Source: Promethearchaeota archaeon
Lineage (GTDB): Archaea; Asgardarchaeota; Lokiarchaeia; Sigyniarchaeales; SOKP01
Direction of reading: 5' to 3'
DNA: 35,239 nt
Assembly: GCA_008080735.1 (NCBI GenBank)
Contig: SHMW01000027.1
Location: 1 to 35,239, forward strand
In this document: one piece after another, positions 1-35,239 of the stretch
How the letters are laid out: the number at the start of each line of letters is the position of its first letter
Position numbering within the stretch: the first letter of the stretch is position 1
Made by a program: the position numbers and the translations under genes
The notes under the pieces: generated by a model
Told to the model about the DNA's origin: nothing
What the model saw: the letters and a program-made list of their open reading frames with translations, nothing else
Database searches by the model: none

Positions 1-39
1 TTAATAGAATAAAGACTATATATTTTGCTATGAAAAATT

Positions 40-573
40 ATGAGCCATAAGCGAGATTATTACCTGAAGGTAATTATTCTGGGGGAATCAGCGGTTGGAA
101 AAACAAGCTTGGTTCTCAGATTTGTTTCTAATAGATTTATGGAAGATTATCGTTCCACAATAGGTACCAACATCTATATGAAAGATGTTAAATTATCAAA
201 TGGGCACACATATAATCTAAATTTGTGGGATATAGCCGGGCAAGAACGTTGGGCAAGGATGAGACATAAATACTATAAAGGGGGGCAAGGGGCAATTATT
301 GTTGGAGATTTGACACGACCATCTACGTTTGACCAGATTAAAGATTTTTGGATCCCCGATCTAAGCAAGTTCCTTTCAGATATACCCATATTACTTGTCG
401 GAAACAAAAATGATTTGGACCAAACAATAACTTATGAAGAGATAGAAGATTTAAAAGACGAGATTGGTGCGATGTATAAAATAATAACTTCGGCTAAGAC
501 AGGAGAGAATGTTGAAACTGCTTTTAAAACGTTAACCCGAGAAATAATTAAAGAAAATAATAGAAAAAATTAG
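40..573 (+). CDS. Ras-superfamily small GTPase, Rab-like
   Basis: G1 GESAVGKTS, G2 STIG, G3 WDIAGQE, G4 NKND, G5 SAKTG; RabF-like YYKGGQGA; no C-terminal Cys prenylation motif. The 3' end overlaps the convergent dehydrogenase by 4 nt. Confidence 0.95.
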   Translation: MSHKRDYYLKVIILGESAVGKTSLVLRFVSNRFMEDYRSTIGTNIYMKDVKLSNGHTYNLNLWDIAGQERWARMRHKYYKGGQGAIIVGDLTRPSTFDQIKDFWIPDLSKFLSDIPILLVGNKNDLDQTITYEEIEDLKDEIGAMYKIITSAKTGENVETAFKTLTREIIKENNRKN

Positions 574-1550
574 ATTTCCACGACTCTTTTAATATATTTT
601 CGCTCTCCCGATTCTAAATGCTCCTCAAAAGCGGTTTGTAAGTCGTTAAGCTTTACTATTTCACTTACAAACCATTCTGGATGGACTTTTTCATTTTTAA
701 TCAGATCTATTGATGCCATAATATCGTCCCTATCATGTGAAAGACAACCTTTAATACCAACTTCCTTATTATTAATTAGAAAGGTGGGCAATTCCACCGT
801 ACCTTTATGAATCCCTTCAAGAAGAATAGTTCCTCCGCGCTCAATCATACTGATTCCAAGCATTAGGGTCTCTTCATTTCCCACGCAGTCAAATATGTAG
901 GTGGGGCTGCCTTTTTTTTTTATGAATCGCTTTATTTTGCTCTTAGAGGGGGGAAAGGATTCAGTTGCTCCAAATTCCATCGCTTTATTCCTTAAAAATT
1001 CTTGAGGCTCTATCACAATTATATAATCGGGATTCTTCACGCCCAGTAAGGTATCTAAAAAACTTAGCCCAATATTTCCCCCACCAATAATCATTATTTT
1101 TTCATTCTTCCCAATTTGAGAAAGTTTCATCGCGCGGGTGACATTAGCAAAGGATTCAATCATCACGGCTTCTTTTAAGGAGATATTATCGGGCACGTGA
1201 AAGAGATACTTCTGCGGTACCAGAACATATTCAGCAAAACCACCGTTTTGAAATATACCGAGACCACCCAATTCTCCTTGACTGATATCGAGTTTAACAT
1301 TAATGCCAACCACTTTATCCCCTATACTAAATCCACTTATATCAGTACCCAGCTCTTTTATTATTCCAGAAAACTCGTGTCCCATAATGAGAGGTGTTTG
1401 ATACATTTTGTTACAGAAATTATGGATGTCGGAACCACAGATTCCGCAATAATGAACTTTAACAAGCGCATCCACTTTTCCAATTTCTGGTTTTGGATAA
1501 TCTTCACGATATTCAATCTTTTTTACATCTTGAAATATTGCTGCTTTCAT
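570..1550 (-). CDS. Zn-dependent medium-chain dehydrogenase (threonine/sorbitol dehydrogenase-like)
   Basis: CGICGSD, GHE catalytic-Zn motif, GGFAEY, Rossmann GGGNIG. ATG at 1550 (MKAAIF) preferred over TTG at 1559. Confidence 0.9.
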   Translation of the reverse strand: MKAAIFQDVKKIEYREDYPKPEIGKVDALVKVHYCGICGSDIHNFCNKMYQTPLIMGHEFSGIIKELGTDISGFSIGDKVVGINVKLDISQGELGGLGIFQNGGFAEYVLVPQKYLFHVPDNISLKEAVMIESFANVTRAMKLSQIGKNEKIMIIGGGNIGLSFLDTLLGVKNPDYIIVIEPQEFLRNKAMEFGATESFPPSKSKIKRFIKKKGSPTYIFDCVGNEETLMLGISMIERGGTILLEGIHKGTVELPTFLINNKEVGIKGCLSHDRDDIMASIDLIKNEKVHPEWFVSEIVKLNDLQTAFEEHLESGERKYIKRVVEI

Positions 1551-1761
1551 TATTATCAATTTAAGATATTTTTAGTTGAGTTCTAATATAGAACTCTTAT
1601 TCTTCGTTTTTAATTAGTCAAATATTATAATTAACATTATGGTTTTTTGATTCTGTTTTTGTTCGAAATCACTTACGTTTTATGGTTTGTAAACAAAACT
1701 TTTATGTAAGGAAAACATTTTTCTGTATTATTAGAATTATTTCTTAAAGGTTGATTTAATA

Positions 1762-2451
1762 TTGGAAGTTGCGCAGGAAGAACATATTAAAGGAGGAGGG
1801 AAAATTCGGAGTTTCATTCTGGGATTTAACGACGGTCTTATTAGTGTCTTCACCTTATTGGTGGGTATTGCGGCTGCGACTTTAAGACAAGGAAATGAAT
1901 TTGTCATTTTAACCGGTATGGCAGCCCTCGTCTCTGGATCTATTAGTATGGGGCTCGGGGAATATATCTCATCAAAAAGTGAGGCTCAATATATTAAGAA
2001 TGAGATGAAACGGGAGAGAGCAGAAATCAAACTATTTCCTGAAGAAGAGGAAGAAGAGGTTAGACAGATTTTAATGAAATGGGGGCTCAAAGGAGAAACA
2101 TTGGAGGGAGCTGTTAACACGATCACTTCAGATACACAATCTTGGATCGATTTTTTAATTAAAAGCGAACTTGGATTAGAGGAACCTGAAAGTCCCTTGA
2201 TTGGAGGGGGAATAACATTCGTGGCATTTGTTCTTGGTTCGTTAATCACGTTATTTCCGTATTTTATTCCGATTGGATTGACTTCTCTTATAATATCATC
2301 AATAATCTCCTTTTCGATGTTATTTATCGTTGGGGGATTAAAAACACGGATAACCGGAGGGAGTTTTGTAAAAAGCGGCATAGAAATGGTAATAGTGGGT
2401 CTTATTGGTTTTTTCGTGTCATATTTCGTTGGAACGTGGCTCGAGCCGTAA
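1762..2451 (+). CDS. VIT1/CCC1 family Fe/Mn transporter
   Basis: ILGFNDGL, SMGLGEYISSKSE, acidic cytoplasmic metal-binding region (PEEEEEEV) and about 5 hydrophobic helices; TTG start. Confidence 0.92.
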   Translation: MEVAQEEHIKGGGKIRSFILGFNDGLISVFTLLVGIAAATLRQGNEFVILTGMAALVSGSISMGLGEYISSKSEAQYIKNEMKRERAEIKLFPEEEEEEVRQILMKWGLKGETLEGAVNTITSDTQSWIDFLIKSELGLEEPESPLIGGGITFVAFVLGSLITLFPYFIPIGLTSLIISSIISFSMLFIVGGLKTRITGGSFVKSGIEMVIVGLIGFFVSYFVGTWLEP

Positions 2452-2460
2452 AAAACAAAA

Positions 2461-2485
2461 ATTTTTTCTTTTTCTTTTTTATTTT
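2461..2485 (+). terminator. Putative archaeal oligo-T terminator
   Basis: TTTTTTCTTTTTCTTTTTTATTTT directly after the VIT1 stop, between convergent genes. Confidence 0.5.
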
Positions 2486-2514
2486 AATATGAGTTTATAA
2501 GGACTTAGACCCTA

Positions 2515-3366
2515 TTAAATCGGAATAATATCAATTTTCCCTTTTGTGCTGATAGAGCCAACCACCGTTGATACATGTTTAGAATAGGAGCGTGAGCTGA
2601 AGATACTAAACAATTTTTCATCGAAATATGTTTTACAACCGTTCTTAACCCTTTCGTGCGATCTTATAACATATTTAATCTTATTTTTATTGATGAAATA
2701 ATCAAAAGCTTCTTCCCCGAAGTGTTTAATTCCAGCTCCGCGACTATTTCTCTTGAATTCCTTTGAACTCCATCGAAATTCTTTAGGATCATTCCATAAC
2801 ATTTGTTTAATTACGGGATCTTTAATTTGTGTTTGATTGTTTGGCAAATCATTAATCTCATCAATATTCTCCAAACCTTCGGGAATTCCCCCGTGTAAAC
2901 AGAGAATATCATTCCAAGTTATCGCCGCTAATGGTAATTTAGAAAAGATTTGATTATATGCCCTAAAAAAAGTCTTGTTATCTTTAAATTTCAATCTCAC
3001 TTGATCGTAGAATCCATATTGTCGATTTATAATAGGATCTTCGTGGTTTCCCCGAAGTAAAATTATTCTATCTGGAATTATCTTTTTATAATAAAATAGT
3101 ACATTAATTACTTCAACTTGTTTGGCACCTCGATCGACATAATCACCTAAAAATAGAAGGATATCATAATCATCGCGGAAAAACTGTTGGATTATTTTAT
3201 GTAATGTTCCAAGATCTCCATGGAGATCGCCTACTACCATTATTTTGGCTTGAGGGATGAAGACAAGGTTTTTCTCTTCACCGAGAATCGTTTCCATATC
3301 CTTTATTAAGGATAGAATCTGGTCATTTGAATAGGTCTCAATTACTTTAAAGAATCTTTGGGGCAT
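2515..3366 (-). CDS. PPP-family Ser/Thr protein phosphatase
   Basis: GDLHG, GDYVDRG, LRGNHE, HGG, LWNDP, RGAG..FG, RSHE and FS motifs in canonical order. Confidence 0.95.
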   Translation of the reverse strand: MPQRFFKVIETYSNDQILSLIKDMETILGEEKNLVFIPQAKIMVVGDLHGDLGTLHKIIQQFFRDDYDILLFLGDYVDRGAKQVEVINVLFYYKKIIPDRIILLRGNHEDPIINRQYGFYDQVRLKFKDNKTFFRAYNQIFSKLPLAAITWNDILCLHGGIPEGLENIDEINDLPNNQTQIKDPVIKQMLWNDPKEFRWSSKEFKRNSRGAGIKHFGEEAFDYFINKNKIKYVIRSHERVKNGCKTYFDEKLFSIFSSRSYSKHVSTVVGSISTKGKIDIIPI

Positions 3367-3458
3367 GCATTAATTTTTTACTTAAAACCTCTATAATTAA
3401 ATAGAGATAGAGGAAAAAAATAATTAAATTTTATTGATATAGTAAATTTCGATCAACC

Positions 3459-4271
3459 TTGAATGAGAAAAATGTAGACGTAATTAGCCGAATTTTTAAT
3501 TGGTATGACTTAGGGGATCTTTCCGAAGAGGAATTTTATAAGATGGCAAATAAAATCAATTTTGATTTAGAGAAAGAGATTATTTTCAAATGTAGTTTTA
3601 GTTATTACAAAAAATGTACGGTTTTTTCCCTAAATAAAACACCATTGCTTTTTTTAAAATATGTTCGAGAGAATTATTTTTCTGAAATATTGGGACTTCA
3701 CCTCACGCGATATTTCTTTGATCCCGCTCTCTGTTGCGATGGGTATTTAACGGGAATCTATCAAAAAGGACGCTTAATAAAACAAGAAATACCCTATATC
3801 TTAACGACGTATGTAGAAGGTGAGGATATTTCGAATTATAGATTAGCTGATTTTAAACATTATTTAGGTCGCCATTATTACCTCCATCATATATTATCGT
3901 TATATGATGTATATGATCGGCATCTTATAGTGCGAGATGATAAAAGTTTATGTAGAATAGATTTTGGGCGCTCGTTTGAAAATATGCAAAAAAATTATTT
4001 GGGGTTTGCAGATTATTTTAAGGTGAATGGAATTGATCCATCAGATAAGCAGATTCAAAATGGGTATGAAAAAGAAAAAGAAATTGTACGAAAAAATCTC
4101 GAAAATAAGAAATATGAATTGGCAAAAATCATTCGGATGATAAAAGAGCTTAAAGATGATAGAGAACTGATTTTTTTTGAGTCCCCTAAATTTGTAAATC
4201 GCCTAATTGACCATTGGAGTCAGATTAATTTCCTTGATGATATGGATTTGACAAAGATAGAATGGATATAG
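3459..4271 (+). CDS. Hypothetical protein with atypical kinase-like motifs (HipA/PI3-4-kinase-like fold)
   Basis: LFLKY (beta3 Lys), SEILG (alphaC Glu), TTYVEG (hinge), YDVYDRHLIV (catalytic loop) and CRIDFG (DFG) in kinase order and spacing; TTG start. Confidence 0.6.
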   Translation: MNEKNVDVISRIFNWYDLGDLSEEEFYKMANKINFDLEKEIIFKCSFSYYKKCTVFSLNKTPLLFLKYVRENYFSEILGLHLTRYFFDPALCCDGYLTGIYQKGRLIKQEIPYILTTYVEGEDISNYRLADFKHYLGRHYYLHHILSLYDVYDRHLIVRDDKSLCRIDFGRSFENMQKNYLGFADYFKVNGIDPSDKQIQNGYEKEKEIVRKNLENKKYELAKIIRMIKELKDDRELIFFESPKFVNRLIDHWSQINFLDDMDLTKIEWI

Positions 4272-4282
4272 AGCAATAATCT

Positions 4283-4861
4283 TTAATTTGGAGTGTCTAT
4301 TTCTTTAAAAAAGGTCTTAGAATGGTCACAGACGGGACAGTTCTCAGGGGGTTCTTCAAATTCGACATTTCCACATATCTGGCAAACATATATTTTCCTT
4401 TTTTCAATAGGAGTTCCTTTTGTAAGATATTTTGAATATAACGAGAAAAGATCCGCATGGACTTCTTCTGCATCGCGTGCTAAAGAAAATGACAATTCTG
4501 CCACCTCATTCCCTAATGATTTCGCATTTTTTTCAAATTGTTTATACATTTGTTTTGTTTCATATGTTTCCCCTTCTATAGCATCCTCTAGATTAGAAAA
4601 TGTATCTCCGGTTTTCTCTCTAAGTATTTCCTCATCAACATATACAAACTCGTCAAGATTCACTTCGGAATCAATCATGAGTGAGAGGGCACGGGTGTGA
4701 TTTTTAATATGGATACTTTCGGCAAAGGAAACAGCTTTGAAAAGATAAGCAATCTCGGGGTGATTTTCCTCCATCGCCTTTTCGGCATAAAGCTCATACT
4801 TTCTTTTCGCATTACTTTCCCCGTTAAGAGCTTCCTTTAAATTCTCAATTACAACGGACAT
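4283..4861 (-). CDS. rbr: Rubrerythrin
   Basis: GESNA..KY, ESIH, GETYE, EEVH diiron ligands plus C-terminal rubredoxin CQICG...CPVC. Confidence 0.93.
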   Translation of the reverse strand: MSVVIENLKEALNGESNAKRKYELYAEKAMEENHPEIAYLFKAVSFAESIHIKNHTRALSLMIDSEVNLDEFVYVDEEILREKTGDTFSNLEDAIEGETYETKQMYKQFEKNAKSLGNEVAELSFSLARDAEEVHADLFSLYSKYLTKGTPIEKRKIYVCQICGNVEFEEPPENCPVCDHSKTFFKEIDTPN

Positions 4862-4963
4862 AGGTTTTATCGAATAATGCTTTATTATGCTGCAAAAGAA
4901 TTATTGATTTTTAATCATTATTATTATGCTTAATAATTTTTAGAAAAATAGAGAAGAGAAAGA

Positions 4964-7099
4964 TTAAGAATCCTTTGAGGTAAACTTAATATGCCCAACA
5001 CGCGGTTCATAGAGCGTTCCCTCCGTAACGAGCTCTGAGAGGGCATTTTTGATAAAGTCTTCATCCAATCCCTCCTCTAAATCAAGGATTTGAATTATAT
5101 TTTTCTTTTCCAGCATTTTCCAATTATTCTCTTCAAAAATTTCCTTCAATCTTGAAAGCAATTTGTCGAGTTTATTCAATTTACTTCTAGATTCTCCAAC
5201 AAAAATTCTATCCATATCAATTTTTCCTGTAGTTTTATCATAACCTGTGTCTTTAAGATATCGATCAAATAGTTGAATGATCGCATCTACATCTTCCTTT
5301 AAGACGTCTTCTCTAAGTGCCATCTTCGCATGTGCTTCACTTAATCTCACAAGAGCATCAAGATTTCGAGCTAATATAGATACTATCGCATCTTCACTAT
5401 CATATTCTCCTCTCAATTTCAAGTAAAACTCTTTTATCTGTTCTTTCGCCTCATTTGTAAGAAATGGACGACAATTTCTCTTCGCATATTTGATATATTT
5501 TTTAAGTAAATCGCCTGGAATGGGTGCGATAATTTTTTCCTCCTCAGAGGCGGTATCTGACTCCCTCATCGCATTTTCTAGAATAAATTCGGCCATCTGT
5601 GCATCGTCAGCCCTATTCGGGCGATCTATCACTACAAAAATAAGATCAAAGCGCGAAAGAAGGGAGGGAGGTAATCGTATGTTTTGAGTAGGCGTTTTAT
5701 AGATATCATATCGACCAGAATGTGGATTTGCTGCCGCGATAATTGCTGTTTCTGCTTTAAGAGTGGCAACAATCCCCGCTTTAGCTATACTAATCGTTTG
5801 CTGTTCCATCCCTTCGTGTAAAGCCGATCTATCCGCCGAGTCCATCTTATCAAACTCGTCTATCGCCGCAACACCGCCATTTGCCAATACCATGGCACCG
5901 GCTTCTAAATTCATCTGACCGGTATCAGCGTCCTTAATAACCGCAGCAGTTAATCCTACTGCCGTAGAGCCTTTTCCAGAAGTATAAAGCCCTCGAGGAG
6001 AGATTTCAACAGAGCTTTTTAAGATTTCCGATTTGCCAGTTCCAGGATCCCCTACAAAGAGTACGTGAATATCTCCACGTTTATATCCTCCCCCGGGCTT
6101 CTTTTTTCGCGTCCCACTAAATAAGCTCAGCGCACAAGCCATTTTAAGGTCATCTCTTCCATAAATTGTGGGGGCTAGTGAGCGTGCGATCTTTTTTTGG
6201 ATCATCGGCTCTTTGGCGAGTTTCTGTATCTCTTCTTTCTCCTCTTTAGTAATATCAATTTGTTCTTCACTTTTATCCTCTGGATCGATATAATTCACTT
6301 CCACGAATGTTTTGAAGAGAGTGGAATTATTACTTCTCATTGATGTAGCTAAAACAGAACGAAAAACACCCATAAGTTTAACTCGATCACCCGGCTTGAC
6401 ATAGTCGACTAACTCTTGAGTAAGGATTGCTTGAACCGATCGCGGAATTCTTCCTGCCGGTAGATCTTCAGGTACTTCTTGTATTGTAATACTCTGCCAA
6501 TCGATAAATTCAGATTTTTTAGTGATTAATCGAAAATCTGATTTTGCTTTTGCCTTGCAACGTTTATTCACGCAAAAACCCGGCCATTTAATTTTTGAAG
6601 TAAGCTGAATAACTTCAAAGGTGGCGCCACAAACAAGACATTCAAAGGTGGCTTTGGTGAGTTTTGGTCTAATTGTGGAACTTCGAATTGTGATTCCTTT
6701 TAACCAGACTAATTGATCTATATGTTTGGAGCGTAGTCCTCGAATAGTAACGCCTAAAGTGCTTTTTTCATCCTGAGAGGATACGCGCACAAAATAGTCA
6801 TCGTAGCTGAGTTTTCCTCCAGAAAGATATTTAAGGCTGTTTTTGAAAGCTTCGACAGCTTCGTCTAATAAGGCTTCGGGATCCTTTTTAAGCATTTCTG
6901 CGAGTTTTGGATCAAAAGATAAGAGATCTTCATAGGAAAAAACTAATGAATTTCTTCCTTTCGAATCAACTTCTTTGATCTGTTCATAATACTTATATTC
7001 TCCCGGAGATTCTTCAAAATGGCGATAAAAATCCTCAAATTTCTGAACTGGGTTAATGGGTGTAGAAGGACTTGATATAGGTTGGGTAATGATTATCAC
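4964..7099 (-). CDS. mcm: Replicative helicase MCM
   Basis: Zn finger CLVC...CVNKRC, Walker A GDPGTGKS, GLTAAV, Walker B IDEFDKM, AANP, arginine finger SRFD, C-terminal winged helix; no intein; GTG start uncertain. Confidence 0.98.
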   Translation of the reverse strand: MIIITQPISSPSTPINPVQKFEDFYRHFEESPGEYKYYEQIKEVDSKGRNSLVFSYEDLLSFDPKLAEMLKKDPEALLDEAVEAFKNSLKYLSGGKLSYDDYFVRVSSQDEKSTLGVTIRGLRSKHIDQLVWLKGITIRSSTIRPKLTKATFECLVCGATFEVIQLTSKIKWPGFCVNKRCKAKAKSDFRLITKKSEFIDWQSITIQEVPEDLPAGRIPRSVQAILTQELVDYVKPGDRVKLMGVFRSVLATSMRSNNSTLFKTFVEVNYIDPEDKSEEQIDITKEEKEEIQKLAKEPMIQKKIARSLAPTIYGRDDLKMACALSLFSGTRKKKPGGGYKRGDIHVLFVGDPGTGKSEILKSSVEISPRGLYTSGKGSTAVGLTAAVIKDADTGQMNLEAGAMVLANGGVAAIDEFDKMDSADRSALHEGMEQQTISIAKAGIVATLKAETAIIAAANPHSGRYDIYKTPTQNIRLPPSLLSRFDLIFVVIDRPNRADDAQMAEFILENAMRESDTASEEEKIIAPIPGDLLKKYIKYAKRNCRPFLTNEAKEQIKEFYLKLRGEYDSEDAIVSILARNLDALVRLSEAHAKMALREDVLKEDVDAIIQLFDRYLKDTGYDKTTGKIDMDRIFVGESRSKLNKLDKLLSRLKEIFEENNWKMLEKKNIIQILDLEEGLDEDFIKNALSELVTEGTLYEPRVGHIKFTSKDS

Positions 7100-7364
7100 T
7101 CTTTCTTTTTTATATTTACTAAAATATATCTATTAAATTTTTAATCCTCTTATTAATAAAATAATAATGTCGTTAGTTTAAAGCCGAGAGTAGCGAATTT
7201 CTATAAATATATCAATTGATCATAGATTTCCTAAATAATCGTAGAGTAATTAAAAGATTATTATATTAATTAGGTAATAAGAGAGGTAATAAAGAGTGGG
7301 GGTCTGGAAAATTAGTGAAAGAAATTTTGGAATTTTATCACAGACAATATAAGCATATTAAATT

Positions 7365-10300
7365 TTACCCTTCAGTTAACCTATGAAGCACCCCACAAAT
7401 AGTTTCGTCTTGAGACATCTCACATCTGATTTTTAATAACGAGATTACACGTTTTTTGATTTCTTCTTCTTCATATCGAACTGTTCGTCCCAAAAGAATC
7501 GCTATGGAACGTTGGAGCTCAATAGAAAACTCATCGCTGAGATGTTTTAGTAATTTTGGTAAAAATGGGGTGATCCCCTTTTGTCGAATTATTTCATCCA
7601 TTGAATTGATCATTCGGTTTCGCACATTCTCAGAGGGGTCTTCCAGTAAATCAAAAATCTCATCAAAAATGTTATCAATATCAACTTCTACATACCGCTT
7701 TAGTAATTTTGCTGTTGCTTCCCTCACATTTTCGTTTTCATGTTGGGTATTGTTCTTGATTATTTTAAATGGTATTTCAGACGGTTTTAGTTCTTTAATT
7801 TCAGAGAGCAGGTTGATAGCCGATCGCCTAACCCATGTTTCCTCATCATCAAGTAGGGAAATTAATTTTTTAATAACAAAATCTTTATTTTTTATCTGAG
7901 CAACTATTTTTCCCAGAGCGTTAATTGCTGCTTCTCTTACAATCCAATCCTCATCTGAAAGAGCTTCGTTCAGTAAAGCGTCTACTGCGTCTTTATAATT
8001 TTCTGAAAGTGCCCCTATTTTCCCGATCATTTTAGCCGCAGATTCACGTATGAATGAGTCCTGTTCTGAAAATAATTGTATGGCAGAATCAATTGAGATT
8101 AGATTTGGGTTATTTTCGGCAATTTCCGAGAATGATTTGACTAGAGTTATTTTTACTGAAGTCTCTTGTTCATCAAACACCTCTAAAAATTCATTTATTA
8201 CAGGTTTTATGCTTTGAGGATCTTGTTTTGCAATTTTTGCCAAGATCTTTGATGCTTCCTTTTTAATTCCCTCTTCTGAAGTAGTTTTTAAAATTGATAA
8301 AATTCGTTTTATATCAATCTGATCTGAATATTCATCAGCTAAACCTTCTAAAGCCGAAAAAACATTTAATTGGATATCTTTATTTTCCGATTCAGATAAT
8401 TTGATTAATTCGGGTATAATTTTGTCAGGATAAGATTGCGCCATTTTAATAAGCGTACGAGAGATGATCCCTTTAGAAACGAATCTTGAGACGTCTGGGA
8501 TTTTTACTAATTCAGATAAAATTAATTTAGGATCATATTTCGTTTTTTCCACTAGTATTTGGGAGACTTTACTTTTTATATCTACACTATCAACTTTGAT
8601 AAAATCTAAAAGGATATTTAGAATTTCCTCTTCATTTTTTCGCCACATATTTCCTAATACTGATATAATGCTCAATAGTGAATCTGTATCCCGCTTATCT
8701 ATTTTATTAATGATATTTTTGATGTCGATAGCTTTCGGTTTTTCTTTGAAATATTTACTGATTGCAAACACCGATGCTTCTCTCAATTTTGGATTTTGGC
8801 TTGAAAGACCATCTAAAATGGGAGGGATTGGGATTGAATATTTTTTAAAATTACCAAGATTACCTAGAACCTCAAAAATTGCAGCTCTGACTAAACTTGA
8901 AGGATCTCTCATCAATGGAATTAAATTTGGGATTAATTCAGAATCAAACTCATCAAGCTTAAAATTTTTTAAATTTTTAATCGCAGAAGCTCTAATTTTT
9001 TTATTGGGATGATTTATTTTATTAATAATAAGATCGATGGGAACCTTATAGGAGGTTTTTGATAAAATATTTAAAGCCTCAACTTGGATCTTGTTTTCAG
9101 GATCGTTTAATAAGCTTTGGATATTTAAGTTATCCATTCCTACGTCTACTTCCTTAATCAAACGGGAAATTGCTTTCAGAGAGATCAATTTTAATCTCCA
9201 TTCAGGATCCTCAGTTAATTCGGTTAATAGTTTGATAGGGATCAATTTTAGAAATGAAAAATTGGTCTCAATTAAAGACTGTGCAATTCGGATACTTTTA
9301 TCATAATTCGGTGATCTCAATTCTTCAATAACCCACTGCTTAATCTTTTCCGGCGCTTCATCTTGAAGCATCAAAAAAATTTTATAGCTTACTTCTCTCA
9401 CTTTAGGATCATCATCACATAATCCATCTAATAGTTGGTATTTGATTTTGATATGGTCTATATCAATATCAACTTTATGAGGAATTCTCTCGTACATTTT
9501 AATTAAGGCTTTTTGAGCATTTTTACTAACTTCCGGGTCGCTACTTTTAAGATAATTGAATAATGGAACCGGATCGAAAGTTTGGGCATACTGGTTAATT
9601 TTTGAAAATTTTAAATTTATATTAAACTCGCTTTTCCTTGAGAGGAAATAATAAGAAGTAAACGTGATAAGTACAATTTCTTCTATAACTGCTGGAATTG
9701 CAAATAATATGGAGTTAGGGGGGATAGTTGCAGTAAATACCCATGAATTAAAGGTTTCTGTCAATTTATCGATATTTACAATAAGAAAATTCACAAGAAC
9801 ATTAATCCCCACAGCAGCCATTAAATATGCGGCAAAGAATACGTCTATTCCTCTATACTGGATTTTTCTACCCCAAAATCGTGTAAAATATCCAACCACT
9901 CCAAACAAAAGAGTGACAAACACCATTCCCGAGTAAGAATAAGTCGAGATCGCAAGAGAACCAGTTGCTAAGAAACCCAAAGTCTGGAACATTGATATCC
10001 ATTGCCATACAAATACAAACAACATCAAACCTAAAGTAATATATGGAAAAGGATCATCGATAAATTCATCCATACTTCTTTTAGAATCTTCATATCCTAG
10101 AAAAATTGATCTTTTCATATCTGGAATATGGATAAAAGCATTCGTGATTCCCGCAATGTATCCTTTAGCACCGAAATATGTGAGAATCATCAATGGATAA
10201 ACTAAAAACCAAGTTGACCATATCATAATAAAAGGAACTCCTGCAAGAGTTATCAATAGCGGAGGGACAACAAAAATCAGAAAATAAACACCCAGAGAAA

Positions 10301-10724
10301 TAAAGAGTGAAATAATTTTTGAATTAATTCTATTTATTACTTTTTCTCCGAGAATTCTATGAAATATTGTTAATCCTTCTTTCGATTCAGATGAAATCGC
10401 AATATAAATAAAATCAATTAAAGGATAAAGGGAGATATAAATAAGGCAAACAGAAAGGGGGATTAGAAGTACTAATTCATTAATTTTTTCAGGTGGGTTT
10501 ATCCCCATTGTCCACAAATCCGGAGATTTTATTGCAAATATGAACGCCATCGCAACTATTATTATTACAGCCATACTAAAGATTAAACCATAGAAAATAC
10601 AGAGCAAAATTTCTTTATATGACAATTCACCTTTTTTGACTAAAGCAACCTGCTTATAGATGATATAAAATCCGATTAGGACAAACACGGCAAAAATTAT
10701 AGCTAATAGTATCTCAGCAATCAC
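7365..10724 (-). CDS. Multi-pass membrane protein with long C-terminal HEAT-repeat solenoid
   Basis: About 9-10 hydrophobic helices in aa 1-360, then many HEAT units (DDDPKVRE, DPEWRLK, DPSSLVRAA, DSFIRESAA, DEDWIVREAA, DEETWVRRSA, DPSENVRN). Confidence 0.85.
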   Translation of the reverse strand: MIAEILLAIIFAVFVLIGFYIIYKQVALVKKGELSYKEILLCIFYGLIFSMAVIIIVAMAFIFAIKSPDLWTMGINPPEKINELVLLIPLSVCLIYISLYPLIDFIYIAISSESKEGLTIFHRILGEKVINRINSKIISLFISLGVYFLIFVVPPLLITLAGVPFIMIWSTWFLVYPLMILTYFGAKGYIAGITNAFIHIPDMKRSIFLGYEDSKRSMDEFIDDPFPYITLGLMLFVFVWQWISMFQTLGFLATGSLAISTYSYSGMVFVTLLFGVVGYFTRFWGRKIQYRGIDVFFAAYLMAAVGINVLVNFLIVNIDKLTETFNSWVFTATIPPNSILFAIPAVIEEIVLITFTSYYFLSRKSEFNINLKFSKINQYAQTFDPVPLFNYLKSSDPEVSKNAQKALIKMYERIPHKVDIDIDHIKIKYQLLDGLCDDDPKVREVSYKIFLMLQDEAPEKIKQWVIEELRSPNYDKSIRIAQSLIETNFSFLKLIPIKLLTELTEDPEWRLKLISLKAISRLIKEVDVGMDNLNIQSLLNDPENKIQVEALNILSKTSYKVPIDLIINKINHPNKKIRASAIKNLKNFKLDEFDSELIPNLIPLMRDPSSLVRAAIFEVLGNLGNFKKYSIPIPPILDGLSSQNPKLREASVFAISKYFKEKPKAIDIKNIINKIDKRDTDSLLSIISVLGNMWRKNEEEILNILLDFIKVDSVDIKSKVSQILVEKTKYDPKLILSELVKIPDVSRFVSKGIISRTLIKMAQSYPDKIIPELIKLSESENKDIQLNVFSALEGLADEYSDQIDIKRILSILKTTSEEGIKKEASKILAKIAKQDPQSIKPVINEFLEVFDEQETSVKITLVKSFSEIAENNPNLISIDSAIQLFSEQDSFIRESAAKMIGKIGALSENYKDAVDALLNEALSDEDWIVREAAINALGKIVAQIKNKDFVIKKLISLLDDEETWVRRSAINLLSEIKELKPSEIPFKIIKNNTQHENENVREATAKLLKRYVEVDIDNIFDEIFDLLEDPSENVRNRMINSMDEIIRQKGITPFLPKLLKHLSDEFSIELQRSIAILLGRTVRYEEEEIKKRVISLLKIRCEMSQDETICGVLHRLTEG

Positions 10725-10851
10725 GGGATTTCACAAAAGTAGTAATTTATTAAATAATTAAATATAATTTCTAATTTCTATTTGTTATAATGCATTATGT
10801 TTACAAAATAAAAAATATAATTGAATTATAAAAAGCTATTGAAATAGAAAT

Positions 10852-11406
10852 TTGTTAAAAATTAAAGAAGATTTAGAGGAGTTGCTAACCAGAACGAATT
10901 TTGTTTTCAAGCATTCAGAAATATTAACAGAATGTGTAAAAGATTACAAAGGTTTTTCCCTCTTAAATATGAAAATTGGTCCTTTTAAACGAGGAAAGAA
11001 CTACAAATTAAAATTCTTCATAGCAGTCCCATTAATAAAAAAAAATATATTGATATTATCACCTCAAGAGAAATGTGATAACATCGTTGTTCAAAGATAC
11101 GCAATAAGTGAAAGAGATGATCGCAGACTAAGAGAGATTGATGAAAAGAACTTTCTGAATAAAATTAAGGAATTTAAACTTTTTATGGAAAAAATGATTG
11201 AAGATGGAACTAAACCAAAATCAGATTTAGATAAATTCAATTCATATAAGGCTAATATTATAGATAGTCGTTTATTAAAATTACTTAGATTAGCTCGCAC
11301 TGAATTGTCTGTAGCAGATGAAAGAAGATTAACAAATTCCGAGCGGATATTAATTAGTAAGATTTCAGAATTAATACATAAATGGAGAGGGTTTTATATT
11401 CAATAA
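10852..11406 (+). CDS. gins23: GINS complex subunit, Gins23 (Psf2/Psf3-like)
   Basis: N-terminal beta B-domain (IGPFKRG...KFFIAVPLIKKN), then helical A-domain ending R.LKLLRLA...LTNSE..L...I...I.KWR; lies near mcm. Confidence 0.75.
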   Translation: MLKIKEDLEELLTRTNFVFKHSEILTECVKDYKGFSLLNMKIGPFKRGKNYKLKFFIAVPLIKKNILILSPQEKCDNIVVQRYAISERDDRRLREIDEKNFLNKIKEFKLFMEKMIEDGTKPKSDLDKFNSYKANIIDSRLLKLLRLARTELSVADERRLTNSERILISKISELIHKWRGFYIQ

Positions 11407-11416
11407 AAATAGACAA

Positions 11417-12106
11417 TTAGTATATTAGTTTTAATTTCTTTACTCCATATTCTAAAAAGTATTCCTCAACTTTTCGTGCAATTTTTTGGTCGATTTTTGT
11501 TTTTTGATAAATTTTTGGTAGGAGTTCTAAGGCATTACTCATTGAATAATATGGGATGTCTTTTGTATTAAGTATCTCCTCTACTGTTTTACCGTCAGGT
11601 CTTATTTCATCCCGATTAGTTAAGCTTATCGTAGCGGTAATCTTTATTTCTAATTCTAAAAATTTGTCAACAACTTCAATTAAAGATTGTCCAGTAGTGG
11701 TCACGTCTTCTAGAATAATTAAATTCCCCCTCGGTACGCCTAAATAATATCTGTCTTTAAGTTGACCGTGTTTCTTTGGGGCTCCGCGACCCATTGATAA
11801 AATAAATTCACCTTCTCCATAATCATTTTGTGATTTAGCCCATTTAAATTGCGTAATCAATCCAATTTTAGTGGCTCCTTCAGGCACTCCAAAAAAACAC
11901 TTTGGTTCTAAATTTAATTCTTTTACATATTTTATAATAAAATCTGATAATTCATCTGTTAAATATACATCAGCAACAATATCTCTCCAATTGACGTACC
12001 AATAGGAAACTCTTCCAGATTTTAAGGTGATTGGTTCTTTAAAAAAACCAATAACATTATTATCTATAACAAAGTTGGCAAATTTTTCCCTTATATTATG
12101 AATCAT
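11417..12106 (-). CDS. pyrE: Orotate phosphoribosyltransferase
   Basis: ITLKSGRVS.WYVN, KKHG loop, PRPP-binding IILEDVTTTGQS; overlaps the upstream ORF by 4 nt (ATGA). Confidence 0.9.
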   Translation of the reverse strand: MIHNIREKFANFVIDNNVIGFFKEPITLKSGRVSYWYVNWRDIVADVYLTDELSDFIIKYVKELNLEPKCFFGVPEGATKIGLITQFKWAKSQNDYGEGEFILSMGRGAPKKHGQLKDRYYLGVPRGNLIILEDVTTTGQSLIEVVDKFLELEIKITATISLTNRDEIRPDGKTVEEILNTKDIPYYSMSNALELLPKIYQKTKIDQKIARKVEEYFLEYGVKKLKLIY

Positions 12107-12621
12107 TTACTATCACGGAATTTAATATATTCTTTTCGTGCTTTAGCATATTCTTCTGCACTTATCTTACCATCCATAAATAAGTCTTCCTTTTCTCGCA
12201 TAATCTTACGCTTTTCATTTAATTTTTTCCGTCTTTCTTCTCTTCTAAATAATTCTAAGATTCCATCTGCTAATGTTTTAATATCTTTATTTTCTTTTTT
12301 CAGCAAATTTTCTAAGTAAGGTTTAATAGGTCTCGCCAAGTCTAAATTTTCATTTGCAATTTTATCTATTCGTTCTAAAGCATTGAAAATCTCTTCATTA
12401 TCCTCTCCTTCCAATACCTCAATTAATCTTGGAATAGCAACATCCTCCATTATTTCATCTAAATATTTCTCAACAGCTTTCCTTACCTTCTCATCGTCAT
12501 AAGTATCCAATTTGTTATTTCTAATGTATTCAATAAAAATTAATGGAAGCTCGATTGACCATTCTTGCATTTTTTTTTTATCAATTAATTGTACGATCCC
12601 TCCATCTTTTTTGCGAAACAC
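12103..12621 (-). CDS. Hypothetical protein: two HEAT-like repeats, coiled coil and C-terminal SHOCT-like motif
   Basis: AIPRLIEVLEGED..., IKPYLENLLKKENKDIK..., DGKISAEEYAKARKEYI; SD-like GAGGTGA upstream; coupled to pyrE. Confidence 0.7.
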   Translation of the reverse strand: MFRKKDGGIVQLIDKKKMQEWSIELPLIFIEYIRNNKLDTYDDEKVRKAVEKYLDEIMEDVAIPRLIEVLEGEDNEEIFNALERIDKIANENLDLARPIKPYLENLLKKENKDIKTLADGILELFRREERRKKLNEKRKIMREKEDLFMDGKISAEEYAKARKEYIKFRDSK

Positions 12622-12642
12622 TCTAATAATTAATCACCTCTA

Positions 12643-13830
12643 TTATAACCAATCCCCAGTTGTAAGTTTTTCTGGAAGATATTTTTCAGTGAGAAATTCA
12701 AACCCATGCGATGAGAGTGCTTGAATCTCTGCTTTTTTCTTAATTTTTAAGGCTAATTCAAGATCTTTTTTCCATTCTTTATTCTTTTTGACAAAATCTT
12801 CTTTGAGCAGATCTTTCGTTCGTTTAATATCTGTTTTATTCATATCCAACCGACAATCATCAGGAACATTATATTTATCCAAATCTCTTGTTAATACCCC
12901 CAAAAGCTTTATATCGGGGGTTGCTAAGAAAGGAGATTCATAACTCAATCTCTTAGAACCTCGCATATATACACTATGGATATAATGTCCATAAGGATCA
13001 CTGTCTACCAAACTAAAGACGGGAAGTTGTAATTCTTTACTTAGTCGTTTCAGAAACATCCGTACAGCTACATTTCCTACACCTTGAGCAGTGAGAATGA
13101 TGCAAGGATAATCCTTCCAGAAGCGTGCTTCCGCCAGTCGCATCATCGCAGCATCCTTTTCTACTACGAGAATAAATTCAGCATCAGACTCTAGGATTTC
13201 AATATTATCTAACATTGGACTAATTCCCCAACCCCCACTACCTAATCCTTCTAGATCAATAATATCATTTTTATCCCTTATTCTTAGTCTTCCGACACAG
13301 GATCCTCTCGCAGATGCAACGACGTGGGTCGAATTTCTCGTAGTGTAAAGCATTGTTGCCACATCCTCGATACTTTTATCACTGTTTTTTTGATCTTGAA
13401 AAAGTTTTACGTCAGTATAAAAAATTTCACGTTTAGTCGCATGCATATCCTTCTTTAATAATTCGTTTATAATTTCTAAAACTCTCATTAATCTGGTAAT
13501 ATCCGCCACACTTGTTAATGAATGAAATTGCTTTTTTTGAATTTGTCTTCCAAGCAATAATAGATCAGATTCCTCATCCCAAATGATATTTGAATTGGAA
13601 CGAGATGGTAATTCAATAACGGGTTTTCCGGTAATGTATATTTCTTCGATGAGGCTATCGACTAATGAATATAATCTATCTAATGCCTCTCTTCTCCTTA
13701 AATCGTCTATTTTTATGGTATCCTTGGGTAATTCGATATCTGTTTCACCCAATTCTTGGTCTTGAAGGTTATTCATTAATTGTTTCGTAGCTTTCAAATC
13801 CCATTCCAATTTCTTTTCATTTTTCGGCAT
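12643..13830 (-). CDS. top6A: DNA topoisomerase VI subunit A (Spo11 family)
   Basis: TKREIFY (catalytic Tyr), TOPRIM VVEKDA and DSDPYG, KAEIQAL; SD-like GGTGA upstream. Confidence 0.97.
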   Translation of the reverse strand: MPKNEKKLEWDLKATKQLMNNLQDQELGETDIELPKDTIKIDDLRRREALDRLYSLVDSLIEEIYITGKPVIELPSRSNSNIIWDEESDLLLLGRQIQKKQFHSLTSVADITRLMRVLEIINELLKKDMHATKREIFYTDVKLFQDQKNSDKSIEDVATMLYTTRNSTHVVASARGSCVGRLRIRDKNDIIDLEGLGSGGWGISPMLDNIEILESDAEFILVVEKDAAMMRLAEARFWKDYPCIILTAQGVGNVAVRMFLKRLSKELQLPVFSLVDSDPYGHYIHSVYMRGSKRLSYESPFLATPDIKLLGVLTRDLDKYNVPDDCRLDMNKTDIKRTKDLLKEDFVKKNKEWKKDLELALKIKKKAEIQALSSHGFEFLTEKYLPEKLTTGDWL

Positions 13831-13842
13831 TTAATCTTCACC

Positions 13843-16800
13843 TTAATTTAATTTCCAAAATTTCTTTCCTTTGTTAGATTTTACAACAACTTTTTCTTTT
13901 CTTTCCAGTTCTTTTAATTTTACTTGTAAAAGTCGAGCATCTAGCATATCTTTTATTCTCATCTTAAAGATTAAATCTTGAATATTTTGCCATTTATTTT
14001 CTTCCAACGCTTCTAAGATTGCCTCGTTAGTGATAACAGGTAACTTTTGCTGTCTCGTTTTTGAGGGCATTGGTGGGGCTTTTACTTTTTTCTTCCTCTT
14101 TTCCTTTGTTATTTTTTGGGGTTTTTCTACTACTTTCTCTTTTTCCTTTTCTTTTTCTTTGACACCCACCGCGATTTGAATAGTTTCAATTATTTCTGCT
14201 TTTCTTGCACGGGAAGGTAAATCCACATCCTTTTTGTCGGCAATGCTCTTTAATTCCTTTACTGTATAATCGTCGAGGTTTTCGAAATCGATTTCTTCCC
14301 TTTTCTCTTCTTCTCTTTCTTTCTCTTTTTCTTTTTTCTTTTCTTCTTTTTCTTCCTTCAATTCAATGGAATCTTCAATAGTCTCAATTATTTCTGCTTT
14401 TCTTGCACGTGAAGGTAAATCCACATCCTTTTTGTCGGCAATGCTCTTTAATTCCTTTACTGTATAATCGTCGAGGTTTTCGAAATCAACTTCTTCCTTT
14501 TTCTCTTCTTCTCTTTCTTTCTCTTTTTCTTTTTTCTTTTCCTCTTTTTCTTCCTTCAATTCAATGGAATCTTCAATTGTATCAATTATTTCTGCTTTTC
14601 TTGCACGTGAAGGTAAATCCACATCCTTTTTGTCGGCAATACCTTTTAATTCCTTTACAGTATAATCTTCAAGATTTTCAACGTCAATTATTTCTTTTTC
14701 TCTCTCTTTCTTAATCTTTCTCTTTTTAGAAATCTTTTCTCTAAGATCTTCGCTGATTTGGGGTCTTTCCTTCCTAATTGGTGTTTTCATTAATTTTTCG
14801 AGTTCTTCTTTCGAGATCTCATCTTTATAATTACTACCTTCTTGAGCAATATTATACAGACTGCTGACAAATTTAGGAATATATTTTTCAATCAAGTTGG
14901 CTCGTTTTTCTTTTTTCCGTATTTTCGCCCGTCTGTTGAGATAAACTCTTAATCTTCTCCCGATAGCTTCTAAACAATATTTGATTTCATTTATAAGATC
15001 CTCATCATCAGCAAGTGCGTTTTTGGATTGGGATTTGAACATTAAATGCACGTAAGGTCCAGATACATTCACCAGTAATTTAATTGGGCCTTTAGGTAAG
15101 CCATTATCAAAACTATCTAAATTATAATTTTTCCAGTTAACAGCTTGAACAGCCTTCGTTATTGCACAATCCGCAGTGTCTCTCAATTTTGGTGTTCTAT
15201 TAACAAATCGAGATAACACATCTCGGGAACGTTTAGGTACTTCTAATTTATTTGCATAGGCAAGGACACCCTCAACAATATATGCCAATCCTTTACCACT
15301 CGTCGGATCCCGCGTTTCCGCTGCTACAAAATCATCCTCTCTAGTGAAGTTTTCTACAAAATATTCAAAAACTTGTTTATAATCTATTTCTTCTGAAGTT
15401 TCTGAAAGTTCTAATAAAGAGTGCAAATCTTGTGAATACCCTTCTGGCTCAAAATTGTCGTTTTCTAGTAAAAATTGTGATAAAATCTTCGAATTGAATT
15501 CTATCAATTCCTTATCAGTTAATTCAGTATTCTCTAAATCTTCTTCGCTAATTTCTGGGTTTTCCCCCAATAGACGTTGTTTTTTGCGTTTTAAAGCGCT
15601 CCTTGTTGAGGTTTTAAGATCTTCAACTGGTGTTCCAAAATCATCCAAATTTTCTGAAACTTTTAATCCCAATTCCTTTATCAGTGTATTTTCTAATACC
15701 ACATCACCAACGGGTACGACGGTATCTGTGGGAGGTGACATATATTTTACCGACTTAAAGGCAAAAAAGAGAGAATTAAATTGATCATTTGTAAGATCTT
15801 GTGGTCTTGCGTCCGAAATTTTTACTTCTTCTACCAAATCTTCAAAATCTCGAACTTTCTTCTTCGTTTTTATCTCTTCTAATCCTGTTTTTTGATCTTT
15901 AAAAATCTTATTTAGATTAGCTCTCAGACTGTCTTTGTCATCCCTTATTGCATCTATCTTCCTTCTGAGTTTTCTCACGTCCCTCTTGATTTTTCTCTGT
16001 TCTTTTTTTGTGTCTGCTTTTTGGATTTTTGTTTTAAATTTTTTAATCTTATCTGTAATTTCATCAATTTCATCGTTTAAGTCTTGATATTTTTCAATCT
16101 CGTTCCAATATTGCTCTTTAATTTCATCTGATTTCACTTCATATACAATTAATTTATCTCGTGGCCTTGATGACCTTCCATATACACGTTTTTCATATCT
16201 AAGAAAATATATATCATCGCTTTTCTTCTTAACTTTCTTAAGAAATCCAGTATCTAGAATTAAAAGATTTAGTTTGTCTTGAAGATCTCGTTCTGCCAGC
16301 TCCACGACTTCCTTGGCCGTGTTGTAGCTCATACGGACAAAATTATCCTGTAAAAATGAAGTCAATGATAAATGTTCTGATTTTCCTAATAAATCTTGAA
16401 GATCACCTATATTAGTTGAGGATGGATGGGGTTTTGCATATTTTGGCTCTGCTGGAAATGAGGAAACCTTTCTTGGAAAGATATATTCTTCGTCGTAAGG
16501 GTCTATATAAATTATTGTTACGTGAGGATTCATTAGGGCCGTTTCTTTCACATAGGTATCTACATAACCTCTGACATATTTTATATTAAGATAATTGAGC
16601 TTAATATAGGTACCATGTAGGAACGGGACATCTATTTCGGTGGGATGGACCACATACCTTTTTTCGTTTTTTGAAGTAGTAAAAAATTCAGAAGCTGTCG
16701 CATAGAGATTATCCGCTGTTTTAGAAACGGCAACAATGGGTTTTCCAGTAGTATTTTGAGAATCACTAAATGCGCTTGGTGCTCCAAAACCTTGACTTCC

Positions 16801-17475
16801 TCTGGTTTGCTTTAGCTCAATACTTTTGGAAGAGGCAAGATATTTCCCATATTTTTCAACATCTACCTTAGCCATTCCCAATCCATTATCAAATACTTCA
16901 AATTTATAACTCATAACATTTTTAGCATCTATTTCTCCAGTTAATAGTGAATGTGCTTCTGATTCTGTCAATCTCATAATAACAATGGGCTCTTTATCAA
17001 TAATTTTTATATTATTGACTGGCGCTATTAAACTTTCCATGTCTCTTATAAGATTTTTTACTTCAATTTCTTCAATCTCTTCCTTTTTTTTAGGCTTCGG
17101 TTCTTCTTTCTTGGGTTTTTCTCCCTTTGGCTTTTCTTCCAAAATGCTTTTTGATTGTGGGCGTATCTCCCCTAATAAGGTTCGTTTAGCCTCATCATCA
17201 AGTTCATGAGAATCCTCCTCCTCAACTTCTTTTTGGAGAACCGAAAAGTTCTCTAAAAAGATTTCCTGATCTAATGTGTATGCTATACTAGAATCTTCCT
17301 TCTTAAGTTCTGACCATTGGAATGTTTCTATTGCGTCAAGAGCATTATCTAAGAATTCTGCGGCATATTGTGCATGCTTCCAATATCCGAACTCAAACCC
17401 AACTAATTGGGTTCTTTTGCGCATGAACTGTGCGATAGTACCTTGTGTTATCCGTCCTTCCTCTTCAGTAGTCAT
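13843..17475 (-). CDS. top6B: DNA topoisomerase VI subunit B, greatly expanded (1210 aa)
   Basis: GHKL motifs EFLDNALDA, DNGLGM, QTRGSQGFG, HGT; KETALMNPH, KPHP, SPPT, RFVNRTP, FKSQSKNALA; adjacent to top6A. Confidence 0.95.
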   Translation of the reverse strand: MTTEEEGRITQGTIAQFMRKRTQLVGFEFGYWKHAQYAAEFLDNALDAIETFQWSELKKEDSSIAYTLDQEIFLENFSVLQKEVEEEDSHELDDEAKRTLLGEIRPQSKSILEEKPKGEKPKKEEPKPKKKEEIEEIEVKNLIRDMESLIAPVNNIKIIDKEPIVIMRLTESEAHSLLTGEIDAKNVMSYKFEVFDNGLGMAKVDVEKYGKYLASSKSIELKQTRGSQGFGAPSAFSDSQNTTGKPIVAVSKTADNLYATASEFFTTSKNEKRYVVHPTEIDVPFLHGTYIKLNYLNIKYVRGYVDTYVKETALMNPHVTIIYIDPYDEEYIFPRKVSSFPAEPKYAKPHPSSTNIGDLQDLLGKSEHLSLTSFLQDNFVRMSYNTAKEVVELAERDLQDKLNLLILDTGFLKKVKKKSDDIYFLRYEKRVYGRSSRPRDKLIVYEVKSDEIKEQYWNEIEKYQDLNDEIDEITDKIKKFKTKIQKADTKKEQRKIKRDVRKLRRKIDAIRDDKDSLRANLNKIFKDQKTGLEEIKTKKKVRDFEDLVEEVKISDARPQDLTNDQFNSLFFAFKSVKYMSPPTDTVVPVGDVVLENTLIKELGLKVSENLDDFGTPVEDLKTSTRSALKRKKQRLLGENPEISEEDLENTELTDKELIEFNSKILSQFLLENDNFEPEGYSQDLHSLLELSETSEEIDYKQVFEYFVENFTREDDFVAAETRDPTSGKGLAYIVEGVLAYANKLEVPKRSRDVLSRFVNRTPKLRDTADCAITKAVQAVNWKNYNLDSFDNGLPKGPIKLLVNVSGPYVHLMFKSQSKNALADDEDLINEIKYCLEAIGRRLRVYLNRRAKIRKKEKRANLIEKYIPKFVSSLYNIAQEGSNYKDEISKEELEKLMKTPIRKERPQISEDLREKISKKRKIKKEREKEIIDVENLEDYTVKELKGIADKKDVDLPSRARKAEIIDTIEDSIELKEEKEEKKKEKEKEREEEKKEEVDFENLDDYTVKELKSIADKKDVDLPSRARKAEIIETIEDSIELKEEKEEKKKEKEKEREEEKREEIDFENLDDYTVKELKSIADKKDVDLPSRARKAEIIETIQIAVGVKEKEKEKEKVVEKPQKITKEKRKKKVKAPPMPSKTRQQKLPVITNEAILEALEENKWQNIQDLIFKMRIKDMLDARLLQVKLKELERKEKVVVKSNKGKKFWKLN
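14180..14680 (-). repeat. 198-bp (66-codon) near-identical tandem repeat, about 2.5 copies, inside top6B
   Basis: TCAATTATTTCTGCTTTTCTTGCAC recurs at 14186, 14384 and 14582 (period 198). Encodes ENL(E/D)DYTVKELK(G/S)IADKKDVDLPSRARKAEII three times, with K/E-rich linkers. Confidence 0.97.
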
Positions 17476-17537
17476 TATTTAAAACCTTATTCCTCCAATA
17501 TATCAAAAGAGTTTATCATCTAGAAAATAAAAGAAAT

Positions 17538-17573
17538 CATATATTAATATGTTAAATGCCCCATTAATATGGG
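17538..17573. promoter_or_regulatory. Putative operator upstream of top6B
   Basis: Inverted repeats CATAT-ATTA-ATATG (17538-17551) and CCCAT-TAAT-ATGGG (17560-17573), sharing ATTAATATG at 20-bp spacing. Confidence 0.3.
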
Positions 17574-17753
17574 ATTTTATAATAGGGGTATGAATACACA
17601 TTTATAAACTCAACTTTCTATAATAAATCTGGAACTAGCTTCAGTTATTAGAAAAACTGATTTATTATTTAAATCTTTTCTTTCATAAAGTTTATAAGAA
17701 GTGATGTTGAAATTCTCCAATTAGTCCAACAGAAAAAACCTATTATCGAAATT

Positions 17754-19025
17754 TCACATATCTTTGATTCTATAATTCTCTAACGCAATATCAATGATTT
17801 TGGAAGCAACATATCTCTTACTATGCTTAGATACGTGGGTTGTATGTTTTTCTTTGTCGATGATATAGACTTCGTTCTCGCTGCTTTCAAAGCCAACATC
17901 TTCTCGCCCAACATCATTAGCTACTATTAAATCAGCATCTGACTTCTGAAGCCGTGCATAGGCTCTGTCAATTAATTCAGTTCTGGAGACGTTCGTCTCG
18001 GCTTTGAAAGCTACAACAAATACATCCTTATTGACATCTCTGGCTTTATCAATGATTTTAGGAGTTAATCTCATATTTACCTGTAATTCCTTTACTTTAT
18101 CAGAGGAGATTTTCCCTTCTATACAATCAATTGGAGAATAATCGCTGATTGCAGCTGCGCAGATAAACATATCATAAGTATTATCATTAAGTTCCTTATT
18201 TACTGTATTGATAAAATCATCTGTGGAAATTACATTTTTAACATTAAGATAATCTGGAACTTCAACGGAACTCTTTCCGTTAACAAGCAAGACATCAGCA
18301 CCTCTAGCTGATGCTTCTTTCGCCAACTCAATACCCATTCTTCCCGATGAATCGTTAGAAACAAACCGTATTTCGTCGATATATTCTCTCGTGGGTCCCG
18401 CAGTTACCAAAATTTTCTTTCCATCGAGATCTTTCTTGGCAACAAGGATATCGATTGTTCTATCGATGATATCATCAATACGTGCGATCTTAGCTTTACC
18501 CTCCGCGATTCTTGGTCCGAGTATCTCAACACCATATTTTCTTAACTTGGTCATATTCTCTTTTAGAATGGGGTGTCGAAACATCGATTCGTGCATCGCA
18601 GGGACAACAATTATAGGAATAGATGAACCAAAAGCAGTGGTTACGACAGTAGTTACCGGAGTATCGTCTATTCCATTAGCAATTTTTGATATGGTATTGG
18701 CAGTGGCAGGACAAACCAATATTAAGTCTGCTTGGCCTACCGCTCTTGGTCTTTCTCCCGCTAGATAGACATGTTCAACGTTTCCAGTTAATTTTGTAAT
18801 CGCGGGATTACCAGTTGCCCAATGTATCATCTGAGGAGTGATTAATTCTGTAGCCGCATGTGTCATAACACCAATCACTTCCGCCCCCCTTCTCATTAAT
18901 TCACGTGCGATAATTGGTGCGCTAATTATCGCCACACTACCTGTCAAACACATGCAAACAGTCTTTCCCCTGAGCAGAGTTCCTTCAGATTCTTGAATAT
19001 CCTTTGATGGATGCTTAAATTCCAT
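17754..19025 (-). CDS. coaBC: Bifunctional phosphopantothenoylcysteine decarboxylase / phosphopantothenate-cysteine ligase
   Basis: TGSVA, EHV, PATANTISK, PAMH.SM, TAGPTRE.ID.IRF.SN.SSG.MG, AAISDY, FKAET, VANDV. Confidence 0.97.
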   Translation of the reverse strand: MEFKHPSKDIQESEGTLLRGKTVCMCLTGSVAIISAPIIARELMRRGAEVIGVMTHAATELITPQMIHWATGNPAITKLTGNVEHVYLAGERPRAVGQADLILVCPATANTISKIANGIDDTPVTTVVTTAFGSSIPIIVVPAMHESMFRHPILKENMTKLRKYGVEILGPRIAEGKAKIARIDDIIDRTIDILVAKKDLDGKKILVTAGPTREYIDEIRFVSNDSSGRMGIELAKEASARGADVLLVNGKSSVEVPDYLNVKNVISTDDFINTVNKELNDNTYDMFICAAAISDYSPIDCIEGKISSDKVKELQVNMRLTPKIIDKARDVNKDVFVVAFKAETNVSRTELIDRAYARLQKSDADLIVANDVGREDVGFESSENEVYIIDKEKHTTHVSKHSKRYVASKIIDIALENYRIKDM

Positions 19026-19174
19026 TATCTTCGAGATGATAAGTTTTATTTATATCCTATTAAATAGTGTAATAAATTAAAAATATTATATTTTCCTTTT
19101 TATCGATTCAGATCAAAAAGCATAGGATGTAGTTTATCTCAAAGTTTTAATATCTTCTAAAAGGATGAAAATAT

Positions 19175-19474
19175 ATGAAGAAGGAAAAAAAAGTAGTGGA
19201 AGTTACGGGAATTTGGAAATTTTTACACCATCTTCTTTCTGGGGCGATCATCCTTATTGAGGGAATTCTCCTCTTGGTTTTTAGTGAAAACCTTATATTT
19301 AGTATGATCTTTATTTTTGTTGGCGCCTTTCTTTTTATTGACGACCTATTAGCAGAAACAATTGATATATCAATTTTTACTAACATTCATTCTAATCCGA
19401 AAAAATTAAAAATCGCGGGGTTGTTATTCTTCATATTTATGGAAATTATATTTATCTCAATTCTGGTTTTTTAA
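19175..19474 (+). CDS. Small membrane protein (about 3 TM helices)
   Basis: ATG start, three hydrophobic stretches, HHLLSG motif; fills the gap between coaBC and the radical SAM gene. Confidence 0.65.
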   Translation: MKKEKKVVEVTGIWKFLHHLLSGAIILIEGILLLVFSENLIFSMIFIFVGAFLFIDDLLAETIDISIFTNIHSNPKKLKIAGLLFFIFMEIIFISILVF

Positions 19475-20929
19475 CTGATTCGCAGAGCTGAGCTCATTAT
19501 ACCAGTTACTATAAAATTGTTTCCAAGTTGCCAAATCTCTGAAGTTGCTAAATTTGAAGATCTTTAGAATTGATATATAGTTTTCTTTATAATCATATAG
19601 AAGATCTTTTAGAGAATACTTATGAGAGCATTTTCTCAAAACAGACAATTTAAATTGGTTCTTTTTGGATTCCCACCATCGTTTATTGAATTCTGAACCA
19701 TATAATTCCTCATATTTCTTCATATTATGAAATGCGGGCGTATTAGGATAACAAGCAAACAAGGACGGACTTATTTGAATATTTTCATGGGACGCATTTT
19801 CCTCAAGAAATTTAAAAGTATTATTGAATGATTTTTTATCTTCGCCTGGGAATCCACATAAAACATTCAATCTACAATAATTTAACTCATATTCTGTATA
19901 TTTTTGTATTATTTTTTCTGCCATTTCTAAATAATAATTTGGATTTCGAGTTTTATTCATCTCAACCAAAAGACTCTTGTCCGCAGATTCAAGCCCATAA
20001 CCAATAATCAATTTACTGATTTTGATTTTATTTAAAATGGATAAATCTGATGCAATAGTCTCTATACGTGATTGGCAAGAAAAGTTAATAGACTCTTGTA
20101 ATTGTTGCTTTATGATGTAATCAAGTATTTTCTCCTTAATAGGGATACTAAAGAATGCCTGATCAGCAAAGCTAATTTTTGGGTACTTTTTATTCTGATT
20201 GAGAACAACTTGAACCAATTCATCAAACACATTTTTGAAATGTTCAAAAGAATAGACTCTAAATCGATAATTGATTGAGCAAAAGGTACATTGGTAAGGA
20301 CATCCCCTCGAAGTATAAAGATCGAATTTATATTTATCAAAATAAGGATACTTATTTAGATAAAGGTTATAATCTGGAGGAGGTAGTTCATTTACATCAA
20401 TATATCGCTTTTCCCTAAAAATCTGGGTTTCTCGGGACTTTTTGGTGGTTATATTCTCATTTTTTGAAAGATACTTTGATAATATAAGTTCAGCTTCATT
20501 GATTATAATATAATCAAAAGGGGAATTTTTAAATGTGAAGTCGTGAGGATTTGCTGAAGGATGATATCCCCCCACAAAAACATTCTTGTCTCTGTAAGAT
20601 TTTTTAATAATTTCCGCAATTATTTTCGTTTGCAAGTATTGGAAAGAGGTATAGCAGCTTATTCCAATATTTTTAAAATTTTGAATTGCAGCACTTTCTA
20701 GCACTTTCTCACAGTGTTGCTCAAATTTGTAAAGATCGTTTGATTGGGGATTCCATTTTGAATCTCTCTCTTCTTCAATACGCATATCAATAATATCTGT
20801 TTCTATTTTATTTCGCTCTTTTAAATAGGATGAAATCTGAAGGGACCCTAATGGTAGATCATTGTAATAGAGAAGTTTCTGATAGGGTTCTATATTGAAG
20901 AATCCGGGAATTATGAACAAGAAATTCAT
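19457..20929 (-). CDS. Cobalamin (B12)-binding radical SAM protein
   Basis: PLG...ISSYLK, GISC.TS, GGYHPS (B12-binding domain); TSRGCPYQCTFC (CxxxCxxC); GLES, GFPGE. Confidence 0.92.
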   Translation of the reverse strand: MNFLFIIPGFFNIEPYQKLLYYNDLPLGSLQISSYLKERNKIETDIIDMRIEEERDSKWNPQSNDLYKFEQHCEKVLESAAIQNFKNIGISCYTSFQYLQTKIIAEIIKKSYRDKNVFVGGYHPSANPHDFTFKNSPFDYIIINEAELILSKYLSKNENITTKKSRETQIFREKRYIDVNELPPPDYNLYLNKYPYFDKYKFDLYTSRGCPYQCTFCSINYRFRVYSFEHFKNVFDELVQVVLNQNKKYPKISFADQAFFSIPIKEKILDYIIKQQLQESINFSCQSRIETIASDLSILNKIKISKLIIGYGLESADKSLLVEMNKTRNPNYYLEMAEKIIQKYTEYELNYCRLNVLCGFPGEDKKSFNNTFKFLEENASHENIQISPSLFACYPNTPAFHNMKKYEELYGSEFNKRWWESKKNQFKLSVLRKCSHKYSLKDLLYDYKENYISILKIFKFSNFRDLATWKQFYSNWYNELSSANQLKNQN

Positions 20930-21037
20930 AAAAATTCCAAATTAAATTAATTTAATATGTACTACTAAGATAGCTATATTATAATCTAATCTATTAAAAC
21001 CGCAATAATTAATTACTAAGAATATAGATAATGACTA

Positions 21038-21907
21038 ATGAAGGTAGGAATATTACATAATCGAGTTACTTGGGAAATAAAACGACTAATTGAGGAATTG
21101 GAAAAATCCAATATTGCATTTGAAATAATTAACAATCAGAATATTTATTTTAGATTATCGAAAGAGAAAGATTTGGAGTTCCAATTTGATTTAATTCTAG
21201 AGCGTTCCTTAAGTTATTTTCGGGGATTATATTCTTGCGCGATACTTGAAACTAAAGGATATAAGGTTTTAAATAATTTTGAATGTTTAAACATAACCGG
21301 AAATAAATTATTAACTTCTTTAAAGCTTATAGAGAATAATATTCCAACGCCAAACACTTATTTCGCATTTAAGGAGGATGCTTCAATGCAAGCGATTGAT
21401 GAGGGGCTCCATTATCCCGCAATAATAAAACCAATAATTGGTTCCTGGGGCCGCTTAATTGCCAAATTAGAAGATCAAAATAGTGCTCGGAGTAATTTAG
21501 AATGTAGAGAAACCATGGGGAATATACTACAAAAACAATATTATCTTCAAGAATACCTATCATCAACAGATCCAAAATCTCCCACGGATATAAGAGTTTT
21601 TGTTGTTGGTGATGATTGTGTAGCGGCTATGGGGCGCTATAACCCAGAGGAGGATTTCAGAAGCAATATCGCACTTGGGGGAACTGCGAAGAAAGAAGAA
21701 ATAACAGACGAGATTCGAAAGATTAGTTTAAATGCCAGTAAAGCGGTAAATGGAGAGATAGTAGGAGTTGATCTTATGGTAAAGAATGGGAAATTTTATG
21801 TGATAGAAGTTAATGGAACGCCCCAATTTAGAGCAGTCAGCAAGGCTAGTAAAATCAATGTGGCAAATAAAATTGTTGATTATATAATTAGGAATTATAA
21901 AAAATAG
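21038..21907 (+). CDS. argX: LysW ligase of the LysX/ArgX ATP-grasp family, ArgX-like (glutamate--LysW ligase)
   Basis: KPIIGSWGR, YYLQEY, DIRV, GVDL, EVN; substrate loop RYNPEEDFRSNIALGG resembles ArgX more than LysX (WITNTA); operonic with lysZ and lysK. Confidence 0.75.
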   Translation: MKVGILHNRVTWEIKRLIEELEKSNIAFEIINNQNIYFRLSKEKDLEFQFDLILERSLSYFRGLYSCAILETKGYKVLNNFECLNITGNKLLTSLKLIENNIPTPNTYFAFKEDASMQAIDEGLHYPAIIKPIIGSWGRLIAKLEDQNSARSNLECRETMGNILQKQYYLQEYLSSTDPKSPTDIRVFVVGDDCVAAMGRYNPEEDFRSNIALGGTAKKEEITDEIRKISLNASKAVNGEIVGVDLMVKNGKFYVIEVNGTPQFRAVSKASKINVANKIVDYIIRNYKK

Positions 21908-21919
21908 AGGTTCATAGTT

Positions 21920-22747
21920 ATGATTGTTGTAGTGAAGATCGGAGGAGCCTTAATCGCGGAAAATTTTGATAATGTGGTAAATGATATTACTAATATTCAT
22001 CAAAATCATAGTGATAAATATAAGTTGGTCATTGTTCATGGGGGTGGACCGCAGATTAATGAGTTATTACGGCAAATGAATAAAGAACCTAAATATTTCA
22101 AGACACCTTCTGGATTTAGAACAAGATATACAGATCAAGAGGCAATAGACGTTGCCATTATGACCTTAGGAGGTAAAAATAATAAGCGTTTGGTTGAGGC
22201 TCTCCAAAAAAGGGATATTAATGCGTTTGGATTCACAGGGATTGATGGAGGTATCATTGAAGCAAAGAGAAAGGAAAAAATACTCGTAATGATAAATGAT
22301 AAACGTATTATGAAACATGGTGAATATTCTGGCAAAGTAAAAAGTGTGCACACAGAATTATTGCAATATCTACTTGAAATGAATTATCTTCCGGTAATTG
22401 GCTCATTAGGAAAAAGTGAGAAGGGAGAGATCGTAAATTTAGACGGGGATAGAGCAGCTAGCTATATTGCGAATGCATTAGGAGCAGAAATCTTAATAAG
22501 TTTGACAGATGTAGAGGGCATTTACAAGGATTTCGAAGATAAGAATTCCTTGATTCAAAATATAAAAAGATATCAATTAGAACATCTTATGGAGCAATTG
22601 GCGGGGGGAATGAAGAAAAAAGCTTATGCGGCATTAGAGGCTTTAGATATGAAAATTCAAACAGTTATTATTAGTTCTGGATTAGGCGATAATCCAATAT
22701 ATAATGCTTTGGAAAAAGAGACAGGAACAGTGATTTCGAATGAATGA
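21920..22747 (+). CDS. lysZ: [LysW]-aminoadipate/[LysW]-glutamate kinase
   Basis: VVKIGG, VHGGG, SGFRTRYTD, YSGKV, NLDGDRAA, LTDVEG, GGMKKK. Confidence 0.93.
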   Translation: MIVVVKIGGALIAENFDNVVNDITNIHQNHSDKYKLVIVHGGGPQINELLRQMNKEPKYFKTPSGFRTRYTDQEAIDVAIMTLGGKNNKRLVEALQKRDINAFGFTGIDGGIIEAKRKEKILVMINDKRIMKHGEYSGKVKSVHTELLQYLLEMNYLPVIGSLGKSEKGEIVNLDGDRAASYIANALGAEILISLTDVEGIYKDFEDKNSLIQNIKRYQLEHLMEQLAGGMKKKAYAALEALDMKIQTVIISSGLGDNPIYNALEKETGTVISNE

Positions 22748-23903
22748 AGAAGCGATCAAATTTCTAAAATCATGTATAGACATTTATAGTCCCTCTGGAA
22801 AAGAAGAAATATATTCAAAATTCTTAGCGAAATATTTAGAAAAGTACAATTTTAAGGTTGATTTCGATAATGTTGGAAATCTTATAGCAGAAAAAGGAGA
22901 AGGAAAGCCAGTAATATTATTTAGCTCCCATATGGATACAATTCCCGGGGAATTACCTATTAGAAAAAAAGAGGGAAAGATTTATGGACGAGGAGCCGTC
23001 GATTGTAAGTCTTCTTTAGCTGCGATGGTGTATGCATTGAGTCAATTTGATTTTAGTAAGGATATCTCGGGAAAAGTGATTTTTTCAGGTATCGTTAGAG
23101 AAGAGGACAGTCTCGTGGGAATCAAAGAGTTTGTAAAAGCAAATATTCATCCTGATTTCGCGATTTTTGGAGAACCTACTAAAATTAATCAAATCTGTAT
23201 TGGATACAAGGGGAGATTGTGTATTGGATTTAGAGTATTATCTAAAATGGGTCATGTTGCTAGCTCTTGGGAATATGTAAATGCGATCGAAATATGTATG
23301 GAAATTTGGAATATAGTTAAACTAACTTGTTGGGATTTAACGGAAAAACATAAATCCACCTATAATAAAAAAACAAAATACTTTGATAAAATTATTCCAA
23401 ATTTAACAGTGATCAACGGAGGTAATCTGACAAATTGCGTCCCGTCTGAGTGTGTTATCCAAGTGGATATAAGATTTCCTCCTTATATTGATTCAAGTCA
23501 GATACTTAATGAAATGAGGTCCAGAATTCTTGAGTTTCAAAATTTATATGAAACGCAACACCAAGTTAAGATAAAAATTCAAGAACATATTTCCAGTTTG
23601 GTGGAGGGTTTTGAAATAAAAAAGAATGAGTCCATTATTGGAGCCTTGAGATGGGCGATCTATAACACGATAAATGAGAAACCGATTCTGATCAAAAAAA
23701 CCGGAACGACCTTTATAAATAATATCGGAATCGCATTCGATATCCCTTCCATAACATACGGGCCAGGAGATCCTAAATTAGAGCATACAGATTTAGAATT
23801 TATTGAAATTGAGGAATATCTTAAGTGTATAGAAATTTATAAAAAATTTCTTACAAAATTCTACAAGATATATGAAAGAAAACAAGAGAAATTGAAGATC
23901 TGA
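22740..23903 (+). CDS. lysK: [LysW]-lysine/[LysW]-ornithine hydrolase (M20 peptidase)
   Basis: YSPSGKE, SHMDTIPG, GRGAVDCK, REE, GEP, YGPGD..LEHT; overlaps lysZ by 8 nt. Confidence 0.9.
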   Translation: MNEEAIKFLKSCIDIYSPSGKEEIYSKFLAKYLEKYNFKVDFDNVGNLIAEKGEGKPVILFSSHMDTIPGELPIRKKEGKIYGRGAVDCKSSLAAMVYALSQFDFSKDISGKVIFSGIVREEDSLVGIKEFVKANIHPDFAIFGEPTKINQICIGYKGRLCIGFRVLSKMGHVASSWEYVNAIEICMEIWNIVKLTCWDLTEKHKSTYNKKTKYFDKIIPNLTVINGGNLTNCVPSECVIQVDIRFPPYIDSSQILNEMRSRILEFQNLYETQHQVKIKIQEHISSLVEGFEIKKNESIIGALRWAIYNTINEKPILIKKTGTTFINNIGIAFDIPSITYGPGDPKLEHTDLEFIEIEEYLKCIEIYKKFLTKFYKIYERKQEKLKI

Positions 23904-23915
23904 GCATAATTCTTA

Positions 23916-26273
23916 TTAATCCGTTTCAATTGATTCCACTTCAACAATATTCAACTTGAGCCCTAATTTTTGTGATAGTTCTTTAAAATTACTGAGTTCT
24001 CTAGGCGAAATAATCGTACTCTCTCCAAGATTTAATATTTTTGCGAACTTAATTCCATAATAGGTTTTTTTAATTTGAGAGATATCACATTTATTTCCAG
24101 ACTTCAAAATATTTTGATTTTCAAATTCTTTTTTTCTTATTTCAATAAAATCATCAAAATATTTTATAAAAGGGGAATTTTTCATCTCCTTCAGCCGAAA
24201 AGCTATTGTACTTCCTATTTCTCTCTTTTTCAATAGTTTTTGAATGTATTTATGAACACTTTTGATAAGAGCTTGTTTAAACTCATCAATATTCATATCA
24301 TTCTCTAAAATATCTTCAATGAATTCGGAATATGGTAGATCCATTCCCGCTAAATCGTTATATAAATTGAGAAGAATTAGAATTTGATCAGATTTATTTT
24401 TTGGATTTCTCTTAATCTCATTAAATATGTAAGATCTTTCTTTATTGATGAATTTGAATAAAAATTTCCGGAATTCTTTAATAAATTTTTTATAATTCGG
24501 TGTGAATTGTCTATTCGGGTTTGTCGATGCAATTCTATTAGCCTCGAAAGGATCTAATTCTTTCTTTATTACAGATTTAACTAAAGAAAGGGGATAATAT
24601 CCTTCAACATATTCCATACCATTAGCAATATTTTTAACTGCATCTTTAAAAGAACATTTAGTAATTATATTAATATTTTTGATCATATCCCCTTCGATTT
24701 TAGTAGGTGTTTTCATACAATAACATAAATCAAAGGGTCTTAAATCATGAAAGAGGGGATTGTTTTGGTCCGGAATTAGAATTTGGGAGCTATATGCATT
24801 TACTAAACTTCCTTTTATAGGTTTACTTGCTAAATCCCACTCCACAATCATTACTTTATCATTCGAATAATGCTCCTCGACATTATACACATAATCCTTA
24901 TCTTTTGTAAGGAGAGACCCCGCATCTCTAACATTAATCTCATATTCCTCATCCCCCCAAAATTGCTTTTTATAATAGAAAATATCTTGAAAATTATTAA
25001 AATTATCAAGAAATAAGTCTTTGATTATGAAATAGTTGATCCCAATATCTGATGATTTGATGGTGGAATCATTAATACCAAAAAATCCGATTTTGCCCAA
25101 AATATATGAATAAGCAGGATTATTTAGATTCTCTTCGTTGTGACTTACCTCATAAACATTCCTTTTTTTTCTAAAATCAACTTTCGTTCTCTTCACATTG
25201 TATTTTTCCATTAAGAATTTGAGGAATACGAACTTTTTCAAATAAACTTTCTTTTCCAACTCTTTTATTTCTTTCTTGTAGTTTTCATATTCAGAGAGAA
25301 ATCTATCCTCATCAATATTAAAAATGGAAAATTGCTCTTTCATCAGTTCTAATTTTTCTAATACACTAAAGTTTTCAATCTCCTGTAGAAAATAATCAAC
25401 TAGCTGTTCTCTAAAATCATTTGTTTTATCCTCTGAGATTGCATCAGTAAATCTTGGTTCTGCTTTAACTAATGAATTATAATGCCTTCTGATGATATAT
25501 ATCGCAAAATATTGTTCATTCCAATCTTGACTTAACAACATTTTCTTAAAAATTGAAAAATGATTCGCTAAGAAATCAACGGAAATATATTTAAAAATAT
25601 CTTCGATATAATTAATGATTCTTAGAAGATTATAGAAAGAATATTGTGAAATTGAATTTAAAAATTGTTCAAACCCTCTTTGGATGGTTTTTTTGTATAT
25701 TTCTAAAGTTGAGCCAAGTTCATTTCTATATCCTTTTCTGATAAACTCAAAAAATTCGATGAATAATCCCTTTTTTAAAGAGATATTAAGAAAGTTCTCT
25801 ATAATTGATCCGCATTGCGATTGGTTAATTATGGCTTTATTTAAATAATTTAGTCCATCTACATAATTATCTAATTCATTGAAACACCTATTTGCAAGAA
25901 GAGTAAAGTTTTCACTCTTTTTTTTTGAACCAAAATCCTCCGAAGTTAGAGTGTATGATTCTAGAGTTTTGAAAATCTCTACTGCTTTTTCTTCATTTAA
26001 GAGAAATAATGATTTAAGGAAATGTTTACAAATTTTCTTATCTCTATCAGAATAAATAAGAAACGATGGACAATCGTGAAATATTTCCTTGTTTTCCTCG
26101 TCAATTATTATATGAAATTCCCGTTCTTCATCGAAAACAATCATCCGAGCAAATAAAGGATCTTTTTTTAGAGAAATAATATTTATCATATTCGTCGGAA
26201 ATTCTTTCGCTTTCTTAAATAATTCTTTTCCAACGCAATTTTTAATTAATGCTCCAAGATTGAATTTTGACAT
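23916..26273 (-). CDS. Large hypothetical protein with N-terminal SWIM-type zinc finger
   Basis: IFHDCPSF-x8-ICKH (HxC...CxH) after two beta strands, followed by mostly helical sequence. Start coupled to the vWA stop (TAGTGATG; ATG at 26273). Confidence 0.7.
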   Translation of the reverse strand: MSKFNLGALIKNCVGKELFKKAKEFPTNMINIISLKKDPLFARMIVFDEEREFHIIIDEENKEIFHDCPSFLIYSDRDKKICKHFLKSLFLLNEEKAVEIFKTLESYTLTSEDFGSKKKSENFTLLANRCFNELDNYVDGLNYLNKAIINQSQCGSIIENFLNISLKKGLFIEFFEFIRKGYRNELGSTLEIYKKTIQRGFEQFLNSISQYSFYNLLRIINYIEDIFKYISVDFLANHFSIFKKMLLSQDWNEQYFAIYIIRRHYNSLVKAEPRFTDAISEDKTNDFREQLVDYFLQEIENFSVLEKLELMKEQFSIFNIDEDRFLSEYENYKKEIKELEKKVYLKKFVFLKFLMEKYNVKRTKVDFRKKRNVYEVSHNEENLNNPAYSYILGKIGFFGINDSTIKSSDIGINYFIIKDLFLDNFNNFQDIFYYKKQFWGDEEYEINVRDAGSLLTKDKDYVYNVEEHYSNDKVMIVEWDLASKPIKGSLVNAYSSQILIPDQNNPLFHDLRPFDLCYCMKTPTKIEGDMIKNINIITKCSFKDAVKNIANGMEYVEGYYPLSLVKSVIKKELDPFEANRIASTNPNRQFTPNYKKFIKEFRKFLFKFINKERSYIFNEIKRNPKNKSDQILILLNLYNDLAGMDLPYSEFIEDILENDMNIDEFKQALIKSVHKYIQKLLKKREIGSTIAFRLKEMKNSPFIKYFDDFIEIRKKEFENQNILKSGNKCDISQIKKTYYGIKFAKILNLGESTIISPRELSNFKELSQKLGLKLNIVEVESIETD

Positions 26274-26275
26274 CA

Positions 26276-28762
26276 CTAAAATCGTGCCCTTATAATATCA
26301 CTAATTAAATTTGGAAATTCTTCCCAATTCTCAATCGTTAATAATTCTCCACCTGCGACTTTTACCATTTTTTTTGCTTCTTCTAGATTGAAGGCCGTTT
26401 CGGGGCACACTAAAATGAAATCTACCCCCATGGAACGAAATATTCGTAGTTCTTCTAATGCATTCTCGAGGTCATATATTTCAGCATCTGTAAATAGAAT
26501 ATTTAATTTTTCTCGAGAGTCGGTCTTCTCTTTAAATTGTCTTCTGGCCCACTCAAGAGCCTTCTGAATCCTTGTCCCACCCCGCGCCTCGATTGTTAAT
26601 AATTCATCAGCCAATTCTTCTAAATTCGCTTTTTTATCCATTTCTTTGAGTATATGTGTATCCGATTCAAAAAAGCATAATCCTAATTCATCTTTACGCA
26701 TCCCATAACAGAGCATTGTAGTACATATACTCATGTAGGAAAGCTTCTCTCCAGTCATGCTTCCAGAAATGTCAAGCTCAATACAAGCACTACGTAGACC
26801 CTTGGCAGTTTCATACACATAAAAATCATCATATCCAATATGAGAAAGTTTCTTTCCCTTCTCCAAAATATTGAAAATTGTTTCCTCTAAATCGATGTTA
26901 TCGATATCATCTCCTACAGTATAGGGTCTGACGATATTAACGGGGATAGGGCCTGTAGTCGCACTTCCGAGCCTTGCCCGCGAATAGTAAATCCCAAGTT
27001 CGATAAGCATCTTCTTTGCTAATTCCTTAACTTTTTCTTTAGCTTGTTCTGGTAATGATTTTCTATGAATAAACCACTGTTTTAATAAATTCTCACCGCT
27101 TCCTGCAGATAAACATGCTACTAATTTATCAACACCCTCTTGACCTTCCATTTGCTGAGCTCCTTTAATTGCCTGGCTTAGATCATGATGTCCTAAGGCA
27201 CCCATCGCGTCTCGATTATCAGAGGCAAAAGCGCTATTGAGAAGTTCTTTCATTCTGTCAAAATTGATTTCTTCTTTTAAACGTTCTATTAGATTTTGTA
27301 TGCGTTCAAAATTTCCTTTATTTTTTTCTATTAATTTTTTTAGTAATTGATAATTCGGTTCTATCAACTCGAAGATTTCCTCTTCGGGCATATTGAGTTT
27401 TTTCCCCGTCTTTTTTATATCATTAGATTCAGGCTCGAGTCCTATTTTTCTTAGAAATTCGACAGCCTCTCTCAATTGAGACGAGTTTTCACTAGCCTCA
27501 AGGGTTTTTTTAACCATTTCTGGAATTTTTTGTGAGATCTTCTGACTACAGTGCATATTCTGACAGGAATTCATTAATTGTTGTAATTGATGAGAAAGGG
27601 ATTTATACCCCTCTACTTTACGTCTTTGCCCTTCTATCTCTTTCATCGCATTTTTTAGTGCTTGATTGAAAAGTGAATTCCACGATTTGTTAGCTAAAGC
27701 ATTTTTGGTGAGATTTTCTAAAGATGGGTCCATTTTGGAATTCTTTCCCATCTGATTAATTTTGTCAAGCAATTCTTCTCTTAGATTGGTACCGTAATAC
27801 TGATCTAATGTATTTGCCAAGCTAAAATTATGTTCAAATGAGCTTTTTTTTAGGGAATTCCCTAAAACCTTATCCTTATTAAATTTGGGGCTTTCTCCCA
27901 AATTTTTTGCGGCATTGAACAGTTGATCAAGATTACTTATTTGATTTTCAAGATTCTGCTTCATTTTCTGAAGTTGATCTTTTTGAAGCGCATTCGTATC
28001 CTTCAAAAATTTCATAGATTGGATTAAATCTTCAAAATTCCCTTTTTCCATTAATTTCTGCAAATCCTCAGAAATATCCTGATTTTTCAATGCTTTACTT
28101 GCCATTTTTTCCCAATCCCTTTTGGAAAATTGCTCTATCATATCATTCAAGCCCATATTAGAGGCTGCTTTAAGATCTTCGGGATCCAAGGAATTTATTT
28201 TTTCTTTAAGTCGATTTTTTGCTTCTTCCATTAGATCCTCTAAAGATGATATCTGTTCTTTGAATAATTCAGAATCATCATTGAAAAAATGCATCGCAGA
28301 ATTATATGGTTCTTCGTTTCGCTTTTTATTTAAGTCATCTAAAAATTGTTCCATCTCTTGAATTTTATCTGTATCAACAGACATTTCAATATCATCAATA
28401 AGATCTTGCATCTCATCTAACTGGTCTTTTTCCGATGAACTCAAGAAGTCATCATCTGCCTCGGACTCCCCCATTCCATCCTCAAAGAAATCAGATATAA
28501 TATCTTTCTTATAATTTGGAAATAATATTTCAAAAGCCAAATCATTTGCTAATTCTTGATTATCGGGGAATGAAGTCACTTTACTGATTTCAATATAATC
28601 ATTTGGAGTTACTGAACCTTTCCGATAATATCGTGAGAGAATGAGTCTTGGAATTGAAAGAACTTGTCTTGAGGAGGGTATCTGAACGATATCCGGATGA
28701 TTTCTCATCCTTCTAATGAATTCAACTGCAAATTCACAGGGATCTTCGGGAAAAACGGGCAT
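26276..28762 (-). CDS. vWA domain-containing protein (MoxR partner, CoxE/ChlD-like C-terminus)
   Basis: IDLEETI, MIDAS DISGSM, GGT, FTDAE at the C-terminus; long helical Q/K/E/M-rich middle region. Confidence 0.9.
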   Translation of the reverse strand: MPVFPEDPCEFAVEFIRRMRNHPDIVQIPSSRQVLSIPRLILSRYYRKGSVTPNDYIEISKVTSFPDNQELANDLAFEILFPNYKKDIISDFFEDGMGESEADDDFLSSSEKDQLDEMQDLIDDIEMSVDTDKIQEMEQFLDDLNKKRNEEPYNSAMHFFNDDSELFKEQISSLEDLMEEAKNRLKEKINSLDPEDLKAASNMGLNDMIEQFSKRDWEKMASKALKNQDISEDLQKLMEKGNFEDLIQSMKFLKDTNALQKDQLQKMKQNLENQISNLDQLFNAAKNLGESPKFNKDKVLGNSLKKSSFEHNFSLANTLDQYYGTNLREELLDKINQMGKNSKMDPSLENLTKNALANKSWNSLFNQALKNAMKEIEGQRRKVEGYKSLSHQLQQLMNSCQNMHCSQKISQKIPEMVKKTLEASENSSQLREAVEFLRKIGLEPESNDIKKTGKKLNMPEEEIFELIEPNYQLLKKLIEKNKGNFERIQNLIERLKEEINFDRMKELLNSAFASDNRDAMGALGHHDLSQAIKGAQQMEGQEGVDKLVACLSAGSGENLLKQWFIHRKSLPEQAKEKVKELAKKMLIELGIYYSRARLGSATTGPIPVNIVRPYTVGDDIDNIDLEETIFNILEKGKKLSHIGYDDFYVYETAKGLRSACIELDISGSMTGEKLSYMSICTTMLCYGMRKDELGLCFFESDTHILKEMDKKANLEELADELLTIEARGGTRIQKALEWARRQFKEKTDSREKLNILFTDAEIYDLENALEELRIFRSMGVDFILVCPETAFNLEEAKKMVKVAGGELLTIENWEEFPNLISDIIRARF

Positions 28763-28773
28763 TTTTATTGGTT

Positions 28774-29712
28774 TTATCCTCCCAGAGTCTTATTAATGAT
28801 TCCATCAATAATATTTTCAACTTTGACGCCGGGTTTTGGCTTAATACTTCCAAGCAACACATGTTTTGATATATCTGCCAGATGAACATAAACAGATTCT
28901 TCATCTTCTACTATTCCCTTGCTTTCAAGATATCTTCTCCTGCCTAAAAGCTTTGCAATCGCAATCCCAGCTCTTATAGAGGCGGGAACCTCTATATCAA
29001 TTTTGTTTTTACGTGTCTCTTCGATAACTGAATAGATTAATTCTAATTCCGATTCTTCTACCATAAATTGTTCAGGCAAATTAATACGAATTATATCCAG
29101 TTCTGTGGCTTTTTCTGGATATGTTAATTTGATCCATACTTTAATTCTATCTTTTAATGCTTCAGATAATCTATGCGTGCCCGAAAGTTCCTCGGGGTTC
29201 ATCGCACATATAAAGAAAAAGTCTTCATCTGCCTGTATTCGGCCCAGATGAGGAATGCCTATAGATGCTTCTTCTAATGGTTCTAAGAGCGTATTTTGTG
29301 AGTATTCTGTAGCCCGATTGATCTCATTTGCTAAAAAAGTTCCCCCTTCCAGCATCGCACTTAATAGGGGACCCGGGTTAAACGCCTCTATAGTGAAGCC
29401 ATGTTTAAGTGTAATGGCAGGATCAAAACTTCCGATGAAATGTGAGGGTTTGATTGATTCATCCATCGTTAACCAATGGAAATTCCTTCCTTTTTTTTCT
29501 TTTGCTCGCAAACTTGCAAAATAACGGCATAAAATGGTCTTTCCTACTCCTGGAGGGCCAACTAATGCGGGAAACAATCCTGTCGCTTCAGCATCCCTTA
29601 ATAATTCTAAAGCTTTTCCATATTGCCCAGATAAGACAATATCTATCTTTTGTTGGGCAACATCTTGGATTAAGCGGTCTTGAAATAATGTTCTGAATCT
29701 CTCTTTATCCAT
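28774..29712 (-). CDS. MoxR-family AAA+ ATPase
   Basis: Walker A GPPGVGKT, F.PGPL, variant Walker B FLANEINRA, QNTLL, AMNP, LSEALKDR, SIR sensor II. Confidence 0.92.
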   Translation of the reverse strand: MDKERFRTLFQDRLIQDVAQQKIDIVLSGQYGKALELLRDAEATGLFPALVGPPGVGKTILCRYFASLRAKEKKGRNFHWLTMDESIKPSHFIGSFDPAITLKHGFTIEAFNPGPLLSAMLEGGTFLANEINRATEYSQNTLLEPLEEASIGIPHLGRIQADEDFFFICAMNPEELSGTHRLSEALKDRIKVWIKLTYPEKATELDIIRINLPEQFMVEESELELIYSVIEETRKNKIDIEVPASIRAGIAIAKLLGRRRYLESKGIVEDEESVYVHLADISKHVLLGSIKPKPGVKVENIIDGIINKTLGG

Positions 29713-30002
29713 GATAAGTCAAATAGTAAATTATTGAATTGATTTACTTATAAATAATATATTTCTATTTACATAATTTATGTTTATATTACATAATCTA
29801 ATGAATTAAGTTAAATTGAGTAAGTACAATTAAACTCTCATCAATAATTAATTTCAACAAAAATATCTTTTAATAAGAGAAATAAGAACTCTCATAATGA
29901 ATATTTAAGAAGAAATATGAAGCTTAATAAATCTGACAAAATATTCTATAACAAGACCACTTCGGTAAAATAAATATATAAAATGAAGGATCATCAAGAA
30001 AA

Positions 30003-30839
30003 ATGAGATCTCCTTATTTTAAAAGTCAAAATTTTACATTATATCATGGAGATACTGTAGAGATTCTTAAAGATCTCTCTGAAAGTGACTTTGATATGAT
30101 ATTTGCCGATCCTCCCTATTTTCTCTCGAATGATGGGATAACTTGTAAGTCTGGTCAGATGAAATCAGTCAATAAGGGAAATTGGGATAAATCAAAAGGA
30201 TTTGAGGAGGATGTGAATTTTACTAATGAGTGGATAAAAAAATGTCGGCCTCTTTTAAAAAAGGATGGATCTATTTGGATTTCTGGTACTCTTCATATAA
30301 TATACAAAGCGGGATATTTGTTGGAAAAAAATGGATATGATATAATCAATGACATTATATGGTTTAAACCAAACGCTCCACCAAATCTCTCATGTAGATA
30401 TTTCACTCATAGCCATGAAATTATATTATGGGCACGTAAATCGAATGAATCTAATCATTCTTTTAATTATAAACTAATGAAGCATTGGAATAACCCTAAA
30501 GATAAATTAAAAAATAAGGATAAACAGATGAGAAGTGTATGGTCAATCCCATTACTTACCCCGTCAGAGAAAACCCACGGGAGACATCCTACTCAAAAAC
30601 CCATCGAATTACTATCAAGGATTATCTTAGCGTCAACAAATAAGGGGGATACTGTATTAGATCCATTTGTAGGTTCGGGAACGACTGGACTTGTGTGTAG
30701 CGTTTTAAACCGTAATTTTGTAGGAATTGACATAAATAAAGCATATCTCGATTTATCTATAAAAAGATATAAAGATAAAAACAAAGAGAGCTTATTTTAT
30801 TCTCCAACGAGTGATAATAAAATTACCGATTTTCTTTAA
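30003..30839 (+). CDS. Beta-class N6-adenine/N4-cytosine DNA methyltransferase (DpnA-like), orphan
   Basis: Catalytic ADPPY before SAM-binding DPFVGSGTT; SVNKGNWD, W.KPNAPPNLSCRYFTHSHE, KQMRSVW, HPTQKP typical of DpnA-type enzymes. Confidence 0.93.
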   Translation: MRSPYFKSQNFTLYHGDTVEILKDLSESDFDMIFADPPYFLSNDGITCKSGQMKSVNKGNWDKSKGFEEDVNFTNEWIKKCRPLLKKDGSIWISGTLHIIYKAGYLLEKNGYDIINDIIWFKPNAPPNLSCRYFTHSHEIILWARKSNESNHSFNYKLMKHWNNPKDKLKNKDKQMRSVWSIPLLTPSEKTHGRHPTQKPIELLSRIILASTNKGDTVLDPFVGSGTTGLVCSVLNRNFVGIDINKAYLDLSIKRYKDKNKESLFYSPTSDNKITDFL

Positions 30840-30937
30840 GCTAAAAAGATTTTCTGATTTTGATTTTATCAATTCCGTATAAGTCGATTAATCGTTAACG
30901 CCACCCAATAATAAATTATTTTTACTTTTGATGATTT

Positions 30938-30956
30938 AATTATATAGTATATAATT
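30938..30956 (+). promoter_or_regulatory. TATA-like element in a perfect palindrome upstream of tRNA-Ala
   Basis: AATTATATA-G-TATATAATT; the TTATATA part lies about 20-26 nt before the tRNA 5' end. Confidence 0.45.
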
Positions 30957-30965
30957 TCAAATATT

Positions 30966-31070
30966 GGGCCTGTAGATCAGCGGAAGATCGCTTGATTCGC
31001 AAGACACCATTCAATTCGCAGTGTCCTTGACTTCAAGAGGCCACGGGTTCAATTCCCGTCAGGTCCACCA
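30966..31070 (+). tRNA. tRNA-Ala(CGC) with about 30-nt intron (about 31002-31031) and encoded CCA
   Basis: Acceptor GGGCCTG/CAGGTCC with the G3:U70 Ala identity pair, D-stem GATC/GATC, anticodon stem CTTGA/TCAAG with loop TT-CGC-A, T-arm ACGGG-TTCAATT-CCCGT, discriminator A plus CCA; intron hairpin GACAC/GTGTC. Confidence 0.9.
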
Positions 31071-31103
31071 TTATCTGTTTCTTTCGGATAGATTTTTGTC
31101 ATA

Positions 31104-31123
31104 CTTTTTTTTAAAACATTTTT
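31104..31123 (+). terminator. Putative oligo-T terminator after tRNA
   Basis: T8 and T5 runs about 35-50 nt downstream of CCA. Confidence 0.4.
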
Positions 31124-31196
31124 AAGTTTATCAAACACATCCTAATATTGTCCTAAAAAAATTTAATCTTCAAACATTTAAGGAGAATGAATACAA

Positions 31197-32033
31197 ATGG
31201 AGAGTAGTGGGGATCTAACAAATCAAAATCCTGATGAATTAAGCGCCTATATATTGCTTTCAGAATTTAGGAAACCCTTAATAAATTTAATCATAAAAAG
31301 CGTAGATCTACCTAATGGAAGTACTGGTTTGGATGCGGGATGTGGAATAGGAGCCTATACTTCTCTTTTGGCGAAAGCGGTTGGTTTGAAGGGAGCTGTT
31401 GTCGGTTTAGACATATCCGAAGAGTTTATTTCATATGCTAATAAAAATAAAAGAGAAAATACACAATTTGAAATAGGGGATATTAATTCATTAGATCATT
31501 TAGAATCAGAATCGTTTGACTGGATTTGGAGTACTGATACTGTATGGCCTGGGCCTAAAGAATTAGGTTGTTCATGTAAAAAACCGAAAGGAATAGTGGA
31601 TGGATTCTATCGTCTTTTAAAACCAAGAGGAGATATATTTCTATTATTTTGGACATCACATAAATTTTTACCGGGTTATCCGCTATTAGAAGCCAAATTA
31701 AACACAAGTACAGGAGCAACAGCTCCATTTGTTAGTGGAATGCATCCTATGGATCATATAATGAGTGCTAAAAACTGGTTAGTAGGCTCTGGATTTAAGG
31801 GTGTTTTAGCAAAAACCTATGTATCAGATATAAATGGTCCCTTAGATCAGAATACTCGCAAGGCTTTACAAATCCTCTTCCAAATGTTTTGGGGGGAAGC
31901 AGAAGATACAGTATCTAAAGAAGATTGGAATGAATACAAAAAACTCACGAATCCCAATTCCAGAAAAAATATTTTAGACAGAAATCATTATTATGGATTT
32001 TATACATATAGTCTTTTCAAAGGAGTAAAATAA
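31197..32033 (+). CDS. Class I SAM-dependent methyltransferase (UbiE-like fold, substrate unknown)
   Basis: GLDAGCGIG, VVGLDIS, GDINSL, SFDWIW, RLLKPRG. Confidence 0.9.
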   Translation: MESSGDLTNQNPDELSAYILLSEFRKPLINLIIKSVDLPNGSTGLDAGCGIGAYTSLLAKAVGLKGAVVGLDISEEFISYANKNKRENTQFEIGDINSLDHLESESFDWIWSTDTVWPGPKELGCSCKKPKGIVDGFYRLLKPRGDIFLLFWTSHKFLPGYPLLEAKLNTSTGATAPFVSGMHPMDHIMSAKNWLVGSGFKGVLAKTYVSDINGPLDQNTRKALQILFQMFWGEAEDTVSKEDWNEYKKLTNPNSRKNILDRNHYYGFYTYSLFKGVK

Positions 32034-32205
32034 AAATGAGTTTAAGATTTCTAAATCTCCAATCATCATTTTATGTATAACATCAAAATAAAAAATGAAA
32101 AATGATTTTCTCATGTGAAATATTGAGAAATTTAGATTATAATAACAAATCTCTAATTTGTTAATTCATTAAAAATATTAATTCTTTAAAACTACGATTC
32201 GGATT

Positions 32206-34809
32206 ATGGCTAAAAAAACAACTTTTCCAAAGCGATTTAATTTTACCGACGTTCAAAACAAATGGATAAAATTCTGGAAAGAAAATGGGATATATGATTT
32301 TGACGAGGAAAAAGAGGGTAAACTCTTCTCAATTGATACGCCCCCACCCTTCGTCAGCGGAACTTTACACCTTGGACATGTGCTAAACCACTCATGGATA
32401 GATTTTGTGGCACGATATCAGCGTATGAAAGGAGAGTATAATGTGTATTTTCCGCAAGGATTTGACTGCCATGGACTTCCAGTTGAGCTTGCAGTTGAGA
32501 AAAACTACGGAATCTCAAAGGACGACAGAGAGCGTTTTCTTGAAAAGTGCGTTGAATGGGTGGAAGACAATATCTCTAATATGACTAAGCAATTTGATGA
32601 TCTGGCTTATTCCACTGATTGGGATTATACTTATCGTACGATGGAAAAGGATTATAAATATAAAGTTCAGCACTCTCTATTATATTTCTATAAAAAAGGA
32701 TGGTTATATCGAGATAAATTTCCAACTCATTTCTGTGTGAATTGTGAGACATCAGTAGCGAAAGCAGAAGTAGGTTATACCGAAGAAGAGGGTAAACTTT
32801 GGTATATAAAATTACCTCTAGTGGGTCGAGAAGATGAATATGTAATAATTGCTACTACGCGACCTGAAATGATGGAAAGCTGCGTGGGAGTCTTTGTCCA
32901 CCCTAATGATGATAGATATTATCACCTTTCTGCTGCGGAGGTAAAATTACCTATTGCTAACCGCACTGTGAGAATTAGGGTAGATAAAGACGTTGATATG
33001 CACTTTGGTACGGGAGTAGTGTATTGCTGTACATATGGTGATGAAACCGATATAAAATGGAAACTAGAATATGACCTCGATGAAATTCAGATCTTTACCA
33101 AAGATGGAAGAATGAATGAAAATTCAAAATACCAAGGTTTAACTATCGAGGAGGCTCGAGAAAAAATCGTAAAAGATTTAGACAAAATGGAGCTTTTAGA
33201 AAAAATCGAAACGCATGAACATAATATAATAATTCATTCAGAGCGCTCCTCATGTCGGAGACCCATTGAATACTTGCCCGTTTACCAGTGGTTTATTAAA
33301 GTAAAGGAGTTTACCGATGAGATAATTGAATCGGGAGAATTAATGAAGTGGTTTCCAGAAAAACACAAAGTTAGACTAATAGATTGGGCAGAAGGATTAG
33401 ATTGGAATTGGGTCATTTCTCGACAACGCGTTTTTGGCACACCAATCCCATTTTGGTATTGTGAAAATTGTGGGGAGATCATCCCTGCTAGAGATGAAGA
33501 ATTACCGATTGATCCCGTAGAAGCCGCTCCACCCGTTCATAAGTGTCCAGAATGTGAGAAGGAGGAGATAATTGGAGAAAAAGATGTATGTGATTGTTGG
33601 ATAGATTCAAGTATAACCCCTTTAGCGATTGCGAAATGGTTAGAAGACGAAGATTTCTTTAAGAAAGGGTATATGGATGCGAATGTTCATCGTCCTCAAG
33701 GATATGAAATCATTCGAACGTGGTTATTTTATACATTATTTAGATGTAAGCGATTAACTGGTAAAGCTCCTTTCGATGAGATTATGATAAATGGGATGGT
33801 TGCCGGCCCAGACGGCAGAAAAATGAGTAAAAGTTATGGAAATGTGGTTTCCCCCGATGAAATTTTACCTGATTTTGGTGCTGATGCGATAAGACAATGG
33901 GCTGCGATGGGGTCTTTAGGGGATGATTACCCTTTCGAATATACATGGATAAATATCCATAATAAACAACCTATTTCTGATGAGAAAATTGCAAAAGAAC
34001 GTAATAACTTACCCGAAGAAAAATTTCAAAAAAAATATCGAAAGAGATATGACCAATTAATAGGTGCTTCACGATTTTTAACTAAAATTTGGAATGCTTT
34101 TAGATTTTTAAAATTAAATTTGGATAAGATCAAGATTTCAGACATTCAAATAGATCAAGAAACACTCTCTCCGATAGATCATTTTTTCTTTGGTGAATTT
34201 AATACCAATCTTCAGAGAATAGAAGACTATTTTGACGGATATAATTGGCACGAAGCGTTTATGATCTTAAGACCTTTTTTCTGGAATGAGATATGCGATA
34301 ATTATATTGAAGCAATTAAATACAAGTTTTATTCAGAGGATCTTAACATAAAGAAAAATTCATTAAAAAATGCATTGAATCTATTCTACAAAATTCTAAA
34401 GATATTCGCTATCATTATGCCCTTTATTTCCGAAGAAATATATTCTATAATATACAGAGAATTTAAAGCACTTGATTCTATTCATCTTGAACAATGGCCA
34501 ACGGCTTATGAAGAGATTTCTGAAGAACAAATAGAATCAGGAAAAATCGCAATAAAATTAATTCAAAATCTTAGAAAAATGAAATCACAGCTACAAATTC
34601 CATTAAATCAGGAATTATCAGAAGTGAGAATAATCTCAGATTCAGATCAAATCAAAAAAATCAAAAAAATTAGTAAAGACATCTCTGAAACCATCAGAAT
34701 CAAAAATATGGAAATAGTGGATAATAAAGATATAGGCTCAATCAAAAAAAATCCAGATTTAAAAGAGGATTTTGAAGATTTGGATTTGAGCGTGTTTCTA
34801 TTTAAATAA
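32206..34809 (+). CDS. valS: Valine--tRNA ligase (archaeal type)
   Basis: IDTPPP.VSG.LHLGH, ATTRPE, GTGVV, WNWVISRQR.FGTPIP.W, RPQGYEIIRTW, KMSKS; no bacterial C-terminal coiled coil. Confidence 0.96.
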   Translation: MAKKTTFPKRFNFTDVQNKWIKFWKENGIYDFDEEKEGKLFSIDTPPPFVSGTLHLGHVLNHSWIDFVARYQRMKGEYNVYFPQGFDCHGLPVELAVEKNYGISKDDRERFLEKCVEWVEDNISNMTKQFDDLAYSTDWDYTYRTMEKDYKYKVQHSLLYFYKKGWLYRDKFPTHFCVNCETSVAKAEVGYTEEEGKLWYIKLPLVGREDEYVIIATTRPEMMESCVGVFVHPNDDRYYHLSAAEVKLPIANRTVRIRVDKDVDMHFGTGVVYCCTYGDETDIKWKLEYDLDEIQIFTKDGRMNENSKYQGLTIEEAREKIVKDLDKMELLEKIETHEHNIIIHSERSSCRRPIEYLPVYQWFIKVKEFTDEIIESGELMKWFPEKHKVRLIDWAEGLDWNWVISRQRVFGTPIPFWYCENCGEIIPARDEELPIDPVEAAPPVHKCPECEKEEIIGEKDVCDCWIDSSITPLAIAKWLEDEDFFKKGYMDANVHRPQGYEIIRTWLFYTLFRCKRLTGKAPFDEIMINGMVAGPDGRKMSKSYGNVVSPDEILPDFGADAIRQWAAMGSLGDDYPFEYTWINIHNKQPISDEKIAKERNNLPEEKFQKKYRKRYDQLIGASRFLTKIWNAFRFLKLNLDKIKISDIQIDQETLSPIDHFFFGEFNTNLQRIEDYFDGYNWHEAFMILRPFFWNEICDNYIEAIKYKFYSEDLNIKKNSLKNALNLFYKILKIFAIIMPFISEEIYSIIYREFKALDSIHLEQWPTAYEEISEEQIESGKIAIKLIQNLRKMKSQLQIPLNQELSEVRIISDSDQIKKIKKISKDISETIRIKNMEIVDNKDIGSIKKNPDLKEDFEDLDLSVFLFK

Positions 34810-34823
34810 CTTATTATTTATTT

Positions 34824-35239
34824 ATGGCTGTAAAAAAATTAGTAATTCTAATTTTTGCGTATAATGAAGAATCTACTATTTTTAACGTAATTCAAGATAT
34901 CCCATCTTTTAACAGTATAAAAAATGAGATAATTGTCGTTAATGATGGGAGTATTGATAAAACGGAAAAAAATGCCAAGAAAGCAGGTGCTAAGGTAATT
35001 AATAATTCTACGAATCTTGGACTTGGTTATTCCTTTAAGAGAGGATTATTAGAAGGTCTAAAAAGAAAAGGAGACTTATTTGCAATTTTAGATGCAGATG
35101 GGCAATATAAATCGAGAGACTTAAAGAAACTAATTCAGAAGCTATTGAATGGAAATTTTAACTTGGTATTGGGAAATAGAATTCTTGCACATTATGAATA
35201 CGAGGAAAGAATATTAAAGAAGCTTGGAAACTATCTCCT
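34824..35239 (+). CDS. Glycosyltransferase family 2 (DPM1-like), truncated by the window end
   Basis: Manual translation MAVKKLVILIFAYNEEST...IIVVNDGSIDKT...NLGLGYSF...LDADGQY...LVLGNR; frame open to the end of the window. Confidence 0.92.
   Translation, partial: MAVKKLVILIFAYNEESTIFNVIQDIPSFNSIKNEIIVVNDGSIDKTEKNAKKAGAKVINNSTNLGLGYSFKRGLLEGLKRKGDLFAILDADGQYKSRDLKKLIQKLLNGNFNLVLGNRILAHYEYEERILKKLGNYL

Follow-up and report, generated by a model that had tools for sequence, protein, structure and literature searches.

The window analysed here, the whole 35,239-nucleotide stretch of DNA, raises the question of what a membrane protein with a long HEAT-repeat arm does between two replication genes of an Asgard archaeon. 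Our analysis shows that the gene product is a two-module integral membrane protein whose range is restricted to Lokiarchaeales. The open reading frame that the sequence-only reading had taken for a fusion of transmembrane (TM) helices and HEAT repeats was recovered exactly as described, on the minus strand and with 1119 aa. It is intact and starts with GTG. Its homologues share this start position, with GTG or TTG as the codon, behind a conserved GTGAAA motif resembling a Shine-Dalgarno sequence, and the full-length ones measure 1102 to 1143 aa with 57 to 84% identity to the window protein (over a TM-domain query). Neither Pfam nor NCBIfam detected an enzymatic domain in the protein, in agreement with the earlier description. 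The gene and its parts are the following.

7365..10724, minus strand: whole TM-HEAT gene, 1119 aa, stop codon at 7365-7367 (ORF list and translation)
9642..10724, minus strand: nine-TM N-terminal domain, residues 1-361, N-terminus out and C-terminus in (AlphaFold2 helices, hydropathy, positive-inside count)
9843..9884, minus strand: basic cytoplasmic TM7-TM8 loop, residues 281-294, T-R-F-W-G-R-K-I-Q-Y-R-G-I-D (conservation)
9789..9803, minus strand: N308-x3-N312 pair in TM8, polar intramembrane residues conserved family-wide (residue counts by divergence group)
7368..9629, minus strand: cytoplasmic HEAT alpha-solenoid, residues 366-1119, about 20 repeats (Pfam, AlphaFold2, Foldseek)
7740..8189, minus strand: HEAT segment of the prokaryotic alphaRep/PBS-lyase type, residues 846-995, with D..W.VR motifs (profile against PDB)

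Hydropathy and two AlphaFold2 models place the TM helices at residues 2-30, 36-66, 84-110, 136-160, 165-198, 226-254, 261-286, 292-326 and 335-361. These are nine helices, the low end of the nine to ten expected. Loops on one side of the membrane carry a mean of 21.3 Lys and Arg residues over 18 homologues, and those on the other side 2.7; therefore, the N-terminus is assigned to the outside and the HEAT arm to the cytoplasm. The linker between the modules is four residues long, with TM9 extending to residue 361 and the solenoid opening with a helix at 366. Since the solenoid thus begins almost at the cytoplasmic end of TM9, the arm is probably held fairly rigidly at the inner membrane face. 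The full-length AlphaFold2 model has a mean pLDDT of 85.4 and a pTM of 0.53, a value that leaves the relative placement of the TM and HEAT parts uncertain.

The arm is a HEAT-repeat alpha-solenoid by sequence and, as modelled, a continuous superhelix. It comprises 754 aa and 43 helices in the full-length model, matching the estimate of about 750 aa of HEAT repeats. Pfam HEAT (PF02985; E 3.4e-43, 141.9 bits against a cut-off of 23.5) and HEAT_2 (PF13646; E 7.5e-42, 142 bits against a cut-off of 27.7) both recognise it. In Foldseek, its best structural matches are CAND1, transportin-1 (karyopherin beta2), SF3B1 and importin-beta (E 1e-13 to 1e-10, 800 to 1100 aligned columns), with a probability of 1.00 for CAND1, transportin and SF3B1. 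These proteins share with the arm the repeat number of about 20 and a cargo-wrapping shape. In contrast to the arm they are soluble, and TM-scores of 0.21 to 0.36 with 11 to 14% identity do not imply common ancestry. The importin-beta N-terminal (Ran-binding) domain was not among the best 25 of 33 Pfam families (to E 0.031), so that any match to it is non-significant; where karyopherin-beta carries that domain, the N-terminus here is the membrane domain.

The TM domain is conserved above the arm (0.58 versus 0.50), its mean column identity over 18 homologues being 72%. Four polar intramembrane motifs had been picked out in it by the sequence-only reading. All are present, and their residues are invariant or nearly so in the 18 homologues (Y100-P101-D104-F105, G188-G192, R282-F283-W284-R286-K287 and A345-I347-E348-E349), whereas the placement within the membrane fails for RFWGRK, which belongs to a cytoplasmic loop. 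No other stretch of the protein is as conserved as this TM7-TM8 loop, the profile peaking at residues 281-300. W284 is invariant, and R/K282, R/K286, K287, K289 and D/E294 are retained in the most distant members and in a form fused to leucine-rich repeats (LRR). Besides the asparagine pair of TM8, D/E104 in TM3 and E/Q348 in TM9 are intramembrane polar positions kept family-wide. On this pattern of conservation and retained polar residues, we propose that the TM module may do more than anchor the arm. Conservation of nine helices beyond the needs of a tether favours an intrinsic membrane activity and counts against a plain scaffold.

As judged from sequence comparison, the TM domain is an undescribed family, without a match in Pfam, NCBIfam or the PDB sequences. 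In none of the 18 homologues did a Pfam family match residues 1-380 at E<=10, NCBIfam returned no match at E<=1, the profile found none among the PDB sequences at E<=10, and no solved fold gave a convincing match. Some database homologues are named 'MFS transporter'. This label is unsupported, since the domain matches no family or solved fold convincingly. An MFS or TLC transporter was rejected at the level of sequence; in addition, the TM domain has nine helices, not the 12 in two pseudo-symmetric halves of six that MFS proteins have, and no inverted or direct internal repeat. When the N-terminal half was aligned with the C-terminal half by hhalign, the probability was 0.2%. MFS chains appeared in Foldseek with E values of 0.8 to 1.3 and TM-scores of 0.11 to 0.19, for a TM-only query model of mean pLDDT 67, and were absent from the top VIA-align matches listed. 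The TLC/NTT domain (PF03219) gave no Pfam match on the TM domain at E<=10. An intramembrane protease of the CPBP/PrsW type (EExxxR, FxxxH and HxxxN/D with a conserved His) was also rejected, its motifs being incomplete and not conserved. Here E348-E349 is followed by I-V-L-I without an Arg, distant members lose E349 and replace E348 by Q, H122 and H199 are not conserved family-wide, and no CPBP/PrsW Pfam family matched at E<=10. The look-alikes in the ESM Atlas were set aside too (best score 0.80, recognition value under the tool's stated benchmark, no named family).

The sequence-only reading had left room for a known MFS/TLC transporter joined to ordinary HEAT repeats with broad bacterial homologues. 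Neither an MFS nor a TLC model matched at E<=10, and no bacterial homologue of the family was found among 1.84 billion representative proteins. What did hold is the ordinary nature of part of the repeats: the family profile matches designed alphaRep proteins among the PDB sequences on residues 846-995 (E 1e-67 to 1e-31), and NCBIfam reports NblB (2.4e-10) and weak CpcE/F matches on the arm. These residues share the D..W.VR..A signature with NblB, CpcE/CpcF and the designed alphaRep binders. Those proteins are short and soluble with few repeats, whereas here the repeats fill one third of a 754-aa membrane-fixed arm. Because part of the array is thus of the ordinary alphaRep/PBS-lyase type, the likeness of the arm to adaptins, PP2A-A and karyopherins is generic. 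A HEAT-only orthologue outside the order was not found, apart from weak partial matches to HEAT proteins of about 200 aa in sister lineages, in the 846-995 segment. In charge the arm ranges from near neutral to mildly acidic, apart from one basic stretch, and this indicates no partner.

The TM-domain profile matched 142 of 153 Lokiarchaeales genomes and none of the 247 others in the phylum sample, usually once per genome in the window's family. Among the 1.84 billion representative proteins, 71 clusters matched; nearly all full-length ones measure 1110 to 1290 aa, and their names, where given, are archaeal. A paralogous clade is split from the gins23-linked subfamily at 99/99 support. In 10 of 10 loci a gene for a DUF4332 helix-hairpin-helix protein lies ahead of the paralogue on its strand; where ORFs were mapped (four loci), the gap between the two measures -1 to +1 bases. 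Such a junction suggests co-translation and a complex of the two proteins. Several DUF4332 partner copies are acidic, and going by helix-hairpin-helix similarity they may bind DNA. LRR arrays are a second fusion partner of the same TM module (hhalign 96%, E 3.5e-9), and like HEAT arrays they are protein-binding solenoids; a search for these forms in 154 genomes of the order matched LRR parts only. Our literature search found no description of the TM-HEAT family or of a DUF4332 function, and a survey of the Asgard replisome makes no mention of HEAT or transmembrane partners (PMC12680538).

The neighbours named by the sequence-only reading are all real, the PPP and the GTPase lying 4 to 7 kb off; they are listed together with the gins23 spacer:

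10852..11406, plus strand: gins23, head-to-head neighbour (GINS profile matches, NCBIfam Gins23)
10725..10851, no strand: AT-rich spacer of 127 bp between TM-HEAT and the divergent gins23, presumably a promoter region for both directions (sequence)
4964..7099, minus strand: mcm, co-directional downstream neighbour across a 265-bp spacer (tblastn synteny)
2515-3366: PPP-type Metallophos
40-573: Ras-family GTPase
12103-12621: 172-aa HEAT-like ORF

A profile of 12 neighbour ORFs identified gins23 against the PDB (9moj_C, 3.3e-11; PSF2 8ouw_B, 6.7e-10; 3anw_B, 9.8e-6). The window gene is also the best match of its genome to the NCBIfam Gins23 model (2.9e-7), the sole other match having an E value of 0.19. 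An alignment of the spacer from 11 loci revealed conserved TATA-like runs, along with GTGAAA before the start codon. The head-to-head arrangement of TM-HEAT and gins23 occurs in 18 of 18 loci of the window's family (f1), 1 of 1 in f2, 8 of 8 in f3 and 1 of 3 in f4, all of them from kin genomes inside one order, where regulation or shared history could be enough to preserve a divergent pair. In the window's family the TM-HEAT gene sits between gins23 and mcm, and mcm adjoins it in 16 of the 16 loci that reach past the gene; this second adjacency is confined to that family and is missing in f2 and f3 loci. In f2, f3 and one f4 genus the gins23 pairing is kept at 23 to 33% identity to the window protein, while the other window neighbours (mcm, pyrE, top6A/B and CoaBC) are lost. 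Another f4 genus (loci L040 and L057) has retained the TM-HEAT gene with the pairing broken. Four Asgard genomes without the TM-HEAT family all have gins23 next to mcm, co-directionally in three, and gins23-mcm adjacency is thus the ancestral context. What is conserved is the link to gins23 (and mcm) and, in the paralogues, to the helix-hairpin-helix protein. A consistent downstream partner was considered and rejected, as the ORFs of about 520 aa after the gene are mixed (4-alpha-glucanotransferase, NAT10/TmcA-like, phosphorylase and others).

The earlier choice between a membrane-tethered scaffold and a gated transporter fits the anatomy described above. Our preferred but tentative reading is a scaffold fixed in the membrane that serves proteins of replication or chromatin, with a TM module that is more than an anchor; the link to replication is gene order. 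The HEAT arm would bind DNA-replication or chromatin proteins and keep them at the membrane. Candidate partners would be the GINS and MCM helicase complex for the gins23-linked subfamily and the helix-hairpin-helix protein for the paralogous one, and the TM module may oligomerise, sense, or conduct an ion or small solute. We infer these partners, any physical binding and the role of the TM module. The likeness of the arm to the cargo-wrapping solenoids CAND1, transportin and importin-beta was counted for the scaffold reading, as was the fusion of the same TM module to LRR, another protein-binding solenoid. A more specific version, which we regard as unlikely, would make the protein a tether for the replicative helicase complex (via Gins23) or for chromatin that arose at the base of Lokiarchaeales within the ancestral gins23-mcm operon, the sister subfamily tethering a helix-hairpin-helix DNA-binding protein.

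The conserved membrane domain could also belong to a HEAT-regulated transporter or channel, in which the nine helices conduct an ion or small solute, possibly nucleotide-related, and the arm is a regulator or sensor. Conservation above that of the arm and the family-wide polar residues D/E104, N308, N312 and E/Q348 speak for this reading; a TM module combined with HEAT or LRR would be a constant effector with variable sensors, and the short rigid linker would let the modules couple. Bacterial TLC/NTT-HEAT and MFS-HEAT fusions are built in the same way, with a polytopic membrane domain at the N-terminus and behind it a long HEAT array in the cytoplasm, and in the TLC-HEAT fusions the arm is reportedly a regulatory or sensor domain. 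In contrast to these fusions, TM-HEAT has nine helices, neither an internal repeat nor a TLC/MFS match at E<=10, a range of one archaeal order, and linkage to gins23 rather than to transport genes. No transporter family was matched by sequence, the repeat typical of secondary transporters is missing, and the odd TM number without conserved charged pairs would be unusual. The nearness of pyrE in the window's family counts for a transporter or channel, but this adjacency is gone outside that family. We consider a transporter or channel rather improbable. We are similarly doubtful of a general membrane scaffold unrelated to DNA, serving for example membrane-protein quality control, cytoskeleton or envelope organisation, or as a signalling platform, with the gins23 position an accident of origin kept by the shared promoter region. 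Unrelated genes (pyrE and CoaBC) are equally syntenic in the block that the window's family conserves, the compared loci are all kin, one f4 genus keeps the gene without the gins23 pairing, and HEAT arrays accept many kinds of partner. However, two independent subfamilies each retain a neighbour with a nucleic-acid-related fold (gins23 or DUF4332) while all others turn over, and the near-zero DUF4332-paralogue junction points to co-translation and a complex.

The third alternative, in which the protein is a proto-coat, a trafficking scaffold like the adaptins or a platform of the PP2A-A kind for the nearby PPP and Rab-like GTPase, was not borne out, and we hold it to be very improbable. In its favour, Pfam Adaptin_N scores 60 bits (cut-off 37) on residues 563-875, Cnd1 is also above threshold on the arm, and profile matches to AP-1/AP-2 beta adaptins, PP2A-A and Integrator subunit 4 reach about E 1e-18 to 1e-21 over 200 to 280 residues. 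'Adaptin N heat repeats domain' is also among the trafficking signature proteins in Asgard catalogues (PMC9834061). These profile matches are ordinary cross-matching of generic HEAT units, the strongest being of the alphaRep/PBS type. No significant match to an appendage domain, a beta-propeller or the importin-beta N-terminal domain was found, nor were medium- or small-subunit partner genes in the loci examined. The PP2A-A reading was assessed by gene linkage only: the PPP, 4 kb off in the window, is absent from every f2, f3 and f4 locus checked. The GTPase occurs in no fetched locus beyond the window's family; in the nine loci there that conserve it, it follows mcm, and in the window itself five other genes lie between the two.

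Returning to the scaffold for replication or chromatin proteins, eukaryotes tether chromatin and replication to membranes through LEM/HeH proteins of the inner nuclear membrane and membrane-associated Rif1. The proposed job would be the same, namely holding DNA machinery at a membrane through an embedded and a protein-binding part. This would be a functional analogy drawn from gene neighbourhood alone, the proteins having no sequence or fold relation.

To our knowledge, alpha-solenoid scaffolds are common to Asgard archaea and eukaryotes, and we know of none in the archaea with an assigned role. The present one is unusual in that the solenoid is built into the membrane by a domain family absent from databases. 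It is near-universal in the order to which the cultured Asgard archaea belong, and in the window's family it is single-copy; its gene is placed inside a replication gene pair that ranks among the best conserved in archaea, and the sister clade has a helix-hairpin-helix protein coupled to it. Thus, our study provides a concrete, testable hypothesis on how the closest prokaryotic relatives of eukaryotes may attach replication or chromatin to the membrane. Should the tether hypothesis fail, the TM module would still be a new family of membrane domains, joined to one or the other of two interchangeable protein-binding solenoids (HEAT or LRR). If the hypothesis is true, these archaea would possess a system in which a karyopherin-like solenoid ties replication, or the chromosome, to the cell membrane, and this may be a functional forerunner or analogue, in cultured relatives of eukaryotes, of the anchoring of chromatin at the nuclear envelope.

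The TM-HEAT gene of the window encodes a membrane module (TM module, residues 1 to 361) followed by a HEAT-repeat arm (residues 366 to 1119).

7365..10724, minus strand: TM-HEAT ORF, 1119 aa, GTG start, uninterrupted

Since GTG or TTG starts fall at the same residue in homologues and a GTGAAA motif is conserved about ten bases upstream, the assigned GTG start is probably right, and weak. At window positions 10715-10760 and in the equivalent stretches of the loci L001-L016, GTG or TTG starts occur family-wide, preceded by the conserved motif (C)GTGAAA(A)T. This pattern suggests that translation initiation may be deliberately weak, so that the protein would be of low abundance.

Hydrophobic segments were confined to the first 360 residues in a Kyte-Doolittle scan. 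Nine membrane-spanning helices were predicted in both AlphaFold2 runs (TM part, 18 sequences: pLDDT 67, pTM 0.68; full length, 67 sequences: pLDDT 85.4, pTM 0.53), with additional short helices on the cytoplasmic side (120-130 and 203-223). Loop Lys+Arg averaged 21.3 on one side and 2.7 on the other across 18 homologues, an imbalance that places the N-terminus outside, the C-terminus inside and the arm in the cytoplasm. The sequence-only reading had described a membrane N-terminus ahead of a long HEAT array, and this is borne out, with nine TM helices (the low end of its 9 to 10) and about 20 HEAT units. The four motifs that it placed within the membrane (YPLIDF, GYIAG, RFWGRK and PAVIEE) are all present and invariant or nearly so in 18 homologues, but RFWGRK belongs to a cytoplasmic loop and not to the bilayer.

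On alignment evidence, the TM module is under strong constraint: its mean column identity is 72% (18 sequences), and it is conserved above the arm (0.58 versus 0.50 on an entropy scale). The residues surviving in the most divergent members are chiefly Gly, Pro and aromatics, plus the few polar ones listed here with the most conserved loop.

D/E104: cytoplasmic end of TM3; polar, kept in the most divergent members
N308 and N312: TM8, one helical turn apart; polar, kept in the most divergent members
E/Q348: TM9, the last membrane helix; polar, kept in the most divergent members
R205: polar, kept in the most divergent members
Loop (R/K)282-(F/Y)-W284-x-(R/K)286-K287-x-K289 ... D/E294: conservation maximum of the whole protein

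A comparison that included the most divergent members revealed no family-wide conserved Cys, Ser or His, which argues against a nucleophile-based enzyme. A CPBP/PrsW protease reading was ruled out by motif content and conservation.

No Pfam family matched the TM module of any of the 18 members at E ≤ 10, no NCBIfam model matched it at E ≤ 1, and no PDB sequence matched its profile at E ≤ 10. Foldseek against the PDB, queried with the mediocre TM-only model, gave at best E 0.24 and a TM-score of 0.2, and no internal repeat was found between the two halves of the module. Therefore, the name "MFS transporter" carried by some homologues is unsupported by family, PDB-sequence or convincing fold match, or by an internal repeat. 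The public records of the homologues P0090, P0199 and P0030 say "MFS transporter" or "MFS family permease", backed by no test. As far as these searches can tell, the membrane-domain family of the protein is undescribed.

A TM-domain search returned 250 matches, the best 120 of which are nearly all 1102-1143 aa long and 57-84% identical over the TM part. Among 1.84 billion representative proteins, the TM profile found only 71 clusters, whose full-length members are almost all of 1110-1290 aa. The same profile was searched against a phylum sample of 400 genomes.

Genomes with a TM-profile match (f1, the window's own family; f2, f3 and f4, the other three families of its order)
Window's own GTDB order, total: 142/153
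f1: 123/134, plus the window's own genome
f2: 1/1
f3: 14/14
f4: 4/4
Other families of the same class: 0/7
Rest of the phylum: 0/240

Most of the 11 genomes of the order with no match are incomplete (completeness is 61-84% in ten and 94% in the other, G194), and the carriers include a complete genome of 6,035,313 bp. An arm-only search of sister lineages found just HEAT proteins of about 200 aa (E 1e-7 to 6e-13). With TM matches confined to the order and only these short arm matches outside it, both modules appear to be an innovation of the window's order. For one homologue, P0151, the submitter gave the label Bathyarchaeota, possibly through an error in binning or labelling.

In the full-length AlphaFold2 model, the arm starts at residue 366, four residues past TM9, and extends to the C-terminus as 43 helices in about 20 HEAT units; it matches Pfam HEAT (E 3e-43) and HEAT_2 (E 8e-42) and is a generic long HEAT superhelix. 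Its top Foldseek matches were CAND1, transportin-1, SF3B1 and importin-beta (E 1e-13 to 1e-10), at TM-scores of just 0.21-0.36 and identities of 11-14%. The strongest sequence-profile matches were designed alphaRep proteins, on residues 846-995, by which one third of the arm is classed as the ordinary prokaryotic PBS-lyase HEAT type. Next came PP2A-A, AP-1/AP-2 beta, Integrator subunit 4 and CAND1 (E 1e-22 to 1e-15). The eukaryote-like matches are repeat cross-matches and no evidence of orthology. By structure, the arm comes closest to CAND1 and the karyopherins, but the TM-HEAT protein lacks their defining N-terminal domain; by sequence, its closest relatives are short prokaryotic PBS-type HEAT proteins.

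In 18 of 18 f1 loci from public genomes, the gene order is that of the window as far as each contig extends.

CoaBC, top6B, top6A, 172-aa HEAT-like ORF, pyrE; followed by gins23, on the other strand, and by TM-HEAT and mcm, which are co-directional

A profile of the 184-aa neighbour, built from 12 such ORFs, matched solved GINS chains at 3e-11 and 7e-10, and the ORF is the genome's best match to the Gins23 model (the sole other match is at E 0.19); profile comparison thus identifies it as a true Gins23/PSF2 homologue. In each of four Asgard genomes without a member of the TM-HEAT family, gins23 adjoins mcm (co-directional in three, 3 kb apart in the fourth), so the TM-HEAT gene sits between the two partners of an older gins23-mcm pair. 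In the f2, f3 and f4 loci, mcm, pyrE, top6A/B and CoaBC are not near the TM-HEAT gene; the head-to-head gins23 is kept in f2 (1/1 loci), f3 (8/8) and f4 (1/3), despite identities to the window of just 23-33% for TM-HEAT and 17-28% for Gins23. The pair is broken in L040 and L057.

Several neighbours in the window were recorded separately.

40-573, plus strand: Ras-family small GTPase (Pfam Ras, E 2.8e-46)
12103-12621, minus strand: 172-aa ORF between top6A and pyrE; sub-threshold HEAT-like match only (INTS1_R4, E 0.0033)
13843-17475, minus strand: TopoVI-B, 1210 aa, in the f1-conserved block; Rho_N/HeH/SAP-like modules near residues 1001-1048 (Pfam Rho_N 3.5e-12, HeH 6.5e-12)

The 172-aa ORF is 42-78% identical across f1 and absent from the loci of other families. 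In nine f1 loci (L006-L011, L014, L015 and L017, at about 13.6-15.8 kb), mcm is directly followed by the GTPase gene in convergent orientation; in the window, five genes (ADH, VIT1, PPP phosphatase, a 270-aa ORF and rubrerythrin) part the two, apparently through an insertion of some 4.3 kb. In three f3 genomes, an ORF of 516-535 aa with no significant Pfam family (L031:7284-8876, L033:11976-13583, L036:12412-13962) directly follows the gins23-linked TM-HEAT gene, convergent, and may be a family-specific conserved neighbour. In two loci from other families of the class (L062:4198-7854 and L063:219-5261, both minus strand), gins23 adjoins mcm ORFs of 1218 and 1680 aa, whose tblastn matches to the window MCM are broken into two or three segments, the pattern that putative intein-containing genes would give.

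Furthermore, f3 and f4 hold one or two TM-HEAT paralogues of 1172-1221 aa; the window's own genome has none. Directly upstream on the same strand, in 10/10 paralogue loci, lies a gene whose 260-aa product carries two DUF4332 domains; DUF4332 has a helix-hairpin-helix-type fold, with TfoX_C and HHH_5 as side matches. The junction ranges from a one-base overlap to a gap of at most one base (four loci with mapped ORFs). A maximum-likelihood tree of the TM domain separates a gins23-linked clade, with all four families, from the DUF4332-linked clade at 99/99 support; because related genomes share linkage labels, the tree shows the persistence of each pairing and not co-evolution. The window genome's only DUF4332 genes are two in tandem on contig 16 (L047:1322-2116 and 2355-3164, plus strand), encoding acidic proteins (pI 4.5-4.8) with two DUF4332/helix-hairpin-helix domains each (HHH_5 E 1e-37); they adjoin a VIT1 gene and a BcrAD/HGD-D cluster and are unlinked to the TM-HEAT gene. 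In two metagenomic proteins, a homologous TM module is fused to leucine-rich repeats and not to HEAT (hhalign probability 96%, E 3.5e-9).

A linker of four residues connects the conserved nine-TM module to a protein-binding solenoid in the cytoplasm. The protein is restricted to one order, its TM module has been reused with a second solenoid type, and each of the two subfamilies keeps a persistent neighbour of nucleic-acid-related fold. The explanation we favour, tentatively, is a membrane-fixed scaffold for replication or chromatin proteins, which the arm would dock at the inner face of the membrane. For the gins23-linked subfamily, the candidate client would be Gins23 and, through it, the MCM-GINS helicase complex; for the other, it would be the helix-hairpin-helix (DUF4332) protein. 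The TM module may contribute a separate activity, for instance in oligomerisation or sensing, or as a route for ions or solutes via D/E104, N308, N312 and E/Q348.

Bacterial transporter-HEAT fusions are the nearest architectural precedent for the TM-HEAT protein, but the membrane domains are unrelated. We consider it rather unlikely that the TM module is a transporter or channel with the arm as its regulator. Equally unlikely, in our view, is that gins23 owes its position to history and that the function has nothing to do with DNA. The sequence-only reading had pointed to the PPP phosphatase and GTPase within 7 kb and proposed a proto-coat or PP2A-A-like platform. This now seems very improbable, because PPP was missing from all the f2, f3 and f4 loci checked, the GTPase is absent from every fetched locus outside f1 and, where conserved, follows mcm and not the TM-HEAT gene, and the adaptin and PP2A matches are generic.

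For Asgard solenoids, the literature found makes general statements only (PMC9834061; bioRxiv 10.64898/2026.10.28.762692; bioRxiv 10.1101/2020.10.19.343400), and the TM-HEAT protein is unmentioned in a replisome survey (PMC12680538). The gene-order linkage to gins23-mcm and to DUF4332 is new information. The TM-HEAT protein would represent a membrane-bound HEAT scaffold built on an apparently undescribed membrane-domain family, and its conserved linkage to replication genes is unexpected.
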